Shown here: in pieces, positions 1 through 64,000 of the stretch | How the letters are laid out: each line of letters starts with the position of its first letter | How positions within the stretch are numbered: position 1 is the stretch's first letter | Assembly: GCA_965197745.1 (NCBI GenBank) | Contig: CBDANS010000007.1 | Location: forward strand, 1,312,001-1,376,000 | Reading direction: 5' to 3' | Origin: Opitutales bacterium | GTDB lineage: Bacteria > Verrucomicrobiota > Verrucomicrobiia > Opitutales > PNEW01 | DNA length: 64,000 bases | Notes under the pieces: generated by a model | Database searches by the model: none | What the model was told of the DNA's origin: nothing | The model's input: the letters and a program-made list of their open reading frames with translations, nothing else | Made by a program: the position numbers and the translations under genes

Positions 1-1181
1 AATCTTCACACGGCATGAAGATTGAAGAGCGCCAGAAAAAAAAGTATAAGCCTCAGAAAGGCAGGGAGATGGGAGTTTGTTATGCCACCTCAGAGGACGG
101 TATTGTTTGGAAAAGACCTGATTTAGGCCTGGTTGAATATGAGGGGAGCAGTAAGAACAATATTGTTTACCGCGGCCCTCACGGTTCAGGAGTGATCAAA
201 GATCTCCGTGAAAAAGATGCGGCGAAGCGGTACAAAATATTTACCGCTTCAGGTCAAGCGAAGATGGCAGTGTCCTTTTCACCGGACGGCATTAAGTGGG
301 GCCCGCTATCTCTATGTCCCGAGATCAATCCCTATCGCGTTGACGGCACGCATTACAATACCCTGTGGGTTGATGAGCTCGGTGAGTGGGTGGGTTATAC
401 GCGTATGCGTGACAAGCAGGAAATCGGATCGGATCCAATGAAAAAACGGCATGGAGCCTGGCCGCCCCGCCAGGTTGGAAGAACCACTTCTAAAGATTAC
501 CTCAATTGGACACAAGCGGTCCCGGTTATGGAGGGCTTGGACGAAAACCTGCAGATATACTCGATGCCGGTTTTCCGTCATGGAAACGTATTTCTCGGCC
601 TTCCAGTTATCCACAACCAGAGAAGTGATCGGGCCTGGACCGAACTGGCGTGGAGTGCCGATACCGTTGACTGGCATCGTGTATGCCCCGGTTCTCCTCT
701 GATTTCCAACAGCGATCCTGTCGGCAGCTATGACTGGGGCTGTTCCTATTCATCTGCTTACCCCATTCTTCTCGAAAATGAAATCCGTCTTTACTATGGC
801 GCGAGCAACGGTCTGCATTTTGGATGGCGTGATGGATTTTTCTGCTTGGCGACTCTACGTCCCGATGGTTTTGCCGGTTACGAACAAAAATCCGCTAAGA
901 AGCCGGCCGCGGTCACCTCCACTTCAGTTGAGTGTAGGGGAGGAGAGCTTCAGCTCAGTGCGGATGTTCAGAGCGTGGGGTCGGTGAAAGTGAAGTTATT
1001 CGATAGATCGAATGAGCAACTGCTCGCCGAGGGTGAACCCGTAGAAGAGTCGGTCACGGACGGCGTTGTGAAGTGGCAAAACGGGTTTTCAATAATTTCG
1101 GTCAAAGGTAGACCGGTGCGCGTGCAATTTATTATCAACGCAGCGAAACTCTATTCATTTGGTTTTGACCTTACAGTGTAA
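1..1181 (+). CDS. Beta-propeller glycoside-hydrolase-like protein (GH32/GH43-clan-like), 5' partial
   Basis: Repeated S-x-D-G-x-x-W blades (ATSEDGIVW, FSPDGIKW), IRLYYG, and LATLRPDGF followed by a C-terminal beta-sandwich; the frame is open to the window edge; paralogous to 7448-8995. Confidence 0.6.
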   Translation, partial: SSHGMKIEERQKKKYKPQKGREMGVCYATSEDGIVWKRPDLGLVEYEGSSKNNIVYRGPHGSGVIKDLREKDAAKRYKIFTASGQAKMAVSFSPDGIKWGPLSLCPEINPYRVDGTHYNTLWVDELGEWVGYTRMRDKQEIGSDPMKKRHGAWPPRQVGRTTSKDYLNWTQAVPVMEGLDENLQIYSMPVFRHGNVFLGLPVIHNQRSDRAWTELAWSADTVDWHRVCPGSPLISNSDPVGSYDWGCSYSSAYPILLENEIRLYYGASNGLHFGWRDGFFCLATLRPDGFAGYEQKSAKKPAAVTSTSVECRGGELQLSADVQSVGSVKVKLFDRSNEQLLAEGEPVEESVTDGVVKWQNGFSIISVKGRPVRVQFIINAAKLYSFGFDLTV

Positions 1182-1282
1182 AAAAATAATTGATTCTGGA
1201 TGTATGATCTCTGATGGCGCGATGGAAATTTTTTTTGATCAAGAAGTGTGAATGACATGGTTGTCAGCGCAATAAATTTAAA

Positions 1283-2665
1283 ATGGATCGTCCCAATATA
1301 ATATTCATATTCAGCGACCAGCAGCGATACAGGGCCATGGGCTGTAATGGTAACAGCGTAATTAAAACGCCACATCTCGACGCGCTTGCGGATAAGGGGA
1401 TAGTTTTGGATAATGCATTTTCCTCATGCCCCCTTTGCGCTCCCTATCGCGGCCAGTTAATGACCGGAAAATACTCCCATGCCAATGGGTGTATCGATAA
1501 TGAATACGAATTATTTCAAAACCAGGAAACACTTCCCATAGTTTTGGGGCGTGCCGGTTACCATACCGCTTACGTTGGAAAATGGCACCTGGGATATGGG
1601 CCCTATCCGCAAAGTAAAAGACATGGTTTTGATTACATGGCCGCAAACAATTGTGATCACAGACACAATGAAATTACCTACTATGAAAATGAATCAGGTC
1701 CGATTCTGATAGAAACCTGGGGGCCAATTGGGGAAACAGATCTGGCCTTAAAATTCATTGAGGATCATCAGAATAATTCAAGCAAAAACCCTTTCTGTCT
1801 CGTGCTCTCTTGGGGTCCGCCGCATTGGAGCGGCGGTGGCTATGATGAATATCCAGAGCAATTTGATATTTATAACCCTGAGAACGTTGACCTGCCGCCC
1901 AATGTTCCCGTGCAGATGGAAGCATTCGCGAGGAAAGAGATCGCGCATTACTATGGCAATATTACCGGACTTGACCACGAAGTGGGCAGGATAGGGGATT
2001 TTTTAAAAGAGAATGGCTTAGAGGAAAATACCATACTCTGTTTTAGCTCTGACCATGGAGATCATCTCAGCAGCCATGGCTACGGGAAACCGAGAGACAT
2101 GTGGCTCCACCCTTCAAAACGAGCGTCAAAGGCGACGCCCTTCGAGGAGTCTATTCACATTCCTTTTATTTTGCGCTATCCGGCGAAAGTAGGACCGGGT
2201 CAGCGATCACAGACCTTTTTCAGCAGTGTCGATATCATGCCCACGCTACTTGGCCTTGCCGGAGTTGCGCTGCCAGACGGAATACAGGGAACCGATCTTT
2301 CTCACACTGTGCTCGGTGAAGAAGGTTCGGAACCGGATTCGGTATATTTACAGATCCTGGGACCCGGATGGCCCCATCGAGGTGATTGGGTCGGGTTTTG
2401 GCGTGGGTTGCGCAACCAGCGCTGGGTCTACGCGCGGTGGTTGGGAAGTGAGGCTATATGGCTCTTTGATCGGGAAAACGATCCTTATGAATTGAAAAAT
2501 CTGGCCGGCGACCCGGAATACGCTGAGATACAGAAGCAGTTGGAGCAGCGCCTGCAACAGTGGATGAGAGAAACGGATGATCCATTTGAAATCGGTGGCC
2601 GCGATCCGGATACGGGAATACTTCAATTGGGGCAGTGCTTCACTCATGATAAGTACAAATACTAA
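1283..2665 (+). CDS. Formylglycine-dependent sulfatase
   Basis: PNIIFIFSDQQR, CxPxR motif (CAPYR), GKWHLG, SDHG and C-terminal DPYELKNLA. Confidence 0.93.
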   Translation: MDRPNIIFIFSDQQRYRAMGCNGNSVIKTPHLDALADKGIVLDNAFSSCPLCAPYRGQLMTGKYSHANGCIDNEYELFQNQETLPIVLGRAGYHTAYVGKWHLGYGPYPQSKRHGFDYMAANNCDHRHNEITYYENESGPILIETWGPIGETDLALKFIEDHQNNSSKNPFCLVLSWGPPHWSGGGYDEYPEQFDIYNPENVDLPPNVPVQMEAFARKEIAHYYGNITGLDHEVGRIGDFLKENGLEENTILCFSSDHGDHLSSHGYGKPRDMWLHPSKRASKATPFEESIHIPFILRYPAKVGPGQRSQTFFSSVDIMPTLLGLAGVALPDGIQGTDLSHTVLGEEGSEPDSVYLQILGPGWPHRGDWVGFWRGLRNQRWVYARWLGSEAIWLFDRENDPYELKNLAGDPEYAEIQKQLEQRLQQWMRETDDPFEIGGRDPDTGILQLGQCFTHDKYKY

Positions 2666-2691
2666 ACAGGCAGTGCTGACATACCATTACC

Positions 2692-2730
2692 GCGAATTTC
2701 TATTCATTTGGCTTTGACCTCACTGATTAA
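2692..2730 (+). pseudogene. 3'-terminal remnant of a paralog of the 1-1181 gene
   Basis: Reads ANFYSFGFDLTD*, versus AKLYSFGFDLTV* at 1143-1181; 32/39 nt identical by manual alignment. Confidence 0.75.
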
Positions 2731-2751
2731 ATCTTAAAATAAATTAAACAC

Positions 2752-3663
2752 ATGATGCTTAACCAGGAAGAAATGGACCGCTATGACCGGGATGGTTATC
2801 TGGTTTTACGTAATGTCCTTGACCGTGCAGTGCTCGAACCCTTGCGCCAGTCGATCAACGATTTTGTCGAAGAACAAATCATGGAGTTGCATGCGGTTGG
2901 AAAAATAAGCGACCCACACAGTGATGCTCCTTTTGAGACGCGCTGGGCGATAGTATGCCGGGAGAATTCGCTGCAGGAGGGCGAAAACAGCGTTCAACAA
3001 TGGGGAGCTGGTAGCGGCCTTCTCAACGAGACTATCTACTCCCTGCTAGTCGAGCGACGACTGACCGACATCATTGCTTCAATCCTCGGTCCTGAAGTCT
3101 GGGCACATGGTGACTACTGGATCCGACCCAAGGTTCCCACTGACCCGATTACCACGCTCGCGTGGCATCAGGACAGCAACTATTACCTCGGCAAGGGGGA
3201 CAGTGACGACTATGAAGGTGATATAACAGCGACTCAGGGGAAAGTGCTTACGGCTTGGGTCCCGTTTGTCGACGTCAATGAGCACAACGGTTGTCTCAAG
3301 CTCGTTCGCGGCAGTCATCGCCATGGATCCGTTGCAGCCCGAAGAAACGCGCTGAAGCAATGGACCCCCATTAAAAACATTACGGAATATGGGACCGTGG
3401 CCAGCGAAGCGATGAAAGTCGGTGATATACTCATATTTAACAATTTGACTCTGCACGCGTCGGGTAACAATGACTCCGGCCATATCCGCTGGAACATTGA
3501 TTTACGTTATTCGACGACTGGCCAAGCCGTTGATTGGCATAAATTGGGAGATGAACTGGATGCAAGATTTCCAGGTTTCGTTGCTCGCAGCGACGACCCC
3601 GCAAAAGTCATGGGTTGGGAACAATGGCAAGACAAGTGGAACATCAGGCTTGCTGCTAAGTAA
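2752..3663 (+). CDS. Phytanoyl-CoA dioxygenase (PhyH) family Fe/2OG dioxygenase
   Basis: YDRDGYLVLRNV, WHQD, NGCLKLVRGSH, distal His in TLHAS, R..IDLRY. Confidence 0.92.
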   Translation: MMLNQEEMDRYDRDGYLVLRNVLDRAVLEPLRQSINDFVEEQIMELHAVGKISDPHSDAPFETRWAIVCRENSLQEGENSVQQWGAGSGLLNETIYSLLVERRLTDIIASILGPEVWAHGDYWIRPKVPTDPITTLAWHQDSNYYLGKGDSDDYEGDITATQGKVLTAWVPFVDVNEHNGCLKLVRGSHRHGSVAARRNALKQWTPIKNITEYGTVASEAMKVGDILIFNNLTLHASGNNDSGHIRWNIDLRYSTTGQAVDWHKLGDELDARFPGFVARSDDPAKVMGWEQWQDKWNIRLAAK

Positions 3664-3670
3664 TTGTTTT

Positions 3671-4516
3671 ATGTCAGACAAATCGCGCTGGAGGCTTCGC
3701 ATCGAAAACAATTGCCTCTTTGTCGATGACGTATCAAACGGCAAGGTGACGCTGCAGCACAATGCGCGTCCCGGTCTTCGACCTTACATTCACCCGCTGC
3801 GTATGCGGGGAGGTGGCGCCTGTTTGACCGAGGACAGCCCGGGGCACCATCCCTGGCAGCATGGCATCCAGACCGGTTTTCACGGTGTCAACGGCTGTGA
3901 CTTCTGGTTCGATCCCGGACAGCGACCCGAAGAGGTGACCGGTACGATTGAACCCAACGCACCTCTGGTCACGAGCGCGGAACCGCCATCTTGGAATATC
4001 GAAGCGATATGGCGGCATGCGGATGGCAGTGACCTCCTGGCAGAGCGGCAGAGTTGGTCCCTGCTCGAGGGTGACGCACTACTGATTTTAGATCTGGACT
4101 GGACGCTTCAAGCTATCCCCGACGTAGAAATTGAACAACACGCCTACGGAGGCCTCTTTATCCGGATGCCATTCCAGCAGAGCAGCGGGGGTGATGTTAT
4201 CAACGCTGTCGGCCTGTGAGACGACGATACTGAACAGCAGGCAGCAGCCTGGGTCGACCTGCACATGCCTCTAGAGAATAGCGAGAATGGCGCCGGCATC
4301 ACGGTCTGTGATCATCCCGAGAATCCCAATCACCCCGCGCACTGGCGCGTGGACTTTCAGCGTGGGATCAACCCTGCACCCTGCATCCCGGGCGCCATCG
4401 AGCTGCCAGCCGGAGCTGCGTTGCAGCTCCGCTACCGTCTGATCCTGCACAACGAGCTACTTTCACCTGAACATATAAACAAACTATGGACTACCTATGC
4501 GGCTATCAGGTTTTAA
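3671..4516 (+). pseudogene. DUF6807/PmoA-like family protein interrupted by an in-frame TGA (4217-4219)
   Basis: RPYIHPL...HPWQHG...DFW, YGGLFIRM, then DHPENPNHPAHWRV; ORFs 3470-4219 and 4265-4516 share one frame separated by a single TGA. Confidence 0.75.
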
Positions 4517-4668
4517 GTTTTATGTGTTAGGTTTTAAGTTTTATGTGTTAGGTTTTAGGTTGGGAAGTTTCCGTTTTGGAAGATGTCGTTCGGCGAATGC
4601 GGAACTCGGAACCGGCTTTTCGAGCCTCTCTTCCTTTTTGACATTTTGACCTTTTGACCTTTTGACTT
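4510..4668. repeat. Heptamer tandem array GT(T/G)TTA(A/T/G) x7 (4510-4558) followed by an octamer array TTTTGAC(A/C/T) x4 (about 4636-4668)
   Basis: Read directly from the sequence; the same heptamer family recurs at 54644-54678. Confidence 0.85.
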
Positions 4669-4689
4669 TCCTGAAAGGAAAATAATACC

Positions 4690-5712
4690 ATGAGATCTGT
4701 TATCTGTGTTAACGAACGATTTGATGCCATATGGCCTTTCGCTGCTGATTACTGGAACGAGCGCTGGCAGGAGAATGGAGGTTGCGAATTTTATCGCACT
4801 GAAGATCCGGATGCGCGCGCACCTCAACTCGTGTCGGACCCCGCTTCAGTGCAGCGATTAGTGCTTCTCGGTCTTTCTTCGGATCCCGAGGATCTCGATC
4901 CTTTTGCCGCACTCAAGGAGTGTTACCATGAATCCCAATCCTACCCTGAATCCCAATTTAAATTATCTGCCAGGGGAATTAAAGAGGCAACTGCTCGCGG
5001 GGTGAGCTTTATTCCCCATCGGGTCGATGTTTATTGGGGACAATCGGTCTCCGAATTTGCCCTCGCATTGACCCTCTGCGCGCTTCGCCGGATACCCCAG
5101 ACTTACGCGGCGATGAAAGAAAGTCTTGAACCCTGGGACTACATGCCGGCGGTGGGAAAACCAGGGCAGCGCGGCGCACAATTTGGAGATGACATCCGGT
5201 TTACCAATGGGACACTTGCTGGAAAACGTGTGCGCGTAGTTGGTGCGGGAAACATCGGAGCACGTTATTCATCCTTTTGCACGGCGCTGGGTGCCCAAGT
5301 GGCAATATGGGATCCATTCGCGCCCGATGCCTCTTTCGTTGTCTCCGGTGCCGAACGCTGCTTCCATTTATCCGAGTTGGTGAAAGACTCAGAAATCTTT
5401 GTGACTATGGTTCCGCTCAAAGATGATACTCGCGGGTTGGTCACCGCCGAGTTGATTGATGCGTTGCCCCACGGGAGTCTGGTTGTGCAGGCAACACGGG
5501 CTGCGGTCTGCGATACCGACGCGCTCTATCGACGTGTTTTGAACAATGAGCTTTCTCTTGCTGCCGATGTTTTTAAACCCGAACCCGTGGCTCTCGATTC
5601 CCCTTTGCTCGGTCGGGACAACGTGGTGCACACACCGCATAATGCCGGGCGAACAATCGATGCGAATCATGCCTGGGTGGACGACTTAATCTCACGATTC
5701 AGACCCCGTTAA
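4690..5712 (+). CDS. D-isomer-specific 2-hydroxyacid dehydrogenase family protein
   Basis: SVSEFALAL, Rossmann VVGAGNIG, TRA, ADVFKPEP, TPHNAG. Confidence 0.88.
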   Translation: MRSVICVNERFDAIWPFAADYWNERWQENGGCEFYRTEDPDARAPQLVSDPASVQRLVLLGLSSDPEDLDPFAALKECYHESQSYPESQFKLSARGIKEATARGVSFIPHRVDVYWGQSVSEFALALTLCALRRIPQTYAAMKESLEPWDYMPAVGKPGQRGAQFGDDIRFTNGTLAGKRVRVVGAGNIGARYSSFCTALGAQVAIWDPFAPDASFVVSGAERCFHLSELVKDSEIFVTMVPLKDDTRGLVTAELIDALPHGSLVVQATRAAVCDTDALYRRVLNNELSLAADVFKPEPVALDSPLLGRDNVVHTPHNAGRTIDANHAWVDDLISRFRPR

Positions 5713-5728
5713 TGAGAGGAAATTGATT

Positions 5729-6583
5729 ATGTCAATTTTAAGTCCTGAGGAAGCATTGTGCAAACGTGATGAACTGGTAGACCTGGGGTTCACCATAGTG
5801 CCGGGTATGATGCCTGAAGCTTTGCTCAAAGAATTAAGCGACTGGTCAGATGTTCATTTACCGAAGATTAAGATTGATGATAGGATTCGCTATCAGGGTA
5901 GCGATATTTTTGTATTTACAGAGCGCCATTGGGAAAAAACAAATGGTAAACCCATGAAGGGTGATCATCCTCACTTCAAAGATCCGATTGCCGAAAAGGT
6001 GATTGATATGCCCTCCCAACTGGAAGTCTGCAATCAGCTTGGCTTGGAAGATCTTAAATCCGACGATTCTCTCATTATTTTATCCAAGCCCGGTCATGGC
6101 CCGCCGCTTTATTGGCATCAGGATTTTATGAACTGGAATAGCGCGGAAGCGGCCACCCCCTGGCCCACGAAAATATTTTTATCCTATTACCTCACGGATA
6201 CGAATCGGGAAAATGGATGCCTGCGGGTTATTCCCGGCAGTCATCGCAAGCGACATCAATTACACGACATTTTACCCGATGCCCATGATGCCGAACTCCA
6301 GGCTATCGATGATCTCTCCCATCCTGCCTTTGCCAACTATCCCGATTCCATCGATGTACCGCTGAAGGCGGGAGATCTTATTATCGCTGACGCGCGTCTC
6401 ATGCACTCTGCTTGGGCTAATCAAACTTCAGAGCGCCGAACTTTGCTCTTGGCCTGGCACGATGTTTTTCGCTTTCCCAAACCCCCAAGTTGGTGGACGC
6501 GCGCTGTCTCGGATAGTGTAAAAAACGCTGATCCCAACGCCCAGTATGAGCGCTCCCGAACGCCGACTCACTATATTGAATAA
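5729..6583 (+). CDS. PhyH family dioxygenase
   Basis: YWHQD, NGCLRVIPGSH, LMHSA. Confidence 0.92.
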   Translation: MSILSPEEALCKRDELVDLGFTIVPGMMPEALLKELSDWSDVHLPKIKIDDRIRYQGSDIFVFTERHWEKTNGKPMKGDHPHFKDPIAEKVIDMPSQLEVCNQLGLEDLKSDDSLIILSKPGHGPPLYWHQDFMNWNSAEAATPWPTKIFLSYYLTDTNRENGCLRVIPGSHRKRHQLHDILPDAHDAELQAIDDLSHPAFANYPDSIDVPLKAGDLIIADARLMHSAWANQTSERRTLLLAWHDVFRFPKPPSWWTRAVSDSVKNADPNAQYERSRTPTHYIE

Positions 6584-6616
6584 TGTATACTCCCGAAATA
6601 CTTCGAAGTTAAGCCC

Positions 6617-7411
6617 ATGTCGAAAGCAGGATTACGCCAATTAACTGAAGATCAGTTGTTTTCATTTATTATAAACGGCTTTCTTATCGTCGAGGATGTC
6701 CTATCGAAGGACGAAGTTAATGTGCTGTCAGAACGATGCGATATGATTGCCGCCGGTGAAGCAGATCATATCCCCGAAACCAGTCTTCAGCTTGAGCCGG
6801 TATTTCGCGAGGGTGAAAAGCCAGTTGAAAATCAAGTTCTCTCAACACGTAAATTGTTCAACATAGCAGTTTACGACCCAGTGATGTGGCAACATGTAGT
6901 GCATCCTAAAATTGTCGCCATTATTTCTGATCTGCTGAGCAGTGATGATATAAAATTGTACGGGGATCAATTATTTATGAAACCGCCGGAAGTGGGAACC
7001 GAAGTGCCCTGGCACCAGGATTCGGCATCGTGGCGCGATATTTTCCCCATGGAGTTGGTCAGTGCCTGGACCGCTATTGATGAAGCGACCGAAGAAAACG
7101 GCTGTCTCAGTTATATACCGGGCACACATCGCTGGGGAATGATGCATAAGGATAAAGTGAAATGGTTTTCATCGGATTTTGGCAGTGATCAATGGCCCGT
7201 CATCGCAGCAACCCTGAAACCGGGTAGTATTAGTTTTCACCATAGTTTAACGCTTCATCACACCAGTGCTAATCTCTCGGGCAAACGACGGCGTGGGTAC
7301 TCGGTTCATTATATGCGCGCCACCTCGAGAAAGGATGAAACGGTCACCGACGCGCCGAAGATGCCGCCGTTTAAGCAGGTGTGTGGCCGATCTTTCGAAG
7401 ATTGCGTGTAA
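6617..7411 (+). CDS. PhyH family dioxygenase
   Basis: FMKPP, WHQD, NGCLSYIPGTH, TLHHT..N.S...RRG...HY. Confidence 0.93.
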   Translation: MSKAGLRQLTEDQLFSFIINGFLIVEDVLSKDEVNVLSERCDMIAAGEADHIPETSLQLEPVFREGEKPVENQVLSTRKLFNIAVYDPVMWQHVVHPKIVAIISDLLSSDDIKLYGDQLFMKPPEVGTEVPWHQDSASWRDIFPMELVSAWTAIDEATEENGCLSYIPGTHRWGMMHKDKVKWFSSDFGSDQWPVIAATLKPGSISFHHSLTLHHTSANLSGKRRRGYSVHYMRATSRKDETVTDAPKMPPFKQVCGRSFEDCV

Positions 7412-7447
7412 TGGGTTGTTCTATTTAGCAGACAAATGAATAACTGA

Positions 7448-8995
7448 GTGAACAGTTCTCATAAGTTCTATGTTGACGAGAGTGTCTTGCTCCTTGATGA
7501 GACATTGATCGAGGAGGAGAGCGGTATCAAAAGGGAAGTCCAGCCGGGACGGACGATTCCTTTTATCATGGAACCTGACAAAGATAAAGCCTGGGAGTAT
7601 TGCGGTCCGGGGATGAGCAAGCGAATCCACCTTTACGGCACAACACTTTACGACGACCTGGTGGGAAAATACCGGATGTGGTACTTCGGTCGTATGGGCC
7701 CTCACTGGCGCGCGCCCGCTTGCAACTATCAGATACCTGAACTCTTTGTTCCCCGCACCGACGAAAAACCCTATAACTGCAACGGGGTGACAGAGGACAA
7801 GTACGGGAGATCCTTTGTCGACAACGACCGGGGCGATCTGACCTTGTATGCCGAGAGTGATGATGGCATCAACTGGGTAAAACCCAAACTGGGTATCTTC
7901 ACTTTCAATGGAAACGCAGACAATAATATCATTTGGGATTTTCACGGCGCTTCGGTGTTTATTGACCGGAAGGAAAAGGACCCTGACAAAAGGTACAAAG
8001 CGATCGGTTTTTGCCGGCGCTACCGCAATATATTTTTGATCACTTCTCCCGATGGTATTCATTGGGATGACAAGGAAAATGTCGAACCCGTGTCACGGCG
8101 CGGCAATGAGGGGTCCTTCAATGTGATCTATGATTCGAGGGGTCATGTCTTCCGGGCCTATTCGATCGTGCGGTTTAATGATAAAGATAAAAGAAGGGTG
8201 ATCTGTTACACCGAGAGTCCTTCCCTGGAAGGTCCCTGGAAGGAGCCGCAACCGATGCTCGAACCGAACAGCTGGGACGATGAAATCGCGCGCAGGAATT
8301 ACAAGGCTCTGCGCGCTGAGTTTCACAACATGTCTGCCTTTCTCTACAATAATATTTATTTTGGATTACTGGGTGTTCTGTATGTGACCGCAGAGCAGAT
8401 ACCCAACGAGGAAAACCAGATGCCCTGTGACGGTCCCATTGATTCGCAGATAGTCTACAGCCGCGACGGCATCAGTTGGGAGCGCGCCGATAGAAATGGG
8501 ACGGCGGCAATACCTCGAGGTGGCGAAGATGCATTTGACCAGGGGATGATCCTCGGAGTAGCCAAAGAGCCGATTAGCGAGGGAGACGAGATTCACTGGT
8601 ATTACACCGGCTGTGAGCACACGCATGGCGAAGCCAACATGGAAAAGCGCGTTAAAAGGTTGGGGCGCGCGACCTGGCAGAGAGATCGATTTGTCGCGTT
8701 GTGTGCAAAAGAAGACGGTATGATTGCGACCAAGACTTTGTTCCCCCCAGAGGGTACCAATAGTCTGGAGGTAAACGCCGATGCCTCAGGCGGTCAATTG
8801 TCAGTTGAACTTTGCGACGCGGAGGGTAGGGTCTTGGACGACTTTTCAAAGGATGATTGTGTGCCGTTGAACAGCGATGAGTTGCGATGGCTGCTTAAAT
8901 GGAATAAAGGTGATCTTGCGGCTGTCAAAGGCGCGGTGAAATTACGGTTTATCCTCAATGGAGCAAAAGTTTACAGTTTTACATTCTGTAAATAG
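7448..8995 (+). CDS. Beta-propeller glycoside-hydrolase-like protein
   Basis: AESDDGINW, TSPDGIHW and SRDGISW blades; KYRMWY; RDRF plus an LEVNADA C-terminal domain; paralog of 1-1181. Confidence 0.6.
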   Translation: MNSSHKFYVDESVLLLDETLIEEESGIKREVQPGRTIPFIMEPDKDKAWEYCGPGMSKRIHLYGTTLYDDLVGKYRMWYFGRMGPHWRAPACNYQIPELFVPRTDEKPYNCNGVTEDKYGRSFVDNDRGDLTLYAESDDGINWVKPKLGIFTFNGNADNNIIWDFHGASVFIDRKEKDPDKRYKAIGFCRRYRNIFLITSPDGIHWDDKENVEPVSRRGNEGSFNVIYDSRGHVFRAYSIVRFNDKDKRRVICYTESPSLEGPWKEPQPMLEPNSWDDEIARRNYKALRAEFHNMSAFLYNNIYFGLLGVLYVTAEQIPNEENQMPCDGPIDSQIVYSRDGISWERADRNGTAAIPRGGEDAFDQGMILGVAKEPISEGDEIHWYYTGCEHTHGEANMEKRVKRLGRATWQRDRFVALCAKEDGMIATKTLFPPEGTNSLEVNADASGGQLSVELCDAEGRVLDDFSKDDCVPLNSDELRWLLKWNKGDLAAVKGAVKLRFILNGAKVYSFTFCK

Positions 8996-9064
8996 AAAAT
9001 AGAAAATGAAGGGAGACTCAGAAACCGTGCGCAGAGATATACATTTCGGTATCCGATATATTAA

Positions 9065-9979
9065 GTGGACATCATGGCACCACTAAACCAATCACAAGTA
9101 GACGCCTACCGGGACCAGGGCTTTCTAATTATGCGGCAGTGTATTAATCCTGATGATTTGTCATCCGCTCGCGTGCTAATTGACGAGCTCGTGGACAGGC
9201 ACGCTAGCGAACTCTACCGCGCAGGAAAAATTTCCTCCCTACATGAAGGAGAGTCGTTTGAGCGTCGCATGGTTGTCATTAATGAGGAAGCTGGGTTCAA
9301 AACTAGAAATTGGGATGTAACAGAGGTGTCCGATTCCCCGGAACTGTACCCTCTCATCCTTCACCCGGTGATCCTTGACACAGTCGAGTCACTGCTTGGA
9401 TCCGAAATTGCATGGACGGGTAGCTATGCCGCCAGACCAAAGATACCACAACATGAGTTGACTGCTTTCCCATGGCATCAGGATAGCCAATATTACGGCG
9501 CGCCGACTCAACAACTGCATGTGGTGAGTGTATGGATACCGCTGGTTGATGCGGATGAGCACAATGGTTGTCTTTACCTCATACCGGGCAGCCATAAATG
9601 GGGTTTACTCAATGGCGAACGCGGTGCGGATAGGAATATACGCACTTTCGAGGATGTGGAAAAAAAGGGGGAGCCGATAGCTTTGCCTATGAGAGTGGGT
9701 GATATTCTCTTCTTTACCAATCTAACTTGCCATACGAGCAAGCTCAATTCCTCTGACAAGGTGCGTTGGAGTGTGGACTTGCGTTATATCGTGCCTCCCG
9801 AGGCAGAAGCGCTGACCGAACACGAGCAGAAAGGTTATGACACGCTCAATGATCACTATATGATGTCAACCATCACCGTTCGCAGTCGTCAGCGGGAGAA
9901 GATCGCGAGCATACAGCAACTGAAGGAATACGTTACCCGGCGCATTGAGCTGTTGACAGAATCCAGGAGAAAATCATGA
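9065..9979 (+). CDS. PhyH family dioxygenase
   Basis: YRDQGFLI, WHQD, NGCLYLIPGSH, TCHTS, RWSVDLRY. Confidence 0.92.
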   Translation: MDIMAPLNQSQVDAYRDQGFLIMRQCINPDDLSSARVLIDELVDRHASELYRAGKISSLHEGESFERRMVVINEEAGFKTRNWDVTEVSDSPELYPLILHPVILDTVESLLGSEIAWTGSYAARPKIPQHELTAFPWHQDSQYYGAPTQQLHVVSVWIPLVDADEHNGCLYLIPGSHKWGLLNGERGADRNIRTFEDVEKKGEPIALPMRVGDILFFTNLTCHTSKLNSSDKVRWSVDLRYIVPPEAEALTEHEQKGYDTLNDHYMMSTITVRSRQREKIASIQQLKEYVTRRIELLTESRRKS

Positions 9980-10045
9980 AACGGGTGTCGAGTGTCCGTG
10001 AGATGTAATAAAGCGGGCCCTCAGGTAGGAAATACTACTTATTAA

Positions 10046-11440
10046 ATGCCACATCATTATAAAACAATTTCAGAAGTCGCAGGACAAATAGAGTCGAAAC
10101 ATATTTCACCCGTGGAGTTGACGACTGAATTGCTGGTGCGTATAGACCAACTGGATGGTCAATTGAAAAGTTACGTCACGGTCATGGGTGACCGTGCAAT
10201 GACTGTCGCGAGGAAGTTAGAAGAAGAAATAACAGCTAGCAGATACCGCGGCCCACTCCACGGAATCCCAATCGCAGTTAAAGATCTATACTATACGAAG
10301 AGCATCCGAACGATGGGTGGGAGCAATGTGCTGTCATATCACATTCCAGACTTTGATTCCACGGTGGTTGAGAGACTGGAATTGGCCGGGGCCGTCTTGC
10401 TGGGAAAACTCAACCTTAATGAGGGAGCGATGGGCGGTTACCACACTGAATACGGCATGCCTCTCAATCCCTGGAATACGGAAAGAACGACGGGCGGTTC
10501 ATCCAGCGGTTCAGGAGTGGCAACCGCGGCATGTCTATGTTTTGGATCGCTTGGTAGCGATACCGGCGGCTCCATTCGCTTTCCATCTGCCCTTTGCGGA
10601 ACGGTTGGTCTAAAACCCACTTGGGGAAGAGTAAGTCGCTATGGGGTGTTGGCTCTCGCAGAATCGCTGGACCATGTGGGTCCCCTCACGAGAAGCACTG
10701 CCGACGCCGGTATCATGCTTCAGGCCATCGCTGGATATGACCCGAATGATCCCACCTCCCTGACCGCTCCAGTACCAGACATGCTCGAAAATTTAGACCA
10801 AGGCGTAAAGGGTGTCGTTATCGGTTTTGATGAAGAATATGCAAGCAGAGACGTTGATCCCGAGACCGCTGAGGCAGTGTCAAATGGGGTTAAGATCCTG
10901 GAAGATCTTGGCGCTGAAATTGTCAATGTACACATGCCTGACATGGATCAGTATGTGGAAGCGTGGTCTATATTATGTTCAGCAGAGGCGGTTGCGGCCC
11001 ACGATGCGACCTACCCCTCCCAAAGAAAAGATTATGGTCCAAAGTTTTTAAGTTGGCTCGACAGAGGCGCAAAAGTCACGGGAGCGGAGTACGCCAAAGC
11101 AAATAATTTACGCGCAACCTGCACGGGCTATCTCCGATATGTCTTTGAGCAAATTGATGTCCTGGCCTGTCCTTCGGTGATGAATCCGGCACAGCCGTTT
11201 GATTTAGAAGAATCCAGTAAACCAGTGCCAGAAAAATTTGATCCTGTGAGACAACGATTCACGGTGCCGTTCAACTTCAACGGCGCACCCACTCTATCTC
11301 TGCCCTGTGGCATGGACAGTGAAGGGTTACCGTTGAGTCTTCAGTTCGTAGCCAAGCACTTATCAGAACCATTACTCTGTCAAGTTGGTCACGCATATGA
11401 ACAGGCGACCGAATGGCATAGGTTACATCCCAATATTTGA
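10046..11440 (+). CDS. Amidase signature family enzyme
   Basis: GPLHGIPIAVKD, GGSSSGS, GSDTGGSIRFP, GLKPT. Confidence 0.93.
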   Translation: MPHHYKTISEVAGQIESKHISPVELTTELLVRIDQLDGQLKSYVTVMGDRAMTVARKLEEEITASRYRGPLHGIPIAVKDLYYTKSIRTMGGSNVLSYHIPDFDSTVVERLELAGAVLLGKLNLNEGAMGGYHTEYGMPLNPWNTERTTGGSSSGSGVATAACLCFGSLGSDTGGSIRFPSALCGTVGLKPTWGRVSRYGVLALAESLDHVGPLTRSTADAGIMLQAIAGYDPNDPTSLTAPVPDMLENLDQGVKGVVIGFDEEYASRDVDPETAEAVSNGVKILEDLGAEIVNVHMPDMDQYVEAWSILCSAEAVAAHDATYPSQRKDYGPKFLSWLDRGAKVTGAEYAKANNLRATCTGYLRYVFEQIDVLACPSVMNPAQPFDLEESSKPVPEKFDPVRQRFTVPFNFNGAPTLSLPCGMDSEGLPLSLQFVAKHLSEPLLCQVGHAYEQATEWHRLHPNI

Positions 11441-11583
11441 AATTTCGTTATTTGATAATTTATACTATTGCATAGCAGTGTATTCAAGTCGCTAACCCTA
11501 ACCTATAATATCACTATTAATGAATAGCGCTCAGAACTAAAACTGACCCCTCCCTGGATTATAGCTGACTGGATACGATTCAA

Positions 11584-11702
11584 TTAAGCCAGTTCAATGC
11601 GTTTAATCACATGCTTTAAAACCCATTCACCGACAATGGTGTCTCTCTGAGCGAAAAAAAATTTCGGATCGGTGGGATGAGCGTGTCCAGATCGGGATCT
11701 CG
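11584..11702 (-). pseudogene. 3'-terminal remnant of a paralog of the 12742-14688 sulfatase
   Basis: Minus strand reads RDPDLDTLIPPIR/.../QRDTIVGEWVLKHVIKRIELA*, versus RDPDLDTLIPPIRSNFISQKDTIVGERVLKRAIRRIDLA* in the intact gene; one base is lost at an A8 run. Confidence 0.88.
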
Positions 11703-11756
11703 AGTCAGCGTTGTTTCGTATCGCGAGGGTGTAGCTGTCTGAACATCCTTCCAGCG

Positions 11757-12512
11757 CTACAGCCGGTGGCTGTCAGCAGCGTGTTTTGCTCCGAGCCCAT
11801 TCTTCATACGCATGAGCTGCCTTTGGCGTTCGGTCAGTTGGTCGAACCATTCTTCCGGGAATTCGTCGTGCGGATCGACCTGGAAAACGAGCATCCTTTT
11901 CCTGTAGTGGCCGAAGAGTGCGTGACGATTCTTGTCTCCGGTATTCCAGCCCCCACCGTGCCAGGTCTGGCCATTGAATACGAGCACACTTCCAATCGGC
12001 GCGATCGCCTCGGCGACGTGTTTCAGCTCCAGTCCTTCTGGCGGCGCGGCAAGGCCGCTCTTGTGTGAGCCGGGTACTGCACGGGTCGCACCAATCTCCG
12101 AAGTAAATTCATCCAGCATCCATACCGTGTTCATCATCACGGGTGACGCCATGTTCAGCATTTCGGCCGAGATATCGCTGTGCAGTTCCTGGTAGCCGTC
12201 GCCGGGTCGTACGATTCTCGCATTCAGGCTTCCCAGGATCATGGATTCACCCAGGTAGTGTTCCAGGACCGGTAGTATTTTGGGATGGTCGATTGTTTTG
12301 AAGAAGACAGGATCGAGCGTTGGGAGGTTTGAGACATGTCGTGCCGATCCCCGATGGCTGTGTTCAGTTCCGACTTCCTTGTCGCAGCGAATCAAAGCTT
12401 CGCGCATTTCGACCGCCTGATCTTTCGTCAGAACGCGTTCGAGGATAGTGAAACCGTAAAGGTCGATTTCGAGTAATGCTTTTTCTGTTTCTGTCATGGG
12501 TCTCAAGCTCAA
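11757..12512 (-). CDS. PhyH family dioxygenase
   Basis: LHSD, GATRAVPGSH, WHGGG.N. Confidence 0.9.
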   Translation of the reverse strand: MSLRPMTETEKALLEIDLYGFTILERVLTKDQAVEMREALIRCDKEVGTEHSHRGSARHVSNLPTLDPVFFKTIDHPKILPVLEHYLGESMILGSLNARIVRPGDGYQELHSDISAEMLNMASPVMMNTVWMLDEFTSEIGATRAVPGSHKSGLAAPPEGLELKHVAEAIAPIGSVLVFNGQTWHGGGWNTGDKNRHALFGHYRKRMLVFQVDPHDEFPEEWFDQLTERQRQLMRMKNGLGAKHAADSHRL

Positions 12513-12741
12513 ATTGAAAGCGTTAACACGATCAAAAAAGAATTCGCTCTTGGGCCGGTTGAGACATGCGCCCGTTGAGGCAGATCTGAACTGGTGGTTT
12601 CATAGTGATTCATTGCGAGACTATGGTGATTCAGAAAGGGGTCATGTCGATCTTTTTGTAATTACTTGGCATCGACTGTGTTTGATCGAAACAATGCCTT
12701 ATATTTTATAAAGAGTAAGGCCGAATAGCTAAGGTTCACAA

Positions 12742-14688
12742 TCAAGCGAGATCGATTCTTCTGATCGCCCGCTTCAGAACCCTTTCACCGACGATGGTGT
12801 CTTTCTGGGAGATGAAATTACTACGGATGGGTGGGATGAGCGTGTCCAGGTCCGGATCGCGGTCGCCATAGCATGAAGGGTTCTTGATTGCTGCCTCCAA
12901 GGCGGGTATCAAGGTCCTCATTTTTGACAATGTCTCCCGACCATAGAAGGTGAGATTGGCACCGGCTCGACACCGCACCCAGAGAAGATCACTTTCTAAC
13001 GCTCGGGTGAAGGCCACGATAGCTTTCTCGGGATGTTCGAATCGACAGAGTGCGTCTCCTGCGGCGAGGCTCACACCGAGTGATTCGTCATTAACGAGAG
13101 AGGTGAGCTTGTGAATGGTCGCGTCGTCCCCATCGAATGACATCAGCCCGGTCACAGCCCAGTAACGGACCGCATTGTCGGGGTCATCCAGGCGTTCGAT
13201 CAGGATAACCCTGCCTTCCTCACCCAAACGGGAGAGATCGGCGGTCTCCAGTATGCGTTCAAAATTCTGACAGCGAGCGCCCACTTCGTAGTTCACGCCA
13301 CCGTATTCTGCGGCTCTGACGATCATTTCTGTTTCATCAAATAGGCCCAGATCCCGTGTTTCGATCATCCAGGTAAATAAAATATTCCTCATCCGATCAC
13401 TGACCTCCTGGAATTCTGGATTGCCAGCGAGGTTGTTAACTGCTTCCGGGTCCTTCTTGAGATCATACAATTCCTCGAACGGTTTAGAATCCTGCCAGAT
13501 GAGATACTCGGAGTAGGGTTCGGGAATAGGCATCAAAAACACGCCATCGGGATCATGTATCTTATGCTCCCCCGGATAACAGGAGGTATCCCAGAAAGCG
13601 TACTCGGGCGTACCCTCGGTTGGAATCTCCCTGAAGAATCCGCCGTCTGGAAAGATTGATCCGTAGGGACGGTGCGGAAGGAAGTTGCGAATGTAGCGAT
13701 ATCGTCGGTCTCTCACCGTGCGGATCATCTCATTGCAGTTGTCCAAGCGGTCACGCGCACCACAGACAAATTCGCGTGGCTGTATTTTTTCAGGTCCGAG
13801 AAATGCTTTGCCCTGGAAATGATCGGGAATCGGCACACCGGCCATGCTGAGAACCGTGGGTCCCATATCCATTGTCATTGTTAAGTCTTCTATGACCGTC
13901 CCTGGAGCGCCGGGCGCGTAATGCTGATACGCTTTGGGTAATCTGACAATCAGAGGAACGCGCAAACCATCATCATAGGCGTGGGTCTTCCCGCGGGGAT
14001 AACCCGTTCCATGATCTGTCCAGAAAAAGACAATAGTGTTCTCGGACAGGTTGCATTCATCGAGCTTCGACAACACTTCACCGACATGGTAATCGACCTG
14101 GGTGAGGGTGTCGTAGAAGAGAGCGGTCCTCTCACGCGCGAGCGGTGTGTCGGGCACAAAACTCGGAATCGGGGCACTTTTGGGTTCGTGCAGTTCATCG
14201 GTTCTCAAGAGGTTTGACCGTTCGTTTCGAACCTGTTCAGGGGTCATCTTGTAGGTACTGGCGTGCGATTCCTTAAAACTGTAGATAGCAAAAAACGGTT
14301 TACCATTCGCTCCTTCTTCGAGCAGGGCATCGTTGTCCAGGTACTGCTCCCATTCGGTCGGGTCAATCGGGGTGTTGAGATCGGTGTTGATGAGCGAGCT
14401 GCGATAGCCCGCATCTCCCAGGTAGTGAGTCAGCATTTTGATGAAGTCGGGTCGGATCGCGAAACTGCGATGATGATGGGTGCCGACCGTCGTCTGATGC
14501 ATCGCCGTAAAGATGCTTGTGCGGGCAGGGGAGCAGATCGGTCCGGACGCGAACGCGTTGCTGTATCGAATCCCTTCCTCCGCGAGTGTGTCGATGTAAG
14601 GCGTAGTCGCGTATGTATTCCCGTAGCAACCAAGACTGTTGGCGCTCACGTCATGGGTGTTGATCCAAAGAAAATTCGGGTGTGCCAT
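12742..14688 (-). CDS. Sulfatase with C-terminal HEAT-like repeats
   Basis: PNFLWINTHD, CSPAR, TDHG, EELYDLKKDP; C-terminal DPDNAVRYWA-type helical repeats; ATG at 14688. Confidence 0.9.
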   Translation of the reverse strand: MAHPNFLWINTHDVSANSLGCYGNTYATTPYIDTLAEEGIRYSNAFASGPICSPARTSIFTAMHQTTVGTHHHRSFAIRPDFIKMLTHYLGDAGYRSSLINTDLNTPIDPTEWEQYLDNDALLEEGANGKPFFAIYSFKESHASTYKMTPEQVRNERSNLLRTDELHEPKSAPIPSFVPDTPLARERTALFYDTLTQVDYHVGEVLSKLDECNLSENTIVFFWTDHGTGYPRGKTHAYDDGLRVPLIVRLPKAYQHYAPGAPGTVIEDLTMTMDMGPTVLSMAGVPIPDHFQGKAFLGPEKIQPREFVCGARDRLDNCNEMIRTVRDRRYRYIRNFLPHRPYGSIFPDGGFFREIPTEGTPEYAFWDTSCYPGEHKIHDPDGVFLMPIPEPYSEYLIWQDSKPFEELYDLKKDPEAVNNLAGNPEFQEVSDRMRNILFTWMIETRDLGLFDETEMIVRAAEYGGVNYEVGARCQNFERILETADLSRLGEEGRVILIERLDDPDNAVRYWAVTGLMSFDGDDATIHKLTSLVNDESLGVSLAAGDALCRFEHPEKAIVAFTRALESDLLWVRCRAGANLTFYGRETLSKMRTLIPALEAAIKNPSCYGDRDPDLDTLIPPIRSNFISQKDTIVGERVLKRAIRRIDLA

Positions 14689-14776
14689 TCGAGACCTTAA
14701 CATTATAATAGAATACGCAGGGGGTGAAGTTTGATGGAATACCGACAACCGGGTGATTCAACTTCGTTATTAATAA

Positions 14777-14800
14777 GGGAATTATATACTTATTGCCCCA
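14777..14800. mobile_element. Probable terminal inverted repeat of an IS1595-family (ISNwi1-like) element; only one end seen
   Basis: GGGAATTATATACTT fits the ggnnatTAT end described for this subgroup, follows an AT-rich flank, and marks the start of a visibly AT-rich block. Confidence 0.45.
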
Positions 14801-14810
14801 AAAGGAGGTA

Positions 14811-14948
14811 TTACCTGCTTATTTTCCATTTCCTTTTAAGCTCTTTGATTGGAGGTGTTTGCTTTGGTTGCTTAGGCAGTGCCGTTGGTTTGTAGGCTCC
14901 GATGGCTTTGACTGCTCCGGCTAGGGTTTTCTCTTGTTTTGTTTTCAT
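14811..14948 (-). CDS. Small basic protein, 45 aa (MKTKQEKTLAGAVKAIGAYKPTALPKQPKQTPPIKELKRKWKISR)
   Basis: Clean ATG-TAA ORF starting 20 nt after the R-M gene stop on the same strand; below the ORF-track cutoff. Confidence 0.45.
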   Translation of the reverse strand: MKTKQEKTLAGAVKAIGAYKPTALPKQPKQTPPIKELKRKWKISR

Positions 14949-14967
14949 TGTAGTATCGGGATTTTAT

Positions 14968-17363
14968 TTATTTGGGTGGTTTTGCCCCTAAAAACCGTTT
15001 TTGTGAACTTAGAGACTCAACATCAAATTTGTTGTGCAGTTCTCTTGAGATCGCGCTTATTCCATCCTTCGCCCTTTTTTCTGCTTCCCAATGCTCCATT
15101 ACTCTCTGTCCGATAGCTTCTCTTTGACTTGGATGCAATAATGGAACTTGGACTGTGCAAATCTTATCCCATTTTACTGTTTGCCTACCCATCCCGATTG
15201 CAGAGGTAAGAAATTCTGCACGAATTTCTGTTGTTCTTAGAATAGACCATAAATAAAGGGAATCTTCTATATTATTCGCACGTGTAACGATGTAACTATT
15301 TGATGCTACCGCGCCATCAATTTCCTCTGTTGCATAACCCATTGCACCTTGAAAAGTATTATAACTCGAAAATATCAGGTCCCCAGTATGTACTACCGTC
15401 ATTTTTTTATAGTTAATATTTCGTCCAGCTCGCTTTTCTTTTATATAACACCTGCCCGAGTACGTGATTTCGAGTATTCTGAATTCCTTGTTTGGATTAT
15501 CTTTTGGCATTACAGTATCATTTTGGGGTGTCAACAGCTCGCCGAGCGAACTAACCTCGTAACTTCCCTTTTCCCAGCGTTCAATCATCCGGCCTCTCAT
15601 ATCCACACATGACTTAACGTCCAAGCGATCGTTCAGGTTTGCTGTTTGGACGAACCACTCACCCTTTTCGCCCTTTCTGTATCTTTTATAGAGCTCCAGA
15701 ATTGTTTTGATTTCTTCCCTTGCCAATTCACGAGCACTTTTCACCTTTTCTGGATTAGTTGTGATTGGCATATCATCTACACCTAATCTAATAGAAGAGT
15801 ACATAAATGCAGCTGGTTGGTCATCATCCGGATATTTTTTCTTTTGTAAATATACTAAAGCAGTTTTGACCCTGGCTTTCGCCATCTGAAATGCATCACC
15901 ATGCAATGAGATCACAGCTCGAATGATAAACTTTTCTCGGATGAAATCTCTCAGGTAAGAATATTGTCCTGAAGATAATACAGTTTCATCCAAAACAGTG
16001 ATCAGTTTGCCCCCTGGTCGTAGTAAATCGCAATATCGTTCGATAAAAAGTGCACTTCCTCTTAGTCGTGTTCTCGGGGGTTTTGTTTTATATTGGGTTA
16101 GGTTGTATTGCTCAAGTATATGTTTTTGAGACTCATTCTTTTCCTCGTACCACATTGAGAAAGGGGGATTGGTTAAAACAACATCAAAAGAACTGGGACC
16201 AAACTCATGCTTCATTTCCTCAATTTCCCGTTGTAGTTCCCGCGGATCAGTTTTATCGACCTGAATATTTTTTATCAAACCGTCCGCAAAATAGATATGG
16301 CTGCCTCCATCCCCATGCAGATACATATTTATCCTTGATATCTTTGCCAGATTTGGCTCGGATGCCGCATCTATTCCAAATATCTTTTCATTGCAAATTA
16401 CCTCTATTAATTTCTTTTTTTCTTGAATCGAGTAAGAATCATTCTCACGAATATTGTTTCTCATAATTGACATGGCTTCTATCAAGAATCCACCTGTCCC
16501 ACAGCTACCATCTAAAACCTTTTCAATATAATTTGAATCTGTCCTCAATTCAGCCAATTCGGTAGCAAGTAAAACAATGCTTCGTGGTGTAAAATATTGC
16601 CCCAATGCCTGACCTCGCATTGTCGCATTCAAAAAGGTCTCAAACAACCTCCCATTTAAATCTTCATCGATTCCGTAAAGATCTATTTTTTCAAGTTTTT
16701 TTACAATTCCTTTAATTGTTGTAGGCTTCAACTCAATCTGTTCATTCTGATCAAAAATTCTCTTTTTATTCCGTTTGTCTATATCGTCTTCAATATGTGT
16801 TATCAGGTTCTTGAAAGAGATATCGTTTACCGGGGAGCCGTGGTCTTTCTCTCTGGATTCTATCCACAAAATTGAGAAAGTATTAGCAGATTGCGGGACA
16901 AGTAACTTACCTGAATAATCGGGACGAAAATTCTCGTGCAAAATTCTATCGTTCCACAATTTAAGGAATATCAACTTTACGAACTCTGTAAATGCCGATA
17001 GTGGGCCCCTTTTCTCGGTATTCCAAATATACTTGTGACAGTTTATAAAGACTTTTTGTGCTTCTTCTTTATGAATCTTACGTAATAGAATATTTCTACC
17101 TGGATCAGGTGCCCCCAGTCCTTTTTTAAACGTATCAACACAGATAATATTCCTAAGTTTCTCATAGAGTTCACCTCCTAAATAGAAATCCTCAAAACCA
17201 AGCTCAAGTATTGCATTTGCTTGATCCCATACAAACAGTCCTGTTTTGAGACCATTTGATAATAAAAAATAGTGTACTGTTTTATTTTTCTGATTCAATT
17301 TGAGGCAATAATGAGCGCACTGATCAATCCAATCGTAGATATTTTCAGAAGGAGACTTTGCAT
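14968..17363 (-). pseudogene. Type IIG-like restriction-modification fusion (nuclease remnant + amino-methyltransferase + specificity region), 5'-truncated by IS3
   Basis: GQYFTP, DGSCGTGGF (SAM binding), NPPF (catalytic) and an HsdS-like C-terminus; the frame stays open to the IS junction and reads AKSPSENIYDWIDQCAHY...LSNG, typical of an HsdR-N-like nuclease domain. Confidence 0.85.
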
Positions 17364-18714
17364 TGGAGTGACCCCCAAAAATGGTATCATTAACAGAGAG
17401 AGGTTATCGGGATAAACAGATAACCTCAATGAAAAGAAAAAGATATACAACAGAACAGATCATAGCAATACTGCGGCAGCCCGATACGGGCAAAACCGTG
17501 CAGGAAGTCTGCCACGGCAACAACCTAAGTGAACAGACCTTCTATCGCTGGGGCAAAAAGTATGGCAACTTGGAGCTGGCTGATGCGAAGCGATTTAAAG
17601 AGCTGGAAAAGGAGAATACGGAGCTGAAGAAGATGCTCGCTGATCAAATGCTCAAGCTTCGGGTGTTGGAGGAAACGCTCTCAAAAAAATGGTGAGCCCA
17701 AAGCAGAAGAAGCGAGCAGTAAAAGATGCGGCTGAGAAGGGGCTGTGCTCGTTTTAGAGGGCTTGTGCTTATCTCAGCCTCAGTTGGTCAACGTACAGCT
17801 ACCGACCCAAGCAGGCCAGTAAGAAGGCTCAGCAATTGGCCGAGCGGATTTTGACCTTGTCCTGGGAACATCCCCGTTACGGTTACCGGCGCATTCGTGC
17901 CTTGCTGGTGAAAGAAGGTTGGGCGGCAAGCAGGAAATTTGTACAGGCAGTGCGACGTTCTTCGGGCTTACAGGTAAAGCCCCCGAAAAAGCGTAGACAC
18001 CGTCAGGGGATCTCTACTGGGCTCCCTACTAAAGCAACCGGTCGCAATCACGTCTGGTCCTGGGACTTTGTCCATGATCGTACAGACAATGGCGGTATGC
18101 TAAAGATGATGACCTTGATCGATGTACCGAGGAGCTGAAAGCGACGACACTCAAGCGAAGCGAAGACATATACGCGTAAATGTTTACGCATCCGGGTAGC
18201 TCGACAGCTCACCTCAACCGATGTTCTCTCGGTACTCAGCGAAACCATCGATGAAGAGGGAGTTCCTAGCTATATCCGCAGTGACAACGGCAGTGTTCCG
18301 AGGAGCGAAGCGACGACATGCGAAGCCATTCATTGCTCATCAGGTGCAGCAGTGGTTGTCCGACAAAAAGATCAAGGCGATATATATCGATCCGGGCAGT
18401 CCCTGGCAAAACGGTTTCATCGAGTCGTTTCACAACCGCTTACGCGATGAGTGTTTGAACCGTGAAGTGTTGCTCAGCGTGGCTGAAGCGCAAGTGCTAA
18501 TAGAACAATGGCGTCAGACCTATAACAATGAACATCCCCACAGTCGATTAGGCTTTAAAAGCCCACAAGAGTTTGTCACATTCCTTTCCGCTCTTGGCCG
18601 CGTTCGGGCTACGCCCTCACTGCGCCAAGATCTCTCATATACATCAATCCTAAAACCATTAATACCCGGTAACTCTCTCACATAATAATTGGTACGAAAA
18701 ACGGGGTCCAATCA
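17364..18714 (+). mobile_element. IS3-family element, type 2, copy D (defective)
   Basis: TG...CA imperfect IRs; orfA from 17429 (MKRKRYTTEQ); A7 frameshift site; orfB with WSWDF, SDNG and PWQNGFIESF; TAG at 17755-17757 and two hairpin inserts. Confidence 0.95.
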
Positions 18715-19535
18715 CAAGGAGTCATGAAGTTGGTGTTTCCGCTGTTTGTGAGAAATACAAAGCCGACGGCGCTATTGTCTCCGAGCCTACTGCGGCTCAA
18801 ATGCCTTTGGCGGTCATGCCCGTTACCTCGGGGCTGATTTGGTTTACGATAACGTGCCGGGGGAAAGCCAGTCATGCTTCGATGAGAAATGAAATGGTTC
18901 GAGCCGGGGGAAAGGGTTCAGAAATTGCTGTCAGCGCCATTGAGAAAGGTGTTTTCATTATGAATACCCTGTGCCGGCTTGAAGAGCAGTGGGGCCAAAG
19001 CAAGAAGCATCCGCTTTTCCGGCCAGGACACTTTACTCTTCATCCGGGCGTGATTACGGGGTGTCCGAACGGGGTCTTGATTCCCTTCCTCATATCTGAA
19101 TTTTGCACCATTGAATACGCTGTCTGGTACCCGCCTCAAGAAAATGAGGAAGACATCCAGAAAGAGATAGCGGAATACATAACCAAAGCCTGTCAAGTGG
19201 ATCCCTGGCTATGTGAAAACCCTCCTGAAATCAGTTTCAATCTCCATTGGCCACCGTCTGAGGTTCCATCAAACCACCCGATCGTCCAGGCTTGTGTCGA
19301 TGCGCACAACGAGGCTATAAGCCCAAAGGCAGTGGATGAAAGAGATTTAATTCAAGGGTTTGCGGCGGTTTGCGATGCCGCGTTTCTCAATATATCGGGA
19401 ACCCCATCGGTCATTTACGGCCCTGGCAATTTGCTGCAAGCTCACGCCGTTGATGAATATGTTCATATCGAGGAATTAATAACCGCCACCAAAACCTTTG
19501 CCCTTGCCGCCATGGACTGGTGTGGTTATGAATAA
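18715..19535 (+). pseudogene. ArgE/DapE (M20) family deacylase, 5'-truncated by IS3
   Basis: ADGAIVSEPT, GKASHAS, YGPG...AHAVDEY; the frame is open back to the IS end and the N-terminal metal-binding motifs are missing. Confidence 0.85.
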
Positions 19536-19571
19536 TTTGTCCAAATATAACTCTATTCGGGGACTTAATTT

Positions 19572-20315
19572 TTGACCATACAAATGGATAAGATCGGGGC
19601 GATTCCGGCCTTTTCACCTTATTACCCTAGGCCACCTGCACGCTATCGATACAACAGATCGCAGTCAGTTTATTTCCGTGCAGATGCATCGGCAATCGAT
19701 CGGGTGTTACCTGCCTGTTTTGAGCTTACCGATAGCGGTTTATGCATCGCTCACGGCATATCTGTTGAGTGGTCGGCCCATTATGGAAAGTTTGAAGCCT
19801 GTAACCTGTATATTGAATGCGAATTCCAAGGTAAAGTTGGCTATTTCCGTGTTGTCTCATTTCTCAATACGAAATGCAGTATACCGGCGGGACGAGAAAT
19901 TTATGGAACGCCAAAAGTTTACGCTGATGTAAATGTTGGCATGGAGGAACGTGTGATGCATACCAAAGCCAATTTGAGCGGTACTGCGGTGATGAGCATT
20001 CGCTCAACCATGCACAAGGAATCGAACGTAAGTGAAATCCGTGCCCTGCAACCGATTTGGACGCTGAAGGTGATCCCGCGAGCCGACGGAAAGGGAGCCG
20101 ATGTTATGCAGCTTATCGATAGCACCAACGTGCAAGGCGACATAACCGTCCATATTTGCATGGCAGGGGATGGCGTCGTGCAGTTCAATCCATCACCCAC
20201 ATACAATCTCTTCGATTTTACACCCCTTGAGTATTATGGAACCTACTACCCGGAAAGAGACCACACCGATGGATTTGGCGAAATCGTCCACGACTTTAAA
20301 AATGAATCCTTGTAA
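19572..20315 (+). CDS. Acetoacetate decarboxylase family protein
   Basis: SPYYPRPP, GREIYGTPK Schiff-base Lys motif, LKVIP. Confidence 0.85.
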   Translation: MTIQMDKIGAIPAFSPYYPRPPARYRYNRSQSVYFRADASAIDRVLPACFELTDSGLCIAHGISVEWSAHYGKFEACNLYIECEFQGKVGYFRVVSFLNTKCSIPAGREIYGTPKVYADVNVGMEERVMHTKANLSGTAVMSIRSTMHKESNVSEIRALQPIWTLKVIPRADGKGADVMQLIDSTNVQGDITVHICMAGDGVVQFNPSPTYNLFDFTPLEYYGTYYPERDHTDGFGEIVHDFKNESL

Positions 20316-22301
20316 ATCCGGAAAATCTTATCGGGTGATGGGAATATTGTTTTCGTTCGTGGCGCTTAACACAGCTTTATTGGGAACGAGGTTGGTTTCC
20401 CATCCGATGGATCCTTTGACTTCCGATGAGTACGTTGCGATTATAACGATTTTAAAAGCGGAGGAATTAGTCGATGATTCCAGCCGCTATTCTCTGATAT
20501 CTTTGCAGGAGCCCGATAAGGCCTCCGTGTTGCGCTGGAAACCGGGTTCCACCCCCTGCCGAGGGTTGCGTTTGCCATCGTTAAAAAAGGCGCTGACACC
20601 TTCGAGGTGATTGTTGAGATTGACCGGCACAAGGTGGTTTCCTGGAAACAGATTCCCGGTGTGCAGCCCGGCGTGCTGATCGAGGAATGGACTCTTGCCC
20701 AGAAAATCGTACAATCGAATCCTGAATGGCAGGCTGCCGTGAAGAAAAGAGGAATCACCGAATTTGAGAAGGTCGTGTGCATTCCCCTTACCGCCGGCTA
20801 TTTCGGCCTGGCTGAAGAGGAGGGAAGGCGGCTTTTCAAGGTTGTCAGTTTCGATGGACGGAACACAAATAATTTTTGGGGAAGGCCGATTGAGGGGATA
20901 ACGGCCGTTGTAGATGTCGAAAAGGGTGAAGTCATTAAGTTGATCGACACCGGTATGGTTCCATTACCGGATACGCCCATCGATCTCGATGAGGGTTCTG
21001 TAGGTCCATTACGCAAGGCGGCAAACCCCATCTCGATTACTCAGCCAAAAGGCGCGAACTTTACTCTCGATGGTCATCAAGTGAGCTGGCAGAACTGGGG
21101 GTTTCATTTCCGCATCGATCCACGGCTTGGTCCTGTGATTTCGACAGTGAGTTACGATGACAACGGTAAAACGCGCTCGATCCTCTATCAGGGCTCCTTA
21201 TCGGAAATGTTTGTTCCGTATATGGATCCCGATATTGGATGGTATTTCCGTACCTATCTAGACGCAGGTGAGTATGGCGTGGGCAAGCTGGCAGCGCCGT
21301 TGCAAAAAGGTCTGGATGCCCCTGAGAACGCGATTTATTTTGACGCCGTTTTTGCAGACGACCGGGGGCAACCCTACGACCAGCAAAATGTGGCCTGCCT
21401 CTTTGAGCGTTACGCAGGTGATATGGAATGGCGTCACTACGAGGGCAACAATGGCCAAAGCGATGTCCGTAAAAGAACAGAACTTGTATTACGTTTCATT
21501 TCGGCGATCGGCAACTACGACTACATCATCGATATTGCGTTCGGCTTAACCGGGTCTATTAAAATGGCTCTTGGCGCAAGTGGCGTCGATCAAGTCGCGG
21601 CGGTACAAAACCGTACCGTCGCAGACACAACTAAGGACCATAATATAGCCTACGGCCGCATGGTAGCAGAACACACGGTGGCCATCAACCACGACCACTT
21701 CTTTTCATTCCGGCTCGATTTCGATGTCGATGGCACTGAAAACAGTCTTCTCCTCGATCGACTCAAACCGGTGAGTTTGGACGCTGATACTCCACGGAAA
21801 AGTATTTGGGTGATCGATCCGCACATTGCCGAGACCGAACAAGCGGCTAAGTTGCGGATTAATATTGAAAAGCCCGCCCTCTGGCGCGTCATCAACCCTA
21901 ATGTCAGTGGGCCGCTTGGCTATCCAGTCAGTTACCAACTCAAGTTCAAAGCCAATGCCATTTCGTTAATGACTCCCAATGATTTTCCACAGAAACGAGC
22001 CGGATTCACAGACTACCATCTTTGGGTGACTCCCTACAATACTGATGAGCGCTATGCGGGTGGGACTTACCCAAACCAAAGCAAGGGCCACGATGGGTTA
22101 CCCGCATGGACACAGACCAATCGCCCCATCGAAAATACCGATATCGTACTTTGGTACACGCTTGGATTTCATCATGTTGTGCGAGCGGAAGATTGGCCGG
22201 TGCTACCAACAGTCTGGCATGAGTTCGAAATTCGGCCCTTCGATTTTTTTGAACGCAATCCGGCTATTGATCTACCCACCACTGTGGAAAATCCGAACTA
22301 A
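20302..22301 (+). pseudogene. tynA: Copper-containing primary amine oxidase with one frameshift near 20550
   Basis: HPMDPLT N2 domain in the first frame; TPQ motif GNYDY, HDH and FHH..RAEDWP in the second frame; the frames join at CCACCCCCTG. Confidence 0.88.
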
Positions 22302-22603
22302 TGATTGAACTGAACCATTCCGACATCGTCTTCGCCCTGTGAGCTTCAGTCGTTGTCCTGTCTCACATTTTAACACGCCAAAGTTTTACGACGGCGGGTA
22401 GCGAGAGGACTATGCCTTGACAAAACAATCTTCAGCAGCTGTCACATAATGACAGTATTCATCTAATGCTACACCATATTCAAGTTGCTGTAATGTCATA
22501 TAAATATTAGTTATATACGTATAAAAACTATTGCTTTGAATAATAAAAAATATTTTTGTCAGCTATATGGTGTATTGAATTAAAAAAATGAAAAATTCTA
22601 TAA

Positions 22604-24820
<2,217 letters not shown>

Positions 24821-24901
24821 TCTTTGTGACCTCACTACACAAGTGAATAAGCTCGGTGGCCAGTCCACCAGCCTGTAGGTTTACTCGGCGAGACCATCGA
24901 T

Positions 24902-24946
24902 GGTGTTGATCCAAATAAAATTCGGGCGTGCCATTCGAGACCTTAA
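24902..24946 (-). pseudogene. 5' remnant (upstream bases plus the first 11 codons) of a paralog of the 12742-14688 sulfatase
   Basis: 43/45 nt identical to 14656-14700; reads MARPNFIWINT versus MAHPNFLWINT. Confidence 0.85.
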
Positions 24947-25077
24947 TATTCAATCTGATTACGAATTACTCGAAAGCCACTATGTATTCTGTTCCTTATA
25001 TCCCTTAACTCCATAATCACTTATCCGCTTGAAATTATACTTCACTTGAGTGATATTATCACTGGATTATCTGATCT

Positions 25078-25107
25078 TTGAGAGTTTAGTAACTCTTAAC
25101 TTATAAT
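25078..25107 (+). promoter_or_regulatory. Sigma70-type promoter of ssrA
   Basis: TTGAGA-N18-TATAAT ending 8 nt before the tmRNA 5' end. Confidence 0.6.
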
Positions 25108-25114
25108 TGAATTT

Positions 25115-25477
<363 letters not shown>

Positions 25478-25527
25478 TCGACATTTTGCCAAAATTTGCT
25501 AATCCTAATTAGCAATTTTTAATTTAC

Positions 25528-26152
25528 ATGGCAAAACAGAGATTTAAAATCACCAAGTTTACCAACCCGGGTGGGTCAGAAGCCTGGCGCTTATCCGGCA
25601 CCCTAAACGGTAAGCAGATCCGGAAAAATTTCAAGTCCCGCAACGATGCCGTCGCCGAGCGTCAACGGTTATCGATCCGCTATTTAAACGAACAATCAGA
25701 AGGGCAGACGGTTTGGACCACCCTGACCCACGGGCAGAACAAAGAGGCTATTGCAGCTATTAATCTTCTTAAGCAAGCCAACTCCAGTAAGCCTCTCACC
25801 TTCGTGGTTAACTATTTTTTAGAGCATTATAAAGAAGCCGCTGAGACCATGACAGTCGAAGAGGCTATCCGGGAGTATTGCGATCATAAATCCAAGGAAA
25901 TGGAGCGTGGGATCATCTCCTATCGGCAGGAACGCGCCATTGCCTTGGAGATGAGAAAATTAAAGTGCTATTTCGCGGGGCGGATGGTGAATGAAATTCA
26001 ACCGGAAGAGCTTAATACATACCTCGACACACGACACGCTTGCTCAAGGGCAGTGCCTTCCCTTAAAACTTGGAATAACCGCCGTGGATACCTAAGCACC
26101 TTTTTCAAGTACTGTGTAGCGAAAAAATATGTGGGAGAAAATCCGATTCTGT
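25528..26152 (+). pseudogene. Tyrosine integrase N-terminal and core-binding part, truncated by IS3
   Basis: Starts 57 nt after the tmRNA 3' end; arm-binding-like N-terminus (GKQIRKNF) and core-binding KTWNNRRGYLSTFFKY...ENP; the catalytic domain is missing. Confidence 0.8.
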
Positions 26153-27470
26153 TGGTCGTGACCACGAAAACTGGTACACTTGAAAAGTTAGTCTGGGTAA
26201 CCTAGAAAGGACTCAGACAATGAAAGGCAAAAGATACACAACTGAAGAGAAAATACGGATGCTGCGGCAGGCGGACAAAGGGAAAACGATCCTGGAAGCA
26301 TGCCGCGAGAACAACATTAGCGAACAGACCTTCCACCGCTGGAAACGTGAGTTTGGGATGATTGATGTCAACCAGGCCAAGCGGATGAAGGAGCTCGAGA
26401 AGGAGAACGCGCGGTTAAAACGGATGCTGGCGGACAAGATGCTGGGGATAGAGATCCTGCAGGAGACCCTCGAAAAAAAACTGTAAGCCCTGGGCACAAG
26501 CGGCAAGTGGCAGAGAGACTTGTGACTCGGGGCCAGTGTTCGATGCGAGCGGGGTGCCGGTACTTTCGGCTGCACCGTTCCACCTATGCGTATAGGGCCA
26601 AGCATCCGGATGCCTGGCTAACGGAAACTAAAAGCGGCAGTAAGGCGGTTATCACGGCAATACGCGAGGTGGGGCTATCCCAAGATCACGAAGCTGTTGA
26701 AGGACGAAGGCTGGCAGGTGGGTAAACGTCTCGTGCAAGGTCTGCGACGTGAACTGGGTCTGGCGATCCCCCCACGCAAGCCAAGACGCCGGCGCAGGGG
26801 TGTCTGCACCGGGCTACCGACAAAGGCCGAACATCCCGACCATGTTTGGACCTGGGATTTTATCCACGATAAGACGGTCCGCGGTGGCAGTTTAAAAATG
26901 TTGACCGTGCTCGATGAGTACACCCGCGAGTGCCGGGTGATCCATGTTGATCGCCATATCAATGCGGAAACGGTGCGCGGTATCATGCAAAAACTGCTCG
27001 ACCGGCATGGGCCGCCAAAATATATTCGCAGTGACAACGGTTCCGTTCCGAGGAGCGAAGCGACGACATGCAAAGCCATTCATTGAAAAGGAATTGAGAG
27101 CCTGGCTAACTGCGATGAAAATCAAAACCCTCTATATCGAACCAGGAAGCCCTTGGCAGAACGGATACATCGAATCGTTGCATGCCCGTTTTCGCGAGGA
27201 GTGTTTAAACCGTGAACAGCTATGGACTTTGACCGAAGCCCGCGTGGTGATCGAGGACTGGCGCTGGCTTTACAATAATGTCCGACCCCACCGCAGCCTC
27301 GGCAATATCACCCCACGGTGCTTCGCTGAAGACATTAATACCGAAGGCTTGGGCTCCATTCGGGCTACGCCCTCATTGCGCCCAAGCCTTGACTTCCTCT
27401 ACCAACTTAACTTCAACATTAACCTCTCCAGACTAACTCTCTCGGTGGACCAGTTTACGTAACCCGATCA
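26153..27470 (+). mobile_element. IS3-family element, type 1, copy A (defective)
   Basis: IRs TGGTCGTGACCACG...CGTAACCCGATCA; orfA 26220-26486; extra G near 26623 and a 32-nt insert at 27046-27077. Confidence 0.95.
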
Positions 27471-28417
27471 CAGGTTTAGGCACCCAGTTGACAGATTGGC
27501 TCTTGTTTTCTGGTCTTGTTGAAATAGAGAAAGAATATAAGAAAAACAATTTCAGCAACGGTTTAGAGAGGACCGAGGATGGCGACATTATTCCTACCGT
27601 CCAGATTGGATTAGATTTCACCTTCACTGATTGGCTGGAAGCTGAATTTATTTATGAAGCTGAATACGACAGACGATTTAGAGATCAAATTGATGAAGGC
27701 CTGATCGCTTTGAATTTGGGGAAGTGGGGTGTGAATTTTGGCCGACAATTCCCCGCTTTTGGTGAATATTACAGTCACTTTGTCACAGGACCGTTACTGG
27801 AATTTGGCGAGATCCGTAAAACTTCTGTCATTGTCGATTATTCATTCAATGATCAGGTCGAAGTATCCGGCTTTATCTTTGAAGGGGATATTGATAAAGT
27901 TGGAAACTATAAAGAAAATGATTGGGGACTGAGCTTTGAATATGTTTCAGAGAATGAAGCTATTAGATTCGGTGCCAGTTATCTTTCTGACCTTGCGGAA
28001 ACCGATCAGAAGTTACTTGAAGAGGCCTTTAGCTATGAGCGACGGGTTTCGGGTTGGAGTGCTTATGCCCTGATGGGGATGAATGAATTTGAAGTGACCG
28101 CGGAAATTGTCCAGGCAACCGGTACCTTTGCGGAGTTTGATTCGAATGTTGATAAACCCTCTTCTTACAACATCGAGTTCGCTTATTTCCCAACCCAATC
28201 GATGCAAATCGCGATGCGCTTGGAAAATAGTGATGAACTGGAAGATGAGCCCGAGTGGCAGTATGGAGCTGCACTGACCTGGCGAATTGCCAACCTTTTC
28301 AATCTTACCGTGGATTACTTATATGGAGATTATAAAGATGGGTTTGTTCTTGATGATGATGACAACGAGTTGGATCACAGGCACCTGATTGCTGCCCAGT
28401 TTGCATTGGAATTTTAG
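27471..28417 (+). pseudogene. LbtU-like outer-membrane porin, 5'-truncated by IS3
   Basis: Acidic beta-barrel pattern, FGEYYSHFVTGPLLEFGE, C-terminal Phe (FALEF); no signal peptide and the frame is open to the IS end. Confidence 0.65.
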
Positions 28418-28482
28418 AGGGATGACGATCCACGCTTTTACTATGTGCTCTTATTTAAATTTGAGGAAAGGGTTTTAAGCAG

Positions 28483-29982
28483 ATGATTAAGATGGACAAT
28501 AAACAGAAGCGGGATTTTTCTGTCCCCTTTTTGGCTTCCATTCGATTTCGTATTTTCACCTTAGTTATTCTGATTACAATTATAACGATCACGCTCTTAG
28601 AGATCTATACGCTTCAACAATTTGAAAAAGCCACGACTATTGAACTGGAGCATGAGGGACTTTTATTATCAGATACCCTGGAATCGATTATCAATCCATT
28701 GATTGAGGCTGAAAAGTTCACCGAGATTCAAGCCCACATCGATCAACTCGTTGCCGCTCGCGAAGTAAATGACATCGAAATGAATGTCATAATGATTGAA
28801 GAAGACAATTCAACTATTGTGGCCAGTAATATCGCTGACAATATTGAGGCTGCGGATGAAGAAGGGCACCTCAATCTTTTAAATGCCTTGAACAATGCCC
28901 AACCTATAATAATTATCGACCGTGATGATGATCCAGATGACTTAGTTGACGTTCATCTTCCCTCTCACCCCGATTACTATTTTTCTGGCGGGCAGCGATT
29001 TCTCAGCATCACAACCCCATTAAAGGTTCAAAATAAGCAGGGGGGAATTAACCTGAAATTATCATTGGGCCGCCTCGATGAAAAACTGAACACAATTCGT
29101 TGGGCGATGATTATTGCTGGAGCCATAGGGACAGTTATCATCATTGTCATTGCCGGCGTATTGTTAAATCGCCATGTCTTCTTCCCTTTGCAAAACGTAA
29201 GAAATAATATGTCTTATATTGCGAACGGTGAACTGAATCGACAGGTTCCCATCGACCGTCCTGATGAAATTGGGGTTTTAACTCGTGACTTTAACAGTAT
29301 GGCACAGCAATTAGAGCGAACGCAGTCACAACTCCACCAATATTTGAATCCCATGGCCATAGCTGAAGCCTATCGACGCGCCAGTGACAGAGAGGCGCAG
29401 CCTTTAGCAGAGGAAAAATCAATTACCGTATTATTTGTCGATATTGTTTCCTTCACCTCAATGTCAGAAAAATTAGGGCCCAATCAGACCGTAGCTTTCT
29501 TGAATCGTTATTATGACATCGTGACCGTTGCCCTCGTTGATTCGGGGGGCTATATTGATAAATTTGTCGCGGATGAGATTGTTTGTATCTTTGACAATAA
29601 TAATCATCCGGATCGGGCGGTAGAAGCCGCTCGTGAAATCCTTGATCTATTGAATACCCCGGATGAAAATGGCAGTCAGACGCAAGCGCGTATCGGAATC
29701 AACACTGGGGTATGTATTGTCGCTGACGTGGGCAGCAAGTTAGTGGGAAAACTGGATCGGACAATTATCGGAGACACCGTCAATATTGCTCAACGAATTA
29801 TGAGTAAGGCGGAACCTAATACTGCACTGATTTCCGAGACAACCTATGCTGCGTTGAAACAGGATACGCATGATATTTCTTTATTGGGTATGCAAGAGCT
29901 GAAAGGGAAGAGTAAACCTGTAATGGCTTATCAGTTATCTGCCTCTGATAAGCCCATAGATACCGCTTCCGCATTATCATAA
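28483..29982 (+). CDS. Membrane class III adenylate/guanylate cyclase with HAMP domain
   Basis: Two TM segments, HAMP (DEIGVLTRDFNSM), VLFVDIVSFT, DKFVAD, RIGINTG, IGDTVNIAQR. Confidence 0.92.
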   Translation: MIKMDNKQKRDFSVPFLASIRFRIFTLVILITIITITLLEIYTLQQFEKATTIELEHEGLLLSDTLESIINPLIEAEKFTEIQAHIDQLVAAREVNDIEMNVIMIEEDNSTIVASNIADNIEAADEEGHLNLLNALNNAQPIIIIDRDDDPDDLVDVHLPSHPDYYFSGGQRFLSITTPLKVQNKQGGINLKLSLGRLDEKLNTIRWAMIIAGAIGTVIIIVIAGVLLNRHVFFPLQNVRNNMSYIANGELNRQVPIDRPDEIGVLTRDFNSMAQQLERTQSQLHQYLNPMAIAEAYRRASDREAQPLAEEKSITVLFVDIVSFTSMSEKLGPNQTVAFLNRYYDIVTVALVDSGGYIDKFVADEIVCIFDNNNHPDRAVEAAREILDLLNTPDENGSQTQARIGINTGVCIVADVGSKLVGKLDRTIIGDTVNIAQRIMSKAEPNTALISETTYAALKQDTHDISLLGMQELKGKSKPVMAYQLSASDKPIDTASALS

Positions 29983-30068
29983 TCGGGCAGGCTCACCTAT
30001 GGCAGAACCCTCAATTAACACAGAATAGAAGATGCTTGGGCGCTGCCTGGTATGCTCGATAAAACGAG

Positions 30069-30329
30069 ATGAATGATTCCGAGGCACGCAAAAAAGCGGC
30101 TGAATACCTCGCGGCCAATCCCTTAGAAAACCCCGATTACTCGTGGGTGCTAAGCGATTCCGTGGATGTGGGGGACAGCTGGTATTTTGATTACAGTTAT
30201 GAGCACAACAGCGATCTGCCTCAGGATCAATGGGATGCTTTTGGGGGTGCGCCCGGGTTCTTTATCGACAAGGTGAACGGAGCTATCCGCGACGTGTCCT
30301 GGGAGGAGCATAGTGACCGTGGTTTATGA
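30069..30329 (+). CDS. Small acidic protein, possibly YrhB/Imm35-like
   Basis: 86-aa ORF with EARKKA..., WYFDY and GAPGFFIDKVNG pattern. Confidence 0.45.
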   Translation: MNDSEARKKAAEYLAANPLENPDYSWVLSDSVDVGDSWYFDYSYEHNSDLPQDQWDAFGGAPGFFIDKVNGAIRDVSWEEHSDRGL

Positions 30330-30415
30330 CGGTGATATCAAGACTTTCGACCGGATATCGCTCTTGCGGTGTCGATTAACTTAGAGTTATACCGGGAGAA
30401 AGAAAACATCCTGAT

Positions 30416-30445
30416 AAAATGGTCGGGCCGGAGAGATTCGAACTC
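30416..30445 (-). repeat. att-type direct repeat of the tRNA-Pro 3' end
   Basis: AAAATGGTCGGGCCGGAGAGATTCGAACTC, identical to 32705-32734. Confidence 0.92.
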
Positions 30446-30610
30446 GAAAAAGCTATTTCACGTAAATTGTTGATATTCAACTAAAGAGTTTTATTACAAC
30501 AGGTTATACATTTCAGTCTGTAGCTGATCATTGCCGATTATCGCAGGTTTAGCACGTTATTGAGCAACCTTTTGATTTGAGTTCACCGATTATCTAACTT
30601 ACTTTGCAGA

Positions 30611-30748
30611 ATGAGCAAAACACCAAAGATAGTTAAAGTTGGAAAAAAGGATATTTCAAAGAAGGCAAAAACAGTAAAAGTTCGTATCACTGATGTAAGC
30701 CGCAAAAATAAGACTAGACCAGTAACGGTACGGGGACGAGGTCACTAA
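30611..30748 (+). CDS. Very basic 45-aa peptide (MSKTPKIVKVGKKDISKKAKTVKVRITDVSRKNKTRPVTVRGRGH)
   Basis: Clean ATG-TAA ORF with 16 K/R residues of 45; below the ORF-track cutoff. Confidence 0.4.
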   Translation: MSKTPKIVKVGKKDISKKAKTVKVRITDVSRKNKTRPVTVRGRGH

Positions 30749-30819
30749 ATCTTGATTTTTAATTTTAACCCCCATTCCGTTAACGCGTGCCGAGCATCCG
30801 TATACAACACGGCCAAGTT

Positions 30820-30888
30820 AAAAGGGGTCAGGCCTCGCATCGAAGCATTTTTTCATTTTTTGCTAGTATGCGAAGCCTGACCCCTTTT
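30820..30888. repeat. REP/MITE-like inverted repeat AAAAGGGGTCAGGCCTCGCAT...ATGCGAAGCCTGACCCCTTTT
   Basis: 21-nt arms with one mismatch, seen directly. Confidence 0.75.
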
Positions 30889-30992
30889 GTATTCCATCTT
30901 TCTATTAATAGCAGACTGTCGACTGATTACCTTGCTTCATGCACTGATCAATTAAAACGCACCCGATAGGCAATAGCCTTGCTATAAACCTG

Positions 30993-31685
30993 TTGGCTAA
31001 TAAAATGTCAGGCGTGATAGAGACAAAGGACATTTGCTGCATCGATAAGACTGGCGCTGTCGACCAGCTGGGTGAGCGCCAAACGGCAACTCTTCGTATA
31101 GTCTTAGTAGTGAATGCTGCGATGTTTGTGGTGGAGTTTGTGTCGGGAGTGCTCGCTGGGTCCGTGGCTCTGCTCGCTGATTCCCTCGACATGCTCGGTG
31201 ACGTCTTTGTTTACGGTTTCAGTCTCTACGTTGTCTCGAGAGGCCCAGTGTGGAAAACACGGGCTGCTGTGGCGAAAGCGGCTGTGATGGGACTATTCGG
31301 TTTGTTTGTCTTAGGACAGCTCGTCTACAAGCTCTTTTTTCCTCAAGTTCCAACCGTCGAGACAATGGGTATGGTTGGTGCTCTTGTGCTTTCGGCGAAT
31401 GCCGTTTGCTTTGCCTTGCTTTGGCACCACCGCGCCGAGGATATTAATATGAGGTCGGTGTGGCTTTGCTCGCGAAACGATCTCATCGCGAACGTCTCGG
31501 TGTTGTTTGCGGCGTTGGCCGTGTGGATGACGCATTCGCCTTGGCCGGATATTATAGTCGGCGGGCTCATCTGTACCTTGTTCTTTCGTTCGGCATTCTT
31601 TGTTGCTCAAGAAGCGCGCACCGAGCTGGGGGTGAATCACACCCAACCAACCGCTGCCCCCTCTTTCCCCTCAATTGAAAATTAA
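30993..31685 (+). CDS. CDF-type cation (Co/Zn/Cd) transporter lacking the C-terminal domain
   Basis: SVALLADSLDMLGD, INMRSVWLCSRND, WPD; about six TM helices. Confidence 0.88.
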   Translation: MANKMSGVIETKDICCIDKTGAVDQLGERQTATLRIVLVVNAAMFVVEFVSGVLAGSVALLADSLDMLGDVFVYGFSLYVVSRGPVWKTRAAVAKAAVMGLFGLFVLGQLVYKLFFPQVPTVETMGMVGALVLSANAVCFALLWHHRAEDINMRSVWLCSRNDLIANVSVLFAALAVWMTHSPWPDIIVGGLICTLFFRSAFFVAQEARTELGVNHTQPTAAPSFPSIEN

Positions 31686-31740
31686 TCGACAAAGTGAAGC
31701 AGGGCGCACAAGCGCCTTGAGAGTCGTGATTTTTAAAACT

Positions 31741-32520
31741 TTAATCTACATCGAGTATCCAGCGGAGCGTACTTGAAAGCCGGTTAACCGTTTCCGGTCT
31801 CATGTACTCGCGTTGATTGGTCTGTTGCTCATCTTCACGCTGGCAAAAGTAGCAGTGCATGGCGTGTCTCGACGTGTTGCTTTTATTCTTAGAACCCCCG
31901 TGCCAGAGTTGGGAGTTAAAAACGACAACCGTTCCCGCAGGCGCGATCAATTGTATCTGCTCGGGGTGCATCGCATAGGTATCTTCCATTTCGTCTCGAG
32001 GTATTTTTCCCTTTCGATGACTGCCGGGCACAATTCTTGTCGCCCCGTTTGTTTTATTAAAATCGTCAATTAACCAGATAGAATTACAGGCCACTTTTCC
32101 CCATGCACCGGGTTTTACCGGTTTACCATAATCCTCATGAAGACGTTGAAGTCCATCTCCTGGCAATGCTTCACGACTATTTAACGATGAATGTTTAAAA
32201 TCTTTTTGCAGGACATGCGCGATTGCAGCAAGCACCTTTGGTTGAGTAATACAAACCTCGAACCTGGGATCTTTATCGATAAGGTTACCCAACATCCTGG
32301 ACCCCTCTTCCTGGTAGACTTCACTTCCTGCGTCTTCACCTTCCAGTTTTACCAACTCATCGAGTCGTGCGGAAAATGCTTTTAGCTGATCGGGTGAAAG
32401 AACATCGCGTATAACTAAATAGCCCTGATCATCGAGAAATTGTCGCTCATCCTCGGTTAACAGGTCGGACGTGACATCGAGATCAGCCAAGGCTTGTTCC
32501 ATCTTTTGAGAAAAACTCAT
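31741..32520 (-). CDS. PhyH family dioxygenase
   Basis: FLDDQGYLVI, LHED, NGATRIVPGSH, WHGGSKN. Confidence 0.92.
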   Translation of the reverse strand: MSFSQKMEQALADLDVTSDLLTEDERQFLDDQGYLVIRDVLSPDQLKAFSARLDELVKLEGEDAGSEVYQEEGSRMLGNLIDKDPRFEVCITQPKVLAAIAHVLQKDFKHSSLNSREALPGDGLQRLHEDYGKPVKPGAWGKVACNSIWLIDDFNKTNGATRIVPGSHRKGKIPRDEMEDTYAMHPEQIQLIAPAGTVVVFNSQLWHGGSKNKSNTSRHAMHCYFCQREDEQQTNQREYMRPETVNRLSSTLRWILDVD

Positions 32521-32708
32521 ATGCGTTACTTGTTAGAGATGAAACTAAAGGTTAGAAAAAATCAGTAAACAGAGAAAATGCAACGCGTATTCTCTTCTCA
32601 CTTTTTGACTGTTTGACTATCGTCATTCGACTATGTTCATACGGTCGGTGGAGACCATAGTAGTTTGATAATAAGGCAAATAATTGGTAATAATCGCCTT
32701 GATAAAAA

Positions 32709-32785
32709 TGGTCGGGCCGGAGAGATTCGAACTCTCGACCCCTTGCACCCCATGCAAGTACGCTACCAGACTGCGCTACGGCCCG
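32709..32785 (-). tRNA. tRNA-Pro(GGG)
   Basis: Cloverleaf CGGGCCG...CGGCCCG-ACCA; anticodon arm CTTGC-AT GGG GT-GCAAG; TTCGAAT T-loop. Confidence 0.97.
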
Positions 32786-32856
32786 ACCGTAAAAGTTCGA
32801 ATCTGCACTAAGATTTCAGGCCACGTCAAGTTAAAGATTAATCGTGGACAATGAGA

Positions 32857-33786
32857 TTAAAGTAATAATGCCTTGCGAGCTGAGCTCATCATCGTCTTGG
32901 CAGGGACGGTTGCCTCACTCCAGATTTGAAGCGAACGAACACCCTGCCAGACCAGCATGGTGAGACCATTAGCTGCTTTCATATTTCGGTCTGCCGCATG
33001 CCGCAAGAGGGCGGTTTCGGCTGATTTATATGTGAGGTCATAAACTTTCAGGGAGTGATCAAAATGATCCAATTCAATAGGGGGGGGATCATCAGCATGT
33101 AAACCTAGGGAAGTGGCATTTATCAGTATTCCGGTTTTTGGCAGGTCGAGGGGAGGGGATTCAAGATTGAACCCTTTTGTTTTATTAAAAAATCGGTGGG
33201 TGCGCAAAATATCAAGTAGTGATGTAAGGCGATCTTGACTGCGATTGCCGATCCACAATTCCTTGCATCCGCTTTCCAGACATTGAACCGCAGCTGATCG
33301 ACTCGCGCCACCAGCGCCCAGGAGGATAATGGTTGCGTCTTTAAATTCCGCATCCAGGTCTAGATTAATCGCTTTTTCGAGACCGTATCCATCTGTATTG
33401 TAACCGTGATAACCGCTGTCCTGCCAATGGAGATTATTGACGGCGCCAATACGTTGCGCGGCAGGATCAACTTTTGCAATAAGCGGTAAAGCATCGACTT
33501 TATGGGGAAGAGTAAGACTGAGCCCCATGAATTTATTCTTGTAGAATAACGACAGGGCCGTGGCCAGGTCTTCAGGTAGAATATCAAACTTGAAATAACG
33601 CCAATTTGAAAAACGTGCGTCATCATTACTCATTAACGAGAGGGCTGCATTATGCATCGAGGGACTGATCGAGTGAGCAATGGGATGACCGACAACGGCA
33701 AGAGAAACACCTTCGAATTTCCAGTTCTCGAGGTCAGTCAGGGTATCTACTCTGTCAGTATCAGAATCGTTCGCGAATGCCATCAA
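32857..33786 (-). CDS. aroE: Shikimate dehydrogenase
   Basis: GHPIAHSISP, TLPHK, GAVN, NTDG, GAGG, NATSLG. Confidence 0.95.
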   Translation of the reverse strand: MMAFANDSDTDRVDTLTDLENWKFEGVSLAVVGHPIAHSISPSMHNAALSLMSNDDARFSNWRYFKFDILPEDLATALSLFYKNKFMGLSLTLPHKVDALPLIAKVDPAAQRIGAVNNLHWQDSGYHGYNTDGYGLEKAINLDLDAEFKDATIILLGAGGASRSAAVQCLESGCKELWIGNRSQDRLTSLLDILRTHRFFNKTKGFNLESPPLDLPKTGILINATSLGLHADDPPPIELDHFDHSLKVYDLTYKSAETALLRHAADRNMKAANGLTMLVWQGVRSLQIWSEATVPAKTMMSSARKALLL

Positions 33787-34650
33787 TCAAGATTTAGCAT
33801 GCCGTTCATATATCAATTCAAACTCGCGAACGAAACTGGCAAATAACCTGACGCGCTCGGGGTTATTTTCCAAGGTATACTGACGCACCAGATTCATGCA
33901 GCTGCGACATAAAATTTGCCCGATGGGAATTGGGGCTAGATAGCTAGGCTTAGGATTTAATTTATTATTACGCAGAAATTCATACAAGTCCTCAGCCATG
34001 CGAAATCCTCCCCGTTCATAAGGATCAATATAAAATGGGGTATCCTCAAGAAAGCATCCCACTAAAAATCGAACGGGCATGCCTATCGGTTCAAGATTGA
34101 TGCCACATCGCTGTGCGACAAGAATGTAAAGGATAGAGAGGGTGATGGGTATTCCTTTGCGACGGGCCAGGACCTGGCTGATAAAACTGTTCATGGGATC
34201 GTCAAAATTTTCTTTATTACTGCGAAATTCAAATTCGTGAAAGATAACCCGATTTAATACTTTACATTTCTCCCAGGGAGAACTGGGCAGGATCATTAGC
34301 TCGCGGCAACGTGCGGCAATGGCATCTATTTGTATACAGCATTCCGCCACATCGATATTGGGAAACACGGTTCGATCAAGAAGAAGACTCCCGGTCTCCA
34401 GTTCATAATTTAATGATCTTATAAACCGATAATACTCGGTGATGGTATCGTAGCCGGAAATTTCATGAAGAATTTCACGAGCATGAGAGGCGAGTATTCT
34501 ATTGTTGTCCTGAGATAATTTTTGCAAAAGGGTGATGCCGTTTTCATCCATCCTTTTTAATTCTTTCAGCAAAGCTTCCTGCACCACGGGTGTTTCGTCA
34601 TCCATCAGGCGGATGAGGGCATTTTCATGTTTGCTATTAACTCTTTTCAC
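33787..34650 (-). CDS. SirB1/transglutaminase-like family protein
   Basis: NSFISQVLARRKGIPITLS, GMPVRF, IDPY. Confidence 0.85.
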   Translation of the reverse strand: MKRVNSKHENALIRLMDDETPVVQEALLKELKRMDENGITLLQKLSQDNNRILASHAREILHEISGYDTITEYYRFIRSLNYELETGSLLLDRTVFPNIDVAECCIQIDAIAARCRELMILPSSPWEKCKVLNRVIFHEFEFRSNKENFDDPMNSFISQVLARRKGIPITLSILYILVAQRCGINLEPIGMPVRFLVGCFLEDTPFYIDPYERGGFRMAEDLYEFLRNNKLNPKPSYLAPIPIGQILCRSCMNLVRQYTLENNPERVRLFASFVREFELIYERHAKS

Positions 34651-34789
34651 AGCCTTGTCTTCATTAAAACATAATTCATCTTTCCGGCAATCATGAAATC
34701 AATGTTTTCTCTAGCTTGAAAATAATTAAAAGTAAAAGATGATCTAATATTACGACGTCAAAAAAAAATTTATTTTCAAACTTTCAATG

Positions 34790-35482
34790 TCATTTCCGTT
34801 CACCAAAAAGTGCGGTACCTATTCGCAGTAAAGTACTACCTGCTTTAATGGCTTGAATCATGTCACCGGTCATGCCCATGGAAAGTTCAGAAAGTTTGAT
34901 CTTGAATTGTGAAGAAAGCGAATCACGTAAAATATGGAGACGTTCAAAACAGGCGGTGGCGACATCGGTATTTTTATCGAGGGGCGCTATCGTCATGAGT
35001 CCTTCAACTTTGATATTTTTACATTGAAGAGCTGACTCAAGGAGCGCGGGCGCCTCATCTGGATTGGCCCCGTGTTTTGCTGGATCTTCTCCCGCATTTA
35101 TCTGTAAGAGGACAGGGAGTGTTTTATTCAACTCAGCACTATATTTATCCAACGCGGTCAGGACCTTCATACGGTCAATCGATTGAATACGGTCAAAATG
35201 AGCAGCGGCTACTTTTGCTTTATTGGATTGCAGGTGACCTATTAATTCCCAGTGGATATCCGGTTTTTTTATTTCCATTTTTTCAATCGCTTCCTGGACC
35301 CGATTTTCGCCGATCACCTGTAAACCATAACGTTTGGCATATTCTACCGCGGAATAAGGGTGTGACTTTGTCACCGCCATCAGTTTTATCTCTGAAGGAT
35401 CGCGCCCGCATTGAGCGCAAACTTCAGCGATTCTCACTTCTATTTCCCGGGTGTTATTCTCGAATTCAGCGTAAGTTATCAT
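34790..35482 (-). CDS. yggS: PLP homeostasis protein
   Basis: AVTK, GENRVQE, IGHLQSNK, GLMTI, LSMGMT.D, RIGTALFG. Confidence 0.96.
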   Translation of the reverse strand: MITYAEFENNTREIEVRIAEVCAQCGRDPSEIKLMAVTKSHPYSAVEYAKRYGLQVIGENRVQEAIEKMEIKKPDIHWELIGHLQSNKAKVAAAHFDRIQSIDRMKVLTALDKYSAELNKTLPVLLQINAGEDPAKHGANPDEAPALLESALQCKNIKVEGLMTIAPLDKNTDVATACFERLHILRDSLSSQFKIKLSELSMGMTGDMIQAIKAGSTLLRIGTALFGERK

Positions 35483-35564
35483 TGATTCTCACGACCGCTA
35501 TCTTAATAAGAAATGCTGTATTGATGTTTGCAAATTGATTAGATTTATTTATATAAGATTAACC

Positions 35565-36449
35565 ATGCACATTGAAAATTTCAAAATATTTTCAGATTTA
35601 GTTGAAAGCCAGAGCTTTTCGCGTGCAGCGAAGTTGAATGGGATTACCCAATCGGCGGTGAGCCAGCAACTGCGGGCTATGGAAAAACATTTTAAGGTAA
35701 TTATCGTGGATCGCAGCCAGAAACAATTCCGCCTGACGCTGGAGGGGCAAAAGCTGTATGAAAGCGCGAAAGACATACTCCACCGCTATGAGAAGCTGGA
35801 TAGTGAGCTAATGGAGATGAAAAAGGTGATCAGTGGAACCATACACATCTCAACCATATACAGTATCGGGTTGCATGAACTGCCCCCCTATATCACAAGT
35901 TTTCTGCAAAAATTTCCCTCCGTAAATGTACGGGTTGAATATCGGCGGTCGAATATGGTTTACGAAGACATCGTGCATAATTCTGTTGATTTCGGCCTCG
36001 TTGCCTATCCCACAAAGATGCGGCAGTTGGAAATAATACCTTTTATGGAGGACCGGTTGGCAGTGATTTGCAGTCCTGCTCACGCGATCGGAAAAAAGCA
36101 GGGCGTTGAAATCAAGGAGCTCAAGGGCCACAGACTTGTTAGTTTTGAAAAGGACATCCCGACCCGAAAAGCTATCGACCAGTTATTTAAAGAAAACAAA
36201 ATAGAGATCGATTCCATAATGGAATTCGACAATATTGAAACCTTAAAACGCGCTGTGGAAATCAATGCGGGTATCGCGATTCTGCCGCAAACTACCGTTC
36301 AGCAGGAAGTAAAACAGGGTCAGTTGAAAATTGTCCCGATTAAAGGTAAAAAGATAGTCCGGCCACTTGCCATTCTTCATCGCAAAGGCAGGGTACTGAC
36401 ACCGGCAATGAAGAAATTTATCATTAACCTTACGGGTAAAGCCAACTGA
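35565..36449 (+). CDS. LysR family transcriptional regulator
   Basis: HTH SFSRAAKLNGITQSAVSQQL followed by a substrate-binding domain. Confidence 0.95.
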   Translation: MHIENFKIFSDLVESQSFSRAAKLNGITQSAVSQQLRAMEKHFKVIIVDRSQKQFRLTLEGQKLYESAKDILHRYEKLDSELMEMKKVISGTIHISTIYSIGLHELPPYITSFLQKFPSVNVRVEYRRSNMVYEDIVHNSVDFGLVAYPTKMRQLEIIPFMEDRLAVICSPAHAIGKKQGVEIKELKGHRLVSFEKDIPTRKAIDQLFKENKIEIDSIMEFDNIETLKRAVEINAGIAILPQTTVQQEVKQGQLKIVPIKGKKIVRPLAILHRKGRVLTPAMKKFIINLTGKAN

Positions 36450-36666
36450 GATCCAGTAAAAGTGAATAGCCTATAGTATCCTGTTAATATCTTCGTCTGC
36501 CTCCCGGATTAATTTTCGACAATATTACGTCAGGAATTTTTCAACCTAAGATGGAGCCGGCTGACTCTGGCGCGCTTCTAAGATCCCAACTGGGACAAGC
36601 GTACTGAAGTTCATTATAATTTTATATCAGTATGGTAACTGAAATTAATTCTAACTCGATCCATAG

Positions 36667-38724
36667 GTGGAAAAAGAAGATTTATCAGTAGATGCTTCAT
36701 GTGGAGTGGAGTCCGGGCACGGATCATCTGATTCTATTAATCTAAAATTCAGATTTTGGATCGCGATTGTTTTTTCCCTGCCGGTTCTTCTCCTAGCCAT
36801 GGCAGAAATGGTCCCGTATCTTAATATTAATGAGATCCTCTCTTATAATCTAAATTTATGGCTGCAATTTCTTTTCGCAACCCCCGTGATATGCTGGGCG
36901 GGTTTTCCATTTTTCAAATGGGGATGGCAATCTATAATCAAGAGGGACTTAAATATGTGGACTTTAATCTCTCTCGGTACCGGAACCGCATATAGCTTTA
37001 GCCTATTAGCACTTGTCGCACCTGATATTTTTCCCGCCTCACTTATCGGTGATGGTATGGCACCTGTTTATTTTGAGTCTGCCGTGGTTATTATCACCCT
37101 CGTCCTTTTTGGGCAGATGCTCGAAGCCCGGGCCAGTGAGCGGACGGGAGATGCCATTCGCGGTTTGCTTGACCGAGCGCCCAAAATGGCCTGCCGCATT
37201 GAAGATCAGGGAGATAATAATGTCCCCCTCGAAGCTGTTGAAATAAATGATCGATTAAGGGTGCTCCCCGGCGAAAAAGTGCCGGTAGATGGAATTATTA
37301 TTGAAGGGACGAGTTCATTAGACGAATCCATGATAAGCGGTGAATCGATACCGGTCGATAAATCTGTAGGGGATGGAGTAATTGGGGGAACCCTGAACAA
37401 TGAAGGTGCATTTATTATGCGAGCCGAAAAGATTGGATCGGAAACAGTTTTAGCGAGGATTATAGAGTTAGTCTCCAATGCCCAGAAGAGTCGGGCGCCT
37501 ATCCAGCGGGTGGCCGACCGGGTGTCTGCATACTTTGTTCCAGCAGTTATAGCGATGGCTTTACTTACTTTTCTTGTCTGGGCACTATGGGGCCCGGAAC
37601 CGAGACTTAGCTTCGCGCTTATCAATATGGTATCGGTTCTTATCATCGCATGTCCTTGCGCCCTTGGTTTGGCCACTCCCATGTCGATCATCGTTGGTGT
37701 AGGACGCGGCGCACAAGCCGGTGTCTTTATCAGGGATGCCATAGCACTTGAAACATTGAATGGTATAGAAGCACTAGTCCTCGATAAAACCGGAACCTTG
37801 ACTGCGGGGCGGCCCCGCGTGATGGATATTCAGGTCTTTAATCAGTGGCAGGAAAGGGACTTGCTTCAATATGCGGCCACTCTGGAAAAAAACAGCACCC
37901 ATCCCCTGGCAAGAGCGATCGTCAAAGCAGCGGAAGAAGAAAATGTCTCATTACTGAAATCAGAAGCTATAAGATCCGTCCCCGGAGGTGGTATCGAAGG
38001 TGTTATAAATGGTCGAAAAATAAATATCGGAAAGTCCCCATGGCTAAAGAGTGTGGGCGTTGAAATTCCGGATAAGATTTTGCAAAAGGTGACTGACTTC
38101 AGTGGTGGGGGCCGCACCCCGGTATTTGTCGCGGTGAATAATACCCTATCCGGTTATCTGGCATTATCAGATTCGGTTAAAAGGAACACAAAGGAAGTCG
38201 TTGAAAATCTTCAATCAATGGGGATGCGACTCATAATGTTAACGGGTGATAGTGCCGGCGCGGCGAAGGCCGTTGCCGATGAATTAAAAATTAATGAATA
38301 TTACGCTGAAGTATCTCCCGCGGATAAAAACGCACTGGTGATGGAATTAAAAGCTAATCGTTTAAAAGTTGCGATGGCAGGTGATGGCGTTAACGATGCA
38401 CCGGCTCTCACTGCAGCTGATGTAGGAATAGCTATGGGTAAAGGTTCTGATGTTGCCATCGAAAGCGCGGACATCACTTTGGTAAAAGGAGATTTACGCG
38501 GAATTGAAAAAGCGCTTCACCTCAGCCGGTATACTTTGCGCAATATAAAGCAAAATCTGTTTTTTGCTTTTGTTTATAATGCATTAAGCATTCCCATTGC
38601 CGGCGGTATTCTTTACCCCTTTTTTGGCATACTCTTAAATCCAATGATTGCCGGGGCCGCGATGAGCCTGAGCTCACTCTCTGTTGTCGGTAACGCCTTA
38701 AGGTTAAGAAAAATTACTTTGTAA
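36667..38724 (+). CDS. copA: Cu(I)-translocating P1B-type ATPase
   Basis: [23 protein letters not shown] and MSLSS. Confidence 0.93.
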
Positions 38725-38804
38725 TACAGGATGCAGGTATGTCTATCGGTTCTTATTAAAGAAAATAAACTGCGGATAGCGCGAATGGATACGGATGTTG
38801 AGGT

Positions 38805-38998
38805 ATGGAGGCACGCGCGGGGCTTGTCGGACAAGCCCACCGGGTGACGGCTGATCGCGTCCGAGATGCATCATAAAATTCTTTTTAATCCGCTTTCTAT
38901 TTAATTAATACCCGTATTGCTCAGGAAACAGGATCGGAGTCTATGCAATAACAAATCAAGTTTTTCATTTAGTGGACGCACCAAAGCGCGTCCCTCCA
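38805..38998. repeat. Pair of REP-like hairpins (TGGAGG...GCGTCC and GGACGC...GCGTCCCTCCA); the left one contains an internal GGGCTTGTCGGACAAGCCC hairpin
   Basis: Inverted arrangement seen directly; a similar hairpin lies at about 60162-60190. Confidence 0.5.
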
Positions 38999-39065
38999 GA
39001 CTTGTTATATTCTCCAGCTCTTCACCCGGGAAGATAAAAGGAGACCCTGAATTATTTTCTTAAAG

Positions 39066-39142
39066 TGGTAGGCCGGCCGGGACTCGAACCCGGAACCAAT
39101 GGCTTAAAAGGCCACTGCTCTACCAAATTGAGCTACCGACCC
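39066..39142 (-). tRNA. tRNA-Lys(TTT)
   Basis: GGGTCGG...CCGGCCT-ACCA; anticodon loop CT TTT AA; TTCGAGT T-loop. Confidence 0.97.
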
Positions 39143-39357
39143 GAAACCGAATAAGTAAGCGGTAAATTGCTATTGTCAAGTTATATACGGTGTTTTTCAC
39201 CTGAATTTTGTCGTCAAAAACTATAGTCAGTGATATCATATTGTAACAAAAAAAGTGGGATAAATAGTGGGAATAATTTTGGGATAAAAACCTTTTTCCA
39301 TTGAAAGATAGGGTTTTTTATCCCACTGTAGACAAAGGTATAAGAGCTGGTAAGACG

Positions 39358-40536
39358 ATGATCCATTCCAAGAATGATATTAACCTGTATAAAATGGGAA
39401 AGCAACCTGTATGGTATTACAGGTTCCGAGTCAAGGTCGACAGGGGGGGCTATTGGGGAAGTAAAGAGGTGCGCCGCAGCACGGGTTTAACCGATAAAAA
39501 GGCAGCAAAAGACTTCGCCTGGGTCGATTATTTAAGAGAGAGCGGTTCTGCTGTTCAATCGGTAAGAATGCCACGCAGAAACGATTTTCCGACGATCTGG
39601 GAAATCTGTGACCTTTACGAATCAAAGATAGGGGCTCGTGCCCGGATTAAAAGGGAAACAGCACACGAGAATGTCATGGCACTAAAGAGAATTATCTCGA
39701 CTGGCTCAGGTAGCAATGATCCGGCAGCCGAGAGAGTTACTATTTTAAATGAACCTTTAGTAATCTCATACCGCTCTAAGCGCTATGAAGGTGTTAATCG
39801 CGAATACGAGCGGGAAGACGATCTCAAGCTGAACTACTCCCTTAACAGTTACTTAAGAAAAGCGCAGAATGTATTCAGTAAAAAAGCAATGAAGCTCTAC
39901 AAAGAGGAGGGCTACAAGTTTCCAGATATTACAGGATTTATGGAGATAGGAAAGCTGGCTCAGGATGATACTAAATTTATTCCCATTGATGAGGATATAG
40001 ATCGCCGAATGATTGAGGATGCAAACACAGTCCTCACAAAAGAGAAACCGGAGTTATTTGTTATCTTCGAGCTTGCACGGTTCTGCGGGCTAAGATCAGG
40101 TGAAATATTAAGCTTACGCTGGCATTGGATCCAGAAGAGTAAGAATGGCTATGATATCGCAATTATCTATCGTACTCCCAGAACAGACCCATCTAAAGAG
40201 GAGTTTAAGCCCAAGTCGCGCAATCGCTGGGTGCCGGTATCAACGAAGAGGGTAAACAAGTGGAAACGTCTTTTACCAGCTGAGAATGGTACGGACTTTG
40301 TAATCCCTGGAAAGAATAAGACCTGGCGTTCAGGTTTGATCGAGCGCGATGCCTGCAATTGGGTAAGACCATATATACCGGGACGCACCAAGCGCGTGCA
40401 TGAACTGCGTAAACAGGCTGGCAGTGATATTGCCACACGCTACGGCCTTATGGCTGCCGCACAATTCCTGGGTGATTCGATAGCAGTCACCGAAAAGCAT
40501 TATGCGTCGCTGCTTAAACCAGTGCCGCCACTATAA
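39358..40536 (+). CDS. Tyrosine recombinase/integrase
   Basis: GLRSGEI (Arg), PKS (Lys), HELRK (HxxR), LGD...TEKHY (Tyr); arm-binding-like N-terminus WYYRF...RRSTG; start codon uncertain. Confidence 0.9.
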   Translation: MIHSKNDINLYKMGKQPVWYYRFRVKVDRGGYWGSKEVRRSTGLTDKKAAKDFAWVDYLRESGSAVQSVRMPRRNDFPTIWEICDLYESKIGARARIKRETAHENVMALKRIISTGSGSNDPAAERVTILNEPLVISYRSKRYEGVNREYEREDDLKLNYSLNSYLRKAQNVFSKKAMKLYKEEGYKFPDITGFMEIGKLAQDDTKFIPIDEDIDRRMIEDANTVLTKEKPELFVIFELARFCGLRSGEILSLRWHWIQKSKNGYDIAIIYRTPRTDPSKEEFKPKSRNRWVPVSTKRVNKWKRLLPAENGTDFVIPGKNKTWRSGLIERDACNWVRPYIPGRTKRVHELRKQAGSDIATRYGLMAAAQFLGDSIAVTEKHYASLLKPVPPL

Positions 40537-40653
40537 CTACATTATAAATAATAAAATAAATCAGATTTTAAAATATAATTGCATATAATGATTTCAATAC
40601 ACTCATTCAAGTAACTGAATATCACTTATAGCACCATTTTTATTAGAAAGAGG

Positions 40654-41939
40654 TGGTCGTGACCACGAAAACTGGTCCACTTGAAAAGTTAGTCTGGTCC
40701 AACTAGAAAGGACACAGACAATGAAAGGCAAAAGATACACGACCGAAGAGAAAATACGGATGCTGCGCCAGGCGGACAAAGGGAAAACGATCCTGGAAGC
40801 ATGCCGCGAGAACAACATAAGCGAACAGACCTTCCACCGCTGGAAACGTGAGTTTGGGATGATTGATGTCAACCAGGCCAAGCGGATGAAGGAGCTCGAG
40901 AAGGAGAACGCGCGGTTAAAACGGATGCTGGCGGACAAGATGCTGGGGATAGAGATCCTGCAGGAGACCCTCGAAAAAAAACTGTAAGCCCTGGGCACAA
41001 GCGGCAAGTGGCAGAGAGACTTGTGACTCGGGGCCAGTGTTCGATGCGAGCGGGGTGCCGGTACTTTCGGCTGCACCGTTCCACCTATGCGTATAGGGCC
41101 AAGCATCCGGATGCCTGGCTAACGAAACTAAAAGCGGCAGTAAGGCGGTTATCACGGCAATACGCGAGGTGGGGCTATCCCAAGATCACGAAGCTGTTGA
41201 AGGACGAAGGCTGGCAGGTGGGTAAACGTCTCGTGCAAGGTCTGCGACGTGAACTGGGTCTGGCGATCCCCCCACGCAAGCCAAGACGCCGGCGCAGGGG
41301 TGTCTGCACCGGGCTACCGACAAAGGCCGAACATCCCGACCATGTTTGGACCTGGGATTTTATCCACGATAAGACGGTTCGCGGCGGCAGTCTAAAAATG
41401 CTGACCGTGCTCGATGAGTACACCCGCGAGTGCCGGGTGATCCATGTTGATCGCCATATCAATGCGGAAACGGTGCGCGGTATCATGCAAAAACTGCTCG
41501 ACCGGCATGGGCCGCCAAAATATATTCGTAGCGACAACGGTTCCGAGTTTATTGAAAGCCAATTGAGAGCCTGGCTAACTGCGATGAAAATCAAAACCCT
41601 CTATATCGAACCAGCAAGCCCTTGGCAGAACGGATACATTGAATCGTTCCATGCCCGTTTTCGCGAGGAGTGTTTAAACCGTGAACAGTTATGGACTTTG
41701 ACCGAAGCCCGCGTGGTCATCGAAGATTGGCGCTGGCTTTACAATCATGTCCGACCCCACCGCAGCCTCGGCAACATCACTCCACGGCACTTCACTGAAA
41801 ACCTCAATACCGAAGGCTCGGGCTCCATTCGGGCTACGCCCTCATTGCGCCCAAGCCTTGACTTCCTCTACCAACTTAACTTCAACATTAACCTCTCCAG
41901 ACTAACTCTCCCGGTGGACCAGTTTGTGTAACCCGACCA
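40654..41939 (+). mobile_element. IS3-family element, type 1, copy B (apparently intact)
   Basis: 1286 bp; orfA 40721-40987; A8 -1 frameshift site; uninterrupted orfB to 41931 with WTWDF, DEYTRE, SDNGSEF and QNGYIESF. Confidence 0.97.
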
Positions 41940-44552
41940 CATATTCAGAAAAATATCGAGGATGGAATGCATCCTCATGAGGCTCGCACGGAAGCTTTGA
42001 AAAGATTTGGAGGTATAGAGCAGATTAAAGAAGAGTGTCGCGATGCTTGGGGGATACGAATGATGAACGATTTTATCCGAGACTTGCGACTGGGATTTCG
42101 CCAGGTAAATAGCCATAAACGTTATGCACTGGTTGTTGTACTCACGCTCAGCCTCTGCATCGGCGCGAATACGGCTATCTTCAGCATGTTAAACACTGCT
42201 TTGCTCAAGTCATATCCCTACCCTGAAGCTGGCAAGCTAGTCCGTGTCGTAACTGACCTCAACGATCAAGGACATCACAGAACTATAGAAGCCAACTCGC
42301 TACCTTCTTATTTTCGCTACCAGGAAGTCGAGTCCATCGCGGAATTGGGATTCTACCAAGGCAGCAGCAATATTATCACGCTCAAAGAAACAGCGGAATA
42401 CGTTAACGGAGTGCAGGTATCACCATCTTTTTTTCGCGTTCTTAATATACAACCGCTGCACGGTCGATGGTTTTACGATGAGGAAGGGGTAGACGGCCAA
42501 CATCTGGTGATCATTCTCAGCTATGCAATCTGGCAGTCGGTTTACAACGGCGATACTAATATCATAGGAAAGAACATCCAATTAGATGACGAGAATTTCA
42601 AAATCGTTGGTATCATGCCGGAAGGGTTTTATTTTATTTCCAAGGATGTTCGGTTTTGGCGCCCCTACCCGATTACTACTAACGTAAAGTCAGCGTCCCC
42701 ATGGGATTGGGAACATCTCAACTTTTTCGCTCGTCTCAAGCCGGAGGTTACCATTGAGCAAGCTCAATCCGAGTTAGATACGGTGGCAACCCGTATGGTT
42801 GAAGACTACCCGGAACACAGATCCTATGTTGAAGCCACCGGCTGGAGGCCACACCTGGTTAATTACCATGAACATCGCGTTGGGAATGCAAAGACCGTGC
42901 TCTACATGCTTCAGGGAAGCGCCTGGATAGTGCTCCTCATAGGATGCGTAAACGTCGCTAACCTGTCACTCACACGTGCCATCACCCGTACACGAGAACT
43001 TGCACTTCGCATCATGCTGGGAGCACGTATAGGCCGCATCGTCCGCATGCTTCTAACAGAAAGCTTTTTATACGGCTTGATGGGATGTGTGTTAGGACTG
43101 ATCCTAGCCTTTCTTGGCATAGAGCTTATCAGTACGTTCGGTCTTTACAGTTATCCACGCGATGAGTCGCTGAGTCTCGATACCACCGTACTTCTGTATA
43201 CTGTAACGATCTCTTTCTTATGCAGTTTTATTGTTGGTCTGCTGCCGCTTCTCTCGATCATGAAGGCAGACCTGGTTTCTGGCTCCCAAAGCGGTGATCG
43301 CACGACAACAGTTGGGTTAGGTGCTCAACGCATTCGCAGTTTTCTCATCATTGCCCAGATATCCTTGACCTTTATTCTACTCATTTGCTCTGCCCTCTTG
43401 ATTAAAAGTCTTACTGAACTACTCAAAGTTGACCCGGGCTTTAATCCGAAACGCGTTTTAACCGCCCGTATAAAGGCTTCCGATCGTTTCGAAACAAAGC
43501 AAATCAAGCAATATTTTTCTGGGCTTTTGGAGCGTATAAACCAGGTGCCGGGAGTCATCGCAGCTGGCACGAACGTTACATCGCCCTTTTTGAAAGCAGG
43601 TTGGTATAATTCATACCATATCGAAACCTATGACTATCAACCGGGAGAAGTTAACCAGAATTTCGCGACCAGCGTTGTAGATGGGCGCTATTTTGATGCC
43701 CTCGGATTGAATATCGTTATGGGCCGATCATTCGAGTTAACTGATCTGTCAGCGAATGCACATCCGGTTGTTGTCGTAGACAAGAACTTTGCCGATCTTT
43801 ATTTCCCTCATGGTGATGTAATCGGGAAACGGTTGACACGCGATGTCGGACCCGGATCAACCACCAGTGATAACCCAACCTGGTTTTCAATCGTCGGTGT
43901 GGTTGGCAACGTAAAGCAAAATAATTTATCGGAATCCGAAGAAAACCCGAAGCCACGCATCTACAATCTAGCCAGGGAAGGATACCCTCGTTACCAGCAA
44001 TTGATCATCCGTTTCGCGGATACTGACGATGTGGGAAATCCTCAATCTGAGGAAGCGATGATTGAGAGTGTAAAAGTTGCGATACGTGAATTTAATCCAA
44101 ATATCCCGCCTTACGACTTTCAAATGCTTGAATCACGCATCGACAGTACTTTAAATCAGAGAAGAGCGAGTATTCGCATCCTTCTTGCTTTTGCAGGTCT
44201 TGCTATCATTCTTTCGGCTGTCGGACTGTATGGTGTGATTTCTTATATCGTTGAGCAGCGCCGTAAAGAAATCGGTATTCGCTTGGCAATGGGTGCCCAA
44301 AGAAAAACCGTTATGCAGATGATCTTTAACCAAGGTATTAGACTAACTATTCTGGGATTGCTTATAGGCATATTCGGTGTCGCCGCTGCCAGCCAATTAA
44401 TCAGAAATCAGCTCTTTGAGGTAGAATCCGTAGATCCTCTGATCTACGCGTTGGTTGCTGTTCAACTTGCAATCGTTTCTTTTTTCGCTTGCTATCTTCC
44501 CTCACGCAAGGTGCTACGAGTAGATCCAATGACTGTCTTACGTTACGAATGA
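41940..44552 (+). CDS. ADOP-type duplicated MacB/FtsX ABC permease; extreme 5' end clipped by IS3
   Basis: EARTEALKRFGGIEQIKEECRD prefix domain, IGANTAIFS, LLIGCVNVANL, EIGIRLAMGA, VDPMTVLRYE; the frame is open to the IS end. Confidence 0.9.
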   Translation, partial: HIQKNIEDGMHPHEARTEALKRFGGIEQIKEECRDAWGIRMMNDFIRDLRLGFRQVNSHKRYALVVVLTLSLCIGANTAIFSMLNTALLKSYPYPEAGKLVRVVTDLNDQGHHRTIEANSLPSYFRYQEVESIAELGFYQGSSNIITLKETAEYVNGVQVSPSFFRVLNIQPLHGRWFYDEEGVDGQHLVIILSYAIWQSVYNGDTNIIGKNIQLDDENFKIVGIMPEGFYFISKDVRFWRPYPITTNVKSASPWDWEHLNFFARLKPEVTIEQAQSELDTVATRMVEDYPEHRSYVEATGWRPHLVNYHEHRVGNAKTVLYMLQGSAWIVLLIGCVNVANLSLTRAITRTRELALRIMLGARIGRIVRMLLTESFLYGLMGCVLGLILAFLGIELISTFGLYSYPRDESLSLDTTVLLYTVTISFLCSFIVGLLPLLSIMKADLVSGSQSGDRTTTVGLGAQRIRSFLIIAQISLTFILLICSALLIKSLTELLKVDPGFNPKRVLTARIKASDRFETKQIKQYFSGLLERINQVPGVIAAGTNVTSPFLKAGWYNSYHIETYDYQPGEVNQNFATSVVDGRYFDALGLNIVMGRSFELTDLSANAHPVVVVDKNFADLYFPHGDVIGKRLTRDVGPGSTTSDNPTWFSIVGVVGNVKQNNLSESEENPKPRIYNLAREGYPRYQQLIIRFADTDDVGNPQSEEAMIESVKVAIREFNPNIPPYDFQMLESRIDSTLNQRRASIRILLAFAGLAIILSAVGLYGVISYIVEQRRKEIGIRLAMGAQRKTVMQMIFNQGIRLTILGLLIGIFGVAAASQLIRNQLFEVESVDPLIYALVAVQLAIVSFFACYLPSRKVLRVDPMTVLRYE

Positions 44553-44719
44553 AGCTGCATGCATTTTTTCAACTACATTTGCTTTTTCATACGTTTAACT
44601 TTTACTACCAAAATAACTAAGAGGTCTAAAGGATCAATTTATCGACGGTAATAATTGATGTATAATTAGATAGTTAGTATTTGTGGGTAGCTAGTAATAT
44701 TCTCATCAATGTGAGTCCA

Positions 44720-44941
44720 CGGAACTGCTTCTTCACCTATATCGGCCTAATTATCGGGCTGATCGGAGCTATATTTCTTTCCCGTGTCATAGAGAGCTTA
44801 CTCTTTGAAGTCTCGCCAACCGACTCCTGGGGCTAAACAATTGTTATTATAACAATTGTAAGTACTGCGATTGTGGTCAGTATATTACCTTCGCTTAAAG
44901 CTTCAAAAATAGATCCAATAGTAGCGTTACGCTACGCATAA
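44720..44941 (+). pseudogene. C-terminal remnant of a second ADOP permease
   Basis: Reads LLFTYIGLIIGLIGAIFLSRVIESLLFEVSPTDSWG*TIV...LPSLKASKIDPIVALRYA*. Confidence 0.85.
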
Positions 44942-44955
44942 ATTGGCAATATAGG

Positions 44956-44987
44956 TTGACATTATATATGTAGTTAAACTACATATA
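44956..44987 (+). promoter_or_regulatory. TTGACA -35 box followed by a perfect palindrome TATATGTAGTT-A-AACTACATATA (putative repressor operator)
   Basis: Perfect 11-nt arms at 44965-44987, seen directly. Confidence 0.6.
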
Positions 44988-44994
44988 GGAATGT

Positions 44995-46312
44995 TGGTCG
45001 TGACCACGAAAACTGGTACACTTGAAAAGTTAGTCTGGGTAACCTAGAAAGGACTCAGACAATGAAAGGCAAAAGATACACAACTGAAGAGAAAATACGG
45101 ATGCTGCGGCAGGCGGACAAAGGGAAAACGATCCTGGAAGCATGCCGCGAGAACAACATTAGCGAACAGACTTTCCACCGCTGGAAGCGTGAGTTTGGGA
45201 TGATTGATGTCGACCAGGCCAAGCGGATGAAGGAGCTCTTTGAAGGAGAACGCGCGGTTAAAACGGATGCTGGCGGACAAGATGCTGGGGATAGAGATCC
45301 TGCAGGAGACCCTCGAAAAAAAACTGTAAGCCCTGGGCACAAGCGGCAAGTGGCAGAGAGACTTGTGGCTCGGGGCCAGTGTTCGATGCGAGCGGGGTGC
45401 CGGTACTTTCGGCTGCACCGTTCCACCTATGCGTATAAGGCGAAGCATCCGGATGCCTGGTTAATGAAACTGAAGGCGGCAGTAAGGCGGTTATCACGGC
45501 AATATGCCAGGTGGGGCTATCCGAAGATCACGAAGCTGTTGAAAGACGAAGGCTGGGAGGTGGGTAAACGTCTCGTGCAAGGTCTACGACGCGAACTGGG
45601 CTTGGCGATCCCCCAACGCAAGCCAAGACGTCGGGGCAGGGGTGTTTCCACCGGGCTGCCGACCAAGGCCGAACATCCCGGCCATGTTTGGACCTGGGAT
45701 TTTATCCACGATAAGACGGTCCGCGGTGGCAGTTTAAAAATGTTGACCGTGCTCGATGAGTACACCCGCGAGTGTCGAGTGATCCATGTTGATCGCCATA
45801 TCAATGCGGAAACGGTGCGCGGTATCATGCAAAAACTGCTTGCCCGTCATGGGCCGCCACAATATATTCGCAGTGACAACGGTTCCGTTCCGAGGAGCGA
45901 AGCGACGACATGCGAAGCCATTCATTGAAAAGGAATTGAGAGCCTGGCTAACTGCGATGAAAATCAAAACCCTCTATATCGAACCAGGAAGCCCTTGGCA
46001 GAACGGATACATCGAATCGTTGCATGCCCGTTTTCGCGAGGAGTGTTTAAACCGTGAACAGCTATGGACTTTGACCGAAGCCCGCGTGGTGATCGAGGAC
46101 TGGCGCTGGCTTTACAATAATGTCCGACCCCACCGCAGCCTCGGCAATATCACCCCACGGTGCTTCGCTGAAGACATTAATACCGAAGGCTTGGGCTCCA
46201 TTCGGGCTACGCCCTCATTGCGCCCAAGCCTTGACTTCCTCTACCAACTTAACTTCAACATTAACCTCTCCAGACTAACTCTCTCGGTGGACCAGTTTAC
46301 GTAACCCGATCA
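44995..46312 (+). mobile_element. IS3-family element, type 1, copy C (defective)
   Basis: Same IRs as copy A; a GA-to-TTT change near 45239 fuses orfA into the orfB frame early; 32-nt insert at 45888-45919. Confidence 0.95.
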
Positions 46313-46416
46313 TCCGAGTTTATAATTTTTTGATAATATCAGAGATAGCCCTATCAATTTTGCTTTTAGCTGGCGCTGGACTGATACTTAAAAGCTATCA
46401 TCATCTAAAGAATACG

Positions 46417-47767
46417 TGGAGTGACCCCCAAAAATGGTATCATTAACAGAGAGAGGTTATCGGGATAAACAGATAACCTCAATGAAAAGAAAAAGATATA
46501 CAACAGAACAGATCATAGCAATACTGCGGCAGCCCGATACGGGCAAAACCGTGCAGGAAGTCTGCCACGGCAACAACCTAAGTGAACAGACCTTCTATCG
46601 CTGGGGCAAAAAGTATGGCAACTTGGAGCTGGCTGATGCGAAGCGATTTAAAGAGCTGGAAAAGGAGAATACGGAGCTGAAGAAGATGCTCGCTGATCAA
46701 ATGCTCAAGCTTCGGGTGTTGGAGGAAACGCTCTCAAAAAAATGGTGAGCCCAAAGCAGAAGAAGCGAGCAGTAAAAGATGCGGCTGAGAAGGGGCTGTG
46801 CTCGTTTTAGAGGGCTTGTGCTTATCTCAGCCTCAGTTGGTCAACGTACAGCTACCGACCCAAGCAGGCCAGTAAGAAGGCTCAGCAATTGGCCGAGCGG
46901 ATTTTGACCTTGTCCTGGGAACATCCCCGTTACGGTTACCGGCGCATTCGTGCCTTGCTGGTGAAAGAAGGTTGGGCGGCAAGCAGGAAATTTGTACAGG
47001 CAGTGCGACGTTCTTCGGGCTTACAGGTAAAGCCCCCGAAAAAGCGTAGACACCGTCAGGGGATCTCTACTGGGCTCCCTACTAAAGCAACCGGTCGCAA
47101 TCACGTCTGGTCCTGGGACTTTGTCCATGATCGTACAGACAATGGCGGTATGCTAAAGATGATGACCTTGATCGATGTACCGAGGAGCTGAAAGCGACGA
47201 CACTCAAGCGAAGCGAAGACATATACGCGTAAATGTTTACGCATCCGGGTAGCTCGACAGCTCACCTCAACCGATGTTCTCTCGGTACTCAGCGAAACCA
47301 TCGATGAAGAGGGAGTTCCTAGCTATATCCGCAGTGACAACGGCAGTGTTCCGAGGAGCGAAGCGACGACATGCGAAGCCATTCATTGCTCATCAGGTGC
47401 AGCAGTGGTTGTCCGACAAAAAGATCAAGGCGATATATATCGATCCGGGCAGTCCCTGGCAAAACGGTTTCATCGAGTCGTTTCACAACCGCTTACGCGA
47501 TGAGTGTTTGAACCGTGAAGTGTTGCTCAGCGTGGCTGAAGCGCAAGTTGTAATAGAACAATGGCGTCAGACCTATAACAATGAACATCCCCACAGTCGA
47601 TTAGGCTTTAAAAGCCCACAAGAGTTTGTCACATTCCTTTCCGCTCTTGGCCGCGTTCGGGCTACGCCCTCACTGCGCCAAGATCTCTCATATACATCAA
47701 TCCTAAAACCATTAACACCCGGTAGTTCTCCCACTTAAAATTTGATACGAAATACGGGGTCCGATCA
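46417..47767 (+). mobile_element. IS3-family element, type 2, copy E (defective)
   Basis: Near-identical to 17364-18714 except the last ~55 nt; same TAG and the same two inserts (47178-47220, 47349-47380). Confidence 0.95.
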
Positions 47768-48670
47768 GGTCTTTTCGACTTTCCAGTTTCTTGGATCCGG
47801 TGAGGAGGTAAGGACGAGAATGTTGCGGTAGGCTTCAGGATTTGTCTGCTTGCTTCCGATTGACCAGTAACGGGAGCTCTTTTCGTCATAGCGGATAGTG
47901 AATTTAGAACTGCCTCCGGGAAAGTAAATAATATCGTTATTGCGATCATGCGAGAGTTGGAATCCGTCATCCGCAATGTGGACGATTGCCGCCTTGTCAC
48001 CCCCATATCCGTTAGCTCGCAGTATGTTGACCAGCTTGCCATCAGGCGCTAATATGATGTTTCCCTCGATCCACTCTATCCACTTGGAACCGGGCCAGTC
48101 ATAGCGGAGGGGTTTGCTCATATGCCAGTTGTCTGCTTTGAGCAGGTCTGCATCAGAAGAAATCGAAAAAACGAGCACCGACCATTGAGGGCGTTCTCCC
48201 TCGGCTAATTCAAAAGCACGCCAGATTCTACCGTTATGAATCAATAGGGGTACCGGCGCGCAATGATAATGGGTATCGTCCCTGATGAGACCGGTTTTTC
48301 CATCTTTCGGGTCCGTCCACGTATTTCCTCCATCGTCAGATCTGCGAATGATGACGTCGCCATATTCGCGACTGGTGCCAATAAGATAGAGAGCATCATT
48401 ATGAATGAAAAGGGTGGACAACCATTGACCTTTAAAACGGGAAAATTGCTTCCAGCTTTCCCCTCTGTCGTCAGAGCCGAAGACTGCCATTTCATTGTAA
48501 TCCGTCCCCGGTCCAAATAAATCGTGAGCGGCGACGTAATTACCGTTAGCAAGAACAATCAGGGTAGGGGAACCGATGAAAGCCTGGCTACTGGCGGGGC
48601 TGTGAGCAATTACAGTTCCGGGGACTTCGGAATGATCCGGCAGTCGTTGTTCTTCATTTGATGCAGACAT
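47765..48670 (-). pseudogene. Sialidase/BNR-repeat protein, 3'-truncated by IS3
   Basis: Asp-boxes SDDRGESW and SDDGGNTW; the stop codon is supplied by the IS terminal TCA, in mid-propeller. Confidence 0.8.
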
Positions 48671-48753
48671 AAAAAAAGCAATGATGAGAAAGCTGCAGTT
48701 GATCCATTCTGATTGCGCCCTGGAGGAAGACGTGATTATGGATCATTCACTCT

Positions 48754-49512
48754 TTATATTCGCACACGAAAATCATTCTTGCCGGAGCGATCGACGCCGC
48801 GCATGAGAAAAAGCGAACGTTCGGGAGCATTCGATGTGCCATCCTGCCTGTTCTTCTGCTCAATATCGCGGTCGTAGACAGAGGTGGAAGGCATAAACCT
48901 GAGGGTCAAACCACGCCGCGGCTTATCGGAACTGTTGGATTCTGAACCGTGCGCGAGGAATACATCATGCAGTGACATTTGACCGGCTTCGAGAACGATG
49001 TCGTGAACGAGACGTTCATCAAATTCTGATTTTTTAAGGACAAGAGGTAAGCTCAAAGTTGGATCATTATTAACTTCATGCTCACCTAAATGTTTATCTT
49101 TATGCGATCCGGGAATGACGCGCAAACAGCCGTTTTCGGTGTTTGAGGCATCCGCCGCGATCCACACGGTGCAAGTGGCAAGCGGTCGAATAGGCCAATA
49201 CTCACCATCCTGGTGCCAGGGTGTGGTGCTTCCTATTCTTGCCGGTTTGGCGAAAAAACTGGCATTCCAAAGGACAATGTCGTCACCGAGAAGCTGCGCC
49301 ACCATATCGAGGATTTCCGGATCTTTTGCGAAATTGAGAAAACCAGTGTCAAAGGCTAGTAAAGTGGAACAGAAGTCACTGAATTCGGGGTGGTGAGCAA
49401 TAAGTCGATCGTGGGTCTCTTTTATCTCGCTTAAAACTGTATTCGGAAGCCGATAGTCGGGAATGACATAACCATTTTCCCGGTAATAAGAGAGCTGTTG
49501 TTCAGTCAACAT
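48754..49512 (-). CDS. PhyH family dioxygenase
   Basis: YRENGYVI, FAKP, WHQD, NGCLRVIPGSH, HGSESN...RRG. Confidence 0.93.
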   Translation of the reverse strand: MLTEQQLSYYRENGYVIPDYRLPNTVLSEIKETHDRLIAHHPEFSDFCSTLLAFDTGFLNFAKDPEILDMVAQLLGDDIVLWNASFFAKPARIGSTTPWHQDGEYWPIRPLATCTVWIAADASNTENGCLRVIPGSHKDKHLGEHEVNNDPTLSLPLVLKKSEFDERLVHDIVLEAGQMSLHDVFLAHGSESNSSDKPRRGLTLRFMPSTSVYDRDIEQKNRQDGTSNAPERSLFLMRGVDRSGKNDFRVRI

Positions 49513-49715
49513 GCTGAATTGTGGGTTTCTTTAGAGATAATTAACAGAAAGTAATACAAAATAGTGCGTAATAACTATATAAAAGCAAAAAATAATAATG
49601 CTCTCAGATCTTGATCATTAAGATAATATAGGTTACTCAAATAGGATCTGTAATTAGAGAATATATAGACTCATATTCTTCAATAGGTAATCTAAAAAGA
49701 TACAGGAAATTCATA

Positions 49716-51956
49716 ATGAAAAAGTCGCTCGCTTTATTTCTACTCGTAGTCTCATTCAGTGTTTCTGCTATTCTTAATGCACAGCCCGAATCACTCGATA
49801 CTTTATATGATTTTGAGAATATCACTGCCGATGGATCAGACTTCACTATCGGGGAAGCACCTTTTACCATCCGGGTCATTGGTTATACGCTGCAAGATGT
49901 AGAGAACCCAACTCTTGCTCACTCAGGTAATCGGGCGCTGGTCCTTGATCCCTCCGCCCCTGAACATAAAATATTATTCGAAAGAGGCGTCAACCTGCTT
50001 CAGTTTTATGCCGTCGACACCGCGGGCGGCAGTAAAATAGAACTCAGAGATAAAAATTTTATTTTTCTGGCTGATGAAGGTGTGGTCAACGGTTTGCCGA
50101 CCACGCACGGTCTGCAAAGTTTTGTCTCTTTCAGCGGAGATATCCAGGATTTAACGGATCTTAATTTTACTAACGGGATAAAAGAAATTAAACTCGTCAA
50201 TCCCGGTGGGCAAGTTGCAATCGATGACCTGGGTTTTACTTACGTCGAAGGGCCGCCGAATAATACGGTGTACGAGGATTTTACGGATTTAAATAATCAC
50301 CCGATTTTTAAAGATTTTTCTAAGCGAGCCAATTTTACTTTGGGAGTATCCCCATATTCTGCGACATTTACCGGTGGCATTGTAGCACCTACTGATTTCC
50401 CCTTGTATACTTTTGAACATACCAATCCTTTACTGGTAGATCAGGGAGGTTCAGGGTCCTGGTCGATTGTAAATGATACGACGTCAAACCAGACTCCGGA
50501 TCCGGCCGTGGGAATGATCGTCTTTGAAACCCCCGTTGTGCAGGTGCAATTTTATGCCGCTGTTTTTTTTGAGAACGATGGTGTCATTGATGTTTTCGAT
50601 ACCGAAGGAAACCTGCTTACGACGACTGATGACGTCCCGCTGAATATAAATATTGGTTACGAGGGAGATTTTACTTATTTCGATTTCAACGCGGCGGAGT
50701 TAGGCGCAGCCGGTGGGATAGGGAGTGTCCATTATACGAATACCCCATTTATCGGGGATACCGGAAGTATTCCTCAGATTAGTCTCGATGATATCGGGTT
50801 TACCCCTATCGGCGCGCCCGGAAGTGGTAACGAAGGACCGCCTCCAGTTCAAGGTCCGACAATTACTACCCAACCCACGAGCCAGGAAGTGCAGTCCGGT
50901 ACCGCTATAGCACTAACAGTCGCCGCCAGCGGTGATGATCTTGCTTACCAGTGGTATACTGGTAACAGCGGTGATACCGCTAACCCCGTCGCCGGCGCCA
51001 CCGACAGCACGCTAACCACCGGCGCCCTTACCGCGAGCACGAACTACTGGGCGCAGGTAACCAATGCCAGTGGCTCCGCTGACAGCGATACTGCGGTCAT
51101 CACCGTGTCAGCGCCTTCCATACCCCTCGTCCTTGACGGCTCAGGAGATATCGCCGGGGAAGACATTCAGCATGCCAACGGCAACGTCTTCGACCAGATA
51201 TTACTCACCGGAGAGTTCGTCCAACTCCAGGCCAAACCGGGACAGATCACCCGCGTTTCCTTCATGGACGAAAACGAGGACATTGTGCAGGTAGAATTCT
51301 CAGGTAACGGTACCTTTACCGTAACCCTCGACCCGGCCACTTTCCTGCCTCCGGCCGTCCCCCCGCGCTACAACCAGCAGGTTGAGTACGTGACGGGCAA
51401 GCCAAGCGTGATCATCGACGGAGCAGACGCCAATACCTTCTTCAGCATCTTCACGGTGGGAAGGATCAACGCCTTTAACCAGGCGCTGTTCCCCGAGGGA
51501 CAGGTCTATGACGCTCAGGCCGATGTGGCCCTCGTAGAAGTAGTCAACTCCACGGGACTGGGAGGGGTACAGTTATCGAATGCCGTATTCAGTGGAAGCA
51601 CGGGCAATGTCGGCTTCGATGCACGCGGCGTACCGATCGCGGTACGCTTAACGGTGGGCGACATCGACGCCGATGGAGATGCGGTGCCGCATCTCCTGTT
51701 CGGAGAAGGGTCCTTCACAGTGCCGGCAGGCAATCCCGGCTTGCGAATCACCGGAGGTGACCTCTTGCAGACGAACGGCGCTGCGGTCGTCGTCGCCGAG
51801 AGTGGTTCAACCACGACCGGGTTTGAGACCCTGATCACCCAGAACAACTTCAAGTCTGACGAAACGCCTCAGCCGACACTGAGCATCGATGCCACCTTCG
51901 CCAACGAAGACGGGGATGCGATCGAGGTTACAACAGAGGAATTGACGATCGAGTGA
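49716..51956 (+). CDS. Secreted acidic surface protein: two beta-rich repeats + Ig domain + conserved C-terminal domain
   Basis: Signal peptide; two QFYA...DD(L/I)GFT repeats; PTITTQP...YQWY...YW Ig-like module; C-terminal domain shared with the next gene. Confidence 0.8.
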   Translation: MKKSLALFLLVVSFSVSAILNAQPESLDTLYDFENITADGSDFTIGEAPFTIRVIGYTLQDVENPTLAHSGNRALVLDPSAPEHKILFERGVNLLQFYAVDTAGGSKIELRDKNFIFLADEGVVNGLPTTHGLQSFVSFSGDIQDLTDLNFTNGIKEIKLVNPGGQVAIDDLGFTYVEGPPNNTVYEDFTDLNNHPIFKDFSKRANFTLGVSPYSATFTGGIVAPTDFPLYTFEHTNPLLVDQGGSGSWSIVNDTTSNQTPDPAVGMIVFETPVVQVQFYAAVFFENDGVIDVFDTEGNLLTTTDDVPLNINIGYEGDFTYFDFNAAELGAAGGIGSVHYTNTPFIGDTGSIPQISLDDIGFTPIGAPGSGNEGPPPVQGPTITTQPTSQEVQSGTAIALTVAASGDDLAYQWYTGNSGDTANPVAGATDSTLTTGALTASTNYWAQVTNASGSADSDTAVITVSAPSIPLVLDGSGDIAGEDIQHANGNVFDQILLTGEFVQLQAKPGQITRVSFMDENEDIVQVEFSGNGTFTVTLDPATFLPPAVPPRYNQQVEYVTGKPSVIIDGADANTFFSIFTVGRINAFNQALFPEGQVYDAQADVALVEVVNSTGLGGVQLSNAVFSGSTGNVGFDARGVPIAVRLTVGDIDADGDAVPHLLFGEGSFTVPAGNPGLRITGGDLLQTNGAAVVVAESGSTTTGFETLITQNNFKSDETPQPTLSIDATFANEDGDAIEVTTEELTIE

Positions 51957-51981
51957 GGAATGATCTATCGATCAGTTTTAG

Positions 51982-52022
51982 CCGCCGTCGTCCCGCGGGT
52001 GCGGGACTATGGCGTGCCATGG
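51982..52022. mobile_element. 41-nt hairpin insertion element
   Basis: Present after GTTTTAG here and absent from the paralogous 3' flank at 54644-54656; hairpin GTCCCGC-GGGT-GCGGGAC; a relative lies at 56987-57024. Confidence 0.7.
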
Positions 52023-52408
52023 GTGTTATGTGAATATGTGGAACGCAACCTGCGATGAGCTCAGTCGAATCGTGACTCTAGCGCGTTGAGGATGTCGCAA
52101 TTGAAGAAACGCGCTGGGGAATGTCGGACACGTATGTCAGCTCCTTGGAATGTATGATGTCGTCTCGCTGTCGTGGTACTCGGTAGCCACGGCTGACAAG
52201 GGAGTAAAGACCCAATCCAAACACGGAGCGGGTCCCTTCAGCTATGTTAAATCCTTACCCCTTAGAATTTTAACAGTATAGATTTACCTTAAATGGAATA
52301 TTGATGTTTTTAGTAACAAATTATTGCCAAAAAATTACTCTGTGTTCATAAATTCACACTCATTTTTGGTAGAAATCAGCATTATTTTATGCAGAAAGAA
52401 GATCGTTT

Positions 52409-54625
52409 ATGACTAATTATAAATTTTTGAGCGCAGTAATAGTTTTCTTAGGATTAACGGTTCAATTGTCAGCCCAACCTGAATCACTTGATACTTTTTT
52501 TGATTTCGAGAATGTCACGGGTGAAGGGCCAGAATTTATAATAGGGGAATCCCCTTTCACGGTCCGTATTATTGGATTTACTTTACAGGATGTAGATCCC
52601 GGCCTTGCTCACTCGGGTAACCGGGCCCTGGTTCTCGATCCGAGTGCACCTGACCATAAGATATTATTTGAAAGAGGGGTATATGAACTTCAATTCTATG
52701 CTGTCGATACCTTGGGAGGAGGAAGGATCGAAATTAGAGAAAGACATTTTCGTGATTTAAATCAACAAGGCGTAGTCAACGGCTTGACGACCAGCCCTGG
52801 TCTACAAAGTTTCGTCTCCTTTAGTGGAGATGTCCTGGATTTATCAGATTTGAATTGGACGAATGGGATGAAAGAATTAAAAATTATCAATCCTGCCGGA
52901 CAAATAGCGATTGATGACCTGGGATTTACTTATGTTGAAGGGCCACCAGATAATACGATATTTGAAGATTTTTGGTTTTTTTTAGAGCGTGCTGAATTTT
53001 TATTCCCAACTGGGAGTCGAACGGATTTCATCATTGGTTTTCCACCTTACACCGCGCACTTTACGGGCGGTGTCATCACGGGGGGGTTACCCGCTTATAA
53101 TCACTCCTTACCTGGTGGGGGTGGGCATTGGGCAATTGTCCAGCAAGAGATCTCCGGCCAACCGGTTCAAGAGATTACAGGAGTCATTGAATTTGAAACC
53201 CCGGTTGCTCAGTTACAGTTCTACGCCGCCATATTTTTTGAGGATGATGGCTTTATTGAAATCTTCGATACAGAAGGGAACCTGCTTACAGCAACCGACG
53301 ATATCGGCATGAATGTAAGTGTAGAATTGACTCAAGCTTTTACTTATTTCGACTTCAATGCAGTGGAATTAGGGGCCCCCGGTGGCATTGGTAGTCTACA
53401 CTATACGAACAGGACGATCACCTCTACTACGGGGAATGTTGATAGCATCGGAATTGACGACATCGGGTATACTCCCATCGGTGCCCCCGGCAGTGGTTCC
53501 GAGGGACCACCCCCCTGTCTCGGGTCCCTCCATCACCACCCAACCGTCGGGCCAGGAAGTGCAGTCCGGCACGGCGGTGGTTTTATCCGTTGTAGCCAGC
53601 GGCGATGATCTTACCTATCAATGGTATACCGGCACCAGAGGCGACAGCGCCAATCCCATTGCCGGCGCTACGGGAAGCAGCCTGACCACCGGTGCTCTCA
53701 CCGTGAGCACCAACTTCTGGGCACAGGTTAGCAATGCCGGAGGAACAGCCGATAGTGATACTGCGAGCATTACGGTGACAGTCCCTGCGGTCCCCCTTGT
53801 CCTTGAAGGTTCGGGCGATATCGCCGGAGAGAATATCCAGCATCCTAACGGTAATGTATTCGACCAGATTCTGTTAACCGGGGAGTCCATTCATCTCCAG
53901 GCCAGGACGGGACAAATCACTCGGGTCTCCTTCATGGACGAAACCGAGGACATCGTGCAGGTCGAGTTTTCAGGCGCAGGGACCTTTACCGTTACCCTCG
54001 ACCCGGCCAGCTTCCTGCCCCCGGCCATTCCCCCACGCTACAACCAGACAGTCGAGTACGTGACGGGCAAGCCCAGCGTGTTCATAGAGGGAGCCGACGC
54101 GAATACCTTTTTCAGTATCTTCACGGTAGGGAAGATCAACGCCGTGAACCAGGCCCTGTTCCCAGAAGGACAGGTCTATGACGCGGAAGCCGATGTGACG
54201 CTGGTGGAAGTGATCAACTCCACAGGAATGGGAGGAATGCAACTGTCGAACACTGTTTTTTCAGGAAGCACGGGGAAAGTCGGAGTGGATGCACGAGGAG
54301 TGCCCATAGCAGTACGATTAACGACAGGCGACATTGATGCGAGTGGGGACGCGGTACCGCACCTCCTGTTTGGTGAGGGATCCTTCACGGTGCCCGCTGG
54401 TAACCCCGGTTTGCGGATCACGGGAGGAGACCTGGAACAGACAAACGGTGCCTCAATCGTGATCGCAGAAAGTGGATCGACGACCCCGGGTTTGAGACAT
54501 TGATCACGCAGAACAATTTTAAATCGGATAACACCCCTCAGCCGACACAGAGTATTGACGCAACCTTCGCCAATGAGGATGGTGATGCGATCTCCGTCAC
54601 TGTTGATGAAGTGACAATTGAATGA
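52409..54625 (+). pseudogene. Tandem paralog of 49716-51956 with two frameshifts (about 53513 and 54489)
   Basis: Collinear homology across three frames; ends ...VTVDEVTIE* at 54625; both shifts lie in C or G runs. Confidence 0.85.
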
Positions 54626-54834
54626 GGAATGATCTATCGATCAGTTTTAGGTGTTAAGTTTTAAGTGTTAAGTGAATAGGTGGAACGTGCTGTCCTCCAA
54701 CCAGGATATAACTTTCGTATCGCTCTAAATTTTCTTTCTTGTGTATTTTGCGCGTCTTGCGTTGCTTAGAAATAGTTTCGCATCAGTGAAGTAGCATCTG
54801 GTAGTTATTTTAATCTACTCCAACATTCAATACT

Positions 54835-55290
54835 ATGACAGAAGATAAAATATTTCCTACCCGTGGGAGCATTGAAGAAGCAGAAGAGGGTGATCTCCTG
54901 CAACTCAAATTCGATGAAAACGGTCTTATACCCTGTATCACTCAGGACGCAGAGAGCAACGAAATCCTTATGTTTGCCTACATAAATGAGACGGCCCTAA
55001 GCGCTTGTATCAGCACCGGCCTCGCGCATTATTACTCTCGCTCTCGGAAAAAACTTTGGAAAAAAGGAGAGCAATCGGGGTATATTCAGAGGATCGTCAG
55101 TTTAAATATAGACTGTGATCAGGACTGTATACTACTCAAGGTTAAAGTTGAAGGCGGTGCTTCATGTCACCTGGGTTACCGTTCCTGCTTTTTCCGAGAA
55201 CTGGAAACATTGTCTGATGACACTGATTTTAAATTAAATTTTATCGAAAAAGAAAAAATATTCGATCCGAGCAAAGTTTATAACCGGTAA
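54835..55290 (+). CDS. hisI: Phosphoribosyl-AMP cyclohydrolase
   Basis: YSRSR..LWKKGE.SG, DCDQD, CHLGYRSCF. Confidence 0.96.
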   Translation: MTEDKIFPTRGSIEEAEEGDLLQLKFDENGLIPCITQDAESNEILMFAYINETALSACISTGLAHYYSRSRKKLWKKGEQSGYIQRIVSLNIDCDQDCILLKVKVEGGASCHLGYRSCFFRELETLSDDTDFKLNFIEKEKIFDPSKVYNR

Positions 55291-55356
55291 TATTAAATAA
55301 CAGAATTAGTGTAATGATTGTGCGCGAAAACGGGAAATTTTAATCTAAATAAATAG

Positions 55357-56856
55357 ATGGAAGAATTGCCCTCATTCAGCGTTTTTAATTACACTATATG
55401 TGCTGTTTATCTGGCTGTAATGTTCAGCATCGGGTTATGGCTGGCTGGAAAGCAGAAGACGACAGAAGACTACTTCCTCGCGGGTCGAAAAATGCCATGG
55501 ATTATCGTTGCCATGAGTATGTTCGCCTCGCTTACGAGCGCGGCTTCCTTTATCGGAATGCCGGGGCTCGCTTATCGAGAAAATATTTCTCAAATTGCTG
55601 TTGGGGTTGTTAGTGTTCTTGCCGCTCCCTTTTTTATCTATCTTTTTTATCCTTTTTATCGACGGCTCCGCGTAACCACTACTTACGAATACATAGGGTT
55701 TCGCTACGGGAGACCCGGTCGCTATGCTGTATCGGGATTGTTTGTGCTGCTGCGTTTATCCTGGCTTGGCATCGTCATCTACTCCCCCTCTCTTGCCTTA
55801 TCGGTAGCGACCGGGGTTAACCTTTATCTCGCAATTCTTCTCATGGGCGTTCTCGCCACCACCTATACAGTCCTCGGTGGCCTGTCCGCGGTACTGTGGA
55901 CTGATGCTATTCAATTCATCCTCCTTGTGGGCGGGGCAATCTGGGTGTCGATAAGTTTACTTTACGCCGTTCCCGATGGGTGGGCTGGTATTATTACCAT
56001 CGCCAGCGAAACAAACCATTTGAATGTATTCACCTGGAAAATCAGCATTTTTGAGATGAGTGCTACGGCCGTTGCTTTCACTACTTTCATTGGGTTTTTT
56101 CTAGGCTACGGGATTGACCAGGTTACGGTGCAAAGGCTTTTAGCGACAAAAAAATTCAGTGGGATGGTAAAGGCTACGGTGGTAAACTCATTCATCGATT
56201 TGATCATCGTCGGTATTTTAATTTTTATCGGAATAGGCATGTTCGCCTTTTATCACCATTTTCCTGAGCAAGCCTCCGAGGAAATGAAAGGAGATAGAGT
56301 GCTGCCTTTTTACATTATGCAGAATCTTCCTGACGGGGTATCCGGACTCCTCATCACAGCCATCTTTGCGGCCGCGATGTCGAGTATGGATTCAGGGATA
56401 AATTCGGTCTCTACTGTCATCGTTAACGATTTTGTTAAACCATTGCGCCGCAAAGCCAGGACTGAACATCAAGATGTACAGTTAGCGCGTATCCTTACTT
56501 TTGTCTTGGGAGTATTAGCGGTTATTGTAGCCTGTTATGTTACAACAATAGGAGAAATTATTAAAGCCGGCGGGACTCTCATGAGCCTTTTTGCGGGACC
56601 AATTCTTGGCCTTTTTCTACTTGGCATATTCACTCAGCGTGCAAATATTCTGGGATGGGTTATAGGTACTGCCATCGCCATACCCGCTACTCTCTGGTTA
56701 CAACACAATACGGAAGTCCATTTTATTTATTACGAGTTTTTCTGTTTATGTGTAAACCTGATAATTACCTATCCTGCCAGTCTCATTTTTGGCGGGGAAA
56801 AAGCACCGAAAAAATTTACACTCAAGGGAAGGTCGGAATTAAATGCAGGTGAATAG
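55357..56856 (+). CDS. Sodium:solute symporter (SSS family)
   Basis: DYFLAGR, YTVLGGLSAVLWTD, VQRLL, AAAMSSMDSGINS. Confidence 0.93.
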   Translation: MEELPSFSVFNYTICAVYLAVMFSIGLWLAGKQKTTEDYFLAGRKMPWIIVAMSMFASLTSAASFIGMPGLAYRENISQIAVGVVSVLAAPFFIYLFYPFYRRLRVTTTYEYIGFRYGRPGRYAVSGLFVLLRLSWLGIVIYSPSLALSVATGVNLYLAILLMGVLATTYTVLGGLSAVLWTDAIQFILLVGGAIWVSISLLYAVPDGWAGIITIASETNHLNVFTWKISIFEMSATAVAFTTFIGFFLGYGIDQVTVQRLLATKKFSGMVKATVVNSFIDLIIVGILIFIGIGMFAFYHHFPEQASEEMKGDRVLPFYIMQNLPDGVSGLLITAIFAAAMSSMDSGINSVSTVIVNDFVKPLRRKARTEHQDVQLARILTFVLGVLAVIVACYVTTIGEIIKAGGTLMSLFAGPILGLFLLGIFTQRANILGWVIGTAIAIPATLWLQHNTEVHFIYYEFFCLCVNLIITYPASLIFGGEKAPKKFTLKGRSELNAGE

Positions 56857-57131
56857 ATGGACCCGGCTATTTTCGAATGCGGATATGGGATTTCGGATTT
56901 TTCTATTATTTGCAAGTCTCGTAATCGAGGGTTTATTCGATGACTAACATTGTGACATTATTTTGGGGCATCGCCGAAGAAGTGAACCTTCGTCCCACAG
57001 TAGAGGGACTACGCCGTGGCAAGCAGACCAGTAGCTGTTGCATTAATATCACCTAATTTAAATTTATAAAACATACCCTTATTTGAAAGGCCTGAACGGT
57101 GACTTGTAATCGTATATACAATGTCTATTTG

Positions 57132-57246
57132 CCTGGATTGCTTCGTCGTTTCACTTCTCGCAATGACAAAGGGATGAGCAGGCAGCGTGTTTTAATTACA
57201 CTCCTATTGTCATTGCGAGGCTGCTTGTCAGCCGTGGCAATCCAGG
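57132..57246. repeat. Inverted pair of GTCATTGCGAG...GCAATC REP-like palindromic units
   Basis: CCTGGATTGC...CTCGCAATGACA and TGTCATTGCGAG...GCAATCCAGG, seen directly. Confidence 0.8.
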
Positions 57247-57520
57247 AGGATGTCTGTTGCATATCGTTAGCCTCCGAATGGTGAGGTTCACCTTTAATCG
57301 AACGATTGCATGGGTATAATTTAAAGTATCTTACTCATGTTTCTTAGCAACTATCATCAGACTTCGTTTCGCTTCTGCGAGACGAAGCCATGGCGGGACG
57401 AAGACGAAGATATAATTAAGGGATGTCGTAGTGCCGGTGCTCAATTGGATAAGCCAGTAATTATAATACTTGAAAAAGCGCATGGCGCGTTCATTCTATA
57501 GCTGCTTAAAATTTATTTAA

Positions 57521-58664
57521 ATGATACTTGATACCGAAATACGCTCAAAAATTGATGAAATAAATCGGCGGGCAGGATACCTATGGAGGTATCTTTGACG
57601 CCGAAGGTAAGCTTGGCGAAATAGCGAAAATTGAAGCAGAGATGGGGCAACCCACTTTTTGGGATAATCACGAAAATGCTCAAAAAAAAGCATCTCAGGT
57701 AAGTCAGCTCAAGCAAGTCATTAATCCTGTTATCGAGTTCCGTAAACAGGTGGAGGATCTCAAAGCAATGGAGGAACTTGTAGCGGAAGGATCAGATGAA
57801 GAAGCGCAGGAATTATTAATGGAAATTGAACCCATTACGGCAAAGCTTGCTGATGTTATAGGGAGCCTGGAAGTAAAATCATTTTTGAGTGGCCCCCATG
57901 ATCGATGCAACGCGATTATGGGCATCCATGCCGGGGCTGGAGGCACGGAGTCCTGCGATTGGGCAGAAATGCTTTTACGTATGTATACGCGCTGGAGTGA
58001 ACGCCATGGTTTCGAAGTTACGATACAGGATATGCAATCGGGTGAAGAAGCGGGAGTCAGCCGCGTCGCTATGCACATAGCAGGTGAAAACGCTTATGGT
58101 TATGCAAAAGCAGAACGCGGCGTGCATCGACTGGTCCGCATTAGTCCATTTGACTCGAACCGCCGCCGGCATACTTCCTTTTGTGCCGTTGATGTCATTG
58201 CCGAAATCGAGGATGACGCTGACATCGATATTATAGATGATGAATTGCGAATAGATACTTACCGTTCGAGCGGAAAGGGCGGACAACACGTAAATAAATC
58301 AGATACGGCAGTGCGCATTACTCATTTACCTACGGGTATTGTTGTTGCCTGTCAAAATGAACGATCGCAGTATAAAAATAAAGCGACTGCGATGAAAGTG
58401 TTGAAATCACGTATCTTTGAGAAAATGGAAGATGAAAAACGTGCGGAGCGAGATAAATTTTACGGTGAAAAAATTGAAATTGGTTGGGGAAATCAGATAC
58501 GCAGCTATGTTTTTCAACCCTATCAAATGGTTAAAGATTTACGCACCTCGGTAGAAACTTCCAATATTCAGGAAGTAATGGATGGAGATATAGACCGCTT
58601 TATTAACGCCTGGCTGCGCGCCGGCTGTCCCACCGCCCGGAATAAGACAGACAATAACGATTAA
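57521..58664 (+). CDS. prfB: Peptide chain release factor 2 with programmed +1 frameshift at CTT-TGA-C (57593-57599)
   Basis: Upstream frame [25 protein letters not shown], internal SD GGAGGT, CTTTGAC; SPF and GGQ motifs downstream. Confidence 0.97.
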
Positions 58665-58671
58665 GGTTCTC

Positions 58672-60081
58672 GTGAAAGCAACAGCAAATAGCTACGAAGA
58701 AATTCGTAAGGCATTGGAACAACAGCCATTGTTTGAGGATAAAACATGGCAGTTATCACCTGAGCCTTTCACCCTTACTGGGGATGAAGTGTCTATAATA
58801 GATGATATAGGGAAAGCCTGTTTAGAATTTTATCGTGCACTGGAATTACTCTATATACGCTCTGTTGAAGATAAGAATCTTCTACGCAATAAACCGCTCA
58901 AAGCTCCATGGGTTGCAGAGTACCTTGACCGTGGTAAACCCGAGAAACTTATCAAACATGCGCGTTCCAAGCGATCACGTGGAGAAATGCCACTCGTCAT
59001 ACGGCCAGACTTAATATCTACCGATGACGGCTTTGCCCTTACCGAAATCGATTCTGTTCCAGGGGGAATCGGATTAACGGCTTTTCTCGCGCGGTTATAC
59101 TATAAGGACGGAGTAAAATTAGTTGGCGATGCAGATAGAGATAGCATGATTCTCGCTTTTTATGAAGCCCTGGCCGCACGGGTGGAAGGGGAAACGCTTC
59201 CTCTTATCGCGATTCTTGTCAGTGATGAAGCGAACACTTATCGGCCGGAGATGCAGTGGTTGGCTGATATGCTTCAAAAAAAGGGAAAGCGTGTCTATTG
59301 TTTTCATCATAGTGAAATCTTACCATTGGGTAATACACTATGCGCTTCCGTTGATGGAAATCCGGAAAAAATTGATATCATCTACCGTTTCTGGGAACTG
59401 TTCGATCTTGCTAATGTGCCCCTGGCAGAATTCATTCTCGAAGCCTGGGAGGACTCGCAACTCGTAGTGACTCCGCCTATGCGCCATTTTCAAGAGGAAA
59501 AACTGTCAATGGTGTTGTTTCACCATCATTTACTGGATGTTTTCTGGAAAGAAAACCTTTCAAAATCTTCGTTCAGGTTACTCTCAAAAATCATCCCTAA
59601 ATCATGGGTCATGGATCCCGTTGATATTCCTCCTAATGCAGTATTGGAGGGGCCTGCAATTGGGGGTAAGCCCATTTCATCCTGGGAGCAGTTGGGGGAA
59701 GCATCACAAAAAGAGCGCAACCTTATCATCAAAATGAGTGGTTTCCATGAGGAGGCCTGGGGGGCACGCAGTGTCGTGCTCGGGAGTGATGTATCAGGCG
59801 CTGACTGGATAAAAGAGATCAATAATGCGCTACAATCAAGTGATCGAAATCTTTTTGTGCTTCAGGAATACCATAAGCCAAAACGCCTGCAACATACCCT
59901 ATACAAAGCATCGGGTAATGTCGAAGTAGTCGATGGCCGGTTACGGTTAGGCCCTTATTACTTTGTCAATAATAATAATACTAAACTGGGTGGAATACTC
60001 GCTACATTTTGCCCCGCTGATAAAAAAATAATTCATGGTATGCGTGATGGCGCTATGCTTCCATGTCAAGTGCATGGTTGA
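58672..60081 (+). CDS. Hypothetical protein, probably a circularly permuted ATP-grasp (glutathionylspermidine-synthase-like) ligase
   Basis: IRPDL....GF.LTEIDSVPGG, IYRFWE, EEKL, IIKMSG...WGARSV, VLQEY. Confidence 0.5.
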   Translation: MKATANSYEEIRKALEQQPLFEDKTWQLSPEPFTLTGDEVSIIDDIGKACLEFYRALELLYIRSVEDKNLLRNKPLKAPWVAEYLDRGKPEKLIKHARSKRSRGEMPLVIRPDLISTDDGFALTEIDSVPGGIGLTAFLARLYYKDGVKLVGDADRDSMILAFYEALAARVEGETLPLIAILVSDEANTYRPEMQWLADMLQKKGKRVYCFHHSEILPLGNTLCASVDGNPEKIDIIYRFWELFDLANVPLAEFILEAWEDSQLVVTPPMRHFQEEKLSMVLFHHHLLDVFWKENLSKSSFRLLSKIIPKSWVMDPVDIPPNAVLEGPAIGGKPISSWEQLGEASQKERNLIIKMSGFHEEAWGARSVVLGSDVSGADWIKEINNALQSSDRNLFVLQEYHKPKRLQHTLYKASGNVEVVDGRLRLGPYYFVNNNNTKLGGILATFCPADKKIIHGMRDGAMLPCQVHG

Positions 60082-60368
60082 ATTATTTTTGATATGATGA
60101 CATACAGGAAATCTTCGTCTGCGTCCTTTAAATATCTAGAAAATTATTCCTTATAATTCTCAGCGGCCACGACGGAGCGTGACCGCCTGGAAGTTTGAGC
60201 TATAATCTCAGATTTACCCCAACAATTAATAAGTACCAATTTCTGTATGCCTCTTGTCGGTTACAATCTGATGGGAAGAGAGGCTTATGAGTCCTTCCGA
60301 GAATGGGTCCTTAAAATTACCCTATAATAAAAAAGAACTCAATTTGGGACGAAGACGGAAAAGAATAC

Positions 60369-61559
60369 TTACTCTATATTCTGATCCTGCTGTAAAAGAG
60401 CATTTTGTTCACGCATGGTTACGACCCATTCATGCATCACTGATTCAGGGACTTTTTTCGCGTCCGATATACTCAATGGAATTCCTGTAATGGTATTATC
60501 AGGAGTAAAGGTGGCTTTTTCGATTCTGGTCGTAGTTATTCTAAGCGTATCTTTATACCCGTCATTAAAATTAATCTGTAAACCATCTTTAATCAGTGTC
60601 CATCGACCCGGTACTTTAATAATACCTTCATTAAGCTTAAATTTAATACGTGAAGCTTTACCCCAAGATTCAATTTGCAGGAAATAGCGATAGGCATCGA
60701 TATCTCCCACTTCCCAGAAACCAAGGAAACTTTCGCCGCTCGCCAATTTTGGTTTTCCAAAAGTGAAATAATCCTTAGCTTTCTCAGAGCCCATTCTTTT
60801 TACCAGTGCCGTATTGTCAGAATCGGTTCCAAAGCTCCCTTCCTTATCGGCTGCCTCATAAGTATAGCCTTCCGATGTGCTGGAAATCTTTCCTTCTATT
60901 TTCTGATTCATCAAAATAATAGCTTCTCCATTATTTTCCATCCATGTCCCTTCCTCAATGGTCATTTCGCGTTTTGAAGGTAGAGCCATTTCCGCACTAC
61001 CACCGCGTTTGAGAAAAAGATAAAAAATATTGTCCCGAGATATTTCAACCTCCCAGAAACCGATAAACTCACTTCGGGTGGGAGTGGACACCGCCGTATC
61101 GATTTGAACATAAGTATCACTCTCATTTGTAATATGTGGGGTATCAGTTGTGAGGTTACCGACCAAATTACGGCTGACACGTTTAGCCCTCAAAGTGCTT
61201 TCGGATTTTCCCTCAAGAGGGACTCCCGGCAGATAGGCTTCTTTAAAATAGTCATCACCCTTTCTCTCGAAGACATCGTGATATCCATTGGGCCAGGTAA
61301 TAACAATTCGATTTCCATCCGTAACCCACTCACCTTTATCAATCTTATTGCTGACTGCTCCCGACCAAAATGAGGAAACGCGCCCCGCTTTTTTAATGAT
61401 TAAATAAAAGGTGTCTCCCGTATCATCTTTAAATGCCCAGAACCCAATTAATGCAGCTGGGTTGAATGCGGGTGTGGGGTTTCCTGTTTGCGCGACCGAA
61501 TAATTAGCGGCAGTGAGCAGGATTAATGGGCAGATTGCCAATAAAATTACAGGCTTCAT
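60369..61559 (-). CDS. Secreted protein with three internal beta-rich repeats
   Basis: Signal peptide; three (L/F)(I/L)GFW...(F/Y)(Y/F)L.....G...G.W units. Confidence 0.7.
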   Translation of the reverse strand: MKPVILLAICPLILLTAANYSVAQTGNPTPAFNPAALIGFWAFKDDTGDTFYLIIKKAGRVSSFWSGAVSNKIDKGEWVTDGNRIVITWPNGYHDVFERKGDDYFKEAYLPGVPLEGKSESTLRAKRVSRNLVGNLTTDTPHITNESDTYVQIDTAVSTPTRSEFIGFWEVEISRDNIFYLFLKRGGSAEMALPSKREMTIEEGTWMENNGEAIILMNQKIEGKISSTSEGYTYEAADKEGSFGTDSDNTALVKRMGSEKAKDYFTFGKPKLASGESFLGFWEVGDIDAYRYFLQIESWGKASRIKFKLNEGIIKVPGRWTLIKDGLQINFNDGYKDTLRITTTRIEKATFTPDNTITGIPLSISDAKKVPESVMHEWVVTMREQNALLQQDQNIE

Positions 61560-61755
61560 GAATAATTTTAAGAATTATCACACATACTCATGTATGGCTA
61601 TGAAAAGTCAGCCTTAAATTAATTTCTCTGCAATTACGCCATGAAATTGTTCATAAATTGTATAGCTGAAAGATAAAGCATGAGTCCAACCGGAAATGAC
61701 TATAACTACATGACAATGTTCCCGGAAACGAGGAATTGATTGATAGGATAGGCTC

Positions 61756-62526
61756 TTAGTTGCCAATTTTCGAATAATTTAAAATAGAGTAGGAAATTGA
61801 TCCCTCGTTGATGCATTGACGGTCAGTAAAATTACCCTCAGGCAGGGAGTCTAGACTATGATGATAGGAAAACTGATATGTTCCATTACCGGTGTCTTGG
61901 AAAAAACCGCCAAGTCCACGAATTTCCGGAAAGGTATGTTTAATGGGCGTGTTTTCTGTTAGGGGGTAGGGGAAATTTATATTATGAACAATCAGATCAT
62001 TTTCGGGTTTACCTGCTAGTTTTAATGTAAATTCAGCTGAAAGCGTTGCTGCAGTCCTTAAAGTGGATTCGAATTCTTCGTTATAGCGACCGTTGTTTGC
62101 TTTAACCTGATCAAAAATATCTCTGGGGACAACGAGAGAAAAGGCGAGCGCCGGTAACCCCCAAAACGCCCCCTCGACTGCACCTGCCACCGTTCCGGAA
62201 CACAAAATTAAAGGCAGCGTTGTGTTATAACCGACATTAATGCCTGAAACGATAATATCGGGTTTCTCATCGAGTAGATTCCCCAGAGCAATATTTACGC
62301 TATCACTGGGAGTGCCGTCAACTGACCATGCGGGGCAAGCCAAATCATTGTACTTTTCCACTTTAACGGAACGATAACGACTCATCCCCTTACTGATCCA
62401 ACTTTGTTCTGATTTTGGTGCCGCTACAATAACAGAGAAATGTTCCTGTAGTGCTGCAACGAGTGCATGAAGGAAAAAACAACCTACACCATCATCGTTG
62501 GTAACGAGAACTGTGGGTTTCTTCAT
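61756..62526 (-). CDS. surE: 5'/3'-nucleotidase SurE
   Basis: LVTNDDG, GTPSD, SGINVG, SGTVAGAVEG. Confidence 0.95.
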   Translation of the reverse strand: MKKPTVLVTNDDGVGCFFLHALVAALQEHFSVIVAAPKSEQSWISKGMSRYRSVKVEKYNDLACPAWSVDGTPSDSVNIALGNLLDEKPDIIVSGINVGYNTTLPLILCSGTVAGAVEGAFWGLPALAFSLVVPRDIFDQVKANNGRYNEEFESTLRTAATLSAEFTLKLAGKPENDLIVHNINFPYPLTENTPIKHTFPEIRGLGGFFQDTGNGTYQFSYHHSLDSLPEGNFTDRQCINEGSISYSILNYSKIGN

Positions 62527-62656
62527 TTTAGATGATTCTGGTTTGCGTGCATTTTATAAAACCTGTGAGCAGAAAATATATCAATCAATGTTTCGGTGAG
62601 CAGGGAATCACCTTATGAATTTAAGGATAATAAGATAAGGTTTATTCGCTCATTTC

Positions 62657-64000
62657 CTAATCATGGGGAGCGTTGTCTCTATGACTGCGAGGACTACGAC
62701 TGTCTCGGCGATCACCCCGGCGTGGACGACGGTCATCCCCGCGGTTGGGGGCGCGACGCGGTTTCTCTTCGACGGGACGGCCTTCCCGTTCAGCCATGGC
62801 AATACGACGGCTTAAGCGAACGCGACCCCGATCATCAGCGTCAATGCATTTAACCCACATTTCGTCACCCATTTTACAAATATCTTCAGGATTATCGACG
62901 TGGAAATCGGCTAATTCGGAAACGTGCACGAGACCTTCCTTCCCCGGCAGACACTCAACAAAAACGCCGAACTCTTTGATCCCTCGAACAATTCCGTTAT
63001 ATAATTTACCAACTTCGATTTCTCCAGTGGCGAGTTCAACTTCTTCGATCGCACGTTGCAGGGAAAGCTCGTTATTGGCATAAATAAAGACTTTTCCGCT
63101 ATTATCTTCATGAATGTTAATTTCGGCCCCACTCACTTCAGTGACACGGCGAATATTTTTACCTCCTGGTCCAATAAGCGCGCCGATCTTTTCCGGATCG
63201 ATTTGCATCTGATGAATACGAGGAGCATGCTCTTTCAACTCTGATCGTGGTTCAGTGATTTCTTCCGCCATGATTTCGAGAATGTTCAATAATGATTTCC
63301 GATTTTGGGCGATCGCTTCCTTTGCGATTTCAAAAGGTAATCCTTCAATTTTAAGATCGAGTTGAAATCCGGTGATTCCTTTTTTCGTGCCGCAAATCTT
63401 GAAATCCATATCGCCAAAGTGGTCTTCACTTCCAATGATATCAGTGAGCACTACATGTTTGGTTATCTTTCCCGAATCATCGCTTTGACTGACCAGCCCT
63501 ACGGAAATTCCGGCAACCATGTCTGTGATAGGAACACCGGCGTCCATAAGGGCAAGACACCCACCGCATACCGAGGCCATAGAGGTGGAACCGTTGGATT
63601 CCATTATCTCAGATACAAGCCGCAGGGTATAGGGAAACTCATCTTCAGTGGGAATGACCGGCAGGAGTGAACGTTCAGCAAGCGCCCCATGACCGATTTC
63701 ACGACGCCCCGGTCCCATATTTCGTCCGGTCTCACCAACGGAATAATGGGGAAAATTATAGTGTAAAATAAATGATTTGGAGCGTGTCCCACCTGTCAAG
63801 CCATCCATGTCTTGTCCGTCAGAGGTTGTTCCCAGGGTGGTAATGACAATATTCTGAGTTTCTCCCCGTTGAAAAAGAGCGGAACCGTGCACGCGCGGAA
63901 GGACTCCAGCCTGACAGGTAATGGCGCGTAAATCTTGAGGTCCTCTGCCGTCAGCGCGCTTACCTTTTTCTAAAATATTATTTCGGTAAACTTCTTCCTG
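62657..64000 (-). CDS. pnp: Polynucleotide phosphorylase, 5' partial
   Basis: [25 protein letters not shown] (IGPGGK) and S1 domains; the frame runs off the window. Confidence 0.98.

Follow-up and report, generated by a model that had tools for sequence, protein, structure and literature searches.

The question raised by this locus is what kind of element sits at one and the same codon in transposase genes of two different IS3 types, and where it came from. The window, that is, the whole 64,000-nt stretch of DNA analysed, contains five IS3-family copies, and the short insert in question, c1, is carried by four of them. The relevant features are as follows.

17364..18714, plus strand: IS3-family copy D (type 2), carrying c3 and c1
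18125..18168, plus strand: c3 in copy D, 44 nt TACCGAGGAGCTGAAAGCGACGACACTCAAGCGAAGCGAAGACA, at the Glu codon of L-I-D-E-Y-T-R; net gain of 42 nt, in-frame TGA
18296..18328, plus strand: c1 in copy D, 33 nt (TTCC...GCCA) in place of AG, at the Glu codon of D-N-G-S-E-F
26150..27472, plus strand: IS3-family copy A (type 1), a recombinant, B-like left of the insert and C-like right of it
27046..27078, plus strand: c1 in copy A, GCAAAGC variant, located by core scan and alignment
40654..41941, plus strand: IS3-family copy B (type 1), without insert; OrfB intact, 307 aa
41546..41547, plus strand: empty c1 site of copy B, the AG of GAG in GGT TCC GAG TTT
44992..46312, plus strand: IS3-family copy C (type 1), carrying c1
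45888..45920, plus strand: c1 in copy C, located by core scan and alignment
46417..47767, plus strand: IS3-family copy E (type 2), carrying c3 and c1
47178..47221, plus strand: c3 in copy E, located by comparison of the IS copies and public contigs
47349..47381, plus strand: c1 in copy E, located by core scan and alignment of the IS copies

The original prediction had placed the insert at four positions and none in copy B, and this was confirmed by the core scan and by the alignment of the five copies. The 20-mer core of the insert matched the window four times (18299, 27049, 45891 and 47352), all on the plus strand, with an expectation of 0 from 100 shuffles. In the five-copy alignment, copies A, C, D and E all contain the 32-nt block, where copy B has a clean gap. 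Each insert had been described as holding two GCGAAGC motifs, one of them mutated in copy A, and the alignment indeed gave GCAAAGC in place of the second motif of that copy. GCGAAGC itself was over-represented (22 observed versus 8.6 +/- 2.6 expected). Comparison of filled with empty sites further agreed with the absence of a target duplication, the net gain of 31 nt and the frameshift that follows from it. The proposed replacement of the middle A of GAA did not hold, as the empty sites read GAG in copy B, in a relative's type-2 copies and in public contigs. Restated from these empty sites, the event is the replacement of AG by 33 nt ending in A. The empty form of the copy D site is GGCAGTG-AG-TTCATTG, which was seen in the relative's type-2 copies and at a contig joint (47348->47382). 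For copy E, an empty variant was found in public contigs (run X1, depth 280), and for copy C a contig joint (45887->45921; runs X18 and X20) skips 33 nt and has AG instead.

Copies D and E are 99.1% alike. Between type 1 and type 2, the match is confined to about 200 nt around the insert (76%), where identity is complete over 14 nt on the left side of c1 and 8 nt on its right side, and the terminal repeats of the two types differ. Copy B does carry the only intact OrfB of the window, as had been claimed, but the whole genome holds four identical empty copies with an intact OrfB.

Both type-2 copies also contain c3, a second, related 44-nt insert overlooked in the original prediction; its empty form GATGAATATACG was present in public contigs (joint 47177->47221). 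Altogether, five related modules of 28-44 nt, c1 to c5, were found at five fixed points of IS3 transposase genes, namely D-N-G-S-E-F (c1), R-L-R-D-E-C (c2), L-I-D-E-Y (c3), a site in orfA (c4) and P-W-Q-N-G (c5). They are purine-rich and share the core YCGAGGAGC-(3-6 nt)-GCGACGACA-(1-5 nt)-GCGAAGC. All five lie on the coding strand, and a target duplication was found at none. One or two target bases are lost, exactly two (AG) at c1 and c2. The common target is ^A-R-T, mostly preceded by G; the exceptions are c5, which entered after C, and c4, which entered after A and in another codon phase. The 5' flanks vary (CCG, GTG, ATG and GGC). Such a target is too short to account for insertion into IS3 only. 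With regard to the reading frame, c1 (+31 nt) and c2 (+35 nt) cause a frameshift, with the same core read in different frames, c3 and c4 bring in an in-frame TGA, and c5 (+42 nt) keeps the frame open. Judging from these frames, c1 to c4 would disable the transposase and c5 would leave it readable.

Presence/absence polymorphism was observed at every OrfB site (c1, c2, c3 and c5), and both the filled and the empty state of c4 occur in related genomes. Public contigs contained empty c1 and c3. They also yielded a filled c2 site with its AG replaced and, at the c5 site, an insert of 43 letters that is of c5 type; the read evidence on filled and empty states is that of assembled contigs only. Intact empty proteins were represented by P0006, P0007, P0026, P0030, P0034 and P0042, and intact empty type-2 genes occur in related assemblies. 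Because in-frame pseudo-revertants exist, namely P0013 (1-nt loss) and P0036 (21-nt remnant, 42 member sequences), the modules appear to harm the IS. It should be added that the filled and empty states were deduced by comparison, and no gain was caught in progress.

The view of the insert as a non-autonomous micro-insert selective for IS3 transposase genes was borne out by a motif scan of the whole genome, in which 116 of 137 core-motif matches fell within IS3 loci. Outside these loci, three matches were tRNA repeats and about 16 belonged to a generic hairpin repeat, the rest being due to chance. The genome has about 114 IS3-like loci, and IS3 genes make up an estimated 3% of it, roughly. At least one module was present in 74 of its 82 long IS3 loci (c1 in 71, c3 in 32, c5 in 10 and c2 in 9), in 10 combinations including the empty state. 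Genomes G032 and G060 added 21 type-2-like loci with 7 further combinations, 12 of these copies carrying c4 and c3 with an empty c1 site. Hence, at least 17 combinations of five modules at five sites in three genomes point to more than one ancestral event. The 32-mer was present in 3 of the 401 Opitutales genomes searched, and the hosts are one family of marine Opitutales bacteria. At the protein level, 19 candidates had words in common with the c1 region, and 12 of them had a c1-coded tail (11 with VPRSE(A/T)TTC and a shifted form in P0013), the other 7 being empty or unrelated, and the c5 peptide recurred in about 21 clusters among 5.8 billion proteins searched. The literature searched contained no description of such inserts.

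The original prediction had taken the insert for a hairpin element. The sequence d(GCGAAGC) is unusually stable, and standard folding parameters may underrate its mini-hairpins, a limit that applies to all z-scores obtained here (+0.6 to +1.5). By nearest-neighbour folding, the insert had no excess structure over shuffles (DNA z +1.1, RNA z +0.6), so its predicted fold does not set it apart.

Its core sequence is that of the arm which interrupts the T-loop (TTCG^AAT) of RtT-like tRNA-linked repeats (TLRs), both here and in other phyla. In c1, c2 and c3, three blocks follow one another in a common order, TWCCGAGGAGC, GCGACGACA and GCGAAGC, as they do in the arms of this genome's tRNA-Asn and tRNA-Gln repeats; a double change of G-C to A-T in c2 (GGAAC..GTGAC) preserves a small helix. 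The repeats at C6:355520, C6:355618 and C5:236520 each lie behind a tRNA gene and end in the last 18 nt of that tRNA. Their layout is as in E. coli rtT units (an inverted T-arm copy, GGTTCG, the arm, then AATCC and the tRNA 3' end), and their closing stem covaries with the adjacent tRNA. Arms with the core were also found behind tRNA-Ser, tRNA-Arg, tRNA-Met, tRNA-Leu and tRNA-Cys genes in other families and phyla. The match of the tRNA-linked units to Rfam RF00391 is weak (23.7 bits, E 0.013, and 18 bits, where the cut-off is 45), and Rfam returned no family for the IS region at E <= 10. A second weak RtT match, at C7:528179, was ordinary coding sequence and was dropped. By position, the IS3 insert is not itself a TLR: it sits inside OrfB, without tRNA-derived flanks.

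The footprint at the IS3 sites is also that in T-loops, X^A-R-T becoming X[module]A-T. Similarly, the tRNA-Asn pseudo-copy of G060 reads GCAGGTTCG[arm]ATCCTGC, which is the same footprint in a true T-arm. No target base is lost at the E. coli arm and at the arm of one Puniceicoccaceae repeat, and the flanks of c2, c3 and c5 have no homology to T-arm flanks. The original prediction had missed this identity with the tRNA-linked repeat arm, which changes the kind of element under discussion. The distribution suggests that the direction was from tRNA repeat to IS3.

On balance, we think it probable that a module family at home in the variable arm of TLRs entered IS3 transposase genes at no fewer than five points, by insertion at the DNA level. 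The first entries would have been made by a trans-acting enzyme that normally works on T-loop DNA, and disrupted copies would have been mobilised in trans by intact ones. Because no intact type-2 copy was found in genome G000, movement in trans has to be assumed for about 24 type-2 copies, which form two 97%-identity clusters, and for diverged single copies as well. A wider proposal, which we hold as doubtful, would make the variable arms of TLRs, for which there has been no explanation since 1978, the cargo of a DNA insertion system not recognised so far. This system would act at T-loop-like ^ART sites and, in this Opitutales family, would have turned to IS3 transposase genes as a 33-44-nt 'transposon killer', entering at conserved codons and then spreading among the IS copies with the help of homing-like patch repair.

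As for the enzyme, none that could mobilise the insert is encoded in the 64,000-nt window, in agreement with the original prediction, and the analysis as a whole turned up no inserting enzyme. In G060, two tandem 397-nt units stand behind tRNA-Asn, each with a 93-aa GIY-YIG gene (PF01541, E 4e-16) followed by the tRNA pseudo-copy with the arm in its T-loop. Of 10 loci with more distant GIY-YIG homologues, 3 have a tRNA or tmRNA gene at a distance of about 550 nt or less. Four homologues in G000 are 37-42% identical; two of them have stops, and none is at a tRNA repeat with this arm. The GIY-YIG gene in the tRNA repeat is, by its position, a lead to the putative inserting enzyme. Co-occurrence with HUH enzymes, which had been suggested as a check, was not discriminating: PF01797 (Y1/HUH) has one match in G000 (C6:163380), and also matches in G001, an Opitutales genome which lacks the 32-mer and has no inserts. 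The module ends (5' TTCCGAGG, 3' GCGAAGCCA) form no terminal inverted repeats, their reverse complements mismatching; genome-wide motif scans revealed no parent IS with such ends, and the IS3 terminal repeats are unlike them. A MITE reading was rejected, as the module has neither inverted ends nor a target duplication nor a parent IS.

How c1 came to be in so many copies is a separate matter. Ordinary homologous recombination had been called a poor explanation. A filled B-type copy equals the empty B across the whole IS except for the insert and AGTTT->ATTC, and it keeps the B-like state at diagnostic sites on both sides, 14 nt away on the left and 12-14 nt away on the right. The alignment shows that c1 moved within type 1 by conversion of a 36-56-nt patch, with the next codon (TTT->TTC) co-converted. 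Chimeric ISs combine a type-1 left half with a type-2 right half, and their junction is exactly at the insert. In addition, because clean 4-bp duplications flank 12 of the 63 c1-bearing copies with both ends found, disrupted copies must have transposed. These three routes, conversion of patches, recombination at the insert and transposition of copies already defective, partly explain the spread among IS copies and types, and c1 could be in both types without having been inserted independently in each. Spread of one insertion by a short conversion tract, which had been raised against the prediction, is true of c1 within type 1 and fails for five modules at five sites. Since only conserved motifs permit patch exchange between types, part of the site choice may reflect spread, not entry. 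A four-gamete argument in B-type copies was dropped, its second marker being a 2-column variant that is possibly slippage-prone.

With such spread, one accidental insertion per site might have sufficed without any selection of sites, conversion tracts at conserved motifs and IS amplification having done the rest. The patch transfer within type 1 with its co-converted TTT->TTC, the chimeras joined at the insert, the identical 14 nt and 8 nt beside c1 in both types, and the location of every site in a conserved motif are all in line with this. However, five founding accidents would be needed, all in IS3 genes at roughly 3% of the genome, all on the coding strand and all by one family otherwise at home in the T-loop; the footprint, moreover, matches a real T-arm, and the c2, c3 and c5 flanks are not homologous to T-arm flanks. 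We therefore regard an accidental origin as rather unlikely. It is unlikely, too, that the modules are repair scars. Here a nuclease, the small GIY-YIG protein being a candidate, would make cuts leaving a 2-nt overhang at G^AG^T sites and at sites resembling a T-loop, and a TLR arm fragment would be captured there; later breaks in empty copies would be mended from filled ones, which amounts to a homing-like drive. Loss of exactly AG at c1 and c2, the short co-conversion tracts, the GIY-YIG genes beside the T-loop arm in the G060 tRNA-Asn units and the 3 of 10 distant-homologue loci near tRNA or tmRNA genes would fit. So would P0024 (32 member sequences), whose c1 site is joined to its c2 site as GTG-AG-TGT, as expected from ligating two AG overhangs, although a 5-nt repeat, TGAGT, explains this junction equally well. 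The GIY-YIG link is one locus, however, and the G000 homologues, with their low identity and stops and their absence from arm-bearing tRNA repeats, argue against it.

Two further accounts concern what the modules do. Recruitment of the tRNA-repeat machinery by the host against IS3 transposases, kept for limiting transposition, seems quite improbable to us. The modules fall in essential motifs, 74 of 82 long IS3 loci are hit with four identical intact copies remaining, and RUP offers a precedent in inactivating transposase genes of more than six IS families, according to a review (PMC2229807). Yet about 114 IS3-like loci remain and disrupted copies have still transposed, which means poor control, and a dedicated gene was not found. 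Highly improbable is the idea that modules are removed or bypassed in expression, by RNA splicing or ribosomal recoding, so that transposase is still made. It has some appeal, as all 27 G000 loci counted as c3+c1 have both modules and nevertheless include two main clusters of 14 and 10 near-identical copies, one A for each module would give most copies full-length frames, and c3 is identical in 44 of 44 positions between IS lineages only 86% alike. A look for excision in DNA and RNA, as originally advised, gave no RNA-only form in the contigs of two metatranscriptomes (runs X18 and X20): filled c1 is present in them (X18 records 10 and 14), and the sole empty RNA form is of type 1, for which empty DNA copies exist. 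Stretches that these contigs leave uncovered were disregarded. Between c1 and c2 the frame in which the core is read differs, the pseudo-revertants P0013 and P0036 speak for the frame being important, related assemblies contain intact empty type-2 genes, and the IS region has no Rfam match. Translational bypass and +1 frameshifting were rejected, as inspection by eye around c1 and c2 revealed neither a matching pair of take-off and landing codons nor a known frameshift site. Also rejected were a hammerhead, a bulge-helix-bulge intron and an integron attC, whose defining motifs were absent by eye, in addition to the empty Rfam result.

If the entry of TLR arms into IS3 genes holds, long-unexplained TLRs gain a testable activity, in which the arm moves into other DNA with a defined footprint. 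It would also be a case of natural disabling of transposase genes at fixed conserved codons by 28-44-nt inserts; to our knowledge, the modules are shorter than any described bacterial mobile repeat. As filled and empty sites occur naturally for the four OrfB modules, and c4 in both states, laboratory testing is possible. For annotation, the inserts make IS3 genes resemble frameshifted pseudogenes or odd-length proteins, and they act as recombination joints producing chimeric IS elements.

Several known systems resemble the modules in part. IS200/IS605-type elements, PATEs and REP/RAYT insert precisely without target loss at a 4-5-nt target and have clear subterminal hairpins. Like them, the modules have no target duplication, a fixed orientation with respect to a short target immediately 5' of the insertion point, a very small size and small potential hairpin motifs; they are strand-specific as well, but lose 1-2 target bases, and their 5' flanks vary. 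Homing elements are group I introns and inteins with GIY-YIG or other endonucleases, which occupy a conserved site of a conserved gene and spread to empty alleles with short flank co-conversion. Filled and empty B-type copies differ by just such a 36-56-nt co-converted patch including TTT->TTC, and the GIY-YIG gene in one related tRNA repeat is a parallel, whereas the module is 33 nt long and gene-less, and its host gene is not rescued by splicing. Translational bypass elements, as in phage T4 gene 60 and the mitochondrial 'byps' of Magnusiomyces, are likewise short (27-55 nt) mobile inserts in coding sequence, but the modules lack matched take-off and landing codons and stand in different frames.

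RUP of S. pneumoniae, as a review describes it, is 107 bp long, has terminal inverted repeats and a TA duplication, is tied to IS630-Spn1 and inactivates transposase genes in many places; Correia elements occur in Neisseria transposase genes (PMC2229807). Like the modules, RUP is a small non-autonomous repeat that inserts into IS elements and inactivates their transposase genes, and it raises the same question of a limit on IS load. Compared with RUP as reported there, the modules are only 28-44 nt long, lack inverted ends and a duplication, replace 1-2 bases and are restricted to five codons of one IS family. A further comparison is with the TLRs, which include RtT/rttR of E. coli, Rfam RF00391 (PMC8144298). 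Nothing in the literature searched describes TLRs as donors of inserts; a mobilome preprint mentions no more than coverage of rttR, and the CoCoNuT preprint, in its current version, does not treat RtT. Like the tRNA-side relatives of the insert, they stand behind a tRNA gene, share 18 nt with its 3' end and have the T-loop split by an arm, and the RtT consensus has GGAUGAGAAC and GCGAAGCG in common with those relatives; the IS3 inserts, in contrast, are the arm alone, inside protein-coding genes.

The insert was found at all four predicted places in the window: its core 20-mer occurs four times, always on the + strand, and not once in 100 shuffles. In a five-way alignment of the IS3-family copies, A, C, D and E share it as a clean block of 32 nt where B has a gap, and a second related insert (c3) was observed in both type-2 copies.

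IS3 copies and related inserts in the window (IS limits from self-comparison)
17364-18714: IS3 copy D, type 2
18125-18168: second insert (c3), 44 nt, copy D, at the Glu codon of L-I-D-E-Y-T-R
26150-27472: IS3 copy A, type 1
40654-41941: IS3 copy B, type 1, intact OrfB (307 aa)
44992-46312: IS3 copy C, type 1
46417-47767: IS3 copy E, type 2
47178-47221: second insert (c3), 44 nt, copy E, at the Glu codon of L-I-D-E-Y-T-R

Copies D and E are 99.1% identical, while the similarity between the two types is confined to about 200 nt around the insert (76%). Comparison of filled and empty sites confirmed the net gain of 31 nt without target duplication. The original prediction had placed the insert in a GAA codon; the Glu codon is indeed the site, but the empty sites read GAG, so that 33 nt with a final A stand in place of AG. 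The motif GCGAAGC is over-represented in the window (22 observed against 8.6 ± 2.6 expected), but nearest-neighbour folding of the insert gave no structure beyond that of shuffles (DNA z +1.1, RNA z +0.6). The label "hairpin" is therefore owed only to the special stability of d(GCGAAGC).

The same footprint, X^A-R-T to X[module]A-T, was common to a series of related modules, which always lie on the coding strand and never carry a duplication. For c1, the 33-nt insert, the type-2 empty form is GGCAGTG-AG-TTCATTG in a relative against GGCAGTG[33 nt]TTCATTG in this genome (G000). Contigs from public sequencing runs gave a type-1 empty joint 45887->45921, where AG replaces the 33 nt (runs X18 and X20), a TAG variant at the type-1 site (run X2), and a type-2 empty joint 47348->47382 (run X1, depth 280). 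In such public contigs the c3 site has the empty form GATGAATATACG, c2 is present with 37 nt in place of AG at 47503-47504, and c5 with 43 letters in place of one A of CAA at 47461.

Modules in IS3 transposase genes: net gain, effect where listed, site, and number of G000 loci
c1: +31 nt; D-N-G-S-E-F; 71 loci
c2: +35 nt; R-L-R-D-E-C; 9 loci
c3: +42 nt, in-frame TGA; L-I-D-E-Y; 32 loci
c4: +27 nt, in-frame TGA; orfA of copies in the relative G060
c5: +42 nt, frame open; P-W-Q-N-G; 10 loci, as CCCTGGC[43 nt]AAACGG

The G000 assembly (4.45 Mb, 45% G+C, 7 contigs), in which the window spans C7:1312001-1376000, carries these modules in most of its long IS3 loci. A tblastn search with the copy B OrfB returned 114 IS3-like loci, and 74 of the 82 longer than 850 nt hold at least one module: c1 alone (35), c3+c1 (26), c3+c1+c5+c2 (4), c1+c5 (3), c5+c2 (2), and c1+c2, c3+c1+c2, c3+c1+c5 and c2 alone (1 each). 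Four of the 8 empty loci are identical intact B-type copies; copy B is the only intact OrfB within the window, as had been noted, but not genome-wide. Some type-1 copies carry a 415-aa stop-to-stop frame across orfA and orfB and others one of 354 aa (C4:137214 versus C7:1353008), a difference that tracks a variant of two alignment columns lying some 800 nt upstream of the insert.

A whole-genome scan placed 116 of 137 core-motif matches in IS3 loci; the others comprised three tRNA-linked units, a generic hairpin repeat that shares the core (about 16 copies), and chance matches. The generic repeat, GTCATTGCGAGGAG-N4-GCGACGAAGCAATCC(AGG...), lies outside IS3 and tRNA contexts (for example C7:1024184, C7:1046762, C6:1404210 and C4:3509), often with a second hairpin 3' of it, and matched no Rfam family.

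A single insertion spread by a short conversion tract had been named as the case against a site-selective element, and within type 1 this is what c1 displays. Ten filled copies of the B type are identical to empty B across the whole IS, save for the insert and an adjacent AGTTT->ATTC change, and the sites that distinguish B from C are still B-like at 14 nt on the left of the insert and at 12-14 nt on its right. Hence a patch of 36-56 nt came from a C-like or A-like donor. Chimeric elements were joined exactly at c1, being type 1 on its left and type 2 on its right in the relative G032 (L129, L135 and L141) and the reverse in G000 (C7:1673753 and C6:203682). Both ends were located for 63 c1-bearing copies, and 12 of these, 6 per type, are flanked by clean 4-bp duplications, so disrupted copies have transposed. 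Module c3 is 44/44 identical across IS lineages only 86% alike overall, which means recent exchange or constraint.

The module states at each site are independent. Among 21 type-2-like loci of G032 and G060, seven combinations were counted: c4+c3 with the c1 site empty (12), c3 alone with c1 empty (2), c1 alone with c3 empty (2), c1+c5 with c3 empty (2), c3+c1 (1), c3+c1+c5 (1), and c4+c2 with c1 and c3 both empty (1). Protein records P0011, P0012, P0014 and P0018 lack c3 and carry c1, while P0026, P0030, P0034 and P0042 are intact, empty and 306-307 aa long.

Each of modules c1 to c4 either breaks the frame or brings in a stop codon. In-frame pseudo-revertants suggest that the IS is under pressure to restore its frame: P0013 has c1 minus one base and reads VPRAKRRLAKP, and P0036 (313 aa, 42 member sequences) keeps a 21-nt remnant reading VPRSEAS. 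Proteins of 321-323 aa that are complete in other respects (P0046 and P0142) contain c5 translated as LPSEATPQR(A/V)(I/K)ARIT, and about 21 clusters hold this peptide. Replacing each module by a single A gives full-length frames in most copies; this is expected too from near-identical recent copies and proves little. In assembled contigs of two metatranscriptomes, not a strong test, no RNA-specific empty form was seen. Both IS types occurred in filled form (X18 records 10 and 14), and an empty form only for type 1, which also has empty copies in DNA. Splicing finds no support in these contigs.

The blocks TTCCGAGGAGC, GCGACGACA and GCGAAGC also stand in the same order directly behind tRNA-Asn (twice) and tRNA-Gln in G000. 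Each unit runs from a stem complementary to the tRNA T-stem through GATGAGAAYC...GRTTCG, a variable arm and ATCC to the last bases of the tRNA, and the stem covaries with the tRNA (GGCAGGATG/CATCCTGCC versus GGCTAGGATG/CATCCTAGCC). A weak Rfam match to RtT (RF00391) was obtained on 251 nt, at 23.7 bits and E 0.013 where the cut-off is 45 bits, with GGAUGAGAAC and GCGAAGCG..AUCC as the common aligned blocks. The E. coli rtT units match this design, having an inverted T-arm copy ahead of GGTTCG, an 84-nt arm, and AATCC plus the tRNA-Tyr 3' end. These are the tRNA-linked repeats of E. coli, which number 22 at ten loci; three of them bind Hfq and CsrA, and the others have no known function (PMC8144298).

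The 32-mer was present in 3 of 401 Opitutales genomes searched, namely G000 (73 matches) and G032 and G060 (12 and 14), which both belong to another genus of the family that includes G000. A species-genome scan returned at least 116 stretches, mostly chance coding matches. Among the matches listed, core-bearing arms lie beside tRNA-Ser, tRNA-Arg, tRNA-Met, tRNA-Leu and tRNA-Cys genes in Puniceicoccaceae, Woeseiaceae, Coraliomargaritaceae and others, and none lies inside an IS3 gene. A tRNA-Asn pseudo-copy in G060 holds the arm in a true T-arm, GCAGGTTCG[arm]ATCCTGC, with one A of TTCGAAT lost, which is the IS3 footprint; a palindrome stands in place of its anticodon arm. We conclude that the IS3 inserts are tRNA-linked-repeat arms that entered transposase genes, the direction being inferred from the distribution, because arms are widespread while IS3 inserts occur in only these three of the Opitutales genomes searched.

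A further tRNA-end-like fragment, with a c4-like arm, lies at C7:941234 of G000. In the surrounding 1-kb locus (C7:940800-941800, - strand), which has no tRNA gene, a fragment like the type-2 IS left terminal repeat, TGGAGTGACCCCAAAATATTG, stands about 40 nt before the orphan unit. A repeat starting GGGGTC followed by TACCGAGGAGCGGATGCGACGACACCTCAACGAGCATAGCGAGAATAAC, whose start resembles c5, was seen at loci L012, L025, L042, L046, L076 (OZ252288.1) and L098, one copy lying about 90 nt behind tRNA-Cys.

No mobilising enzyme was found in the window, in agreement with the original prediction. Among the enzymes named there for co-occurrence, HUH does not discriminate: a Y1 transposase homologue is present in G000 and also in G001, an Opitutales genome without a 32-mer match. 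A GIY-YIG gene does lie beside the arm in G060. At C1:397708-400722 (about 1100-2330 of the locus, - strand), two 397-nt units lie in tandem behind a tRNA-Asn, and in each a 93-aa GIY-YIG gene (PF01541, E 4e-16) precedes the arm-bearing pseudo-copy. Distant homologues turned up at another 12 places, spread over four genomes; of the 10 of these loci scanned with ARAGORN, 3 have a tRNA or tmRNA gene no more than about 550 nt away. The exact loss of AG would be consistent with a 2-nt staggered cut. So would a precise c1-site-to-c2-site deletion in P0024, a type-2 transposase with 32 members (..SDNGSE|CLNREV.., joined as GTG-AG-TGT), although a shared TGAGT repeat explains it equally well. GIY-YIG is a candidate inserting enzyme, a lead and not a finding.

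Several other features of the window were recorded. Behind a tmRNA gene (25115-25470) lies an open frame (25528-26205) that extends into IS copy A and appears cut by the left end of that IS at about 26150. A 35-nt direct repeat of 97% identity (30412-30445 and 32700-32734) overlaps tRNA-Pro (32709-32785, - strand) at the 3' end of the gene and resembles the termini of an integrated islet of 2.3 kb. Neighbours of about 1.46 kb (50523-51981 and 53192-54650) are 76% alike and, with a further similar pair (49779-50267 and 52472-52957), make up a tandem pair of diverged paralogous genes.

The closest printed idea is RUP of pneumococcus, a MITE of 107 bp by which transposase genes from more than six IS families are inactivated (PMC2229807). 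The modules are not MITEs, as inverted ends, duplication and a parent IS are all absent; neither do they behave as precise IS200/IS605 insertions or as bypass elements, and with homing elements they share only a conserved target and flank co-conversion. The best explanation is a composite one, towards which we lean slightly, its weakest step being the first entry into IS3 genes. In the literature covered, mostly outside subscription journals, we found no description of tRNA-repeat arms inserted in transposase genes. We rate the modules as a known kind, a small repeat disabling IS elements, with an unexpected link to tRNA-linked repeats.
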